Counted from the whole stretch's first letter, positions 1 through 61,468 are shown. The stretch: DNA of 61,468 nt, filler included, from Globobulimina sp. (GCA_003354225.1; 20 parts of 20 records of this genome joined end to end with filler, not necessarily neighbours in it), one strand, 5' to 3'. The notes: generated by a model from the letters alone, not told the origin. Numbers and translations are program-made.

Positions 1-2
1 CT

Positions 3-2981
3 CAAACACAGACGCAATATTCCAGCAATATCAACGAAAACGTGATTATTAATTTACAGAAACGAAATTCCAAGAAAAAGTTGCAGCAGAATTTGCACGC
101 TCATATGGTGAGTCACGACACCATAAACACTGAGAGTGCCACGTTGAGCACCAAATCGTCGCAGGTTCCGTTGCCTTTGCCGCAGTTACAGGCAGAGTCG
201 AGGGCGAGTACTAAGAACCCAATCATCCATTTATTGGATAATACCTCTTCATCGCCGCTGCCGGGTACTTCTCTTAATTATAATGAGGAATATTCGTCTT
301 TTACGTTGGCCCACTTGCAAGCGGAGGAGGTCAATGAGCCACAATATGAGCAATCAGATACCGGCACATGTACAAAAACCGGTAATTGTAAACAATCGCA
401 AGAGCATTCAGATAAAAAAAAACAAAAATCGTTCAACTTTTCGTCCGCCTCATCCGTTCCAACCATGCAACATAGTGACAACAGTGGCGGTGGCGATGAT
501 GTATTGATGCTTCAGCTTCATACTGGACACAGATCGGTGTCTTCCTTCACCGAGGAACACTTACCAACCATCAATGAAATACCATCGAGCAAAAGCAAAG
601 AAGACAACAAATCTCCCACTGGCCACGCGGCTGCCTTACATAGGCAATATTTGAGTGGCTCGAAACAAACCGTATTAAGCGACTCCGGTACCACTACGGA
701 TGATAATCATGATATGTTACCAGAGACTAATCCTGTCATAGACAGCAACAACAGCACAAAATCAGAGATGCCCACACCAATTCAGGTAGACCCAACCATT
801 GATAAAATGTATAAAATCGGCAAGATTGATAAGAATAACTTAGTGTATCTGTCCTCGTACGATCAGGCGAGCCCCACCGTGCCCGATATCAGTGATAGCC
901 GAGTTGTGCCCAAATCAATTACAACAAATCGGATATCCCGATCCGCAGTGTCGCAGTCATCCACTACCAATATCTCTGGCTTTAGCAATGCCTACGGACT
1001 CAATTCTCCCTCTTTCAACTCGCCACAAAATCACCCCTTGCCTTCTCCGAGCAAAAAGAGCAGGAAGTTAATGAAGAAGAAGCGATCCAATAAACAGAAG
1101 TTTTTACATCACCACAATCACGGCGCAGATTTCGCCGTTACTGCTCCGACACAGATTGGTGTGTTGAAAGACGAAAAAGCCTTTAAATATTCAGGCAGCG
1201 ATCCAAACCAAGTCTTGTCTGATGACACGTATACGTATATGGTGGATGTAGTGGACCATGCCAACCATGCTCGATCTGAGTCGTTCGTCATACATTCAAA
1301 AAAAAGAGACTATCCGCCGCAGTGTGATACGATGATATCGCAAACCGAGTCTTCGAATCATAAAACACTGTTTGCATTCCCTAATACTAATATTTTAAAC
1401 AATAATAACTCAAATAATAATATTAATCATCCAAATAACAATAATATTCCGAATAATATGCCGGTGATTATTGACAATCCCTCCATATCACGACCGTCTG
1501 CGCCTATTATCCCAGGCGTGGATGATGACGATTTTCAACAATATTTGCGTGTCAATTCATTGGTTGTGTCGTATTTAAAAAATGTCCCTCAAACTAACGC
1601 CGCCGGCACCACAGCCACTGCCTCAGCCACGGCCGCCGCCACGCAACCACAACCAGAACAAGCTGCAATTATGCACACTCCCTCACCACCTTCACACCCG
1701 TCGCACCATTATGTAGACAATAATTTGTCGCCAGCCACTCGCCCACTAACCATCACTATGGACTTAGAGTATAATTTATATGACGGCCTTCTAACTCTGC
1801 AACAACGACAAGAAGCCCCCTCCGAAATGGCCTTTAATATGACATTTTTAATGTGCTCGCCATTGATCTTAATGGAAGCATTGGATATGTTCCATTGCAG
1901 CACCACCGGTGAGATCTCCATTCGTTCCAAATCGCAACTTGAATGCAACAAAGATTTCTGGTATTATTTCGCCATTTTTTTCCTGATTGGCTGGTTTCTC
2001 TACGTATTCATTTCAATATATCGCACGCGCGAATTCGCGAAAAAAAGCGAATCCAACACAGACGAACGAGTGCACGAAATCTATCGCAATGCGTTCGGGG
2101 ATTCGCTTAGATGTTTTTGGATAAATAACGTGAAACTAAACAAGTGGTGGTATGGCTTTGTGCCCTTATTTTTGCAGTTATTTATTGTATTAATCAGTGT
2201 GTTGATCGAGGATGAAAACTCTGCCATGATGTTGATTGTATTGTTGCTGTGGTTTGAGTTTGTAACCATGTGTTGTATTCGTCCGTTTTTAACCGCTTCA
2301 GATCGATTATGCCAGTTTACATTACGTACATTTATTTTGTTCGAGGCATCCATATTATTGGTAACAGCCAAGTCGTCCAATGATAATTTCGAAGGGATCA
2401 ACGTCGCAGTGTGCTCAGTGACTTTCGTGACAGTGATTTTTTCGCATCTCGCAGCGTGTTGTGGTTTGTATCCCATCCATCCGAATAACACGGTTTGTTC
2501 CTCGTGTTGTTGCTGTTGCTGCTGTTTCTTCTGTGTGGAGGTTATAAATGATGATGAATCTGAGATTGGTGATGTGGAGGATGAAGAAGAGACATATCAA
2601 CATGTACAAGAGGTGCAATTGCCGACACAGCCACAGCAGCAGCAACAGCAACAGCCGCAAGTGGTTAATGGTGACGCACAGCAGCCACAGCCACAGGTAT
2701 GTTATAAATACTTATAATAAAATATGATGAAACTGATAAAATAATACACGAATAGGTGCGTTTTAAGTCATTTAGTGAGGTTGGATCGGACCAGCCGTTG
2801 TTGAATGAAAGTGGGAATTCGCACACAAACCATGATAATGAGAAGAAAGAGGGCATGAAAGAAGAGACCATATTGCCGCCACCGAGCGTAGTGCCGTTGG
2901 CGAATAATCAGAAACAAATTAGTGTACATACTATAACTCCGTATCATGGATCTGGACAAGGACAACAAGCAACAAATAATC
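3..2981 (+). CDS. Large eukaryotic membrane protein (partial at both ends): low-complexity S/T/N/Q region followed by about 6 TM helices, resembling protist TRP-C-like/multi-pass families
   Basis: Frame open from base 3. Hydrophobic block with FHC...LEC and WWYGFV...IRPF pattern, then a Cys-rich tail. A phase-0 GT-AG intron at 2697-2755 joins ORF 42-2717 to ORF 2756+ in frame. Confidence 0.6.
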
Positions 2982-3081
2982 NNNNNNNNNNNNNNNNNNN
3001 NNNNNNNNNNNNNNNNNNNNNNNNNTTAATTAATTAANNNNNNNNNNNNNNNNNNNNNNNNNNNNNNNNNNNNNNNNNNNN
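2982..3081. other. Artificial contig spacer (44 N + TTAATTAATTAA + 44 N), first of 19
   Basis: Identical 100-nt spacers also at 6063-6162, 9143-9242, 12223-12322, 15303-15402, 18383-18482, 21462-21561, 24541-24640, 27620-27719, 30698-30797, 33776-33875, 36854-36953, 39932-40031, 43010-43109, 46087-46186, 49164-49263, 52241-52340, 55317-55416, 58393-58492. The 12-mer puts stops in all six frames. Contig lengths fall monotonically from 2981 to 2976. Confidence 0.99.
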
Positions 3082-3083
3082 CT

Positions 3084-6062
3084 GGGCATCTTCCTGGTGA
3101 AATTATATTAACAAAAGAAAATTATTTACGAAGATTTAATCGCTTAGAAAAATTAGGAGTAAAGGTAATACGCGTATATGCGTTATTACATCCGGAATTT
3201 TACGAAACATTGATTGAATGGAACGAAAGTCATGAAAAAAAAATATACATATTACACGGAACAGCATTCCCAGAATATGAAATGGAAGAAGATTATGGAA
3301 CAGATGCTTTTGATCATACGGTATCAGACCCGATGACTGATTTTATAGAAAGAACTACACTAGGTGTTTATGGTCAAGGTGAAGTTGTTTATAAATATAA
3401 ACAAGGGGTTGACCCGGTAGTCGGTAATTATCAATATAATATTGCGAAATATTTAATTGGTTGGGTAGTAGCAGGTGAAATGTCACCATATTCAGTTCAT
3501 AAAACAAATCTAGCTCATCCAGATATAGAAAAATATGAAGGAGAGTTTGTATCATCAGTAGATAATTCAAGTCCTTTTGAAGTATGGATGGCACAAAATA
3601 TGGATCATCTTGCTTCGTTAATAAATGGATACGGATATACAACACCAATATCTTGGACAAATTGGGCAACAACTGATGGTATTAAAAATTCAGTAGAACC
3701 TCCATATATTGGAGATGATATAAAAAGTTCAATAGAAGATTGGCAAGAAATAGATTTACATAATTTTGATTTTAGTAATTGGGAAGCAGGTTCTTTTTAC
3801 AATCAGCACGCTTACCCATACTATCCTGAGTTTATAACATTTTTAGATGATGAGGATGGAGAAGAACAAGATCCATATGTAGAATATATAACAAGAATCC
3901 GAAATTTTTATAATGATTTACCATTTATTATCACTGAGGTTGGTTTATCAACAGCATATGGTGTAGCATCATTTGAAGAAAAGTTTGGCCGTAATCATGG
4001 ACATGTAACAGAAGAAAAACAAGGAGAATTAATGAGAGATATAATGTTAAGAGCAATAAATGATATTGGTGTTACTGGTATAGTAATATTCCAACTTCAA
4101 GATGAATGGTTTAAAAAATCTTGGAATACATTAAAGTTTGAACCTAACGAAGCAGATGGTTCTGGTAGAAACTATTGGATGAATGCTATGTCAGCAGAAC
4201 AGGGTTTCGGTATTTTTAGAAGTGAACCACAAAATGATATGAAAAAACAACAATATAATGGGAATGAATATTTTGATAAACTATCAATATCAAACGATGA
4301 GAGATTTATAAAATTAAACTTTGAAATAAAAAATCCAGAAGATGGTGGTAAAGTATTAATTGGTTTGGATTCATTACCGGATGGTTCGGACCTAGTTAAG
4401 ATTCCAACTGGATATGATGAATATGGGAGGATAGTATCTGAAAGTAAAGGTAAAAGGTTTAGCAACTTAGTAGATTACTTATTTGAAATAGATATAGAAA
4501 CACATGAAGTAAAATTTTATGTCGCTGGTTGTCACGATTATTTAAGAAAACGTTTTGGTGATTGGTTTGTATATTTAGAAAGTGATGAATTTAATTATAC
4601 TGAAAATTTCACGATGTATTATAACTCAGAGTATTTATCAGAATGTGACCAGAATACATTTCAACCATATTTATTACTTGTAAAATTACCAGATTTTGAA
4701 GTGAGAAATGATACATATCTTTATACTGAACACAAACATTTAGAAGTAAAGTTTGAAGATACTGGAGATAATCTTGCATTATTAAGAAAAGATAATGATA
4801 ATCATTATGAGATTAAAATCCCGTTTGGATTAATCGGATATACAAACCCAGCATTAAATAAAAAACATCAAATAAGCGGATTTGATAAATCAACTGAAAT
4901 TATACATTTTACAGATGATTCTGGAATTAATTTTGAAATATCAAGATATTCAGATATAAATATTGAAACACAAGCAAGTGTTATAAATATGGATTATAAA
5001 TGGAATAATTGGGAAGTTCCAAAATGTTATAAAGTTTCAGCAAAAGATGGATTTAAATATTTCAGACAAGCATTCGCAAGTATCAATAATTATGTATCAG
5101 GAGATTTAACAGATGAAGAAATCGCAACAATGAGTTCTGAAATATGTGAATATACCAATATAGTATCAATACATCACATTTTAGTCCAATGTGCTTTTAT
5201 ATTTTTAGCATTTTGTTTTTTCTTTTCATCAATAAGAAAGTTTTTAGTTAAACATGTATTTTATTGCTATAGTTTTCAAAAACCAGGAATTGAAGTAGAA
5301 GGTTCAAGTTCAAGATTAGAAATAGTTAATCTTATATTATTTGGAATACTATGTATATTATATTATATTGAACCATCTTTTTCGGTTACAGACGTAACAA
5401 TTGGTTATGTTTTATATATATTCGTGGTAATGTGGGATTCATTATTGATTTTTTTCGCAATGATTATTTTTGGTTGGGATTTATATGAAGAAAAAGAATT
5501 ACCAGAATATGATATATTAGAACATGCTTTCGTAATATCTTGTCACAATTCGGCAAATGTATTACCAAAAACATTACGGTCACTAATTGAAAAAGTAAGA
5601 CCAGAAACAATATATGTTGGAGATAATGGATCAACAGAAAAACAACAACAAATATGTAATAAAATCTGTTATGATATATCAAAAGAATGGTATGTAAAAC
5701 ATAAATTACCATTTGATAAAGAAAAAATAATTAATTATGGTCATTCGCCTATTGGAAATAAAACAATTTCTCAGTTTGCATCTATAAGTAATTTACCAGA
5801 ACATGTCAAATATGTAACATGTATTGATGATGATACAAGATTGCACGAAACTTGGGAGACAGAGAAAGTAATACATTACTTTCAGAATGAAGATGTTGCT
5901 GTTTTAGCATATCCATTAAAGGCAGTTAAACCACAATTTGATATTGAATTATTCCAGTCTTTAGAATATATAATAACAGGATTCTTTAAAATATGTCATG
6001 GAAAAGTATGGTCAACAATTTTCAATTCTGGTGCGTTTGGAACTTATAGGGTAGAATTATTA
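3084..6062 (+). CDS. Glycoside hydrolase (clan GH-A-like TIM barrel) fused through 3 TM helices to a GT2 glycosyltransferase; partial at both ends
   Basis: Intronless frame open across the whole contig. N-part GHLPGE..YLRRF..IRVYALLHPEFYE, putative acid/base GE (3477-3479), HAYPYYPEF, nucleophile ITEVG (3936-3938), FQLQDEWFKKSWN. C-part FVISCHNS, YVGDNGS, CIDDDT (5826-5834), FQSLEY, SGAFGTYR. Confidence 0.85.
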
Positions 6063-6163
6063 NNNNNNNNNNNNNNNNNNNNNNNNNNNNNNNNNNNNNN
6101 NNNNNNTTAATTAATTAANNNNNNNNNNNNNNNNNNNNNNNNNNNNNNNNNNNNNNNNNNNNG

Positions 6164-6469
6164 TCTGCCTCTGATCAGTCGGACGATCCAAATGGTTCAC
6201 AATTTGTGTGGGGTGACGATGAAGAAAATTCATTGGCTTTATTTATGCAACAATTGCAACAAAATAATTTAGTAAACGCAGTAACACCAAAAATGAATAA
6301 AGAAAATGCAAATACAAAAAATACAAAACAAAGAAAATCGATTGAAAAGGGAATCTATGATAATAGGCAGAACACAAAGACTCAGCCAAAGAAAACAAAA
6401 GAAAAAGAAAAACAAAAAAAAAGTATTGTTGGAACCAAAAGAAGAAGCTCCGTTGAGCTCCAATCTTAA
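6164..6469 (+). CDS. 3' end of a hypothetical Lys-rich protein
   Basis: Frame open from the contig edge to TAA at 6469; no recognisable domain. Confidence 0.4.
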   Translation, partial: SASDQSDDPNGSQFVWGDDEENSLALFMQQLQQNNLVNAVTPKMNKENANTKNTKQRKSIEKGIYDNRQNTKTQPKKTKEKEKQKKSIVGTKRRSSVELQS

Positions 6470-6495
6470 ACTTAGTTTGATGTTACTAGATATCA

Positions 6496-7950
6496 TTAAA
6501 AATGCATTTTAAACTTTTGTCTTTCAACAATCAAGTCTTTGACCCATTGAGTCAATAAATTCGTTTCCTGAATCCTAGCCTGGATAACATCATCAGTATC
6601 ATCTGGATCAGCAGCATGCATATCTGAATGATGAGCTCCATTTATCATATCAATGGCAATCAATGTATCCGATAAGTTCTTGTGATTACCACCAGCACTC
6701 CAACCATCTTGTAAACCATTGGAAAATATAATTCTAGATGTAATATTTGCCAATTTTCCATAAAAATATTGTGGATTTAGTCCATTTTCAGTACTCAGCC
6801 AAAACTGCCTAGTCGCAGCTTTCACGCCATAGCGAGACATGCAATGCTGATCCATCCAAGACATATTGAATGGCCAATTAGGAAACATATCCGTTACATT
6901 GTTGCTTCCAATTGGCTGTATAACTTCTGTACAGGCCTGGAAATCCCAACTTGCCCCATTATAACCTGTACCGCATGCGGTTTGATCAGAACAATGGATA
7001 GTTGCGTTTGCTCCATATGGGAGATATGTTGTCATATTAATACATCCTTTATCAGTTTGCATTGGCTCTAGAAATCTCTTCCAAATCAATAATCCATTAT
7101 TAATCGACCCATTTGTTATTCTCATACAGGCAGCTTTTAAGGGTGACCTGTTTGGAGGATAATTATCCATCGCATAACCTGCAAATTGAGGAATTATTAA
7201 TGCCAATAATTCATCCAAACTATCCAATGACGCACATAAAGGTATTGTGTCTGTAATTTGTTTGGAGGTACTCGTCATTAATACATCAAATGCATTTCCT
7301 ACATAATCAACACATAAAGAAGATATTTTCCTGGTTGCATTGGTTACAATTTCGTAGAATACATTGCTAGGAATAATACCATTTGAGTCTAATAAGATTG
7401 GTGCTGATGCAGCCAATGCCATATCAAATAAATATGGATATTTTAGACGTAAATAAAACGATAACTTACCAGAATAGGAGCCACCTAAAACAATGACTGG
7501 ACATAATGGACAGTTGAAATAATGATTCTTCGCTTCATATAATAATTGCATGTAATCTGCCATTGCTTGTTCCAACGAGAGGAGACCCAAATAATTGGAT
7601 GAATGGTTATAATTTTCGTTTGCTTGTTTAAATGGATTTGATTCTCCGTAAAATCGATGTTCCACAGTAATCACTAATCCATTGATTTTGGGTGCAATGG
7701 CTTCCACAAATCCATATATTGTTTGATTGCCATGATTAGTCCATTCGCCTCCAAGTTGGTATATTATAGCTCCTAAATTATCAGCACCACTCCAATATGT
7801 ATCATTATAATACCAACGTTGCAAAAATTTAGCTTCTGCGTTGTATGCGTTGAAATGATCTAATGTTTGATTGTACCATTTGGACACACTACCCATGGAT
7901 GTTACATCATGGATGATAAAAAGCAAAAGGCTGCAACTCAAAAACAGCAT
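6496..7950 (-). CDS. Serine peptidase S28 (lysosomal Pro-X carboxypeptidase / dipeptidyl peptidase II-like)
   Basis: Signal peptide, QTLDHF, EHRFYGES, EQAMADY, nucleophile GGSYSG, WDFQACTE, IIFSNGLQDGW, AHHSD. Confidence 0.93.
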   Translation of the reverse strand: MLFLSCSLLLFIIHDVTSMGSVSKWYNQTLDHFNAYNAEAKFLQRWYYNDTYWSGADNLGAIIYQLGGEWTNHGNQTIYGFVEAIAPKINGLVITVEHRFYGESNPFKQANENYNHSSNYLGLLSLEQAMADYMQLLYEAKNHYFNCPLCPVIVLGGSYSGKLSFYLRLKYPYLFDMALAASAPILLDSNGIIPSNVFYEIVTNATRKISSLCVDYVGNAFDVLMTSTSKQITDTIPLCASLDSLDELLALIIPQFAGYAMDNYPPNRSPLKAACMRITNGSINNGLLIWKRFLEPMQTDKGCINMTTYLPYGANATIHCSDQTACGTGYNGASWDFQACTEVIQPIGSNNVTDMFPNWPFNMSWMDQHCMSRYGVKAATRQFWLSTENGLNPQYFYGKLANITSRIIFSNGLQDGWSAGGNHKNLSDTLIAIDMINGAHHSDMHAADPDDTDDVIQARIQETNLLTQWVKDLIVERQKFKMHF

Positions 7951-8085
7951 GGTTTTGCCTCTGCAGCCTGAGTGAAAACAATAGAAAAACTGTTAGCAAT
8001 TTTAGATTAAATCGCATCGCATCGCATCGAATTCAAGCAATTTTAGATTAATTCAATTCACTTTCGCAAAAACGTTGTGTGTTGA

Positions 8086-8431
8086 ATGGGTACGTATATG
8101 GGAAACAGTGAAGTGGCAAAGGCAAAAGCCCCAATCCCGACAGATGAAGCAAAAGAATCGAAAAACGAATTTGCTCAATTAAAGAAACAATTTGGTTGGA
8201 AAGATGACGAGCAATATATCCTCATGAATTGTCACAAGAGATGAAATCATTGCAAATTATGACAACTTTATTCAACGACACATTTTAGGGGGACAAAATG
8301 CAAACATTTCAATCCCGTTAGGAATATACAATCATTACTCTGATTATTTTAATCACACAATTTTAGAATCTTTCAATCAATTAAATCACACAAATCCGTA
8401 TAATGACGATTTCCCAGTTAATTCTCTATAA
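8086..8431 (+). pseudogene. Frameshifted copy of the domain found in ORF 8604-9142
   Basis: MGTYMGNSE...FGWKDDEQYILMN, then a frame change near 8228-8240 into DEIIANYDNF..ILGGQNANISIPLGIYNHY. Aligns by eye to YGWSKEEIFILME..DDIVPKYVDF..VFGDKNSDHSMPTGVYDHY downstream. Confidence 0.5.
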
Positions 8432-8603
8432 ATTGCAAGAATATTCGATATATATATATTTAATTTTTTGTTTGTGCCAAGTTACAAAAAAAGTGCCAGG
8501 ATGGAATAAATGAATGGCTATTGGTGGCTTATATGAATTGTAGATCATGTATGCGATAATAAATATGTGTACGTCTCCAATCCATTAATTTATTCCTTGT
8601 CAA

Positions 8604-9142
8604 ATGCAATCAGGCAAAGAAAAGAATGGCTACGCGGTGCGCTTTATGTTTCAGGTTGCGGTCTATACTCGAATTGATAAGAAAGCGCAACAGAGATTGG
8701 ATGAAATCGCCACGGAACAACGGATTCAGGATCAACAACAGATTGCTGTTGCAAACAATGACGACAACAAAGCACCAGAAAAACCAGAACAAGCATATAA
8801 AATTGCAATACCTCTGGCATTGAGTGACGAGGAATTGGCGCGATTTCAACATAAGTTCACTTCGACGATGACTGATTATGGTTGGAGCAAAGAAGAGATA
8901 TTTATTTTGATGGAGCGGCAGGTGCTTCATACTGGAACGCACGACGACATTGTCCCGAAATATGTAGATTTTTTTGAGAAAGTAGTATTTGGCGATAAGA
9001 ATAGTGATCATTCAATGCCAACGGGTGTGTACGATCATTATTTGACTGCATTGACGAATACGATCGAAAACTCATTGAGTCAGGTTGCCGACGAAGATAT
9101 TAATGAATATAAAGACACATTTAAAGTTATAATATATGCATT
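8604..9142 (+). CDS. Hypothetical protein, 3'-truncated
   Basis: ORF runs into the spacer; shares a domain with 8086-8431. Confidence 0.55.
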
Positions 9143-9293
9143 NNNNNNNNNNNNNNNNNNNNNNNNNNNNNNNNNNNNNNNNNNNNTTAATTAATTAANN
9201 NNNNNNNNNNNNNNNNNNNNNNNNNNNNNNNNNNNNNNNNNNTAAATTGCTAAATATATTTAAAATTTAAATAGTATATTATAATATAACAGA

Positions 9294-9806
9294 ATGACTC
9301 AACAACTACCAACTAACGAACAATTAATGCAAATGTATTCTCAGATGTTTGATATGTTAAATGCACAAACAACATTGAAGTTTGTAAAAACACGACCTGG
9401 TGCTGGAGTTCAAGAAAATAGTGAAGAAGACGCTGGATATGATGTAAAAATACCTTCAGATTTCAATGATGGTAAAGAATATATAGTAAAACCTGGTGCG
9501 ATGGTTAGAATACCGACCGGATTAAAAGCGTTAATTCCAAAGGGAACATATCTTAGATGTGATGATAGAAGCTCAGTCGGAAAAAAAGGTTTAAAAGTGA
9601 CATCTCCAATAATCGATTACGCATATACGGGTGAGTTTAGTGCGGTATTATATAATATTTCAAATAATGATATCACAATTCAATCTGGCCAAAGAATTAT
9701 GCAGGTGATTTTACATCATTATATTAAACCAAAAGTTGAATATGTTGAATCTATTGAAGATACTTCATCACGTGGTTCAAAGGGATTTGGTTCAACTGGA
9801 TTATAA
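9294..9806 (+). CDS. dut: Trimeric dUTPase, probably from a giant virus
   Basis: All five motifs recognisable: AGYDV, RSS(VGKKG), IIDYAYTGE, GQRIMQ, RGSKGFGSTG. Intronless, with AT-rich flanks. Confidence 0.95.
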   Translation: MTQQLPTNEQLMQMYSQMFDMLNAQTTLKFVKTRPGAGVQENSEEDAGYDVKIPSDFNDGKEYIVKPGAMVRIPTGLKALIPKGTYLRCDDRSSVGKKGLKVTSPIIDYAYTGEFSAVLYNISNNDITIQSGQRIMQVILHHYIKPKVEYVESIEDTSSRGSKGFGSTGL

Positions 9807-9823
9807 GTTCAATCAGAGTATTT

Positions 9824-9850
9824 TAATTAGATATCTAAGATATTTAATTA
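9824..9850 (+). terminator. AT-rich hairpin downstream of dUTPase
   Basis: TAATTAGATATC-TAA-GATATTTAATTA, a 12-bp stem with one G-T pair, 17 nt after the stop. Confidence 0.6.
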
Positions 9851-9912
9851 ATATTTATTTTTAATCGTTTTATGCCTAAGAAAAAAATATTAACATAGTA
9901 TATAAACTCAAG

Positions 9913-10947
9913 ATGCCAATAACCCGAACAATCGATCATAAGCAATTTTTAGATATATCACGGCGGAAATGCCTATTATGCTCAAAAACTTTAACAACTA
10001 ACTGGGGATTAAAACAACACTGTAAATCACTTATGCATTTGGACAACGCCAATATCGCATTAGGTGTGAAATCTGCTGGTACATCATCAAAAACTACAAA
10101 GAAAACTGCTAAGAAAACTACTCCGAAGAATATTAAAACACATCCGGAAAAACGAAGTGGTAAAACCAGATTTTGTTTAAAAGATGCTAAATGTTTTGTA
10201 TGTGATACATCATATTCAACAAAAGATTCACTAAAATGTCACTTAAAGAAATCAAAAGCTCATGTAAAAAACTTATTGAATTGGACTGACATTATCGAAA
10301 ATGAACCAGAACCAATAGTAGAAGAAAAAATGCCAGAACCAGTATTAGAAGAAAAAATGCCAGAACCAGTATTAGAAGAACTCGAAGAGAAAGATAATGT
10401 ATCTGAATCTGATGATGATGATGATGATGATGCAGTGATGGAAATGGCAATTGATGAAGAAAAAACAATGGAACAAACAATATTAATTAATGATCCAATA
10501 CTTGCTCCATGTGAAATTGATGACCAACGTGTGAATCGCAGTGAAGAGGAAGTTCAAAAAATGATTGATGAAGTAGATGTAGAAATTAATAACACCAGGA
10601 GTGGTCAATATAATATTAGTATCAATACTTTAACGCGTAAGCGGAATTCATTAGTAAGTTTATTGTATAAAATGCGTCAGCAAAAAATGTCAGATGATGA
10701 CGAATCAGCTTCTGAATCCGATTCAGATTATTCAAATGTCGATAATAAAAAATTAGCAAATGAGATATTAACACAAACTGTATCTCAGATATCACAACTA
10801 ATTGTATTTTGTAATGATGATAAACACAACAAGGAAATGGTTGAGTGTGCGAAATTTGTTAACAGCTGTAACGCAATGAAAATAATACCATCATATGACA
10901 GAGCAACAAAACAAAAGTATTATATGATTGAGATACGTCACGTGTAA
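9913..10947 (+). CDS. Protein with two C2H2 (matrin/JAZ-like spacing) zinc fingers and an acidic C-terminal half
   Basis: CLLCSKTLTTNWGLKQHCKSLMH and CFVCDTSYSTKDSLKCHLKKSKAH; poly-Asp tracts. Confidence 0.8.
   Translation: MPITRTIDHKQFLDISRRKCLLCSKTLTTNWGLKQHCKSLMHLDNANIALGVKSAGTSSKTTKKTAKKTTPKNIKTHPEKRSGKTRFCLKDAKCFVCDTSYSTKDSLKCHLKKSKAHVKNLLNWTDIIENEPEPIVEEKMPEPVLEEKMPEPVLEELEEKDNVSESDDDDDDDAVMEMAIDEEKTMEQTILINDPILAPCEIDDQRVNRSEEEVQKMIDEVDVEINNTRSGQYNISINTLTRKRNSLVSLLYKMRQQKMSDDDESASESDSDYSNVDNKKLANEILTQTVSQISQLIVFCNDDKHNKEMVECAKFVNSCNAMKIIPSYDRATKQKYYMIEIRHV
10306..10380 (+). repeat. 27-bp coding tandem repeat, about 2.8 copies (PEPxxEEKM)
   Basis: CCAGAACCAGTATTAGAAGAAAAAATG unit; the first copy is slightly diverged. 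Confidence 0.9.
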
Positions 10948-10980
10948 TTAATTTAAATAACAATTGTTATAAAATTATTA
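10945..10980 (+). terminator. AT-rich hairpin at the end of the zinc-finger gene
   Basis: Perfect 14-nt palindrome ATAACAATTGTTAT (10957-10970), extended by TAATTT/AAATTA arms. Confidence 0.6.
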
Positions 10981-11000
10981 TATAAACGTATTATATAATA

Positions 11001-11387
11001 ATGAGTACTAACGCACTTAAATTAGAAATAATGAAATTACGTCGTGAAAATCGAAGATTGCGTGAAAGATTAAAACCGTTGAAGAAATATGAAAGTTCGT
11101 TCGTTGTCAAATGCTATTCGCGCAAAGATATAGAGAAAATCATTGGTTTCAAAATAGATACAATGACATATTCATGTGTATTAAAACGGCTTCATGAAAG
11201 TTCAAAAATACAACGCGTAGCCAGTATAACAATTCGGAAACAAATTAGGAATGCGTATAGTGATTACATGGATTATAGCGGTGAATCTGAAGAAGAATTG
11301 GGAAATATCAGAGTTATATATAGAAAAAATGCTAATTGCGATAAGGAGAATAATATGAATAAATATATAGAAGATGGTGATATATAA
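11001..11387 (+). CDS. Hypothetical basic protein on the virus-like contig
   Basis: 128-aa ORF; ATG preceded by TATTATATAATA; N-terminal coiled coil. Confidence 0.7.
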   Translation: MSTNALKLEIMKLRRENRRLRERLKPLKKYESSFVVKCYSRKDIEKIIGFKIDTMTYSCVLKRLHESSKIQRVASITIRKQIRNAYSDYMDYSGESEEELGNIRVIYRKNANCDKENNMNKYIEDGDI

Positions 11388-11453
11388 GTCAATCGCCGTA
11401 AGTGGCATTTGACGAGAATAGCTACGATATTTGAGTCAATTACATACTAAAAA

Positions 11454-11487
11454 TATTATATAGCATATTAAAAAATGTTATATAATA
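11454..11487 (+). terminator. AT-rich hairpin between ORF 11001 and ORF 11497
   Basis: TATTATATAGCAT-(8 nt)-ATGTTATATAATA, a 13-bp stem with one G-T pair. Confidence 0.6.
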
Positions 11488-11496
11488 ATATAAAGA

Positions 11497-11658
11497 ATGG
11501 TCAAAACAACTATCTTCACACTAATATTATTAATATTAATAACAATAATTTTTACGCAATATTATGATAATAAAAGATTAACTGAGAGATATACAAATAA
11601 TATTCATTTTATTTCAAATCAAATTACAAAATTAGAAAAGAAATTAAGTAAAAAATAA
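11497..11658 (+). CDS. 53-aa single-pass membrane microprotein (missing from the ORF track)
   Basis: MVKTTIFTLILLILITIIFTQYYDNKRLTERY...KLEKKLSKK*. Same strand, same upstream TATA-rich...AGAATG context as dUTPase, followed by a hairpin. Confidence 0.65.
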   Translation: MVKTTIFTLILLILITIIFTQYYDNKRLTERYTNNIHFISNQITKLEKKLSKK

Positions 11659-11661
11659 ACA

Positions 11662-11714
11662 ATTTTTATTATTTTTTTATGTATGATAAATATATAAAAA
11701 AAATATATAAAAAT
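11662..11714 (+). terminator. Long imperfect AT-rich hairpin between ORF 11497 and ORF 11713
   Basis: 11662-11684 pairs with 11690-11714 (about 23 bp with one G-T pair and two single-base bulges). Confidence 0.55.
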
Positions 11715-12222
11715 GGACGCTAAACAATCAAAAATTTGTAGAATCTTCGCAGCAAATGGTGACAAAAACCCCCTAAACGGGCGGGTGTATAAAAATAAAA
11801 ATAATTCGGAACAATATAAAATGATCGTGAAGATTTGCAACACTGGAAATAAAACCTTAGCTGGTATTGTCACCGCGTACAAAAATGGAAATGGAAAATA
11901 CAATCCGTTCACCGACAAAACACATAAGACCAAGGTCCCAGGGTGGGTCGCATCATTTTTTAAGGCAGTAGATAAGTTCTCCGTAACTCCAGCAGTTGCC
12001 AAAAAAGCAGTTATTGCATCAAAAAAAGATGTAAAGAAAACTACCAAGAAATCCGCAGATGCCAAAAAAGCAGTTCCCAAAGCTGCAACGGATAAGAAAA
12101 AAGCAGATGCCGCAGCAACTAAAGCCGCATCTGATTTAAAAAAAAAACAAGCATTAGCGAAAAAATTCAAATCTGATACGAAAGCTGCTATGGCCGCAAA
12201 AAAGGCATTGGCCGATAAGAAA
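11713..12222 (+). CDS. 2-cysteine adaptor domain protein with a Lys/Ala-rich histone-H1-like tail, 3'-truncated
   Basis: ICRIFAANGDKNPLNGRVYK...QYKMIVKIC fits the C-x2-F-..NP.xGR..Y..x-C pattern of the NCLDV 2C_adapt domain. A degenerate second NPFT motif and a K/A-rich tail follow. Confidence 0.75.
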
Positions 12223-12323
12223 NNNNNNNNNNNNNNNNNNNNNNNNNNNNNNNNNNNNNNNNNNNNTTAATTAATTAANNNNNNNNNNNNNNNNNNNNNN
12301 NNNNNNNNNNNNNNNNNNNNNNG

Positions 12324-12905
12324 CAACGATTTTGGGCCTGCTATGGTTGTGGATGTAACGAAGCCGCAACGTATTACAATCAACATATTGCACCCATAAA
12401 CAGTGAATTGTCAGGGATACGAACAGTAGTTTGTGAAATGCAAAGATTATCAGAAAAAGTTTATGTTGAATCTAGAGCGTATGAATCAAGAACACAAAAT
12501 AACGGAGGGGTTGCTGTCGTATATAATCCAGTCACAGGAAAGGCAGAATGGAATGAACAATATGGGAGTGGTGTTCATGGTGTATGGAATCCAAAGAAAG
12601 GAATAGTTGAATGGAAAACTCAATGGGAAGGTGGAGTATATGGTGTATGGAATCCTACTAAGCAAACAGTGGAATGGTGTATGGATTCCCAAATGATGTA
12701 TGGAACGCATGGTGTATGGAATCCAAAGAAAGGAATAGTTGAATGGCAGAGACTCTTGCAAGGATCTGTCGTTGGCTATTTTGATGAGCGAGAACAAATT
12801 GTAGAATGGGTGGAGGGATGGAACTCTGGGGTCGCTCTCATTGCATGGCAGCCATCACAAGGAACATACGTTACTCCAAGTTCTTGTTTTTGGGATTGGA
12901 ATTGA
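12324..12905 (+). CDS. Protein with about 6 tandem 22-24 aa GVxGVWNPxxxxVEW repeats, 5'-truncated
   Basis: Frame open from the contig edge; repeats visible in the translation; exact 39-nt duplication at 12576-12614 and 12708-12746. Confidence 0.75.
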   Translation, partial: QRFWACYGCGCNEAATYYNQHIAPINSELSGIRTVVCEMQRLSEKVYVESRAYESRTQNNGGVAVVYNPVTGKAEWNEQYGSGVHGVWNPKKGIVEWKTQWEGGVYGVWNPTKQTVEWCMDSQMMYGTHGVWNPKKGIVEWQRLLQGSVVGYFDEREQIVEWVEGWNSGVALIAWQPSQGTYVTPSSCFWDWN

Positions 12906-13084
12906 TTTATTGAACGCATGGATTGATTTATTAATTAACGTTTCTTAATGCATGGTATCGATATCAAGAAATTATTAAAAAAATTAAATAATATTTAATG
13001 TGATATTATTTAACATTATTTATTAACATTATTTTGATTTATTATTCAACTCACCTTAATTTGGTTCAATTGGATATTAAATTT

Positions 13085-15301
13085 TTATCCCACAAATTTC
13101 AATTTCAAATAATCCAAACGAGCATATCCTCCATAACTATTCTCCACATAAAATCTCCAATACCTCGACCTTGCCACATTCTCAGCAATCGTCACATGAA
13201 ATACTTGCCATTCTGCACTTTTCGCACTCGTATATGACTGCACATCAATCCAACCATCATTATCGTTGTCGTTATCGTGGTGATAAGTATGCACTTGATT
13301 TGATACTTGCAATCTAAAATCCTTAATCGTATCTTCATCGTCGTGATAATTTTTCCATTCAAAATTGCGAATTAAGATTGGAGCCTTTGCTTCAATCACA
13401 AACCATTGAGGAAAATCATTACAACCACTCCAAAAAGCATTGGTCCTTTGTTTTGATGATAATATTTTGGCTCTTTCTATTTCATGACTGGCGGAAACAA
13501 CGTTCCATTCACCAGATCCAAGCATCGCTAATTTGAAGGCATTCAAATTCAACAATCTCTCATGATATTCACCAATATAACGCAGGCTCTTATGATCAAT
13601 GTTTGGCGCTAAAAACAGCATATTCCGCACAACATTCTTTTTGATTTCACCGCTTTTGATGAATTTCACCCAAATTGGATTCTCTTTGATTATCAAAACA
13701 CACTCTAAAATATCTGTATTTGTTTGCTCAGTCTTTTCATCCCATTCTTCACATTTAAACCATCGATATTTATCATTGCCATTCAATGTTAGATGTTTTG
13801 TTAAAGTGAAAAATATTGTTTTTTCGTTGTTACTCAACTCATTAATAAAATTAGTTAATTGCATGACATTTGTGCTTTGCAGCGCGAATTTTTTCTGTAT
13901 CTCTTGACATCGATTACTTGATTCTTTTAAATCTGCAATAATCCGTTGTTTTTGGTTAAATTCATTAAAATATTTTGTTTTTTCGTGTTGCAATTCCTTC
14001 TCAAAACTTTGACATTGCTTATTTTTTATTGCCAGATCTCGCTCAGATTTCTGTTTTACATCTTTGCAAATTGCTTCTTTTTCATTCATTTCCTTGACAC
14101 GATCACCTTTCTCGCGTTTCAATGTCGTTTCTAATTTCTCAGCATGTTTAATAATTTGCTGTTTTTCATAAAAAACTTGAGTACATTTTATTGTTTCCGT
14201 TTGCAATTCTTTGCATACTCGCACATATTCCGTCTTTTTTGCGTCTAAATCTTTGACTATTTGTTGTTTCGCATCACATATATTGACATATTTTCGTTTT
14301 TCACTTTCTAACTGTTCCTGTAATGCAGCATATTGCTTATGTTTTGCTTGTAATTCTCTCTCAATGTTTTCTAGCTCACTCTGTAATTCTTTATATTGAT
14401 TATTTTGTTCTTGTCTCTGATTTTCCAATCGTTTAATTACAACTTCTTCATCTTCCGATTCATGGCCGTGCATATTATGATCATTCCTACTTTGCATGGA
14501 TTCATATCTCTTATTCTTAACCGCAGCAAATAATGTGATATATTTTAGAATTTTGGCGAATTTATTTGGTTTTACAACAAAATCAATGTCAAAAATAACT
14601 TTGTCATTTTTATCAATTTCATGTGTGATAATTTTTGCGCATTTATTTAACATATTTTGTGTTTCTGTAAATTGACAGTTTACATCGTTTCCCATTTCCA
14701 TTATTTTGCATTTTCGATCAGATCGATTCTCATTATTCGACGTCAACCGATCATACATTTTTTCCTTTTTTCTTAAAAACGTGCTGGAATTTCTTATATG
14801 TTTTGTAAGCTCTGATACTGCATTGTTACCGATCTCATTTTTTTCATCCGCTATACCATCCACTTGATGTAATACTGATCGCCTTTCAGTGTTTAACGAA
14901 GCAATTAAGCCATCATAGGTAGAATTTATTTTTATTTTTGCATCACGCTTTTTTTTTATTTTTTGCTCTTGTATCTTTTCGACACTTTTTGCAAATTCTG
15001 CTTGTAATTTGGCAGCGTTATGTAACCACTTTATATTTTCTTGCACGTTGTCAATAACGCCTTGTTCCTGCTCACTGACAATAACTTTAATTAATGCGGA
15101 GATGCAATGGACGGCAGTGAGTACTTTTGGAATCATCTCCGGTTTGCGGAATAACTGTGGATCAGTCATGACTGCCTGGAATTCTTTGCAACTTATATTC
15201 AATGTTGAAAGTGATGTGGCTTTGTGTCTGGTTAATATTGCACGGATTGATTGTAATCCATTCTGCGTTATCCATTCGGAAAAATTAAATTGAATAAATT
15301 C
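13085..15301 (-). CDS. Long coiled-coil protein with a C-terminal F5/8 type C (discoidin/galactose-binding-like) domain, 5'-truncated
   Basis: Heptad-rich E/K/Q centre. C-terminus FWSG...PQWFVIE...IKDFRLQVS...WIDV...SRYWRFYV. Frame open to the contig edge. Confidence 0.75.
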   Translation of the reverse strand, partial: EFIQFNFSEWITQNGLQSIRAILTRHKATSLSTLNISCKEFQAVMTDPQLFRKPEMIPKVLTAVHCISALIKVIVSEQEQGVIDNVQENIKWLHNAAKLQAEFAKSVEKIQEQKIKKKRDAKIKINSTYDGLIASLNTERRSVLHQVDGIADEKNEIGNNAVSELTKHIRNSSTFLRKKEKMYDRLTSNNENRSDRKCKIMEMGNDVNCQFTETQNMLNKCAKIITHEIDKNDKVIFDIDFVVKPNKFAKILKYITLFAAVKNKRYESMQSRNDHNMHGHESEDEEVVIKRLENQRQEQNNQYKELQSELENIERELQAKHKQYAALQEQLESEKRKYVNICDAKQQIVKDLDAKKTEYVRVCKELQTETIKCTQVFYEKQQIIKHAEKLETTLKREKGDRVKEMNEKEAICKDVKQKSERDLAIKNKQCQSFEKELQHEKTKYFNEFNQKQRIIADLKESSNRCQEIQKKFALQSTNVMQLTNFINELSNNEKTIFFTLTKHLTLNGNDKYRWFKCEEWDEKTEQTNTDILECVLIIKENPIWVKFIKSGEIKKNVVRNMLFLAPNIDHKSLRYIGEYHERLLNLNAFKLAMLGSGEWNVVSASHEIERAKILSSKQRTNAFWSGCNDFPQWFVIEAKAPILIRNFEWKNYHDDEDTIKDFRLQVSNQVHTYHHDNDNDNDGWIDVQSYTSAKSAEWQVFHVTIAENVARSRYWRFYVENSYGGYARLDYLKLKFVG

Positions 15302-15402
15302 TNNNNNNNNNNNNNNNNNNNNNNNNNNNNNNNNNNNNNNNNNNNNTTAATTAATTAANNNNNNNNNNNNNNNNNNNNNNNNNNNNNNNNNNNNNNNNNN
15401 NN

Positions 15403-15593
15403 CTGAGTGAAAACGTGACGGGGGTATTGTTTTTACTCTGATTGGCATCTTCATACACCATCATGAGTTCCGCCAAACGTTGCATGTAAGGGCATTGTTC
15501 AACAGTGGAATGACACGACAAATGCTGTTTGTTTACACGATTCTGCAAACTTGGATGTAATAAATCATTCATTAATTGATCCATACAGTCCAT
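15403..15593 (-). CDS. 5' fragment of a hypothetical protein
   Basis: ATG-initiated ORF running into the spacer, with a C-x6-C..RL motif. Confidence 0.35.
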
Positions 15594-16016
15594 GTGTTCT
15601 GTTTGTGGTGAAAGATAACTTGTGTGATGGACTGATGGTGTTATATTTATAAAAGTCGATCGGAAACGAGATGTAAAAAATTTAAGTGTAAAGTTTTTTG
15701 TGTGAACTGTCCTTTGACTTTCTATTTTACTCTCAAAACCATGGCCGGAACTTTACAACGCGCTCTATCAAAAGAATTAACAGTAACTTTCTCTATACCC
15801 TTTTATCAAACACAATGTCTCAAATCATGATTATCACACAGGAAGACGAAGATTTTGAGCTGAATTCCCTACCAATTGTTTGTTGTTTTTATTATAATAT
15901 TTTCTTTAATTTTCCTACAAATTAAAAAACAAATAATTTAGCCGATTAAAAGTAATGATAACTCATCAACAGAGATACTTTCATTACAATCTCCATCATA
16001 CACCTCCAGTCAACAA

Positions 16017-18382
16017 ATGAGTCAACCAAATATTGAGCACCATAACACTGCACCATCAACATCACCAAGCGAACAAAAATCAGAGGTTTTCAATCCAAAT
16101 AACACTAAAAAGGGTAAGGACAACATTGATTTCTTACGAATCTGGATTCAGCGTGAAAATCAAGAAAGAGATACCAGCGAAGCCCGCACCGTTACCAGAA
16201 AGTTGCAGACCGCCTGCATGATGCGGGAGAGATGGGTCTATACCGACCATAATGGCCATTTTCCGTCTTGTTTCACCAAGGACGAGGATGTCTGTCTAAA
16301 TATCAACATTGTCAAAAACGCCTTACCCAAAAAATCCAACCATGCCTTTGAAATGAAACACGGCGTATTTCGAGTGTTTAAATTGAAAAAACTCACTCCG
16401 AAAAAACCTCCAAACAACTCACTAAAATCAAGAAAATCCGTAAACACTGACGGTGACAGTGATGCAGTGAGTGATTGCGAAGAAAAAATCGAATATAAAT
16501 ACGTCAAAGCAGACAAAACGTTATATTCTGTGCATAGTTTTGGCGAATTTATGAAAGATTTGTGGTTTGTATTGGAACTCATCAACAATGGCCCAGCAAA
16601 GACATTTTGTTACCAAAGATTGCAAACTTTACAAGCAAAGTTCAAATTACATATGTTATTAAACGAAAATAACGAAATGTCAGAGTCAAAGCTCGTGGCT
16701 CATCGCGATTTTTATAATATCCGTAAGGTGGACAACCACGTCCATCACAGTGCGTGTATGACACAGAAGCATTTATTGCGATTTATAAAATATCGGCTAA
16801 AGCATTGCGGAGATGACATTGTGTACAGCGACAATAAGAATAAGTTATATTCATTGAAACAATTATTTGCCGAATTGAACTTAACAGCGTATGAGTTATC
16901 CATTGATACCTTGGCCATGCACGGCCATCGCGATACGTTCCAACGCTTTGATAGATTCAACAACAAATATAATCCCATCGGACAGTCGAGTCTGCGGCAA
17001 GTCTTCCTCAAAGTGGCCAATTACTGTCAGGGCAAATACTTAGCGGAGATAACCAAGGAAGTGTTTGATGATTTGGTGGATAGCAAATACCAATATTCCG
17101 AGTTTCGGCTATCGATTTACGGCAAATCCAGCACGGAATGGGACGTTTTAGCGGCGTGGGTCTGTGACAATAACCTGCATTGTCGTAATAGTCGGTGGAT
17201 GATCCAAATTCCGCGCTTGTACGCCATCCACAAAGCTTCCGGACTCATTAATAACTTCAATGAGATGTTGGATAACATCTTCCGCAGTTTGTTCGAAGTG
17301 ACTGTCGACCCCGCTTCGCACCCAAAACTGCACTTATTTCTGACGTTGGTGGTTGGCTTTGATACCGTGGACGATGAGTCCATTCGAGAGAATACGCGGC
17401 ACGAAATATACCCGGAACCGCTTGAATGGAACACGGTGAACAACCCGCCATACATCGTATGGTCGTACTATATCTACGCCAATCTGTGCATTTTGAACCA
17501 GTTGCGGGCCGCTCGAGGCATGAATACGTTTTCCTATCGGCCTCATTCGGGCGAAGCTGGCGATGCGGACCATGTGGCTGCCGCTTTCCTGTTGGCGCAG
17601 AGCATAAATCACGGCTTGACCTTGAAGAAGTTGCCGGTGTTGCAGTATTTGTACTATTTGAAGCAAGTCGGGCTGTCCATGTCGCCGTTGTCGAACAATT
17701 TGTTGTTCTTAGAGTATGACAGGAATCCGTTTCAGCTGTTTTTCCAACGCGGGCTGAATGTGACACTGTCGACAGACGACCCGCTGATGATTCATTATAC
17801 CAAAGACCCGCTGATTGAGGAGTATGCCATAGCGGCTCAGGTGTACAAGTTGTCTGCCATCGACATGTGTGAGATTGCGCGGAATTCGGTGCTGCAGTCT
17901 GGATTTCCTGTGTCACAAAAAAAACACTGGTTAGGCGCCAATTTTTATAGGCGAGGCGTGGCGGGAAACGATGTGAAACAGACCAATGTGCCGGAGATAA
18001 GGCTGTTGTTTCGAGACGAACTGTTGGCGGAAGAGGAGAACTGGATTCTTGGCTTACCGCCGCCGCTTTTCCCCACCATCAATCTGAGGAAAACACTGCG
18101 GCACTCCCTCAAACACTCCAAGCAGGTCAAACATGTAAAGAAACATTCCAATTATTTGGTTGCGCACAGAACGAAGGTTCCGTTCAAGTTGCAATCGCCG
18201 ATGCAATCGCCGAAACAGTCCAAACTATATTTGTATCACCAAAATAATCCAACGAAGCGGTTACAGCCAGCCAAGGAAGCGGGATACGATCCGTTGGGAT
18301 ATTTTGCGCGGAAAAAGCACTTTGATGACAGACATATTATAAATGAGAGCGAATATGAAAAGCAACAGCAACTCGAACAGGA
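16017..18382 (+). CDS. AMPD: AMP deaminase, 3'-truncated
   Basis: HRDFYNIRKVDNHVHHSACM, TFQRFDRFNNKYNP, GFDTVDDES, RPHSGEAG, SINHG, SPLSNN, LSTDDPL, DMCEIARNSVLQSGF. Confidence 0.97.
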
Positions 18383-18676
18383 NNNNNNNNNNNNNNNNNN
18401 NNNNNNNNNNNNNNNNNNNNNNNNNNTTAATTAATTAANNNNNNNNNNNNNNNNNNNNNNNNNNNNNNNNNNNNNNNNNNNNCGGACAATGGTCATAAAT
18501 TTTGCTGTACATTTTAATTTTGTTAAAATTGGATATTTATCATATATGGATATAGACACTCAATGCAAAATTGTTGATCGAATGATGCAAAAACTAGCAA
18601 TCAACACAATGATTTTGACGCAAAAAAAAGCAAAAATTAGCAAGCAAACAAAAAAATAAACAGTGTTTTATATGAT

Positions 18677-19537
18677 TTAGAGTTTACCACATAACTGGTT
18701 ACAACAAAATTGTTTTATATTTATGATACAACATTGTCCCAAACAAAATAATATAATGCCAGATAGCAATGCATATGGTACGTATCCATAACACCAATGA
18801 TCGAAATTTGGAGATTCAAAATAAATTTGATTATCATCACAGCCGTTTATCCAACATTTATGTGTCTGATTATAATAACTTTCATCGCAGTCGTTCATCC
18901 AACATTTATTTGTTAGATTGAATATATGTTCATGACTCATAGGACATTGTGTAGAATTTATGATATTTACATGGTATCTAAATGTGTACGAATTCATTTG
19001 ATATGATTTTATTGAACATATTTCTTGCAAAATATTATTATTCCACTCATATTCATCCATGATACAAGAGATTGAGGCAACGATCAAAAATAAACAAATC
19101 CCAAAAAATATAGAAATTATAATCCAAATTAGAATGGAATATGTAATATAGCGACAAGCACCAAATTGGCGTTTCTTTTTCAAGAATAAATCATTTCTCA
19201 GTTTTAATTTATTAATACATTGCTCGATCAGATTTGGAAATTTATTGCTTTTTATGCAAAAACAAAAGCACCACACATCAATCGATGAGCTATTATATAT
19301 TAAATGTAATGATTCACGATGCGTTGTTGTACCATCTATATCTATAACTTCCTGATCACATTCTATCCCATTCACATCTATAAATGTTTCCTGTTGAGGC
19401 AAATCACCAAATAAATTATTACTTTTAACCTCTTCTTTTTCTTCTTCTTTTGTGGTCTCCTGATCAATATTTGTTGTGGTTTGGCCTGAGTTCTTAGCTA
19501 CATTTGAATACAGCTCCACATTCCCTGTAGTTGCCAT
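18677..19537 (-). CDS. Two-TM protein with a Cys-rich extracellular loop
   Basis: Two hydrophobic helices flank a loop with several Cys; acidic N-terminus. Confidence 0.65.
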   Translation of the reverse strand: MATTGNVELYSNVAKNSGQTTTNIDQETTKEEEKEEVKSNNLFGDLPQQETFIDVNGIECDQEVIDIDGTTTHRESLHLIYNSSSIDVWCFCFCIKSNKFPNLIEQCINKLKLRNDLFLKKKRQFGACRYITYSILIWIIISIFFGICLFLIVASISCIMDEYEWNNNILQEICSIKSYQMNSYTFRYHVNIINSTQCPMSHEHIFNLTNKCWMNDCDESYYNQTHKCWINGCDDNQIYFESPNFDHWCYGYVPYALLSGIILFCLGQCCIINIKQFCCNQLCGKL

Positions 19538-19617
19538 GCTAAAATTAGTGTTTTTTTTAATTCATACTCACAAAAAACTATTTTTTATTTGTGTAGTAAA
19601 AACATTTCCTGCTTGGC

Positions 19618-20328
19618 ATGTCAGCGTTATCGTTGATAGACAATATTTTGTTACAGATTAATAAATTGGATAACACACTTGAACAATTATTCAATTTCCA
19701 AATTGATTGCAAAAATTGTGCATTAAGATTTATTAAGGAATCAGATGCAAAGCAACTCGCCAATATGGTGACAAAAGATGTTGTTAAATATCTTCGTAGA
19801 ATGCCATTTCCGTACAACATAAATCATGCAAAATGGTGGGTTGCTGTCAATGAAAAGAATTATAAAAAATATAGAGAATTAATAGTTTGTGATGAAAAAG
19901 AAGAAAAAGAAGAATATTTTGTTTTAGATTTTGTTTCATTTCAGATTGTAAATAAAGAAAATGATTCAGTAATTGGCGGAATTGGAGTGACCAGAAATTC
20001 ATTGGAAAGTCACAGAGTTGAAATTGGATTCTGGTTAAATGATAAATATTGGAATAAGGGAATTATGAGCAGTGCATTAAAAGGATTTATATCATTCATA
20101 TGGAATACTGATAAAAATAAATATGATGCATTGAATATACAATTAACATTAAATAAAATATTAAAAATTGATGCGACCGTTGCAGCGCCCAATATTTATT
20201 CTGAAAAACTTTTGAAAAAATGTGGTTTTGAATATGAAGGCACTGTCAAAAAAGGTACTAAATTGAAATATCATAATGGCGAGATTTGCGATACTAAAAT
20301 ATTTGGATTATGTGCAGTTTTACAGTGA
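19618..20328 (+). CDS. GNAT acetyltransferase, RimJ/RimL family
   Basis: MPFPYNINHAKWW, VIGGIG, EIGFWLNDKYWNKGIMS, NIYSEKLLKKCGFEYEG. A possible last intron at 20312-20362 would change the final residues. Confidence 0.9.
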   Translation: MSALSLIDNILLQINKLDNTLEQLFNFQIDCKNCALRFIKESDAKQLANMVTKDVVKYLRRMPFPYNINHAKWWVAVNEKNYKKYRELIVCDEKEEKEEYFVLDFVSFQIVNKENDSVIGGIGVTRNSLESHRVEIGFWLNDKYWNKGIMSSALKGFISFIWNTDKNKYDALNIQLTLNKILKIDATVAAPNIYSEKLLKKCGFEYEGTVKKGTKLKYHNGEICDTKIFGLCAVLQ

Positions 20329-20400
20329 TATCGACCTAACATTAACTTTTCTTTTTGCGCAGTTAAAAACAGTTTCATTTGTCAGTTAATTATAAATAGT

Positions 20401-20427
20401 ATATTTTTTTCAAAATAAAAAAAATAT
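20401..20427 (-). terminator. AT-rich hairpin just after the stop of ORF 20445-21461
   Basis: ATATTTTTTT-CAAAATA-AAAAAAATAT, a 10-bp perfect stem; low complexity makes chance plausible. Confidence 0.35.
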
Positions 20428-20444
20428 ATTAAAAAAAATTAAAA

Positions 20445-21461
20445 TCATTTTTTTCTAAGTAATATAACACCAATAATGACACCAAAAAAAGCAATTGATA
20501 CCATTATAAATTTAGAAGCATTCGCATTATCTTCTATCCATTGCGTAATAATATGCATGCTTTTATTCTTTAATTCTTTTAATTGTGTTACACCATTATT
20601 TATTTCTTTATTTTTATTATTAATATCTTTCTTTAAATCTTTAATGGTTTTATCCTTCTCACATTTCATTTTTTCAAATAATAATATTTTACTTTCATTA
20701 ATCTTATGAACAATACGTATATCATTCAATTCATTCCGCAACTCAAAAATACGCGTTTTCGACGACAAACTCTGTTCCTTTTGCTCTTTCTTTAATTTAT
20801 AATATCTTTTAATACTATCATCATTTTGTTGTCTTACTTTCTCCAAACGTTCAGTTAATCGCAAAATCTTCTTCAAATCCTGGTCATTTTTCGTCTGAAA
20901 TGCTTCCATCATTGTCTCTAAAACGTCGACTTTTGAGGCTTTTTCTAATATTTCCGATTCATATTTTTCTTTCATCATTTTAAAAACGCATTCATTTGTT
21001 TTATAATCAGTTAATTCCGTTTCTAATGCTTCAATTTGTTGAGTTGTTTGCTTTTTTTTATTTGCATACTCATCCACCATTTCTTCATATTTTTTAATCT
21101 CTCTTTTCATATTATTTATTTCTGTGGTGATGTCATTTTCCGATTGAGTCTCCGTACTTAAATAAGTCGACATTTTCGATTTTTTTATAAATGAATGTGA
21201 TATTTCATTTACTAATTTTTCTAAATTGATTATTTTTTCTGTATTTCCGATGGATTTGGTGTTAAATTCGTCTCTTAACTTTTTAATATCGTCATTAACC
21301 AATTCTGTTTTTTGTTGCATTAATTGCTTTACATTGATTGTATAGTCTTCATATTCTTTATTATAATTTTTTATTATCTTTAATAATTCGAGATTATCTG
21401 CCGCCAATTCTTTAATTGTGCCTACAATTTCTTTTTTTTTGTCGTCTGTTTCTGATGGATG
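20445..21461 (-). CDS. Tail-anchored coiled-coil protein, 5'-truncated
   Basis: K/E/N-rich heptads ending in FIMVSIAFFGVIIGVILLRKK*. Frame open to the contig edge; intronless. Confidence 0.75.
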   Translation of the reverse strand, partial: HPSETDDKKKEIVGTIKELAADNLELLKIIKNYNKEYEDYTINVKQLMQQKTELVNDDIKKLRDEFNTKSIGNTEKIINLEKLVNEISHSFIKKSKMSTYLSTETQSENDITTEINNMKREIKKYEEMVDEYANKKKQTTQQIEALETELTDYKTNECVFKMMKEKYESEILEKASKVDVLETMMEAFQTKNDQDLKKILRLTERLEKVRQQNDDSIKRYYKLKKEQKEQSLSSKTRIFELRNELNDIRIVHKINESKILLFEKMKCEKDKTIKDLKKDINNKNKEINNGVTQLKELKNKSMHIITQWIEDNANASKFIMVSIAFFGVIIGVILLRKK

Positions 21462-21561
21462 NNNNNNNNNNNNNNNNNNNNNNNNNNNNNNNNNNNNNNN
21501 NNNNNTTAATTAATTAANNNNNNNNNNNNNNNNNNNNNNNNNNNNNNNNNNNNNNNNNNNN

Positions 21562-22288
21562 TGTCCTTTTTTTTATTATTATTGTTAATATTATGATGCG
21601 AAGATGACTCAGTCACAGATTCATCCATATAATGATACTCTGGCTGTACCAATGTGATCTGTTTGGCATTATTTCTTAGCGACCGTATGAACGAACTGCT
21701 ATTATTATTCGCATTATTCGGATGCATATTTGGTGTAACAACATTAAGATTTGATAATGAATGGTTTGGTGATATTTGTGGTAAATAATTGGCCAAATTC
21801 TTGTTGTGTTCCATGTATCGTATCGTGAATTGTTGCTGTTGCAATGATTCATAATTATCGACTAATTCTTCGGGTAAGGTATCTTTGAATTTCTTCACAA
21901 TTTCGAGGGAATGGCATATTATCTCTATGATATGTCCTATGTATATTGTTGTGTCATTCACGTCTTTTTTATCGGAGACCCATTTTATTTTTGTGTTGCT
22001 GGCATCCAATTGGAACTTTCTCCAATGTGAGCGAGTACGGCGGGAACATAATTTACTTTTTTATATAAACATAATTATAGACATGGAAACAGAGAATATT
22101 ATAATAATTATATATTTACAAATCTCTTACAGTAATTTGGTGCCAGCTTGCATTGCCGATAGTACATTAATTTCAGAGCTGGCCAATTCTTTGCCAATAT
22201 ATCCATTATTTGCCAATTCACTGCTACTTTCTACGGTTGATTTAGATTTATGACTGCTTTTGTCTACAGACGGAAAAAATTGAGACAT
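21562..22288 (-). CDS. Protein with an N-terminal PLC-type PH domain, 3'-truncated
   Basis: Removing the GT-AG intron at 22056-22130 gives AMQAGTKLLKLCSRRTRSHWRKFQLDASNTKIKWVSDKK...IYIGHIIEI. Confidence 0.7.
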
Positions 22289-22469
22289 GATGATAGCCTG
22301 TCACAACTCAAGTTTTTCAGCACTTCAATTTTTAATTGTTTTTTGTACATATTAAACTAAAAGTGTTTCTAGACGAGAAACTAGTTGCGATACTTAAAAA
22401 AGTAATAATTAAAAAGTTAACAAGTACGATACTACACAGTCTGTACAAATCTCACATCTTGACACCAGA

Positions 22470-23413
22470 TCATCTCTTTTTTTTAGGTAAATATTTTGGA
22501 TGCATCCAACTATCCTCTTTTGTCGGATGCTTTAATGTTCCAAAGACCCAGTCCCAAAACATTGTAAAAAATCCAAAGTTATACCTGTAAAATGTATAAA
22601 AGCAAATGTGTCAATACAGGCACACAGAAATTGAACATAAATATACAGTTTTTATACGTGTTACCACGTCGTCACATACCAATTATATTTATGGTGAACA
22701 AAGTGATAATCGGCGCCCATCATCGGAGAGGGCAATTGCGGCACTCCTTGATGGATATACATGGTCCAACAGCCAATCACCAACGACAATATCCACACAA
22801 ACGTGATGGGAACGGGAATGATGGTCTGACAAATGGCCAAACCAATGCCTTGACTGAAACCATCCAATGGGTCAAAGGCAAAGCCAGTCCACACATTCAT
22901 TTCGTCACTGGCTTCGTATTTATGATGGAGGTCATGATTTAAATTCGCTTTGCCCCACTTCCAAATATGTAAAATAAACCAATGGTCGAAAAAGACAATA
23001 AACTCCAAGACGAGCACAAAAATTGAGAAACAAAATAAGGATTGAAAGAAACCGCCGCATTCTTGCACTGAGTCACAAGCGGCGGACCAACTTTTTTTTC
23101 GTAGCACGTCGCCGAGGACGGGAACAAATGTGTAAAGCGGGAAGGCAATCTCTGAGAGTTTCATGTGTGCGATGGATAAGGCATGGGGCACTTCATTTGT
23201 TCCGGCTTTTGGCCAAATTATCGCCACGTTCCATTGCATTAAGCCGCCGATTCCATAATACAAGAAATGCATCAACACGTAATAAAACAACCAGGTGAAT
23301 GCGATGCCGAGTAAGTCAGATTTAATGCCTTGGTTTCCAATACCAAACATGTAATCGAAGTCTTCGTCGCTAATTGGCAACAGCGACGCCATTGGCTGAT
23401 ACAACAAGTACAT
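22470..23413 (-). CDS. Sterol desaturase / fatty acid hydroxylase family (ERG3/lathosterol-oxidase-like)
   Basis: His boxes HWFILH, HDLHH, HFVHH. Intron at 22585-22679 restores HHKYNWYNFGFFTMFWDWVFGT. Basic C-terminus PKKKR*. Confidence 0.9.
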
Positions 23414-23478
23414 GACGCAAAACTGAAGCAGTGTTTATTTTATTTATTTGTTAAGTAAGTAAGAAAAACTTCAAATTA

Positions 23479-24411
23479 ATGGCAAAACTATTTAGCCTGC
23501 CAAGCTTTGCAATATCTAATGAATTCTACTACTTTCTCATCTTTTTGACCGCATTCAATATTTACATTTTTTGCACATTACAATACAGTGACGACTTGCT
23601 ATGCCAATTAAAGGCCGAATCCATTGCAGAAATGTCAGCCGCATCATTTGAAGCCGCAATATCGAAATTATCGCCGCATTTTAGCAAATTTGAAAAGAAT
23701 TGCAACTCAAATTATGAAAATTACACATTGGAGACCTGGAGCTATGTCACCTCGGTTTTAAATATGGATTGGCAATTCCGGCTTATTTATTTGTTTGTTT
23801 TCTATCAAATTGCATTATATCTGGAAAATAGGTATCAATGCAAAATGACAAAATTCATATCCAATCATTTAATCACAACGGCGACTCAACAAACAATTAA
23901 ATATAAGCTCTTGTCGCGATTCTGCAAATTTGTGGCAAACAGCGGCATATATTTCTGTTTTTGTATGCTCGATGTCGAATACACTCGGTGGAGATTCACT
24001 GATCAAAATGCACAAAGTATGGATGCGGCATTAATGGATTACTCTCAACAGACAGTATATGAGAAAGTGGTGCTTATTATTTATATGTTTGTCCGCGTAC
24101 ATCCGACGGACTCCTGGTTGGTCCGAATCAGCCATGGCTTATCGTATCCATTCACCATCTACGCATTGACAAGACATAGCATATCGGAGTTCATATTCTG
24201 TCACATGTTATCCATTGCATTTTGGGCATTCCACATTGGCGGATTATGTCATACATTGGATCGTAGCGATATGCATTTACGCTGTGTCCGACGCAGTTTT
24301 ATATGGTCCGTAAGAGGCAGTTCTGTGACTGGCGAAGCAATCAGACAATCTGTGGCGCCCTACCTCAATCTAGTTTGCTTGACCATTGATTGTGCCAAAT
24401 ACTTGTTGTGA
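23479..24411 (+). CDS. Hypothetical multi-pass membrane protein
   Basis: 310-aa ORF with several hydrophobic segments; 3' structure uncertain. Confidence 0.55.
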   Translation: MAKLFSLPSFAISNEFYYFLIFLTAFNIYIFCTLQYSDDLLCQLKAESIAEMSAASFEAAISKLSPHFSKFEKNCNSNYENYTLETWSYVTSVLNMDWQFRLIYLFVFYQIALYLENRYQCKMTKFISNHLITTATQQTIKYKLLSRFCKFVANSGIYFCFCMLDVEYTRWRFTDQNAQSMDAALMDYSQQTVYEKVVLIIYMFVRVHPTDSWLVRISHGLSYPFTIYALTRHSISEFIFCHMLSIAFWAFHIGGLCHTLDRSDMHLRCVRRSFIWSVRGSSVTGEAIRQSVAPYLNLVCLTIDCAKYLL

Positions 24412-24756
24412 CTTTACTTAATTTGACACGTTTTTTTTAATTCTAATCATATTACAGAATGACATGAAGACAGTATTTATGTTCCCATAATCTCATGACG
24501 GCATTAAATCATTTGTTTATATATAATTTCATGCAAATAGNNNNNNNNNNNNNNNNNNNNNNNNNNNNNNNNNNNNNNNNNNNNTTAATTAATTAANNNN
24601 NNNNNNNNNNNNNNNNNNNNNNNNNNNNNNNNNNNNNNNNATTAATTTATTTAATGATTTCATACTATTTTTTGGATGATAAATATCAATAAATTCCCAT
24701 GTGCACTTTGAGAGTTTTTTTAATTTTCACTCGAGCAAAAACATTTCGTTACGTTC

Positions 24757-25904
24757 ATGGCAGAGGAAAAGCAAAAGAAACAACAAACAGCATTACTCAT
24801 AGGTGGTGCCATAGTGTTAGGAGCCATCGGATATTACTATTACTCATCGCAATCAGAGTCAAAACAAGAACCGAATAGCGCCACAATCGAACAAGTAACA
24901 TATGCGAATGCTAATGCTGACACATTCCAATCCAATAAAATTGATGATAGCAATCAATATGATAGGCACATAATACATACACACAATCAATACATATACA
25001 CACATATATATATATAACAAATGAAATAAACAGCAAATCTGAAGACGATCCCGATGATGCACCAATCATTAATGGAGTGGATGAAATTGAACAACCGGCA
25101 AACTCTGACAATAAACAAGAAGAGGAACCAGAAGCAGTGACAACAGTTAATGAGATTTTGAAGGAAGAGAAAGAGGCAGAAAACGCAAACTCGCCAAAGG
25201 AAGAATCGTCGGTTATGGAGGATTCGCCGGTCATTGTTAATACAATGGACACTGATTCAGAGCCTATAGTCGTTAAACAAATGGTTGATGCACCAGAACC
25301 AGCACAGGACCATAAAGCAACTGGCAACGAAGTGGTAGCTGCAGAGTCTAAGAGCGATGGACAAGAAGCAACACTAAAAACATTGACACAGAAATCTGAC
25401 GATATTGCAGATACAGTGAGTAAACATAAAAAATTGCAATATAAAAATGGTAAATTAACTGTGGCTTTAATTAATTTGGTGAATATTGATAAGAGTGAAC
25501 AAGGTGTGCATGTTTGAGCGCTTCTGCGATTTTGCGTATATTGTTTATTGTGTTTGTACTTTTTATGTGAAGATAAAAATGAGGTTTTGGTGAAGTTAAA
25601 TTTAGCGGAACATAAAGAGCAAATATTGAGTGCGAAAGGGATTGTGAATGATGGGGAGGTTGAGTTTAATGAGAGATTTACATTGGATGTGAATGATACA
25701 TTGAGTGATGTTTTGGTTGTAAGTGTTGAGAATAACGGAAAGGAGATTGGTGCAGTTGAGATAAAGGTGATTGATATTGTTGGTTCAGAAGGACAGTGTG
25801 TTGAAAATCGGGGATTTCAAGTGGTTGGTTCTAAGTCGAAGTGTATGTTGTATTTGGATTTGATGTATTTTGAGTTTGTTGATATGGATAAAACAGAAAG
25901 CTGA
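24757..25904 (+). CDS. N-terminally anchored protein with an acidic linker and a C-terminal C2 domain
   Basis: TM LLIGGAIVLGAIGYYYY. Introns 24966-25033 (GC-AG) and 25504-25572 (GT-AG) join three ORFs in frame. C2 pattern GKLTVALINL..VEFNERFTLDV..VLVVSVE..EIGAVEIKV. Confidence 0.75.
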
Positions 25905-26131
25905 CATGACATATTTCTAGATTGTGCATGACGTATTGCTATTTTATATACTTTAGAACAAGCATTTATTGAAGCCATGTTAGGTATAGCCACACCAACA
26001 ACATACCAAGAGCTTTGCTGCTCTACTCATACGGTACTCACTACTCAAAGTGAACTAGGTTTTGTACTAGGTTACTTATTCTTCTATTTTAGTATTCTTG
26101 TACCGTGACACCGTGTCAGGCAGTTATTAAC

Positions 26132-26458
26132 ATGAGAGACGTAGTGCTTGTACTGTTATTGTCTAGTATCCTGGACCTGGACCTGGTAGAATCACAACTT
26201 CCCACAACCGAAGATATTCCATACACTACAGCCACTGACACATTTGAGCCACAAATCTATTCAATTGCAGAAAGTCACAATTTCCATCCGGAATCTGTCA
26301 ATTCATCTCTTCCCATTCCTGACATTGGCACTGTGGCTTGGTGGGCACAATCTGGCAGTGAAGGTTATGAAGGAGTCGGTGTTGCGTTTACAAATGCATT
26401 CATAAATCAAACGGAACAGCAAGTAATTTATGAGTCAGCTCTATCGGTTTTGGTATAA
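26132..26458 (+). CDS. Possible secreted-protein fragment of unknown origin, abutting the bacterial segment
   Basis: MRDVVLVLLLSSIL signal-like start; its 3' end overlaps the truncated radical SAM ORF. Confidence 0.3.
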   Translation: MRDVVLVLLLSSILDLDLVESQLPTTEDIPYTTATDTFEPQIYSIAESHNFHPESVNSSLPIPDIGTVAWWAQSGSEGYEGVGVAFTNAFINQTEQQVIYESALSVLV

Positions 26459-26976
26459 CAACTGAAAAAATGACCTAAAAAACATTCGGCTTCCCCTAAG
26501 AGGAAACAATCGATGAAAGGGGCAATGGGTTCTGGGTTTAAAAAACAGGCGACTCCCCCTGCGACCACCAGGGGGTGGGTGTGGTTTCGATCAGATGATC
26601 GCAAGGGGATGCCTGCTTCTCCAAGGAGTTGAACAAGGTGTAAAAAATCGTTTTCAAATGATATTGAGAAAAGAATAATATCAAATTGATCAAGGTTTAA
26701 CCCGCTTTCAATGCTTTGATGATGCTTTGTTTTCTGTTTTGAATCTGGGAGGAAGACCCTTTCACAGGAAACATTTTCAATCTGGTTTGCAAGCCGATAT
26801 ACGGTTTGAAACCCTAAACTTGACATACCTGCTTTATAGGTATTGGGATATACAAGGGCTGCTTTGATCAGCCCTATCCCTTTTTTAAATATGACCCCTT
26901 GTTCTTTTGGGTCAATTAAATGTCTTGGTTTTCTTTTAAAGCCATAATTTTTAGCAGGTTTGGACCTTTTTTTCAT
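26428..26976 (-). CDS. Bacterial B12-binding radical SAM protein, N-terminal part only (truncated at a junction)
   Basis: ALVYPNTYKAGMSSLGFQTVY, CERVFLP, FDIILFSISFEND, PLVVAGG..LNPEPIAPFID..LGEAE. Stops before any CxxxCxxC. Starts 3 nt after the ftsZ stop. Confidence 0.85.
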   Translation of the reverse strand: MKKRSKPAKNYGFKRKPRHLIDPKEQGVIFKKGIGLIKAALVYPNTYKAGMSSLGFQTVYRLANQIENVSCERVFLPDSKQKTKHHQSIESGLNLDQFDIILFSISFENDFLHLVQLLGEAGIPLRSSDRNHTHPLVVAGGVACFLNPEPIAPFIDCFLLGEAECFLGHFFSCYTKTDRADS

Positions 26977-26979
26977 TTA

Positions 26980-27618
26980 TCAGTCTGCTTTTCTTCTAAG
27001 AAAGGTAGGCACCTCCAAATCATTATTATCATATGGCATTGATGCATAATCATCTATGATATCATCAGCACCAACTGCTTTTTTTTGCGTTACGATTACA
27101 GGATTATCAAATTCATTCCAATTGGCCAGCTCATCTTCAGTCGGGGTTCTCACATGACCTCTGGAAATAGCAGAAGCCGGTTGAGACATTATAGCTTGTG
27201 GCTGAGCGACTGGTGCGGCTTGTTGATAATTTACAGGCTGGGCCGCTGGATCAAATTGATGAATGTTATGTACTTCTTTATTTTCTTCAGTTCCAATACC
27301 AGTAGCGATCACTGTGATTCTCATCTCATCGCCCAACTCATCATCAAAGGTTTGACCCCATATGATTTCAGCATCATCACCCACTTCTTCATAAATACGA
27401 TCAGAAGCTTCTGTCATTTCGTCAAGGGTTAGATCAGAGCTCGATGTGATATTCATTAGAACGCCTTTTGCGCCTGAAATAGAGATATCTTCAAGAAGCG
27501 GATGAGATATGGCTTTTTCGGCCGCTTCAATCGCCCGGTTTTCACCAGAAGCAATACCGATTCCCATTAATGCTTTCCACGCTTTTTGCATGGTTGTTAT
27601 GACATCGGCAAAATCCAG
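26980..27618 (-). CDS. ftsZ: Bacterial cell-division protein FtsZ, C-terminal half (deltaproteobacterial-type)
   Basis: LDFADV..ALMGIGIASGENRAIEAAEKAISHPLLE..GAKGVLMNIT..ITVIATG, and the C-terminal core DLEVPTFLRRKAD. Confidence 0.97.
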   Translation of the reverse strand: MDFADVITTMQKAWKALMGIGIASGENRAIEAAEKAISHPLLEDISISGAKGVLMNITSSSDLTLDEMTEASDRIYEEVGDDAEIIWGQTFDDELGDEMRITVIATGIGTEENKEVHNIHQFDPAAQPVNYQQAAPVAQPQAIMSQPASAISRGHVRTPTEDELANWNEFDNPVIVTQKKAVGADDIIDDYASMPYDNNDLEVPTFLRRKAD

Positions 27619-27791
27619 GNNNNNNNNNNNNNNNNNNNNNNNNNNNNNNNNNNNNNNNNNNNNTTAATTAATTAANNNNNNNNNNNNNNNNNNNNNNNNN
27701 NNNNNNNNNNNNNNNNNNNCGATATAGTCAGTTTATTATATATTTTCAGTTTTATACGTATTTAATATAATATATAATATATAATATATAC

Positions 27792-28198
27792 CTCCTCCAA
27801 TGGAAACCCCTTGAGGTTGAACAGCAGGATATTTTCCGGCTGTTTCACAACTTTCAAATTTAAATGAATTGTCACCAGTTGGTTTTACTTTAAATCTGGT
27901 CCATTTACCACCGCCACCACCAACATCAATTTGATTCCCTTGCACAATGCGTAAAAATTTATTTGTTTTTGTATTTTCAAACTTAGCCACTTTAAATCCA
28001 TCCTGTTCGCCATCTAAATGCACATTCCACCGCGCTAAGCCACCAGTGCCGCCATCCCCGTTTGCTGCATCATTGTCACCAGGCGCAATGCGCAAAAACT
28101 TACCAAAAAACGTATTCAATACTACTTGCGACTCATTATTGAAATAATAGGCATTTTGGTAAGGTCCGCCCCCGTGTTGTTGCGCTCTATTTCGACCA

Positions 28199-28230
<32 letters not shown>

Positions 28231-28746
28231 TAAATATTTTTCAGTTTCAAACCAGAAAATTATAGGTTCAAAATCAACGAAAAAATGGTGAGAAATGCAT
28301 ATGAAGACATGTATGCAGTATGTACCTTGACGGAAGAATGTGAATTCGGTCCATTTACCACCACCACCAATGCCCGGTCCTCTTGGTTGAACAGCCGGAT
28401 ATTTACCAGACAATTCACATGATTCTAATTTAGCTGAATTACTGCCAGTTTTATGGACTTTGAATCTCGTCCATTTACCACCACCACCACCTACATCGAT
28501 AGCGTTGCCATTTCGATAAATACGTAAATATTTACCGGTTGCTGTATGTTTTAATTTACATATTTTTAAGCCGTCTTCTTCTCCATGTAATTCAATTTCC
28601 CATCGTGCCCATTTGCCTGTGCCACCATTCTCGTCTAATTCATCCGTATTATTTGGGTCGATGCGTAGAAATTTGCCTTTTGGATGTCTTAACACTACAT
28701 TATTATTCTTATGGAATCCGTACTGCGCTTTATATTGTCCTGCCAT
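27792..28746 (-). CDS. Tandem fascin/actin-crosslinking-like beta-trefoil repeat protein, 3'-truncated
   Basis: Two homologous domains, each of three GKxLRI...GGxGKWxRF repeats, separated by poly-Gly. Intron at 28230-28325; another donor at 27791. Confidence 0.7.
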
Positions 28747-29053
28747 TTGTGACAAAAAACTAGTTAGTTAAGTTGAATTAAGGTGAGGTTTTTGAGTGAA
28801 TAATATCCCACACCGTGACAGAGAGATCAGTTCATTAAACTTCATTTATCATGGAATATCGTTAATAGATCCCTAAGAAAAAAGCTTGAATATAATAATT
28901 GCCACCAAACAGAAATTTTGAATCAAATTTGTTCCACTATTACTACAGTGCAAGGAGTCGAAAACAAAAAAAAACACCGAGGGCCAATTAACACAAACAC
29001 ATACAAACACAAAATCTACGATAAACAGTGTAGTTATATAAAATATATATGAA

Positions 29054-30697
29054 TTAAGGCGTATAACATCTTAAATCATTTTCATCCAAAGTTAGCGAAG
29101 TCGATTGAACTCTCGTCATTTGAGTAGATTCAGAATGTCCGGGCGTAGGCAAAGATCGAGCATTCACCAACGACGCTAATGACAATACATTGCCAATGGC
29201 AACTTCCGTTTTATGCTGTTTTTTCCTTTTCATCTTCTTATTCATTTTCCTATTTGCCTTTACATTATAGCTAAAATTGTTTATCGCGGGACACGATCGC
29301 TGTGTCTGTTCTAACATTGGTAAGTCTGCAGATTCTCTTTGTGAACTTGAAATTGTCAATGCAGATAAAGACCTGCCTAAATGCAATCTTTTCTTTTTAG
29401 TGATTGGATCCCGACTTATTGGAGTTCTCGAGGGGCCATACTCGCCATTACTAGTAATGATTTGAGTCAATGGCTCCTCTGAAATAGAGGTTAATACGGT
29501 GGTGAAATCAGCATTATATGCCAATGGAGTGTGATACCCATCTAACTTTGCTAAGTTTTCACGTGTTCCATGCTTCTTTGCCCTTCGTCTTCCATCCCTT
29601 TCCTTCTCCATCTCGATATGTATCATTTCTACCAAGCTTTGATTTGCTACCAAAGCTTCCTCCGGAAACAAGACAGAGGCCAAACGGCGAAAATCATCCG
29701 TTGCTGTTACAAATAGTCTATAAATTAAATAAATGATATGCTATCAATACAACATACATTTAAAACGTAAGTATGAGTCCGTTTTAATGAGTCGCCATAC
29801 TTCGGTAAACGCAGAATCATAAATTTTATACATTCTCACCAATGGATTGTCCTGATCCAAATTAGTTATATTCCTCTTGTCATTGCTCTCAATTTTAATA
29901 TTAATATCGTGGAGTGATGCTGTATGCTGATTTTGTAAAAGTTCTTGAAAGTAACGATAAATATCCTTACGAATACCAAATGAAATATTGATGCATAAGT
30001 CTGCAGATTCTTCGATGTATTTATCGTAAATGTGCACCGCAATTAAATACGGATTGTTAGAAAACATTCTACTGTCAATCGGTAACCATGAAACATTCAA
30101 TATGGATGCGGCGGAAAACACGTGATGTTGTCCTTTATATTCAGTAGAATGCCAGCCGCATAATTTTGGCACATTATCTTCAATTAAACCATTGGATATA
30201 TTGCGTATTACAGCTTTAAATTGCGTCACTTCCAAGAGGAAGAGTATGGATTCCAAACCAAATTCTTTTTGTAAGTGATTACAAAAAGATTCAATGCCGA
30301 AACGATGGTCCATAATCTGTTTTGTTTTTGTTATAATTTAGAAATTAAAAACATATATACAGTATACACACATCTTGAAAATCAATCCGTTTGCTTAATA
30401 AAGAAATAAACGAAGATCTCTTGGCATTGTTTTTGAGCTGCTGTATTAAGCGTATTTTTTGAGTGAATTCGAATTTATGTCTGGCCCAACGACAGGCGTA
30501 GTATAAGACAAATAAATCGGCAATGCAGACAAAGACTAATTCCACCAATAATGCCCAATGTCTATCGACGTAAAATGCTGTGATATTATAGAAAATGTGT
30601 GCACAAACGTATGCTACGCCGCTTGTTTTGACCGTTCCTAATAATTCGGGACGGATGGAGTGTTCATCGAACACTAAAGAGATTTGACGAACGATCT
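29054..30697 (-). CDS. Transmembrane-RGS domain protein (7TM-RGS-like), 5'-truncated
   Basis: TM helices after FDEHSIRPEL. Introns at 30317-30371 and 29704-29757. RGS motifs FCNHLQKEFGLESILFLLEV, IYDKYI..ADLCINIS, AFTEVWRLIKTDSYLRFKST. Confidence 0.88.
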
Positions 30698-30889
30698 NNN
30701 NNNNNNNNNNNNNNNNNNNNNNNNNNNNNNNNNNNNNNNNNTTAATTAATTAANNNNNNNNNNNNNNNNNNNNNNNNNNNNNNNNNNNNNNNNNNNNAAG
30801 TGGAGAAAATAATAATAAATGGACTCTAATTGATACATCATTATCGATTCAAAAAGTACGCACAGCATTTCGGTATACAACATTTTTAA

Positions 30890-31882
30890 GTGCGAATGGT
30901 AACATCGAGCATTGGTGATGTTATCACAGATTTGAATGCTTCTGCTAAACCATGCGAGAACACTACATTTGGTGTTTCTGGCTGTGTTCATGAAGGAATG
31001 TTAGAATCCGCGTATTTTATCAGAAACAAAATATCTGTGCAGTTGGTACGTTTATGCGAATTATACACAAATTACTCTGTACTTATCACAGGACACTCTT
31101 TAGGCGCAGGGGTTGCTTCTTTGCTTGGTTTGATGTATAAGGATCACCCGGTCATTTATGAAAAAAATGGATTGAAAGTTTATTCGTTTGCCAGTCCGTG
31201 TATTGTGTCGAAGGAATTTGTAGAAAGTAATGTTGCACAGAATTATATAACGTCCGTTGTTTTGAGCACTGTCGTAGTTACAAGATTGTCGTGGGAGTCG
31301 ATGCGAAAATGTAATTTGAGACAGGATTTTATCATGAAACATTCGAAAAATGTGGTAAATGAATGTTTGAATTGTGACCATATTGAGGATGAAAGTGCAG
31401 CATCGGAATTTTTGCGAGTTTTGAAATGTTTGCAATCACCGCAAGTTGACAAAGAATTGTATCCATTGGGCAGAGTACTTTGGTTCGTGCCGAATGTTGT
31501 GATGAATGATGATGTTGTTTACAGACGGAATTGTTTGATGAATCTGGAAAATGTCACTGTTGATAATAATAAGCCATTGCAATGTGATATGGAATGTAAA
31601 GAAGATACAACACAGAAATCAAAAGTAAATGAAATATTTAGCTCGGCGTGGGACAATTTTCAACAAAGTATAATGGATTTGGATACATTTAATGGGGGAG
31701 AATATAAATTGGATAAATCAAAAAGGACTAAGAAATATGGAGGGGAAAACTATGTATTATGTGATGCATCGTCATGTAAATATATATTCCAAGAGTTAGT
31801 GTTTGATCTCCCGGAATCTGTCAAGGCGCATGAACCACAAAGGTATCTTTGGGCGTGCGACACGACATTAAGAGTGCAATAA
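30890..31882 (+). CDS. Class 3 lipase (diacylglycerol-lipase-like); 5' end degenerate, catalytic Asp apparently lost
   Basis: TSSIGDVITDL, VHEGMLESA, ITGHSLGAGVASLL, YSFASP, STVVVTRLS, LYPLGRV, HEPQRYL. Confidence 0.85.
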   Translation: MRMVTSSIGDVITDLNASAKPCENTTFGVSGCVHEGMLESAYFIRNKISVQLVRLCELYTNYSVLITGHSLGAGVASLLGLMYKDHPVIYEKNGLKVYSFASPCIVSKEFVESNVAQNYITSVVLSTVVVTRLSWESMRKCNLRQDFIMKHSKNVVNECLNCDHIEDESAASEFLRVLKCLQSPQVDKELYPLGRVLWFVPNVVMNDDVVYRRNCLMNLENVTVDNNKPLQCDMECKEDTTQKSKVNEIFSSAWDNFQQSIMDLDTFNGGEYKLDKSKRTKKYGGENYVLCDASSCKYIFQELVFDLPESVKAHEPQRYLWACDTTLRVQ

Positions 31883-32153
31883 CTTTGTTTTTTTTACTTT
31901 AAATCAATGCAACATTATACGATGACACAGCGAGTTGAGCTGTCCTGTTATAATTATGGGCTACAAGATATAAATAATGATGACACACTTTGTTTGTTGC
32001 TGCAATATATTAACATCTAAGGAGGGAATCCACAAACATTAGCATTAAAACAGAAACGATTGGAAGACAAACAGCAAAATAATTCATCAATTATGTAAAT
32101 ATGATTATATTAATTATTATTAAGTTAACAACAAATGTAAATATCAAAATATA

Positions 32154-33509
32154 TCAATTAATTGTTGAGAACCATCTGTTTATATTAAACCATTTAATTG
32201 TTGAGATTAGATTTTCTTCGATTGTGGGGAAATGAGTATATTTGAAATGATTCTTTTTTGCAAATGTTTTAATTAAATCCAACATTTTTGGATAATGCAT
32301 GGAATTAACTCTTGGAAATAAATGGTGCTGAATTTGATAATTTAATCCACCATTCAAAAATGCTAAAAAATTCCCACCGACATTTGAAGACGATTCAATT
32401 TGTGACTGAGCCCAATCCAATTCAACAATAGGTTTAATTCTTTTATTTTTATTTTTTTGTTTATTATTATTATGTTCCACTGTTCCTTCATAAAAATGAC
32501 TGATTAAGAAAAAAAATCCTAAATATGAAGCACCAAAAATATTTGTTAAATGTATTAATAAAATTGAAGTTAAATATCCAAATCCATTTTGTTGAGTATA
32601 CACAAAAAATGGAATTACATAAAATATTGTAACAAATATCAATTTTAAAACAGCACAAATTTTGCTTTCAAATTGTGCTGCTTTTGGTATATGATATGAA
32701 AATAACTTTTTTCTACCCAATAATTGATAAAATTCGAACGAATGTCTTAATATCGGAACAAATTGAAACAATACAAATACATAATAATGCTGATATTTAT
32801 GATACCATTTTATTTCTTTATTGAAATTATTGTAATGATGTTCTGTAATTACTACATTTCCGAAACTAATGTCAGGATCAATGGTAGAATTATTTGTAAA
32901 CGGATGGTGCAGAGTGTTATGTTCTATTCTCCAAAGTTGTGATGATTGGCCTGATATTAAATCGTTACCAATGTATGAAAGTATTCTATTTATCCAATGA
33001 TATTTCGATACTGAACCATGTGCTGCATCATGCAATACATTAAAACCTGTGGAACTGACCAATAATCCATGAATACAGCGACATACTGCAATTTGAATAA
33101 TTGATTTGAAATAAAATGTTTGTAAATATTGAGCTAAAAATACTAAAATCACAATAATAAATGCACGAATATACCATAATGTGGGTGCATATGGATTGTC
33201 ATTTAATAATTTGTACACATCGACAACCAATTGTTCAAATTCTTTACTAAATGTATAAATTGTATTTGTATTTCTACCATTCACTATCTGTGGATATTGC
33301 ACATCATTGGTCGAGATACCTTCAATTGGTTTGAATACTTTATGTATTATTTTCTTTTTATGTGTAGAATGATAAAACACCGTTGCATCTCTATTGGAAA
33401 ATTCATTTAATACATATTTTCCTCCCGGATGATTTGCTGCAAATTCTGTTAAATCGTATTTTTTAGAATTCACCCAAATGTACAATTTATCGCAAGTTTG
33501 TGATGACAT
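32154..33509 (-). CDS. Front-end (delta-5/delta-6-type) fatty acid desaturase with a cytochrome b5 domain
   Basis: YDLTEFAANHPGG, HDAAH, HNTLHHPFTN..DPD, DWAQSQIESS, GGLNYQIQHHLFP. Confidence 0.95.
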   Translation of the reverse strand: MSSQTCDKLYIWVNSKKYDLTEFAANHPGGKYVLNEFSNRDATVFYHSTHKKKIIHKVFKPIEGISTNDVQYPQIVNGRNTNTIYTFSKEFEQLVVDVYKLLNDNPYAPTLWYIRAFIIVILVFLAQYLQTFYFKSIIQIAVCRCIHGLLVSSTGFNVLHDAAHGSVSKYHWINRILSYIGNDLISGQSSQLWRIEHNTLHHPFTNNSTIDPDISFGNVVITEHHYNNFNKEIKWYHKYQHYYVFVLFQFVPILRHSFEFYQLLGRKKLFSYHIPKAAQFESKICAVLKLIFVTIFYVIPFFVYTQQNGFGYLTSILLIHLTNIFGASYLGFFFLISHFYEGTVEHNNNKQKNKNKRIKPIVELDWAQSQIESSSNVGGNFLAFLNGGLNYQIQHHLFPRVNSMHYPKMLDLIKTFAKKNHFKYTHFPTIEENLISTIKWFNINRWFSTIN

Positions 33510-33875
33510 CTTCTTGATTGTTTGCAAATGTGTGCTTAGGGGAGTTTGTAATTAAATTAAATACAATGACGTATTGCTGTAAGTGCAAAAAGAAAAAGTG
33601 AAGATTTATTTATAGAATTCAGCGATAAAATTAGAGATCGATCATAATCTAATACGCGAATACAGCTGCATTTGGTTTGCAAACTGTACATTTACTATTG
33701 ATTTTGCAATTAACTTTATATTGATCAAGATGTATACAAAGTGGGATGGGTACAACAATGTAATGCATGTATCAANNNNNNNNNNNNNNNNNNNNNNNNN
33801 NNNNNNNNNNNNNNNNNNNTTAATTAATTAANNNNNNNNNNNNNNNNNNNNNNNNNNNNNNNNNNNNNNNNNNNN

Positions 33876-34646
33876 AGATTCTACTGATTTGCGAGCTTCT
33901 CCATTGTAAACACAATCGTTTGGTGTAAATGATCCATGTGCAACTGCACCTAGTCTATCCGATCTAAAATGACTGAAAATAATAATATCTTTGTTAGTCA
34001 TGTGAGAATAATAATACCATTTGTGATTGGTATTGTGAACAATTGCTGCAACATACCCTTTTGCTTTTATTCCTGTACCATTTGCAAACTTTGGTGTATA
34101 ATCTTCTCTGATCAACTTAATATCATCTTTCGCCAACGTGTCACTGTCCAGTAGCACCAAAGAATCTTTACTTAGTCCATAATCAACATGCACAAGGTTC
34201 AAAGGATGGTTATCACCAGTCCCTCGATACAATGAGTACATCATATGCATTGCTTTTGCTTTTGGAAATAATTCTTTCAATAAACTAATAATGTGCTGTT
34301 CATATTCATCTGTATTTGCTGTATCAACGATTTTTTGATTATCGATTAGCATAAAACCGTTTTGTTCAAATGATGAAGTGATGTTTCGAGCGTCGTGAAT
34401 CAAACTCTTTTGAAATCTTATGCCAGCCAGCATTTTACAAAGATAATATATTGACTCCAAATAGTTCATAATTGATGCGTCTTGTAGAGACCATGGGTAT
34501 CCTTTGTATACAAAAGTCCAATTTTTAGCTCTTGGATGAACAATACCCCTTAGATAGACGAATTTGTCATCAGAATTAGAAGTATTATAATTGTATCCAA
34601 CTGACAGTAATGCAATGGAAATGGCTGCAATTATAAATTTGTTCAT
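33876..34646 (-). CDS. AsaB/CmcJ-NvfI-like oxidoreductase with an N-terminal signal/anchor, 3'-truncated, apparent internal deletion
   Basis: IHDAR..FEQNGF, VHVDY, LVLLD, HKWYYYSHMT..IIIF, VAHGSF, RKSVES. Confidence 0.75.
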
Positions 34647-34729
34647 GTTTCGATTTCGATTTCTAATTCCGAGCGAGTGAGTTCACAGTTTAGTACTTAA
34701 ATTGCAGGGATAATTCAAGTCATAGGTAT

Positions 34730-34797
34730 TCATAATTCCGACGTATTTAAATTATGAGTTGATACAGCTGTTGGATTTAGTACGTTCGGAATTATGA
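34730..34797. repeat. Inverted repeat in a divergent intergenic region
   Basis: TCATAATTCCGACGTA (34730-34745) against TACGTTCGGAATTATGA (34781-34797), with a one-base bulge. Direct repeat AATTATGAGTT at 34750-34760 and 34790-34800. Confidence 0.8.
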
Positions 34798-34851
34798 GTT
34801 TAATTATCTTTTCAAACACACAAATCAATTAAAGCTAATTTGTGAATTGGG

Positions 34852-36192
34852 ATGAATTATTTAAATTCAATAGAAACCAAAGATGTGAATGTGAACGATG
34901 CAATCCAGGTAATGTACAAAGTGACAGATGAGATACTACAAAAGCAAAATTACAATGTGGATAGTACAAGTGCAATTCATAATATCGATAAAATTGAAAA
35001 TTCAACAGTATTTTTGACTGGTTTTACCGGATCATTGGGTTGTTACATGTCTCGATCATTATTAAAACATAACAATACTATTTATTGTTTGGTTCGTGGA
35101 AATCCATCATTAAAATTAACAGCAAAAGAAAGGTATGAAACACAATGTGAAAGAATATTAACAAATGAGTACAGACAATACATCAAGAAAAAAATACATT
35201 TTATTGAAGGTGTATATTCAAAGGATAAATTAGGTATTAATGAGAAAGATTATTTATTTTTATGTGAAAACATTGATATCATAGTATCAGTTGGTTGTAG
35301 AGTTACTTTGACGATGACATGGAGTAAAGCTGTTATGGGAATATTAAATGTTACAAATATGATACTTGAATTAGCAGTCACTTATAAACATAAAGCCATA
35401 TTACATGTATCAAGTTGTGCAGCAAATTTACCACAACATATTCAAAGTGGTGCAGGATTTTGTCAGGGTTACGCTTTAGCAAAAAAAGTCGATTTAGAGA
35501 GATTGAAATATTTTTACAACAAAACTAAACATCCATTAAAAATATTAGTTGTTGGCTATTTGAATAGAAGTGAAGTAGCAGCACCAAATGCACAATCAAT
35601 CCCTGCAATGATTTTTCTAATGTTTCAATTGAAATTATTTCCAAATATTAATGCATATTTTGACTATGCAAATTCAATTGATGTGTGTAAAGAAGTGTTA
35701 AATCAAATATCATTTAAACAGAGTGAATTAATTTATGGTGTATACAGTGATAAAAACAAATCAAAATATACACATTTTAATAATTTATATCAATTAATGA
35801 AAGATATTGAACCAAAATTACAATTAGTGTCATGGGAGAAATTTAATGATAAACTTCAAAATAGTATATTTTCTCAGTTTGGAAAATTTCATCGTACAAT
35901 CTTCTTTCAAATTGATCCTGTCAAATCATTTGATTTGTTATTTATGCAACCTACAAATAATTTAGTAAACATTGGTAGTGTGCATAAAGAAATGATGATT
36001 ACAACATTAAAATACATTCATTCTCAATCTGTTCAGTCATTTTTTAAAAGAAATAAAACCACGTATTTTGGATGTAAGTGGTGGGGTGATGAGTCATTGA
36101 AGGGCAAACACGCAATTCGATGTGTTAATGGACTTATGCAAATTTGTTTTTTTTTCAAGAAGTGTGTGCGTAAATTGAAAGGTAGTAATTGA
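34852..36192 (+). CDS. Stand-alone thioester-reductase (NAD_binding_4 / extended SDR) domain protein
   Basis: VFLTGFTGSLG, IYCLVRG, LGI..YLFLCENIDIIV, LHVSS, GYALAK (YxxxK). The last ~40 aa look like read-through into unrelated sequence. Confidence 0.82.
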   Translation: MNYLNSIETKDVNVNDAIQVMYKVTDEILQKQNYNVDSTSAIHNIDKIENSTVFLTGFTGSLGCYMSRSLLKHNNTIYCLVRGNPSLKLTAKERYETQCERILTNEYRQYIKKKIHFIEGVYSKDKLGINEKDYLFLCENIDIIVSVGCRVTLTMTWSKAVMGILNVTNMILELAVTYKHKAILHVSSCAANLPQHIQSGAGFCQGYALAKKVDLERLKYFYNKTKHPLKILVVGYLNRSEVAAPNAQSIPAMIFLMFQLKLFPNINAYFDYANSIDVCKEVLNQISFKQSELIYGVYSDKNKSKYTHFNNLYQLMKDIEPKLQLVSWEKFNDKLQNSIFSQFGKFHRTIFFQIDPVKSFDLLFMQPTNNLVNIGSVHKEMMITTLKYIHSQSVQSFFKRNKTTYFGCKWWGDESLKGKHAIRCVNGLMQICFFFKKCVRKLKGSN

Positions 36193-36266
36193 AAGTTTGT
36201 TTTTTTGTTTTTTTGTCATAATTGCAATTGTTCTAAACTTCCTACTCTCTTCCAAATTTTCACACA

Positions 36267-36853
36267 ATGGACACCATGTCGTCACCACGCAGCGCAAAGA
36301 GTCCATCATACACTCAAAAGAGTCTATCATACAACCTGCACACTTACTCTTTCTGCAGTGTTAGAAACAGCAGAAAAAGAGGAAAATGTGCAAGCATTGG
36401 GTGGTATATCCCGTGTCATCAAAGAGTACGGCTCTGGTTTGGGATGCTATTTCTTCGCAGGGAACAATCGGTGCGATGCTCAATGGCGCAATGATGCCAG
36501 CCTTCTTTGTATTCTTCAGTGACTTGATGAATTTAGGAACAGACACCGAAGGTGAGGTCGATCTCAACGCACGCGCAATCACTCTTATGATCAAATTCTT
36601 GTGCATTGGAGTTGGCTTTTGTGTCTTCTCTTCAGTTCAATACGTTTGTTTCGGCAAATACAGTGCTCTGATCAGTGCTAACGTCCGTAAAGCGTATTTC
36701 TCTCTCTTATTATCTCAAGAAATTGGCTACTTTGACGAGAAGAACTCTGGTGCGTTAAACACTCAATTAATATCCAACTGTCAACATATCAATGGCATGG
36801 GCATTGCTTTTGGGTTACAGTTTCAGCATGTCGTTACATTTTTGATCTCGTTT
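36267..36853 (+). pseudogene. ABCB/MDR transporter N-terminal region, frameshifted and truncated
   Basis: GTIGAMLNGAMMPAF, VRKAYFSLLLSQEIGYFDEKNSGALNTQL. The upstream CYFFAG joins TIGAM only if one G of GGG at 36460-36462 is removed. Confidence 0.7.
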
Positions 36854-37007
36854 NNNNNNNNNNNNNNNNNNNNNNNNNNNNNNNNNNNNNNNNNNNNTTA
36901 ATTAATTAANNNNNNNNNNNNNNNNNNNNNNNNNNNNNNNNNNNNNNNNNNNNATACTAACTCACTTCAAGAAAATCTTAAAATCAGGGTTTGCCCAAAT
37001 GTGTACG

Positions 37008-39031
37008 TCATTTGGAGCAAACATTAATTTTTCCATTAACAAATTCGATAACAGTTTGGTCAATTTTATTCACCACATAGCCACGAATTCTATACTTTTC
37101 TTGCACATTCACATCATTATAATCAATTGATTTAAACTGCCATCCTTTATTCACAATCGATAAATTCTCAATTCTAACCTTGGTATCTTTCCCTTTTGCA
37201 CGAATTATCAATGTGCCGTCCAATTTTAACCCATCAATTTCCACATCACCATCAATAATTAATGTGCTCCTTTCCGAAATACTTATATCCCCTTTTAACC
37301 GCGCACCAATATCTTTGACAGTAACTCCAAATGACGGATACAACACAATTCGCGCCCCATACTCCACCGGAATACCGGCAACAAGCTCCCTTTGTTTCGC
37401 CTCACAAGTAACATTTTCATTCATTGCAGCCGCTCTTAAAAACGTTCTATTCATAAAATAAACGGCAGCTTCGCCATTTGCCGCACTAAAGGAAGTGCCC
37501 ATTTTTTGTACTTGTTTGATTGAATCGGCAATATTCGATTTGACCGCTCTCATAGCTAACCATGGTGGAAAACAGGTCATGCCGACATTCAGCGCACTCG
37601 CGCTGCCACCTTGTTTTTGCTCATCCATAGCAGGCAGAGCTCCATATTCACGTTGATATTGATTGAGTAATTTCGGATATTCCTGCATCATACATTCCAA
37701 ACGAGTGGGTTTCTTGAAAGTGGTCTTATTGGCATCTGTATATTTTGGATTGACAAACTCAGGAATTGCCCCTCGATACTTCTCCATCACAACACAGTAC
37801 ACATCATGCTTTATAATGAATGAGTTTGTGTTGCCAGGATATTTACTAAATCCAGTTCTGGCGTCATTTACATCCCCTTCAGTTAGCAATGCAGACAACT
37901 GATTATATTCTACATTGACAGTCAATACATCATTAACGTTGTTTTTATTGGTCAACTTAGTGATTGCTCCAATGGCTTGACCGGCGGTGCGAGGCACGGT
38001 CATCGTATTCATGGCGAAATTAAATTTGCACGACACGCCCAATGTGGAAGGCAGGGCACGAAGAGCCACAGGGTTTGTGTCTTGGAAAAAAAATAACCAT
38101 CTCACATTGAACTCGTTTTTCCATTTGGTTGCTAAACCTATGTCAATATGTCATATTAATATGCATGCGCATCAACAAAAATGTTATATTGTATAATACC
38201 TGAATTATATAATAAACTGTGAACATCACCATGGCCATGAGGTTTCTCGCCCAATTCATATTTACCTTTCATACCAAAACGGCATTTATTATCCGCAAAA
38301 GTTGGGACTAATTCCTGTTTTAATAATGTTAATTGTCCTTCACCATTCATGCCAAAATTATTATTTTCAGACAATATCTGTACAGTTTGGTTGTGTGTAT
38401 CATTGGAGGTCATTATCATTAATGGAGAGCTGGGGTTGAATTTTAATATCATTTTAATATAAAATTCAATGAATGACATTTCCGATGTTATATCCATTGG
38501 TAATGCTATTTTAATGCCAGAATATCCCAATCTTTCACCTAAGCCTCCTGCTACTAACACAAAGCCTAAATTGGCAAAATGAGCTTGGCCGAGTTCTTCA
38601 TATTGATGGAATTCGTTTGAATTGTATTCCAATACAACGCCAGCTGGGACGGATGGCATCCAATTGGAATATGCGTTGATGCCTTTAAAGGAGTCTTGCA
38701 ATAATTTCACACCGTTTTTGTAATATTGAATGATTCCTGCGGGATATTGTTTATTTAAACGTAATACCTGCGCTAATAATCTTTTTTTAGATTGGTCTTC
38801 GGTTCCGGGTAATGGCCAATTATCAAAAATAAATGATTGATTACACTCTAATAATAATTTAACTGCTCGTTTTTCTGCATCATTGAATATTTTCAGATTT
38901 GCCTTCAATGCCTCATTATCAGTTTCAATGACAACGACATCATTGCTTGTGACGTTTGGTCTGATACTTTGGTTTTCTTTTTGTTCATTTGCTGGTAGCA
39001 TTTGAGATATCAATTGTAAGGCACGATTCAT
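37008..39031 (-). CDS. USP: UDP-sugar pyrophosphorylase
   Basis: GFVLVAGGLGERLGYSGIKIALP, KPHGHGDVHSLL, FQDTN, NVEYNQL, YPGNTN, EFVNPKY..FKKPTRLECMMQ. Intron at 38138-38199 joins the two ORFs. Confidence 0.96.
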
Positions 39032-39069
39032 CAGGAAAGGATTTTTGGAGTACTAGACATATAAAAACA

Positions 39070-39931
39070 ATGTCACAGTCAGACCCTCAACTTTCTCAAC
39101 CACAAAGCCAGAAATTGCAGCAACAAATAGATTTATTACAAAAAGTGAACCGAGCCTTGAAAGCAGAAAATATTGCATTAAAAAAAGGCAAAGCATTATT
39201 ATTAAATGAAGAGGAATTAAACAGAATGGATGAAATCGATATCAATGCGGTGTTAAATGAAACAGCCGACGATGATGATGATGACGATGACTCGCTATCC
39301 AACAGCAACCATAAAGAGTTGGCGACATTTATTGAGAAAATAAAATCCGGATTGAATAAAATAAACACGGTGGTTTCTGAAACATATAAACCAAACAATA
39401 AACAGGCTGCCTTTATAAAACAGATAATTCCCCAAAGCCAAAAGGAAATTATTAATGGTTTAATGAACATCAATATACCAACATCAGGTACAGAAAGTAT
39501 GCGGATTGAGAGAGAAATGGAGGTAAAAGAAGAAAAAGTGGCGGAGGATGTATCTGTAGCAGCGGAGTCTGATGATAGTGATCCACGCGAGTCCTACGCT
39601 GAAGCCATAGCGGGTCTCGGCGACGCTTTATCGGACAATGTTGACAGTTTAAAATCAGACGAACCGCTGGAAATCACTCAGGGAGTATTAAATATTGCTT
39701 CCTCTGTTTTAATGTGTCTGGGTCCCGAAGCCATGCTGATTGGGGCTGGTCTATCCTTAGTCAGTGGCATTTTGTCTTTGTTTGGGTCTGAAGAGGATAA
39801 ACCTTCAATGGGTGAAGTCATTGCTGATTTATTACAAAAACAATTGACAGAAATTAAAGTTTAGTCTTCAGCGTCAGCACATTAATAAAAGTGTTACTGT
39901 ATATAACTAAAAAAGGAATATATCAAAAACG
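39070..39931 (+). CDS. Hypothetical protein with an N-terminal coiled coil and a CaTX/CfTX- or Cry-N-like helical hairpin, 3'-truncated
   Basis: ATG at 39070. SLKSDEPLEITQGVLNIASSVL..GPEAMLIGAGLSLVSGILSLFGSEEDKPSMGEVIADLLQKQL. Probable intron at 39859-39915 continues EYIKN to the contig edge. Confidence 0.6.
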
Positions 39932-40225
39932 NNNNNNNNNNNNNNNNNNNNNNNNNNNNNNNNNNNNNNNNNNNNTTAATTAATTAANNNNNNNNNNNNN
40001 NNNNNNNNNNNNNNNNNNNNNNNNNNNNNNNTCATAACTTCATATATGCAATGTTTTTTTCCGAAATAATATTGATACACAACCCCACCCCTTTGTATAC
40101 ATATCGATAATATAAAGTTTGCGTTGGGTTTGTAAACACAATGCAATTATACTTTGCATAATTCATATACAAAATATCGACCAGGGGTTATCTGTTTAAA
40201 ACTCATCGTTAAGCTTACTGAAGGA

Positions 40226-41781
40226 ATGGGCAATTCATCGTCAAAAACATCAGCGTCAAAACCAAAAATATCAAATACACATAAATCTGTACCAAACCCA
40301 GCACCTACACTCCACAAAAAGAAATCCAGGTTCTCGTTCAGACGCTTTAAAAGCAGCAATTTATCGGTTTCCTTTGAGGAAGATGTATATACTGAACCAG
40401 ACTATTCCGCAACCGGTTTCATCAACAATTTCACTCCAACAATATCAGCACATGGAATCCGATATGGATTATTGCGTATAAAATTAGGTAGACTCGACAA
40501 GTATATCAAACGTGTTATGCGTTTCATGGAATTTCATTTAAAATACAAAATCATTTCAAATGACAATAACTGTTGCATGTCAACCGACGACCAATGGGAT
40601 GAGGTATATTTTGATCGTTTATATGTTGCCAATTCTCCAGAAACGCATTTTTGTCTTCGTTTACGGTCCGGTTTATGCCCTTACACAATAAAGCTGCAAT
40701 TAACAATGCGATCTAAAAAGACATTATCTCAAAGGCGGATTGATTCCATTTTATTAGCAAAGAATATATGGTGTCCCTGGTCTGAAGTTATAAGCGTTGA
40801 GGTGCCTTCTTTGATGAATCAAAACAATGACTTTAAGGTTGGTGACTGGATTAAATTTGACCGTTTTCATGCTCGCGCGCAGGAAAAAAAATGGACATAT
40901 GGCACAATTATGGAAATAACGGACAAATGTGGTGATGTGGGAGGTATAAAACAAACTTCTGCGGTTTATAAGATATCATACAAAGGAGCACAGATTGATT
41001 ATGCAACCAAGGACTGTATGAAATATTTCCCAGCACCAAATTATGTTGATATAAGTGGTCGACTTGATGCTGATCTTATGTTGCTGTTTGGTGATAGAAT
41101 GGGTGTCGACACCTCAAATATTGAAGATATATACAATGTATTATATGAATGTTTTTATAACCAATATGCTTGTCAAATATTTAAGGTATTTTTGCAGATA
41201 AGATACACAAATTGCGATCGGTTTGAAATGTTTGCAAATTGATGTTGTTATCTTATGTTGTATGCAACCTCAATTTGTGTATCTTTATTTGTATTAATTA
41301 ATTGTTTAAGAGACCTCGCTTAAATAATATTTTATTGGCATCCATGGCAACGTGTGTTGCTTTTAATGTTATTGATTTTTTATGTATGGACAAAGAGAAA
41401 GTGTATAAGATACGTTGTTGTATCAATGATAGAGATAAACCGCATTATGAGAATACGTTGCAATTAATTCCATCGCGTTCATATCAAATCAATAAATGCA
41501 GAGATTTAAAACGATGGCATTGTTTGGATTCGTGGTTTTATTGTGATATTTGTTTATGTCGAGAAGGTATTTATGGCTGGATGTTTCGCTGTCAATTTGA
41601 AAGAAATAATGCAAATAATGGACATGATTCATGTTTAACATGCATTCATGATATGGTGGAAGCACACAATCAGTTAACACAACTTTTGGAAGAGATACTG
41701 AAAAATCAATTATCCAATGATTGTATCCAAACTATTTCATGTTATGCCATCGGCAATGTGATTAAACATGAACTTTGTTAA
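40226..41781 (+). CDS. Hypothetical N-myristoylation-type protein with a C-terminal Cys/His zinc-binding motif
   Basis: MGNSSS start; probable phase-0 intron at 41186-41310; CDIC..FRC..HDSCLTC. Confidence 0.6.
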
Positions 41782-41903
41782 ATGTTTCTAGTGTTTCTTG
41801 TTTTTGTGAGTTTTTGTGCGTTTTTGTGCGTTTTGAAGAGGTTTTATAACTAAAATTAAAAGCACTATATATGTATATTTTTTGTTGTGTAATTGTTAGA
41901 TAA

Positions 41904-43007
41904 TCATAATGCATGAAAATCAGTGTTATTATCATGAATATTTGAGCCTTTAGTTGTGCGATAAACAATATTTTGTTGTTCCGTACCTTCCGTATCATTA
42001 TTAATATTACAATGCTCTGTATATTGATCTTTATACCTTATTAAATATTCCTGCTCTCTTTCAATAATTAATCGAATGGATGCCACAAAGGCAGCATGTG
42101 CCATATCCCGATGTTTAAGACCTCGCGGATAGATAGAAATATCCGGCCGTAAATACGATATTATCGTAAATATAATACCAGCGGAGACGCGAAATATTGA
42201 TTTTAATAAAGCCATTGGAAAATTCATAAAATCATTAACAATTAACAATAATTTAAAACATTTCTCAAAAAACCGATTCTGCACTTTTCGAATTGAACCA
42301 TCACTGTCAATCAAAAATTTCTTAAATATAAAATTATCGATGAACAAATAATATAAAAAAAACACAATTAATAACGGCCAGTAAATTGGCAATGTTATTT
42401 CCCAAAAATAGATATAAATTATTAATCCAAATATGGCTATTAATAGCATAGTTAAATAAATATAGCCAATGATGAAATACATTGTTACTGAAGCTATTAA
42501 GTTTGAGCTGCTCCAAATAGAATATCTATTTTTGTTTTTCTCGTTGTATCTGAATGTGGGCGTTTCTCTCCTCATATTCACTAATTTCTTATTCCATGAT
42601 TTGAATATAACAATCGATGAATAAAAGCTGTAGTTTGTTTTGTTTGTTTTACAGAATGTGAAATGTAAACAAATGGCAACAATATACCTCATAATCAGAG
42701 CAGTGATACTCCCAAAAAGTAGGCCGTGCGTAAAGGCTATCAACAATGCTTTAAGCCAATGAATATAATCAATAGCAAAATACATGGCATCCACAGCACT
42801 TTGCGGCAATATATACCATTCATTGTTGATGACACCACCGATTGAGTCCATATAAGATTGCAATAAATCTAACTGTTCATGCAGCCATAAATGGGCAGAA
42901 ACCTGCAACTCGAATAACATAACAATGCCAAATAAACCTAAATAACTGCGTAGAACTTTCAAAATAACTCCTTTATTGCGGAGTTCAAAAACTCCAAATT
43001 TTTTGAA
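41904..43007 (-). CDS. STRA6-like (RBP_receptor family) multi-pass membrane protein, 5'-truncated
   Basis: Several TM helices ending FMNFPMALLKSIFRV..IISYLRPDISIYPRGLKHRDMAHAAFVASIRL, which resembles the STRA6 C-terminal signature. Confidence 0.65.
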   Translation of the reverse strand, partial: FKKFGVFELRNKGVILKVLRSYLGLFGIVMLFELQVSAHLWLHEQLDLLQSYMDSIGGVINNEWYILPQSAVDAMYFAIDYIHWLKALLIAFTHGLLFGSITALIMRYIVAICLHFTFCKTNKTNYSFYSSIVIFKSWNKKLVNMRRETPTFRYNEKNKNRYSIWSSSNLIASVTMYFIIGYIYLTMLLIAIFGLIIYIYFWEITLPIYWPLLIVFFLYYLFIDNFIFKKFLIDSDGSIRKVQNRFFEKCFKLLLIVNDFMNFPMALLKSIFRVSAGIIFTIISYLRPDISIYPRGLKHRDMAHAAFVASIRLIIEREQEYLIRYKDQYTEHCNINNDTEGTEQQNIVYRTTKGSNIHDNNTDFHAL

Positions 43008-43203
43008 AANNNNNNNNNNNNNNNNNNNNNNNNNNNNNNNNNNNNNNNNNNNNTTAATTAATTAANNNNNNNNNNNNNNNNNNNNNNNNNNNNNNNNNNN
43101 NNNNNNNNNTAATTTGCACGCGTATTAAACATAGTAATTAAAAAATAAGCAAAAAAAAAACAAAAATGAAAAAAAGTCTGTCTATAATCTATAGCTATAT
43201 TAC

Positions 43204-44334
43204 CTATAATTTAGATTTCGATCTATATTTATTAACCTTATACGTAGCATTATCAATTCTATACACACATTGCGCCAAATTAAAATACGCCTCATACTCA
43301 ATGGTATCCGGTGTTACATCATCATGGTAATGCCCACCTTGTTGACTCCCATCCAATGCATAATAGTGCGTATGTTCCAACCTTAAACCCATCGATTTAT
43401 TTGGTGTGGGATCATCGGTGATCATCGTTGCAAACATCACCAAATCTGGTCCAACATCGTAAAAATTTATCCATTCCTTTGGTGGATGGCATTGATATTC
43501 TGCAAAATTCGACATTATATGTCCACGGATTTTGCCTTTAACGATTTTGATCACTCCACCTATAAATATTCAATATATTATTAATATTCTATTATTACTG
43601 TGCTCTGCAGGAAGAAACATGTATTTTTTAATGTATATATATACCACAAAAAATAAATTTCTTTCAACAGAGATACAAAACATACCCAATCCAATTTGTT
43701 TGGTGCTATCTCCCAACGGTTTCAATATTTTGTCAGTTAAAACCTGACGTACAGCGTTTGTAAAATTGGTGGCCGATATTCTTTGCTTACACCGAATATA
43801 TAATACATTGCCCTGTGCACTGCCATCAGACACAAATAAATTGGACAAACAGCCAACTTTAATACTGTCATACTTTGCAACCACCGGATTTCTCAACGCG
43901 TATACCTCTGCACAGCGGGTATTGTTTCGGATGATTTTGCCAGAATCCATAAGAGTTATATTTGGTATTAATTCAGCATTATTTGGAAGCATTTTTGAGG
44001 AGGCAGCGCCTGCACCAAATACCAATGCTTGCTTTGTTTTGATGAATTTCAAGACATCGTCCATGGACCATATCTTCCGTTGTTCTTTTTGAGATATTAA
44101 AAAATCTATAAATGGAGGACCACCGATTTCAACTAAAGTTGGATTACCACAAATTCCTTTGGAGGCGACATCGCCCCATTTGCGCAAATCTGGACATGGC
44201 ACCACTTTTACTTCTGCCTCCTGGAAATAATCCCGTAAGCCAGATTGCAAACCGCTAACTAATGATTGTAACGGCGGATTGTAAAATCCTGCTGCTACCC
44301 ATTCTTCTGGTCCTTGGTTGCAAGCAATTGACAT
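43204..44334 (-). CDS. C11orf54: C11orf54/DUF1907 homologue (Zn-binding PTD012 family) ending in SKL
   Basis: VVPCPDLR, GICGNPTLVEIGGPPF, GLRLEHTHYY..GGHYHDDVTPDTIEYEAYFNLA. Intron at 43560-43685 restores IGLGGVI. Confidence 0.9.
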
Positions 44335-44662
44335 GGTTCAGTTAGTGAAGTTTTCAAAACATGAGAGTTTTAGTATAGTTTTATTAGTTTATGATGAATG
44401 TTGCAGAGTTAATTAACGATAAATTAAATGTATAAAAAGAGAATATAACATTATTCGTACTTTTCTCAACTTTAAAATTTCTGAGAATAATGAGAATAAA
44501 TAAATGCAAAAGATTAATTTTCTCACTTACTAACTGAAGTTTTTTCCAACTTTAAAGTAGCATTCCAACGGCCTCTTCAGAGCACACTCAGGACAGTAAG
44601 CGTAAATCGTTTACAATTTGTCTTTCCATCATCATAGCAATCGTCGCTTCCGCCTACACCTA

Positions 44663-46086
44663 TTACAAATACCACACGTCCAAACCCAAAATGAGTGATG
44701 CTGCTAAAAACACAAAAGCAGCAAACTCCGCCAATCCAAACGCAAAATATGTCATAAACGATAGAAATATTAACGGTATAACAAGCGCTAAATATTGTAT
44801 AATACTAAAATGTGTTGAAAACAGCGCAGCATATTTTCCATTGTACTGTGTATATATTAATATTATCGGATTTATAATATAAAATACATAAAATAGATAA
44901 TTTATGCAAAATATAATCAAATTAAAATATCTTCCTTTGCATTTATTGTGTTTAAATATGTAGAAATACCATGCGATACCGATTATAATTTGATGAATCC
45001 CAATAATTAAAGCATACATAACTACAAATTGCATATCTTGAGCTAATAATACATTGCTAAAACTAGTTGTAACTCCATTATATTGTAACAATGCCATTAT
45101 TTGAATGGTTAAAACAAAAATGTTTTTAACAATTAATGAAAAAACATACATAGCAACATCCAAACCACAAATATAATTATATTGCATTAATAATTTTGAA
45201 CATTTATTTTTTTCACTGCACTTAAAACAACGATAAATCCGATCGTCATCATAAATATCATAAATTCCATAAACAAAATTAACAAAATCCACCAAAAAAA
45301 TCCATAGAAAATACAAGAAACAAAATAAAAAGCAGATGAAGAATATGCAAAAAACAGTCAACCAACACCATGGTTCATACGTGTTATTTTTATAATTAAT
45401 TATTTCCGAAAACGCTTGTTTATCATTGCTAAATAAGACATTTTTATTCACATTAAAATTATCATCAATATATAATTCATCATTCAATTGAATATCATAA
45501 ATTTGTGCCATTCCAAACATAAAACATATAAATATTAGCAATATGTAACAAAATAATAACAAACACCGTGCCTTTATGTATGGATTACAGATAAAGCGTG
45601 TTATACATTTTATATTACAAATACATTGTTGCCGTTTATCATCGCTTTCGGGTTTTTCATCTGTTTTTTGATTATTGTGATAACTATCACTTTCACTTAT
45701 TTGTGGTTCAATGTCTTGTTCATAGATTCGCTGTGAATTAACCATTAATTCTATAGCTACTTCTTTTTGTTGCGGCAATTGTGGTAATTGTGGTACAGCG
45801 GGTAATGGTTTCTTTAAATGCCTAGCATATGAATATGGATCAGTTGACTGTGAACGCGAGGATTCATGTCTTAAATTAGTTTGATTTGGTGGCAATTCAT
45901 ATGCATACGTATTATTATTATTGGTTTTAGTTTTTCTATGATGGGTGACAGCCGCTGCTATCTTGTTAATAGATATTATGTTTGTAATTGTGGGTAATGG
46001 ATCTGGTATATTAGGATGACTTTGATGGTGACTATGATGTTGTTTTGGTTGCTTATCACGGCTTTCTAATACATTCATCTTTGTGG
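44663..46086 (-). CDS. Hypothetical multi-pass membrane protein; both ends uncertain
   Basis: Long ORF with a disordered N-part and 6-7 hydrophobic helices. The last ~25 codons appear to be antisense of another gene. Confidence 0.6.
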
Positions 46087-46186
46087 NNNNNNNNNNNNNN
46101 NNNNNNNNNNNNNNNNNNNNNNNNNNNNNNTTAATTAATTAANNNNNNNNNNNNNNNNNNNNNNNNNNNNNNNNNNNNNNNNNNNN

Positions 46187-47120
46187 GGATTGGGAGAAAG
46201 CAAGTTGGTTTTGGTGGAGTCATTGGATTATGACAATAGTTGCTGCATTTTCTTTAAGTATCGTTGTTGTTATACATTGCAAAAATATTATTTCTGATTT
46301 ATACACCAAATCAAGAAGTTCTTTATCTCATCGCGAGTCATTGCCACACATTACTTTAGAATATAAATTATTGTCATGGTTCTCATTGTTGTCAATTGTA
46401 TTATTTACAACGGAGTTGCAGTTGGATTGGATTGTTGGTTTGAGAATCATTCCATTGTTTTATTGTAAAACTAGTAACATATCGTTAGCGGACATATGGT
46501 TCACTGCGAAATTGTTTATGTATCTCGTGTTTCTGTTGAGATTGGACATGGTTTACAAATCATCATCGTATGCCTACAAAAGAAAATATTTAATAACTGT
46601 GGCAATCATAATTATCATTGCTATATTAACAGCAAATATTATCCATCCATTGACTTCTAAAATGACTAAAAATTCGGTATTTATTTACAATGAAATTGGA
46701 GTAATTTGTCATGTCTTCTTCAATAAATTTGTGATTTCATCTATACTGTTTTTGGAATTTTTTGCATCATTTGGATTCATTGCAGCTTTTTTGTATCCAT
46801 TGCTCAAAAATATAAATCATATCAAACAAACTCAAGCTCATGACACAAATATTGGAGATAAATTGGTTAAAATATGTTGACATTGCTGCAAATAACATAT
46901 TTTTCTTATTTCTTTGTTAAAATGGATGAGGTTATAAATTCGATATGCATTGTATTGATGACTCCATATTATGCAGATAACAAATATTATAAAAAGTTGT
47001 GTTGCGGAATGTTACGGTGTTGTAATCTGTGCGGAATTAATCGGTGATGTTGAAAACAAAAATAAAGCAGGAACCGCCATATCCATTCAATTGGAAACAG
47101 AAACGAATACAAAAAACTAA
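46187..47120 (+). pseudogene. Degenerate 7TM/GPCR-like gene
   Basis: Five TM helices (TAKLFMYLVFLLRL..Y, FLYPL). A frame change near 46870 leads to MDEVINSICIVLMTPYY..YKKLCC, and another follows near 47040. TM6 looks partly deleted. Confidence 0.65.
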
Positions 47121-47310
47121 ATTTATACGACTTAGGGAACTATGCATATATCACCACGGAAGGTGCTATCACTGCTATTGTGTGTTTACAGTAAAAGTGA
47201 ATAAATCATATTGTTGTTTTTGCGCATGTCAAGATATTGATAAAAACGATGTAAATTAATTATTTGTATGCACAAACAGATAAATTAAAAAAAAAGGCAG
47301 ATGTGGAATT

Positions 47311-49076
47311 CTACAAAATAGATTTAGCAGTAATCCAATCAAAGTCATACTGCGCTGGTAATCCAATATGCGATACATTTGGAAATTGAGTCCATTTAAA
47401 TACAGGTTGTTGATCATGTGTTGGTCCATTTTGTATTATGGCATAAACATTTGTCAACATTTCAAAATTAGCAACTTTTGTATCAATGCCTCCTGAATTC
47501 CGTTTATTTTGTGAATCTAAATCTGCTCTGCACATAATTGCCCAGCACGCATTATTTTGCTCTATCTCATCATTCATATAATCATTGTATCGCATTAACC
47601 TCTCAATCATTGTTAAATTATTTGCATTGTTTGCATCTCTTCGGAATATCCCTTCAATTTTATAATGATTTTAATAAATAATGAGAGAAAAACATAATAA
47701 TTAACTTGCTCTTGGTGCTAAATCATAAGAGGCAGTCGGACCATGTATGTGGGCTTGTTCTGCGGTGCCGCTTTCATTATAAATATAGGGCAATGCTGCT
47801 ACATTGTAACTAGGCCAATAACCACGTTCTAATATTTGCGTTTCATCGTTGTATGTGCAATTACCAGGGATTTGTTCCAATATCCATAATAATCCATCCT
47901 TTAATGGCTCATTTGGTTTAAATATATCATAATTTAATATCATCCATTGGTTGTTATATGTGCCGGAATTATATTTTGAAAACATTTCCGCCCATTCTTT
48001 ACCATTCGATGCCAATGCATTTGCGATTCTAACTCTTTGCCATGTAAATAAAGTTTGTGGCGATAAGTGAGTCCATAAAGAATTGTTGTAAATACCATTG
48101 GTTGTCTAAGTATATTGCAATTTTCATTGTGGTGGTCGGACAATAAATTACAATTTGTATTTTTTTAAAACTTAACTTCCATTGAAGCTAAACCAGAATC
48201 CATTAAATAATAATCATCGACACTCGATAATGTTCCAGGAAACGATGACATTGATAAATGATAAGTTGCCACATCCAAATCCAGAGCAAACTTATAATGT
48301 TTATATATTCTGTTCATTCTATAATAATTTGTCCACGTTGAATGTGCAAAATATATATCATCGAATGTCGGTGTTACTTTAATCACAGCCGAACAAGAAC
48401 CCATTTCCAAAACTACTCTCATAAATTCATCGCGTGTCATATTATCCCAATCCATATTATATTTATTTGGATCAAAAACATGCAACAAATCACCAAACTC
48501 CTCCAAGGAATTTAAAAATAAAAAAGAAAATGCATCCAATTGAGGCAAGTTTATATCTGTTTCATTTGCTGCCATATTATAACCATTTTGCAATCCATCC
48601 AATTGCGCTAAAATTAAATCCATATATTGCCAATATACATATTCTGGATCAGTGCTTGAATTATGATTTGCAATTTGTTTCACTGTCCACTCAAACTGTG
48701 TTGTGGTCCAATTTATTAATTGACTAAAATATGGCTCATATTCCGAACCTCTTTCATTCCATATATTGAGCCATTGATAATAAATCTCAAATGGAGCCAA
48801 CCAACCTTCTAACAAACCGGCTGCATACATTCGATCATAATCAGTAACATTGACAGATTGCGCTGTGGTTGTTTTTATTTCCAATATGCTCCAACCTGTT
48901 ACGTTTAGTGAGTCGGTAAAATAACCACATGCGACTGCTAATGTGTCATTGCAGTCAATTTCATTTGCTATGATTTTATATTGGTTGTCGATGTAATATA
49001 CTGTTCCATTTCTATCTAATCTTGCAGATAAGGTGATTGTCACTGATAATGCTAACCAGCAAAGTAGTGGTGACAT
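47311..49076 (-). CDS. Phospholipase B-like protein (PLBD family)
   Basis: Signal peptide, TGWSILEI, CSAVIK, AHSTW, SSVDDYY, NSGTYNNQW, EQIPG, YWPSYN, MRYND, GGIDTKV. Introns at 48106-48176 and 47652-47705 restore SMETTN and APRARIFRRD. Confidence 0.96.
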
Positions 49077-49263
49077 GAGTTTTTATCATAAAACCGAAAA
49101 CTAAGGAGCCTACACAAGTTAAATAGTCGCCTAAATAGTTGCCTAGGTTTCCTAAATAGTCGCNNNNNNNNNNNNNNNNNNNNNNNNNNNNNNNNNNNNN
49201 NNNNNNNTTAATTAATTAANNNNNNNNNNNNNNNNNNNNNNNNNNNNNNNNNNNNNNNNNNNN

Positions 49264-51123
49264 GACTATGTTGAATAATATGTTGCGCACATTTCTCACC
49301 CAACATAAATACCAACGCCATAGGACCAGCATTAGTGGAATATGGCCATATGGACGCATCAACAACACGTAACCCTGTAACTCCACGCAATTCACAATTT
49401 GAATCCACAGCGTATTCATTGCTGCCGCCCATACTCACTGTTCCCACCGCATGCAACGCACTCGTTGATCTTCTAAAAATATGCTCTTTTAACTCTCGGA
49501 CAGTTTTATCCATTCCGGGACTCTTTTCTCTAACAAACACGCTATTATTCGCAGACAAAAATATTTTCCTTAATTCATAAATTGCCGCAATTATAGTATC
49601 ATAATCTCGTGAATCACTAAAATAATTGTTATAAACCTTTGGATATATTCTTGAATCTAAATCTCTTAATTCTACGGTCAAATTTTTCGAATACGTTGCT
49701 GTATCAATGATCAATGTAATCGAATTTCCTGTTCGTCGCTCCCTGGAATGAACATAAATGTCATTATAATCCAATCCTAACCGATCGAATGTATTCGATG
49801 ACAAATATATGAACACTTCGCCCTCATTGGCAAAAATGCGAGTAATTGCACCATCCTTCAATGTAAAACCTCCATATTCATTTTTTGCTACTTTTGCCAT
49901 ATCCAATGTATATTTAACGTCAAAATAATTATGATCTTGTCCAAATTTACCAATATTTTCATATGATTTGTGATGAGCACTGACTGTAATATTGAACTTA
50001 TTTAATTGCTGTTTTGGTCCAATCCCAGATAGCATCAATAATTGAGGCGATTGGTACGTTCCCGCCGCGATAATGACTTCGTGTTTGCAATACACAGACA
50101 ACAATGTGTTGTCATTAACATTTGACCAATATTCAACTCCCACTGCTTTCGGCGTAACTTTACTTTTCATTGAATGCTGGTTGCCATTAAATTATCAAAT
50201 AAAACGCGTTGAACAGTCGTGTTATGCCACACAGTCAAATCGTACAAGCCGCCAATGTCTCTGATGTAAGATTGCGAGGAAGATTCGCGATAAAATGAGG
50301 TGTTATATAAACCATATTTGTTGTTTGCATATTGTTTAATATTCGTATCAACGAAACCAATGCCGTATTGAGAGTAAGCACCATTCTGATGATTATTAAA
50401 AGGCAAACCATGCTGTATCGCAGTGTCAAACACGGCTTGTAACTTATTTTCCCATTTTTTAATATTTTTCTGATACATTGTAAGCGGTCCGTTGCTTCCA
50501 CGCAATGTCTTGTTTTCACCCAAATAGGTTTCTAGCTTTTGAAAATAGGGCAAAACATTGGCAAAGGACCAATCGGGTAAATCCATGTGTTGCGCAACGA
50601 AGTCGTAGTCGCGAGTACTCCCTCTCCCCCATGACAGGCCATTATGTGACAAACAACCGCCCAGCATTCGAGCCCGATACATATTGACCTGTCGATCCAA
50701 AACGGTGTGGTTAGCGTTCCAAAATGAGGGCATTGACGCAGTATTTTGCCAATTTAATTGCTTTACGTTGGTAAAAAACCAGCCTTTATATGGGAGCATG
50801 GCGGTGCCTGCAAGCAAATCGCCAAAAGGAAGTGCATCGCAATCTGTGCAAGAATATGTTAAATCATTTGGACCTGCTTCGATTAACAACACTTTGTATC
50901 CTGCTTCGGCCAAACGAGCAGCAGTAACACCACCGGTTGCTGATCCCACCACGATATAATCAAACAAGTGTTCATCTGCATCAATTGTTGTAGTATCGAT
51001 ATCATTATTCGGAGCTCGAGCATCGACAAATATAATTTCATCATTCGCAATAGTTTGGCTTGGGTCTGAGAGTAAAAAATATGATATCCATGCATAGAAA
51101 ATAAATATCAACACTATTGCCAT
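49264..51123 (-). CDS. GMC oxidoreductase (choline dehydrogenase/glucose oxidase family) with one frameshift
   Basis: FDYIVVGS..AARLAE..VLLIEAG, MLGGCLSHNG, EVIIAAG..SPQLLMLSGIG, HAVGTVSMG, GLRVVDASIWP. The two halves differ by a one-base shift near 50187-50193. Confidence 0.9.
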
Positions 51124-51230
51124 GGTTTGGTGGTTGATTTCTTTAAAACTATATGGTGACATGTTGTATTATATATTAGTTAGTGTGGATTCAGTTAAAA
51201 ACTTTAATTTTTTAGTTCAAATAATACATA

Positions 51231-52240
51231 ATGGAGAGGCACTTCTAGAAACAGTTGCATTCGGATTACGACAAAAAAACATCATGATCACTTTCCAAAT
51301 TCGTTATCATCTTACTGATGGTGACGAAGATTTGTCTGCAATCATACAACTACTCCAAACTGAGTACACCAGAAATCAAGATTCTTTGTATCGAGAGGTA
51401 ATATCGTCAGTTATTAATCCAACCTATAAATATTGTATATTTTTTCATTGGCTGCAACAAAGAATATCGAAACACGGTATGCATGCAATCATTGACAAAC
51501 AGGTATGCATGCAATCAAAATACGGTATGCACGCCGTGCAAATAATTTCTATGATGGTTTCCCAGTATCAATACGAATCCATAAAATTCCAAAAGCTAAC
51601 ACTACCACTTTGGAATAATTTTATTGTTCCGGCCATAAATTATTATCTGGAATCACAATCAGATCATATTTGCCTTAAATCACAGTTATCTCGTTATTCA
51701 TGTCATATTTATCGACTTTCAAATTGGGATTTGATGAGCAATCCGATATGTTGTTTTTAACTGCTTTTGACAGTTTTTTTGAGACTACAGAGTTTACACC
51801 GTCAGAGAATATCTATTTTGATATTATTAAGGATGCATTGGTTAATAGTACATCAAAAAAGAAATACTTTACCCAATGGATGACAAGCAATGAAGCAGCA
51901 ACGTTTCCAATTAGACATGACATATTTAATGAGTTTCTTTGCAAATTATTGAGTGATACTAACCAGACTCTGACTTATTATCAGAATTTATGGAATGCGA
52001 TTAATTATGTTAGGATTGGACTGGATAAAATGTTATGTGATTGTGACACTGTGTATATATTAATAGAAGGCGCGCATTGTAAATTTAATAACAGTTCAAA
52101 TTTAGCACGGAAATCATTACACAGTTTACATTTAATTTGGACGTTGCTGATTGAAAAACAAGTGACATATTTGATAGATGAGAGAGCATTAAACATGACA
52201 CATGATTGCATTAAACAGGTTCAACAAACAATGTCACAAA
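51231..52240 (+). pseudogene. Frameshifted hypothetical gene
   Basis: ATG at 51231 is out of frame with the following long ORF. ORFs 51122-51760 and 51700+ overlap with a frame change near 51690. Confidence 0.45.
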
Positions 52241-52342
52241 NNNNNNNNNNNNNNNNNNNNNNNNNNNNNNNNNNNNNNNNNNNNTTAATTAATTAANNNN
52301 NNNNNNNNNNNNNNNNNNNNNNNNNNNNNNNNNNNNNNNNCT

Positions 52343-52564
52343 TTTATGAGATCAATACAAAAACAGACGGATAATGCTCCAAAAACGAAACCAACAAAGA
52401 GTAAGACCAAAAAACGTAAAACTAAAAATAAACGTCACTACAATAGAGAAGCATCAATGTCAAGAGATGACAGCATCACAATTGACTCCAGAGAGCTAAA
52501 TTTTGCGCAAGATCAACCTGAACAAACTCAACAAACCAAAAAGAGTACGCCAGGATGTTGTTAA
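52343..52564 (+). CDS. C-terminal fragment ending in -CC (Rab-like prenylation tail)
   Basis: Hydrophilic basic tail ending STPGCC*; no G-domain present in the contig. Confidence 0.4.
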   Translation, partial: FMRSIQKQTDNAPKTKPTKSKTKKRKTKNKRHYNREASMSRDDSITIDSRELNFAQDQPEQTQQTKKSTPGCC

Positions 52565-52740
52565 TTAAGCACATTGTTTTTATCATTTTTGTTTATTAAC
52601 TGTTTAAGAAATAAATGTTTTTGGTCGGATTTTGTTTAAATTTATTTGAATCAACCAACACAAAAAGATTTATGTAAATTTTTACTTTAAATTATCGCTG
52701 CACTGCAAAATGGTAATTACATTGTTTTATGGAGTTCTTT

Positions 52741-53399
52741 TTATTTATATGATTGATACCTATCATGGTAATTGTTGCTGCCACGTCCGCGCGGATTATA
52801 TGTGCCTCTGCCTCGCGGACTGTATCCTCTGCCACCACCACGGGATCTGCCTCTTGCACGCGACGAGTTGCTCTTATATCCGCCCATACGTTCTTGCGTC
52901 ATCTCCTTCATTCCGCGCCCCATTCCCAAGCCTGTTCCGTATTTTTTATAGGCCGGATCTAAACGTTTGAACATTGGCGCATGTTTTAACATATCTGGTA
53001 CGACAATAAAACGTATTTTTGAACCGCGAATGTATACATTGTTCAATTTGCGAGTTTCTCCGTTTTTATTCCAATGCGTTACGTGATGCACGCGGATATT
53101 CATTGAATCCTTACATTATTGTTGTGTGTGTGTTTGGTGTTCAATTGTTTGAGCGTCAAAATGTTTGTGTGAGTGCAAGGATAAACACCATTGTAGTTTG
53201 CAATTGGTAGTGTGTGGTGTGGAGTGCATCAGAATTAAATGTTTATTGTATTGTTTTGTGACAAAAAAAGAGAAAGATATATAACCTCAGCACCATCCAG
53301 TTGGCCACGAAACATTTCTCCTGTGATTGTTTCGACACAAATAATGTGACCCACACATTCATGCAATAATTTGATGGGTACTCCTATTCCATGCGGCAT
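52741..53399 (-). CDS. SNRPD3: Small nuclear ribonucleoprotein Sm D3
   Basis: [63 protein letters not shown]-rich tail. Intron at 53110-53285. Confidence 0.97.
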
Positions 53400-53452
53400 G
53401 ATATTGATTTAAGTTTTTTTTATGATTTATTAAAAGAGAGTCAAATAATATA

Positions 53453-54257
53453 ATGGCGACAGAAAAGGAGATGAAAGAACAACTGGATGTCATCAAAAGT
53501 CTCGCAAATAAACCAAATAACGTTGTTGAGGAGAATTATACCCGATATTATGCAGTGGATAAAGAAACGCACAAAGATGTGTATGTGCACAAACATTACA
53601 ATGGGTATGTCATGTAATAATTTATTTTATTGCTGATTTTAATTTTTTATTCAATTTAATTATAGGATGTTTGTCATTGGTTTGGCTCCATCGCATCCGA
53701 TACGAATCAATAAATTGGATATTGTAAAAATTAGCTTTGATATCAGAAATAGGACAGCCTCGAGTTTTGATGTTAGTGGAAAAAAAAAACAAAATGCCAT
53801 AAAGTTTCAACCAAACACTAAATTATGCAATTTATACATTCAAAATGATGATAAAATTGACATTGACATTGCCGATAACAAAGAAAATAAATTAGAAAAT
53901 GATGATAAAATTCACATTGATACTGTTGATAACAAAGAAAATGATGATAAAATAGAAGAGGATATTATAAATTCAAAAGATAATGTTGAATGTTTTGCAT
54001 TTGAACCTCAAGTGCACGGAAAAGTAATTGAAATCAATAAAAGGTTGATAAATAATCCAAAATTAGTGATTGAGAGTGGAGACATTGAAGGCTATATTGC
54101 GATTTGTGAGAGTATCAATTACCAATGGAGTGGAAGGAAAAATAATAATGCAAAAAAACGAAAAATACAGAATATAGAAGATACTCTATTGACTCAGCAG
54201 CAATATCAAGAATATTTAACACAATTTAACCTCAATGTCAACTCTGAACTCTTTTAA
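53453..54257 (+). CDS. ABITRAM: ABITRAM/FAM206A (Simiate) homologue
   Basis: YTRYY..HYNG|MFVIGLAPSHP, VSGKKKQNA, VHGKVIEINKRLINNPKLV..EGYIAI. Intron at 53605-53665. Tandem ENDDKI insert at about 53841-53957. Confidence 0.85.
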
Positions 54258-54348
54258 CTACCATCTTGGTTAAATATGCCATTTTTGAATTTTGATCTCT
54301 CGAGTTTTCCTTTTTCAAAGGCTTTTTGAGTTGAAAACAAAACGTAGC

Positions 54349-55316
54349 ATGTCTGAGACAGGATTTGTGGGTTGGTCGTTTAAAGACTCTTATCCAATGT
54401 ATTTGGCAGAATTCCTTGGTACAATGTTGTATTCGATGACATTTGCCATTACAACAGAACCAAACACAATTTATGAACATATTGGCCCCAACGAAGACAA
54501 AGTTGTTGTATCAATCAATGAATCATATTTTATTGCACCAATTGCTGTTGGATTTATCGTTATTGCCATGATATACGCATTTGGCCACATAAGCGGTATG
54601 GTATACATTCACAAAAACACACCTCTTTTTTTTGCCAATACAAAGTGATAAAAATACACAAATACATAGGTGCCCATTTCAATCCGGTTTGCATGAAAAA
54701 CATATTTTATTTGTAACATAATATAATATAATATAATATAATATAATAATACATATCTGCATATACTAAGGCAATAACAGTGGCAGTGTGGATTCGTGGC
54801 TTCATCACACCCATTGATGCCATTATATTTATAACCGTACAATTACTCGGAGCATTTTGCGGTGCAACGCTAGCTTGGATTATTACAGACAAAGTACCGT
54901 ATGTGATACCGGGAGGCGATATTCAATGTCGTAACGTACCGCAAGGAAGGTGTCTCGTGGCAGAAATCATATACTCATTTGCTATTTGTTTAGTTGTTAT
55001 TAATGTGGCAACCACAGAATCACAAAGAGGTAATTTCTTTTATGGTGTCAGTATAGGAATGACTGTAGCCGCCGGTTTAGCGTCTGTACAAAAAATAAGT
55101 GGAGGTTAAATATATTGTATTTGTATAAAAAATCCATGTAAATAAATAAATAAATACATACATACATGCACACTAATTAAGGATGTTTTAACCCGGCATT
55201 AGGAACAGCATTATCGATATTTTGTACATTCAATGATAGTGGAACTATACAATATATTTGGATATATCTACTCGGTCCAATCATTGGTGCCATCATAGGT
55301 TTTGCTTGCATTTCTG
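54349..55316 (+). CDS. Aquaporin/MIP channel, 3'-truncated
   Basis: AEFLGT; exons 54349-54595, 54670-54686, 54771-55104, 55182+ give GHISGAHFNPAIT and ISGGCFNPALG; WIYLLGPIIGA. Confidence 0.95.
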
Positions 55317-55560
55317 NNNNNNNNNNNNNNNNNNNNNNNNNNNNNNNNNNNNNNNNNNNNTTAATTAATTAANNNNNNNNNNNNNNNNNNNNNNNNNNNN
55401 NNNNNNNNNNNNNNNNAAAGAGTTATTGCCCATGGTCAGCATACTTAGTTACAAAGTGAAGCACTCAAATGTTAGTAAAAATAGAAAATTTAAATGTTGA
55501 TTGAAGAAATGAACTAAAAGCAAAAACCCTATTGGAATTTGAAATTTCTGGAAATAATAA

Positions 55561-55968
55561 ATGGCTCATATTCCTAAAGGATTTAAGACGTATAAGTTTA
55601 ACCCTGCGTTAGATCGTTATATGAGACGGAAAACAAGGCCGAAAAAAATTGGATACCCGCCATGTTGGAGGAGTAGTCCTAAGCCAATACGTCAATTATG
55701 GAATTTGTATTATACAAAAACATCATACAGATTGTATAAAGAATGCATGAGATGCCAGAGCTGGGAAGAATTAATTCCCTCATATCGAATCGCAAAGGAG
55801 TTTATTGATAAAGTCGCAAAGGAGAGACCACAAAAAATCGGCAAATACGCTGATTATTTTCGGGATAGAATGAAACGAAAAGTTGAATATATGCGATGGA
55901 GAGAAATTGAAACAAGGGTTGGTTTACCACCACCTATTGAACCTATAACAAAACAATTCAAATACTGA
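55561..55968 (+). CDS. Small basic hypothetical protein
   Basis: 135-aa ATG-to-TGA ORF with protein-like composition; family not recognised. Confidence 0.6.
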   Translation: MAHIPKGFKTYKFNPALDRYMRRKTRPKKIGYPPCWRSSPKPIRQLWNLYYTKTSYRLYKECMRCQSWEELIPSYRIAKEFIDKVAKERPQKIGKYADYFRDRMKRKVEYMRWREIETRVGLPPPIEPITKQFKY

Positions 55969-56126
55969 GCTAATGCAACCATGCCATATTGTAAGAACAC
56001 TTGAGTTTTCAGTTTGTGTATCGTTATATATACTGCATGGCATGGTTTACTCTTGTCGCGTCAACCAAGATTACGGAACAAAATCTTTTTACTCTCACCA
56101 CACTTAAAAACATTTTTTGAATTTAC

Positions 56127-57533
56127 ATGGCAGCTATAAGTATCTCCAAACTGCAACAATCCATCCACTCTCTTCGAAACAAATTAAATGCTGATTTTGT
56201 ATCTGTCTTAAAATTTTGGCTAAAATATTCAATTGACAATGAACATGGCGGTTATTTTAATTGCATCAACGATGATGGCACAATTTACGACGGAACAAAA
56301 TATGTTTGGTTACAATGTCGCGCAGTTTGGATGTTTTTTCGTTTATACACTAATGAAATATTAACAAACATTAATGACAAAGTATTAAAAAGAGATATTT
56401 ATATCGCAGCAAAACATGGAATAGATTTTATTACAAAAAACGTAATATTTGTAGATAAAAAAACAAATTTACATCGATGTTATTTCAGTATTGATAGGAA
56501 AGGAAATGGTTTAACCATACAACGCAAAATATTTTCTGAATGTTTTTTTGTAATGGCATTAATATCATATTCCTCCGTGATTTATAAAACTTATTCAAAA
56601 TTAAATGATTTGTTGGATAACGCAATGATTGAACAACAGTTAAAAGATGCAGATAATAAACTAATTTTAGCCATGAATGTGTTTAAAGATATTCAAACAT
56701 ACATAAATGATCCACAATTATTAGGTTACAAATATCAACCAAATATTGCTGAAAATAAACAATTCGAAGCTTTGAACATTCCAATGATTTGCTTAAATAT
56801 TATTGACGAATTCAAAAGTTTGATATCAGCAAAACATAGACTCCATAAACAAAATATAAGTTATTTGAATGATTTAGCTGAGAAATATATGGATGATATT
56901 ATAAAACATATTGATTTTAAGAATAAATGTTTGCGGGAAAATGTATGCAAAGACGGCACGTTTGACGATGGAACGAGTGATGGAAGAATGGTGAATCCTG
57001 GACATGCGATTGAAGCCAGTTGGTTTTTAAAGGAATATGTTGGGAAATATGGGAATGAAAAAAAGAAAAAATATATTGATGGGTTGACAAGAGACATATT
57101 TGAATGGTCGATGGATAGGGGATGGGATGGAGAGAATGGTGGCATATTTGCCTTTGTCGATGCATTGGATTATCCGCTTGTTTTGCTAGAATCGAATATG
57201 AAATTATGGTGGCCGTGTAATGAAGCAATGATATGTTCATTGTTATTGTTTAAAGATAGTATGGAGAATAATCATGGTTTAAGTAGTGATGTACAGAATG
57301 ATTGGAATATGGTTGAATTGGTTTGCAATTATTGTTTAAATGTGTTTTCTGATGGAACGCGTGGTGGATGGTATGGTTATTTCAAATCAAATTCGGAAAT
57401 TGAATTGAGTATAAAAGGTGGACCGTATAAAGGATTTTTTCATGTGCCAAGATCTTTGATGTTTGCTGTAAATATTTTAGATGATATTATTCAATATATC
57501 ACAAAACAAAAAGCTTTACAAGCGAAATTATGA
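56127..57533 (+). CDS. RENBP: N-acylglucosamine 2-epimerase (AGE/renin-binding protein family) ending in AKL
   Basis: SIDNEHGGYFNC, KYVWLQCRAVW, IQRKIFSECF, NPGHAIEASWF, GWDGENGG, KLWWP, GPYKGFFHVPR. Confidence 0.93.
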   Translation: MAAISISKLQQSIHSLRNKLNADFVSVLKFWLKYSIDNEHGGYFNCINDDGTIYDGTKYVWLQCRAVWMFFRLYTNEILTNINDKVLKRDIYIAAKHGIDFITKNVIFVDKKTNLHRCYFSIDRKGNGLTIQRKIFSECFFVMALISYSSVIYKTYSKLNDLLDNAMIEQQLKDADNKLILAMNVFKDIQTYINDPQLLGYKYQPNIAENKQFEALNIPMICLNIIDEFKSLISAKHRLHKQNISYLNDLAEKYMDDIIKHIDFKNKCLRENVCKDGTFDDGTSDGRMVNPGHAIEASWFLKEYVGKYGNEKKKKYIDGLTRDIFEWSMDRGWDGENGGIFAFVDALDYPLVLLESNMKLWWPCNEAMICSLLLFKDSMENNHGLSSDVQNDWNMVELVCNYCLNVFSDGTRGGWYGYFKSNSEIELSIKGGPYKGFFHVPRSLMFAVNILDDIIQYITKQKALQAKL

Positions 57534-57669
57534 TATGATTAAAAACGTGACTGCGCTGCTACGAATTCAATGAATTGTCATAAAATAATAATAATATTAA
57601 ACATATTAAACTAATACGATTTACAGATTCAAACAAACAAACAAACAGAGCTAGGGGAAAAAGTCGTGA

Positions 57670-58392
57670 TTACACGCCATCGTTCCTATTTTTTCTAAAA
57701 CTACATTTTAACGGAGTTCTCCATTCTAACCGAATATCTCTACAAAACACTGTTTTTATATTTTCTATCAATCCATCATCAAAATATTTTTTCCGAATTA
57801 CTCCCTCAGATATTTGACTATTTTCATCCTCTTCCTTTCCTTCATCATTTTTATTTTTTTGTAGAAACAGTCGTTTCCGTTTTGCCTCTTCATACAAATA
57901 TCGATCAATACGGTCAGGTCTCAAACACTCACCGGTTGTCTGTCCGGTACATAATAAATAAATATGAAACCCAAATAATCCAACAACCCGAAATGAAAAA
58001 AAAAATAAAATAATAAATAAAACAGTACGGAGTATCCAACCAAAAACAGTATGTCTGCAATATAATGGTTTATTAGCTATATTTCCCATATCTGTGGTAA
58101 ACAATGTATATGTAATAATATATAACGTCCATGAAAGTATTATGGATTCGAAAAATAAAAACAATATAAAATATTTATAATTACCGCCACCCACACAATT
58201 ATTAGCCAGTGTGCAATGATGATCCCATTTTGCGACGCATTGTTTACAGATTCTGCAATGTTTAGAGCGTAGTGGTCGAATAAAATGACATTCCACACAG
58301 AAATTTGAGGGCCATCCGGCCTCACATTTCCTGTCAAGTATTATTCTTTTGTTATATTCAGGAATGGTATCATTGACAGTGAATTCATAAGT
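57670..58392 (-). CDS. DHHC palmitoyltransferase, 5'-truncated
   Basis: FCVECHFIRPLRSKHCRICKQCVAKWDHHCTLANNCVGGGNYKYF, GQTTGE, FDDGLIENIKTVF. Confidence 0.96.
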   Translation of the reverse strand, partial: TYEFTVNDTIPEYNKRIILDRKCEAGWPSNFCVECHFIRPLRSKHCRICKQCVAKWDHHCTLANNCVGGGNYKYFILFLFFESIILSWTLYIITYTLFTTDMGNIANKPLYCRHTVFGWILRTVLFIILFFFSFRVVGLFGFHIYLLCTGQTTGECLRPDRIDRYLYEEAKRKRLFLQKNKNDEGKEEDENSQISEGVIRKKYFDDGLIENIKTVFCRDIRLEWRTPLKCSFRKNRNDGV

Positions 58393-58492
58393 NNNNNNNN
58401 NNNNNNNNNNNNNNNNNNNNNNNNNNNNNNNNNNNNTTAATTAATTAANNNNNNNNNNNNNNNNNNNNNNNNNNNNNNNNNNNNNNNNNNNN

Positions 58493-60935
58493 GTACCACA
58501 CGACTGCTGTGAATATGTGAGTCGATGGCTAGTACATTATTGTCATTATGATCCTCATTTTTGAGATAAAAATATTTCTTTTCTGCAAATTCCTTCTCTT
58601 TTTCACTCAAAACAACTCTATCATCCAATTCATTTGTTACATATAATTTATATATTTTACTATCAAATGAGTTTTTAAGCCACGGAACATTGCATATTTT
58701 TTCATAAATCTTTGGTAATTGATTCAATGCCACATACTCTTTATCATATGTCTCATTATTATGATTAAAATGATTATCCAAAGCATATTGTAAATAAAAT
58801 GTAAATTCTTTCTTATATTCATTTTCATTAAACTGATAATCTTTTAATTCTTTCATAAACTGTCTGGACGCAAATGTATGTATCTTATGCCCATTTATTT
58901 GTAAATTATGCTCACACGCTCTCTGAAAGGATTGTTTATTATTAAATTGAATATACGCCGTATATTTATTTATTTTGGTCCTGTCATCAATTTCTATATT
59001 TTCCACATCCTGGTAATTGCAATAGACATTTCGTTTAAATTCATCCGGTCCAATCTCAAACGGTATGGCCGGCGCAAGAACCGTTCCATTCGGCGCACCA
59101 TTCCATATTTTCAAATTTATATCATGGCAATTATTTAAATTGTGAATCGCTTTCATTTTAGCCTCAAATGAATCGACCCAAACATATGCAAAATATGACA
59201 AGGAGCGTTTTTTAAATGTTTCTGACTCTCTATAATCAATAACATCCATTCCCATCACTGTGCAGTACGGAGATAATATTTGTTTCACATAAATCTCTGC
59301 GTCTTTTCCATTTTTCTCATATGGAATATCAGTGACACGCAACTTAAATTTCTCAAAGCGGATTTTAAGTGTACCTGAGCCCCAATTTTGTAGCAAGGCC
59401 AAAGCTTTGGATTTCTGTACTTTCGTCCCAATGATCTCAACATTCACCTCCTTGACATTATGCTCTTTTTCCTCATGTTTGTCAATGTAGATATCCGCGC
59501 CAGATATATATTGCAGTTTATCCAATCCTTTGCCATGTCTCCCAATGATACCATTCACACTCCACTTCGGTATGGTTGTGCGTAAAATATCCTGTGTCTC
59601 CTCACAAAATAACAAGGCATTTTTCTGATGCGAGGGCAGGCCACGAATTATAATGCGCACATTGCTCTCATTCATATTAATCACCTCAATTCTGCAAAAT
59701 GTAAACTTCTCGATATTTTGAATTCGTTTTCCCTTTTTACCCAACAAAAATGCAACATTATATTTGTGTTGTTTGGTGTTCCAATTTGCAAACAACGGCT
59801 CGATCAAAAACGTTTTGGCAATCAATCTTTCATATTTATTGCCAATCAGTTCCACTTTGTTTGCTTCAGCGCATAATCGAACTGTACATTGTGCGTAATG
59901 ACGGAATAATTGTCGCAGTGTGGAATCAGTAAAGCTCATCGCTGTGTTATTACAAATGTATACAATCTCTTTACTGCGCAGACTCTCCGTACTCATATCA
60001 TACCATTCATCTATAATTTCACCATTGATTCTCTCCAATTCAAACGCATCGGAATCACTCAAGTTTGCCAAAAATAAATCAACTTTACTGTCAAGCTCTG
60101 GGTTCTCTTCCTTTTCGTACTCATTTAAGTCGTGCTCATTTCCAATGCTTTCCGCTTCTACGAAAGGTAATGTTTCACGGAATTCAATCATCGGAGTTAC
60201 GTTGCAATAAAAATTTGCATTTAAATTAATTAACCATACTTTACCTTTTTTGCAGCAACAATACTTATACACCATGTCAATTAATCGCAATTCTTGTCCG
60301 TTTTCTATTTGTATGATTTCATTTTTATGCTTCTCAAATTTATCCCAGATAAAGGATAACATTTTGCCCTTTTCTGCTTCATTTGCTCCAGATAGCGATC
60401 CATTTGCTTTATAGGCTGCAAATAGTTTTGTTTTGTCAATATCTGGTATGGATAATAAAGCTTTTTCAAAGGTTTCAAAATCAAACGTATGCAAATCATG
60501 CGTGATACCGATATTTGTAAATGCATTTGTTAGTAATTGCAGTTTTCCTTTGTCATACCATTTACCAATACGTTGTAATACAATGCAAGATGCTCGCAAA
60601 GCATTTTCAATCTCTTCTTGTCTGCCTTTCATGGTAATACTATCATGTTTCTCTTTATTGCGATTACCAATCAAATATGAGGTATGAATATGATGCAATC
60701 CACTGAATTTCTCAATATATTTCAGATTTTTACCGTGTTTACCGATAAATAAAGGAATTGTGTCCTCGTCATCACCAATCCGCAACGAGACAGTCACCAT
60801 TTTGTTATTAGATTCTTCAGTTATTGCAATGGTATCATTTGTATCTGCAATCGCTGTGGATCCGGATGCCTCCATATGCATATTATCACTGCTTTTATTC
60901 TTTTCATTCTCATACATTGCATGCCATGATGACAT
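58493..60935 (-). CDS. RNA-binding protein with multiple KH domains and two RRM-like domains, 3'-truncated
   Basis: GxxG loops FIGKHGKNL, LLGKKGKRI, IIGRHGKGL; RNP-like YFAYVWV and TAYIQF. Confidence 0.85.
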
Positions 60936-60958
60936 TGTTGAGCTTGGATAAGATTCCT

Positions 60959-61276
60959 TTAATACATTCTGTATATTATATTAAATATATATACTATTAT
61001 ATGGTTATACAAACAATCAATAACTTGAATATTCATAATCCGCATATCTTCATCATTCAGACATAACATAATTGCAAACTGCGTGAAATTTACCTTACGA
61101 TCACCATTGGAAGTGGTAGCAACGGAGAAATTCGCTCTGTTAAATATCTCTGTAAATATATCGTTTTCAGGCTTTGTGATATCATAATCGTTTAAATCGA
61201 ACAACGATATGTTGCGCAAAATGGCTATAAATGTTTTCAAGTCGATATAAATGGAAGAATTGATGTTGTTTTGCAT
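60959..61276 (-). CDS. Possible EF-hand-like fragment
   Basis: YIDLKTFIAIL and NGDRKVNFTQFAIML resemble degenerate EF-hands; gene structure unresolved. Confidence 0.35.
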   Translation of the reverse strand: MQNNINSSIYIDLKTFIAILRNISLFDLNDYDITKPENDIFTEIFNRANFSVATTSNGDRKVNFTQFAIMLCLNDEDMRIMNIQVIDCLYNHIIVYIFNIIYRMY

Positions 61277-61468
61277 GAATGCTTGGCGTAATATGTACAG
61301 TGCTTTTTGGATTTTATGCGGCTGCTTTGCCTTTGCAAAAATTTATAGAAATTTCTCAGAAAAAACACACAATTTACACAACTACAAAGCAAACCTGTGC
61401 TATTTTGGCAATTTCAGTTAGAAAAAAGTGCATTTGTGACTGTTGTATGCATGACAGATAATATTGGA

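Follow-up and report, generated by a model that had tools for sequence, protein, structure and literature searches.

An AT-rich, virus-like contig with a promoter-like motif beside each start codon in a Globobulimina assembly

Does the DNA at positions 9243–12222 of the window (the whole stretch analysed here, 61,468 nt of a Globobulimina sp. assembly, filler included) derive from a giant virus? The original prediction had proposed so, reading the stretch as a contig of Nucleocytoviricota (NCLDV) type within a protist assembly. The window is composed of 20 segments of 2976–2981 nt each, between which lies N44 + TTAATTAATTAA + N44, and positions 9243–12222 correspond exactly to the fourth segment (contig 4; 2980 nt, 30.3% G+C). 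Since the segments are separate contigs joined by N spacers, contig 4 has no physical linkage to its neighbours.

Contig 4 contains five ORFs (ORF1–ORF5), all on the + strand, all open under the standard code and all unsplit, with no sign of an intron. The coding fraction is 87%. The genes are separated by four spacers of 106, 53, 109 and 54 nt, with A+T contents of 82, 92, 74 and 94%, respectively; gene overlaps and near-zero spacers are both absent. The proposed picture of five same-strand, intronless, closely packed genes is thereby borne out by spacers of 53–109 nt, and the AT-rich character of the spacers is measured at 74–94%.

ORF1 (9294–9806, + strand, 170 aa) is, judged by its sequence, a complete trimeric-type dUTPase with conserved motifs, including the C-terminal RGxxGFGSTG. 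Specifically, it matches PF00692 over model positions 8–129 of 129 (E 2.7e-24, 85.8 bits, cut-off 22), the phage family phrog_135 (E 4.6e-33) and 76 PDB dUTPase sequences at E <= 0.001. Residues G48, D50, S93, D108, G113, E114, Q137, R160 and G164–S167 are invariant in the alignment (A1), and the N-terminus is ~26 aa longer than in the closest relatives. The predicted dUTPase gene is thus verified by a full-length match above the cut-off, and both the full-length domain and its motifs are shared with the trimeric dUTPases of large DNA viruses and retroviruses.

The best PDB matches of ORF1 are 3c2t/3ca9/3c3i, 1dut/1f7d, 1duc and 2okd, which we take to be the chlorella virus, FIV, EIAV and vaccinia enzymes, with a top score of 75.2 bits. 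However, viral, yeast, plant and human enzymes all score between 75 and 57 bits, too close together to place ORF1. Its identity is 30–40% to phage, giant-virus, retroviral and eukaryotic dUTPases alike. In IMG/VR, where our scans pick up fairly close relatives only, identity is at most 42%, GVMAG-named contigs included, with the best E-value (2e-21) at 34%; the top protein of the phage collection reaches 37.5%. In these two collections, giant-virus contigs are not nearer to ORF1 than phages are. Two pattern scans covering a single genome of each prokaryote species, with prophages, gave no relative, and none of 50,697 phage records matched at the DNA level. In a dUTPase phylogeny, a check suggested along with the original prediction, ORF1 joins five metagenome sequences (L081, L082, P0001, P0010 and P0013; SH-aLRT 89). 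These nearest relatives, metagenome proteins with 44–53% identity, form a small clade that has so far been seen in metagenomes alone. Two named eukaryote sequences also turned up, one from Salix and one an MMETSP transcript; both are tandem-domain forms and stand outside the grouping.

The start codons of contig 4 share a short upstream motif. ATATAA starts 8–13 nt upstream of all five ATGs, compared with 2 of 80 other + strand ATGs and 3 of 37 − strand ATGs in the same contig, and, in the other 19 contigs, with 2 of 62 starts of ORFs of at least 80 aa. When the 60 nt upstream of each ORF were mononucleotide-shuffled, ATATAA turned up before all five in 3 of 20,000 trials. Exact TATATAA occurs 14 times in contig 4, both strands counted, versus 0–5 times in each other contig. 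In particular, the AT-rich 5′ contig end upstream of ORF1 (9243–9293, + strand), which holds TTTAAAATTTAAATAG...TATAATATAA, has ATATAA 10 nt before the ATG; spacer 1 (9807–9912, + strand) and spacer 3 (11388–11496, + strand) have TATATAA 14 nt before the ORF2 ATG and 18 nt before the ORF4 ATG, respectively; and spacer 2 (10948–11000, + strand) and spacer 4 (11659–11712, + strand) have TATATAA both 22 and 9 nt before the ATGs of ORF3 and ORF5. One repeat (D3) is common to the upstream regions of ORF3, ORF4 and ORF5, and another (D4, 9269–9308) relates the upstream regions of ORF1 and ORF4 with 73% identity over 40 nt. The TATA-rich runs first noticed before the ATGs are real and positional.

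Contig 4 therefore exhibits an NCLDV-type trait, a conserved AT-rich putative promoter motif by each start, which is not exclusive to NCLDVs. African swine fever virus (ASFV) late promoters depend on a TATATA that spans −1 to +5 relative to the transcription start (PMC5294985), and faustovirus and kaumoebavirus have abundant TATATA within the 0–100 bp preceding their start codons (PMC5974111). As in contig 4, the putative promoters of Asfarviridae, faustovirus and kaumoebavirus (TATTT and TATATA motifs) place a TATATA-type element next to most starts; the genes of contig 4 are nevertheless unrelated to theirs, its motif is known from sequence alone and, being so short and rich in A+T, may resemble theirs by convergence. 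The octamer AAAATTGA, presumably the Mimiviridae early promoter, and AAATATTT, which we take to be the marseillevirus motif, have 0 occurrences in contig 4, whereas a AAAATTTA-like element is present ~30–38 nt upstream of ORF1.

Three of the four spacers (1, 3 and 4) fold better than their shuffles. Spacer 1 carries a 13-bp AT-rich hairpin past the ORF1 stop (z −1.98; 6/200 shuffles fold as well), spacer 3 a 13-bp AT-rich hairpin at 11454–11487 (z −3.79; 0/200; inverted repeat I11), and spacer 4 a T-run and an AT hairpin (z −2.39; 5/200; inverted repeat I8), while spacer 2 carries a weak palindrome (z −0.27). Mimiviridae transcripts end at hairpin-forming palindromes (PMC4402537), and the AT-rich hairpins past three of the four stops resemble this rule, with a modest signal.

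ORF5 (11713–12222, + strand) encodes at least 170 aa and has no stop, being cut by the contig end. Residues 9–44 match positions 2–35 of the 35 in the 2-cysteine adaptor model (2C_adapt, PF08793) with an E-value of 1.7e-3. For the predicted 2-Cys-adaptor protein, the match spans nearly the whole model, but the score, 19.0 bits, is below the cut-off of 22. The model is not promiscuous on AT-rich DNA, as neither 8 large IMG/VR records nor 14 control genomes yield a match at E <= 0.01. The domain is termed 'virus-specific' in PMC6163548, and the candidate adaptor segment is the sole NCLDV-specific marker on contig 4, below the Pfam cut-off. It is followed by a Lys/Ala-rich basic tail (residues 86–170; 32% K, 27% A, pI 10.3). 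The same paper describes ascovirus P64 as having four adaptor copies, 14 Arg/Ser-rich repeats and a basic C-terminal repeat domain that condenses viral DNA, and defines the P64 family by several vs2C-ad motifs plus tandem repeats [SPSQRRSTS(V/K)(A/S)RR] (PMC6163548). ORF5 is laid out alike, with an N-terminal 2C_adapt-like segment and then a strongly basic low-complexity tail, but it differs in its one sub-threshold adaptor copy, its Lys/Ala-rich, histone-H1-like tail and its truncation at the contig end. We considered membership of the P64 family and rejected it, given the single sub-threshold adaptor match and the lack of Arg/Ser repeats; only the layout is alike. No homologue of ORF5 was found in the collections searched.

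ORF2 (9913–10947, + strand, 344 aa) is an orphan, with no homologue found in the collections searched. Two C-x2-C-x12-H-x5/6-H patterns are visible in it, in keeping with the C2H2 protein originally proposed, but its match to zf-C2H2_4 is weak (E 6.3e-4, 20.7 bits, below the cut-off of 27), and the Atlas offers a lead to zf-met clusters alone, its recognition being too low to be usable. ORF2 is basic over its first 125 aa (pI 10.1), where a Lys/Thr-rich stretch accompanies the two C2H2-like fingers, and acidic in its C-terminal part (pI 4.2), which has a seven-Asp run and a 27-nt tandem repeat present three times (PEP-EEKM repeat; repeats D2 and D11). With the Lys/Ala tail of ORF5, the poly-Asp run and tandem repeat of ORF2 make low-complexity sequence abundant in the proteins of contig 4.

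ORF3 (11001–11387, + strand, 128 aa) is basic (pI 9.5) and predicted to form a long N-terminal helix; it matches no family at E < 0.06, no relative of it was found, and its AF2 model is unusable (pLDDT 47.3). ORF4 (11497–11658, + strand, 53 aa) has a hydrophobic N-terminus, by eye a likely membrane segment, and a charged C-terminal half, and its family matches are at chance level (E >= 0.026). ORF3 and ORF4 are thus the two orphans of the original prediction, neither having a Pfam family match. Relatives of ORF2, ORF3 and ORF5 were not found in IMG/VR or giant-virus MAG contigs, scans in which fairly close relatives are detectable, and ORF2–ORF5 gave no PHROG match at E < 0.02. Altogether, the collections searched contain no relative of four of the five genes (ORF2–ORF5).

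The other 19 contigs of the window contain eukaryote-type gene families, some of them split into adjoining frames, and include one bacterial contig (contig 9, with FtsZ_C and a radical-SAM N-terminal domain). Some host-like genes are single long ORFs, such as an S28 peptidase of 484 aa and an AMP deaminase of 813 aa. The tetranucleotide make-up of contig 4 correlates at 0.72–0.96 with that of other contigs, and its GC3 (0.13–0.35) overlaps that of the eukaryote-like contigs (0.14–0.54), so composition does not distinguish it. The start-adjoining motif is not common to any other contig of the window. Contig 4 is unlike the rest of the window in its per-gene promoter-like motif, its dense, unsplit, same-strand ORFs and its four relative-less genes.

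Contig 4 is a real, non-host-like, virus-like fragment. We favour, at somewhat better than even confidence, its being a fragment of an AT-rich large eukaryotic DNA virus, most likely Nucleocytoviricota-like, co-assembled with AT-rich protist DNA. The lack of hallmark genes (MCP, PolB, A32) reported originally is reproduced: a Pfam scan of all five ORFs detected no capsid, PolB, A32, VLTF3, D5 or RNA polymerase family, and 40 ORFs from the remaining 19 contigs (10 of these ORFs re-scanned at E <= 0.1) gave none. What survives of the giant-virus proposal is a virus-like contig that differs from the window and whose best hits are not cellular; membership of the Nucleocytoviricota is unproven because contig 4 carries no hallmark gene, and the 2C_adapt match is sub-threshold.

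On the large-virus reading, each gene would be its own transcription unit, started from TATATAA as an initiator-type promoter by a virus-encoded or hijacked RNA polymerase. Leaders would then be only a few nucleotides long, comparable to those of ASFV late promoters, and the AT-rich hairpins past three of the four stops may mark transcript 3′ ends. The dUTPase would hold dUTP low, thereby keeping uracil out of the AT-rich viral DNA. ORF5, with its adaptor-like domain and Lys/Ala tail laid out as in ascovirus P64, may be a DNA-binding or DNA-condensing protein; ORF2 may be an acidic-tailed regulator that binds nucleic acids through zinc fingers; and ORF4 is possibly a small membrane protein.

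Gene context was read for two of the five members of the ORF1 clade, L081 and L082. Their contigs are laid out like contig 4, with 20–21% G+C and genes on the same strand, and most of these genes have TAAAATTTAYT...TATA(T/A)AAA adjoining the ATG (L081: 3/3 complete spacers). The region upstream of ORF1 contains a similar element, and the AAAATTTA-like element lies ~30–38 nt upstream of most L081/L082 genes as it does before ORF1; the hairpin signal is absent from both L081 and L082. L082 also encodes a C2H2-like finger resembling that of ORF2 (E 6e-4 in a single comparison) and a Lys-rich basic stretch that we read as NLS-like. In L081, a DUF6378-thymidylate-synthase homologue, the dUTPase and a 5-hmdU DNA kinase adjoin one another, and in L082 the thymidylate-synthase homologue adjoins the dUTPase; the components of this module match phrog_160, phrog_135 and phrog_2396. 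The arrangement is reminiscent of phage thymidine-hypermodification clusters, which combine a dUMP hydroxymethylase-like thymidylate-synthase homologue with a 5-hmdU DNA kinase: both genes stand beside the dUTPase in L081, the synthase homologue in L082. Contig 4, in contrast, has neither synthase homologue nor kinase.

The main rival to the giant-virus reading, which we regard as unlikely yet carry along, is a phage of an associated bacterium. Contig 4 would be a bacteriophage fragment, possibly of a large phage, from an AT-rich bacterium that lives with or is eaten by the protist and does without Shine-Dalgarno sequences; TATATAA would represent −10-like boxes, and the mRNAs would be leaderless or nearly so. 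We keep this explanation because there is no hallmark gene, the 2C_adapt match is sub-threshold, the dUTPase identities do not discriminate, and the relatives carry a synthase homologue and a 5-hmdU DNA kinase. Bacterial DNA is present in the assembly (contig 9), but bacterial-type signals in contig 4 are lacking. Specifically, GGAG, GAGG, AGGA, AAGG and GGA are absent from the 20 nt before all five ATGs, upholding the reported lack of Shine-Dalgarno motifs (0/5 starts), and neither sigma-70-like sites (23 versus 18.3 ± 4.4 in shuffles) nor terminator-like sites (1 versus 1.3 ± 1.1) exceed chance. ORF1 matches phrog_135, against which stand the absence of PHROG matches for ORF2–ORF5, of a DNA match in the phage records, of phage-collection identities above 37.5% and of any relative in the two prokaryote scans. 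Terminase, portal and HK97-fold capsid gave no PHROG or Pfam match on contig 4, although a 3-kb piece can miss these by chance. All four spacers are short, each with its own motif, and no genes overlap; on the other side, a 620-kb Caudoviricetes record has 100–300 nt spacers around its dUTPase. The thymidine-modification genes that adjoin the L081 and L082 dUTPases are of phage type, and among the papers listed, the 5-hmdU DNA kinase belongs to bacterial viruses or serves as a laboratory reagent. The C2H2/zf-met-like clusters include one labelled Uroviricota (a lead only), whereas the 2C_adapt match, the poly-Asp run and the Lys/Ala tail point elsewhere. A G+C content of 20–21%, as in the relatives, is rare among phages.

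Improbable in our view is some other eukaryotic mobile DNA, namely a virophage, a polinton-like virus, an unclassified small or large DNA virus or a linear plasmid, using a helper-virus promoter or its own. Such an element could have the same layout, with short AT-rich spacers and a conserved motif by each ATG, mostly orphan genes and no NCLDV hallmark, and the promoter motifs of virophages and polinton-like viruses match those of their helper viruses (TCTA is the virophage late promoter motif). However, double or single jelly-roll capsid, FtsK-type ATPase, cysteine protease and pPolB/integrase are all absent from contig 4, and a dUTPase and a 2C_adapt-like domain are, to our knowledge, atypical cargo for virophage or polinton-like elements. 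Ordinary nuclear DNA of the protist or another AT-rich eukaryote, that is, a tight group of intron-less, lineage-specific genes whose core promoters are TATA-like, is very unlikely: the tetranucleotide correlation, the overlapping GC3 and the single long ORFs of host-like genes agree with it, but ATATAA adjoins every ATG here and 2 of 62 ORF starts elsewhere in the window, the spacers are merely 53–109 nt, the dUTPase groups with AT-rich metagenome contigs carrying a 5-hmdU DNA kinase and not with the Salix and MMETSP sequences, and a TATA box 8–13 nt from the ATG is too close for the usual start-site distance of ~30 nt.

Within the large-virus reading, a bolder and rather doubtful proposal is that contig 4 and the clade members L081, L082, P0001, P0010 and P0013 represent an undescribed lineage of very AT-rich protist DNA viruses with their own bipartite gene-proximal promoter (a AAAATTTA-like element ~30–38 nt and TATATAA ~10 nt before the ATG), some of which would carry a thymidine-hypermodification module. 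If so, they would give an initial hint that a eukaryotic virus can hypermodify its DNA in phage style, and contig 4 would be an initial genomic trace of a virus of this kind in the protist.

Contig 4 (9243-12222 of the window, exactly one segment of 2980 nt with 30.3% G+C) is a real and virus-like sequence. It contains five ORFs on the plus strand, all open in the standard code: ORF1 (9294-9806, 170 aa), ORF2 (9913-10947, 344 aa), ORF3 (11001-11387, 128 aa), ORF4 (11497-11658, 53 aa) and ORF5 (11713 to the contig end, at least 170 aa). The original prediction described tightly packed, same-strand genes with AT-rich spacers, TATA-rich runs and no Shine-Dalgarno motif, and all of these features are borne out. 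Specifically, 87% of the contig is coding, the four spacers measure 106, 53, 109 and 54 nt with A+T contents of 82, 92, 74 and 94%, and none of GGAG, GAGG, AGGA, AAGG and GGA occurs within 20 nt upstream of any of the five start codons. A minus-strand ORF at 11619-12266 was read as the mirror of the Lys/Ala-rich coding repeat of ORF5 and rejected as a separate gene.

The TATA-rich runs contain a positioned signal. ATATAA begins 8-13 nt before the ATG of all five ORFs, and an exact TATATAA lies within 22 nt of the ATG in four of them. The hexamer occupies this position at only 2 of 80 other plus-strand ATGs and 3 of 37 minus-strand ATGs of contig 4, and it is not a shared start signal of the other 19 contigs (2 of 62 starts of ORFs of at least 80 aa). 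Shuffling of the upstream regions placed the motif at all five ORFs in 3 of 20,000 trials. TATATAA occurs 14 times on the two strands of contig 4 versus 0-5 times on each other contig, and 46 times in the whole window versus 29.5 ± 6.6 expected. The upstream regions are alike past the motif as well, with two repeat families (D3 and D4) showing 73-79% identity over 24-40 nt.

On contig 4, σ70-like sites (23 versus 18.3 ± 4.4) and intrinsic-terminator-like sites (1 versus 1.3 ± 1.1) occur about as often as expected by chance. An AT-rich hairpin of 13 bp is present in three of the four spacers, whose folds beat dinucleotide shuffles (z −1.98, −3.79 and −2.39, equalled by 6, 0 and 5 of 200 shuffles), while the remaining spacer gives no hairpin signal (z −0.27). 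Contig 4 lacks both AAAATTGA, which we take to be the Mimiviridae octamer, and AAATATTT, presumably the marseillevirus motif. In published work, late promoters of ASFV require TATATA at −1 to +5 relative to the start site (PMC5294985), the 0-100 bp preceding faustovirus and kaumoebavirus start codons are rich in TATATA (PMC5974111), and Mimiviridae transcripts end at hairpin-forming palindromes (PMC4402537). On paper, the signals of contig 4 could work like those of these systems.

ORF1 encodes a complete dUTPase of the trimeric family (PF00692, E 2.7e-24; phrog_135, 4.6e-33), with the catalytic motifs kept in alignment. Its TIGR00576 score of 94.5 bits is under the cut-off of 102.55, indicating a divergent enzyme. 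Among 1.84 billion representative proteins, 18,666 relatives were found at E ≤ 0.001, of which only two reach E ≤ 1e-30. Identity to the best single-domain matches is 45-53%, and the relatives looked up are metagenome proteins, apart from tandem-domain eukaryote forms (Salix and an MMETSP transcript). The top PDB matches are 3c2t, 3ca9 and 3c3i (72.5-75.2 bits), followed by 1dut/1f7d, 1duc and 2okd; together these are dUTPases of chlorella virus, FIV, EIAV and vaccinia. Bacterial, yeast, plant and human dUTPases are close behind (57-60 bits). Identity to IMG/VR contigs, GVMAG-named ones included, is at most 42%. In the phage collection, 1,328 records match ORF1, all at less than 60% identity (best 37.5%), and the phage records contain no nucleotide-level match to contig 4. 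Neither of two pattern scans over prokaryotes, with one genome per species, yielded a relative. In a maximum-likelihood tree of 127 rows, built by a quick method, ORF1 falls into a six-member clade (SH-aLRT 89) with five metagenome dUTPases, P0013, P0010, P0001, L081 and L082. Because ORF1 is 30-40% identical to everything outside the clade and few rows are labelled, the tree shows the clade and not its origin.

The contigs of two clade members, L081 (1-2534, 2.5 kb) and L082 (1-3602, 3.6 kb), are 20-21% G+C and encode dUTPases 49-50% identical to ORF1. The main ORFs of each share a strand, and a strongly conserved element stands before most of them. In L081 this element is TTTTAAAATTTATT-N10-TTATATAAAA-N4-ATG, and all three complete spacers carry an almost identical version of about 40 nt ending in TTATATAAAA-N4-ATG. 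The arrangement upstream of ORF1 is similar: TTTAAAATTTAAAT, then TATAATATAA, then ATG. Across IMG/VR, the strict L081 promoter pattern has no match. A loose pattern matches 120 stretches, with one match each among the 80 listed and no contig carrying several, which is chance level for AT-rich contigs. The L081 and L082 hairpins give no signal above shuffles. A C2H2-like finger encoded by L082 shares 14 of 32 residues with the second finger of ORF2 (E 6e-4, single comparison). A further L082 protein has a Lys-rich basic segment that can be read as NLS-like, and the two contigs also encode a Cys-rich protein. In both contigs a DUF6378-thymidylate-synthase homologue adjoins the dUTPase, and in L081 a 5-hmdU DNA kinase begins as well; synthase homologue, dUTPase and kinase match phrog_160, phrog_135 and phrog_2396, respectively, and the IMG/VR relatives of the synthase homologue are 32-40% identical to it. 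Among the publications listed, the literature on 5-hmdU DNA kinase concerns bacterial viruses or reagent use. The evidence from L081 and L082 cuts both ways between phage and eukaryotic virus, and the kinase-bearing metagenome contigs raise the question of thymidine hypermodification outside phages. The boldest reading of these data, and an unlikely one, is that the sequences come from a lineage of AT-rich protist viruses not yet described, in which some members carry genes for phage-style thymidine hypermodification.

Among the gene identities of the original prediction, that of the dUTPase holds, and those of the C2H2 protein and the 2-cysteine adaptor (2C_adapt, PF08793) protein have Pfam matches under the cut-offs. 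The N-terminal part of ORF2 is basic (pI 10.1) and contains two C-x2-C-x12-H-x5/6-H patterns, with a weak zf-C2H2_4 match (20.7 bits versus a cut-off of 27). Towards the C-terminus ORF2 turns acidic (pI 4.2); this part includes three copies of a 27-nt tandem repeat (10297-10380), which encodes a PEP(I/V)(V/L)EEKM-type unit, and a run of seven Asp residues. Lys/Thr-rich coding stretches of ORF2 (10069-10116) and ORF5 (12004-12051) share 71% DNA identity over 48 nt (repeat family D1), a likeness that could stem from low complexity common to both coding stretches or from a small duplication within the contig. ORF3 has a pI of 9.5 and ORF4 a hydrophobic N-terminus; neither has a match in the family scans or the local tblastn. 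ORF5 aligns with positions 2-35 of the 35-position 2C_adapt model (E 1.7e-3, 19.0 bits, cut-off 22), followed by a tail of 85 residues with 32% Lys, 27% Ala and a pI of 10.3. At E ≤ 0.01 the same model finds nothing in eight large IMG/VR records or in 14 control genomes, so AT-rich sequence as such does not trigger it; one of the first five of these records searched, G002, is NCLDV (Nucleocytoviricota) by six capsid matches. The 2C_adapt domain of ORF5 is probable, and not established. Ascovirus P64 joins a virus-specific adaptor to a basic tail and condenses viral DNA (PMC6163548). The layout of ORF5 is alike, with an adaptor-like segment fused to a basic tail; however, ORF5 is no member of the P64 family, having a single sub-threshold adaptor copy and a Lys/Ala tail instead of the Arg/Ser repeats of P64.

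None of the searches run for ORF2-ORF5 recovered a relative. ORF2 has no homologue among 2977 candidates, none was found for ORF5 residues 1-90, and the Atlas gave weak zf-met leads for ORF2 and nothing else, including nothing for the ORF5 N-terminus. IMG/VR scans for close relatives of ORF1, ORF2, ORF3 and ORF5 found none, and a local tblastn of the five proteins against 98 loci (1.42 Mb) and the window recovered dUTPases only. As the homologue searches depend on shared words or patterns, they may miss distant relatives of ORF2-ORF5. Single-sequence fold models of ORF3 (mean pLDDT 47.3) and ORF5 residues 1-90 (46.2) are too low in confidence to use.

The window (1-61468) consists of 20 contigs of 2976-2981 nt ordered by length and joined by 44 N, the 12-mer TTAATTAATTAA and 44 N. 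Since the segments are separate contigs, the neighbours are unlinked to contig 4 and show only what else the assembly contains. We scanned 40 ORFs of the other 19 contigs against Pfam and re-scanned ten at a looser threshold; no NCLDV hallmark family was matched. The eukaryote-type families comprise S28 serine carboxypeptidase, AMP deaminase, cytochrome-b5-fused desaturase, class 3 lipase, RGS, UDPGP, phospholipase B, DHHC palmitoyltransferase, a KH/RRM protein and GlcNAc 2-epimerase. Several of these genes are broken across adjoining frames, the pattern expected of short introns or frameshifts. In contig 10 (29054-30749) and contig 17 (49265-51168), eukaryote-type genes (RGS, GMC oxidoreductase) are broken across adjoining or overlapping frames of one strand, which short introns and low-coverage-assembly frameshifts would both fit. 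Contig 9 (24641-27619, minus strand, 38.7% G+C) encodes an FtsZ C-terminal domain (E 2.2e-35) and a radical-SAM N-terminal domain (E 5.4e-38), and this bacterial look points to bacterial, or possibly organellar, DNA in the assembly. Contig 4 is not set apart by composition: its tetranucleotide correlation with the other contigs is 0.72-0.96, and GC3 is 0.13-0.35 in its ORFs versus 0.14-0.54 in the eukaryote-like ones. The highest correlation (0.96) is with contig 7 (18483-21461, 27.5% G+C), the most AT-rich contig, which has three closely spaced ORFs distributed over the two strands (one for a GNAT acetyltransferase, the other two with no family match), all lacking the ATATAA signal.

Giant-virus fragments are common in protist assemblies. 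A virus of a eukaryote is suggested by the separate signal next to each ATG, by spacers of which none is near zero, by the lack of bacterial translation and transcription signals, by proteins rich in low-complexity sequence, by the probable virus-specific adaptor domain and basic tail in a P64 layout, and by the low G+C of the L081 and L082 relatives. We lean, slightly, towards a giant-virus-like origin. The original proposal is supported in part, and the dUTPase tree does not point to a giant virus. As had been stated at the outset, contig 4 carries no Nucleocytoviricota hallmark gene, an absence that a 3-kb piece can show by chance.

That contig 4 is a phage fragment is unlikely. The bacterial DNA in the assembly and the phage-type thymidine-modification module accompanying the dUTPase clade speak for it, and eukaryotic viruses are not alone in having C2H2-like fingers (an Atlas lead only). 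Within the phage collection, ORF1 scores highest (84 bits, 35.3% identity) against a protein annotated 'trimeric dUTPase domain protein' in L098, the Caudoviricetes record BTJB01000001.1 (Mollyvirus Mo1-1, 620,463 bp). Genes near this dUTPase are 100-300 nt apart, so wide spacing, present in at least this giant tailed phage, does not by itself exclude a phage. Another eukaryotic virus or a mobile element, which would also accord with the signals next to each ATG, is quite improbable. Cellular DNA is very unlikely. The best hits and the tree of the dUTPase do not place it in cellular genomes, a placement that the original prediction had named as evidence against a virus.

If viral, contig 4 belongs to a new, unplaced virus linked to an AT-rich protist, and the viruses of this protist may not have been described yet. 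Taken alone, 3 kb of sequence with a single recognisable enzyme and without a hallmark gene contributes little, and its chief use is as a seed: coverage combined with ATATAA 8-13 nt upstream of start codons is a handle by which the remainder of the virus could be retrieved from the assembly.

Among independent reads, run X1, one of three from one sample, contains 0.62 of the sampled words of contig 4, and its assembled pieces, short and with a word depth of about 3-6, cover 27 of 30 bins with a few base differences. The other two runs, X2 and X3, have only matches of 18-33 nt, which are not proof of absence. Among the X1 pieces listed (8 of 13), one crosses the ORF2-ORF3 spacer and one crosses ORF4 into ORF5; the ORF1-ORF2 and ORF3-ORF4 adjacencies come from the original assembly alone. 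Loose ends at 9306, 9874, 11404, 11442 and 11631, mostly in or near spacers, indicate that contig 4 has part of its sequence in common with other X1 contigs, which then continue differently. An X1 contig of the same sample has a 6-nt insertion (GAACCA) behind 10302, a length variant of the ORF2 repeat. An X1 piece is identical to 9243-9306 (64 nt, comprising the ORF1 upstream region and the first 13 coding bases), extends 42 nt past the 5′ end and diverges for 239 nt; it may represent a repeated promoter-bearing sequence elsewhere in the source, or assembly ambiguity.
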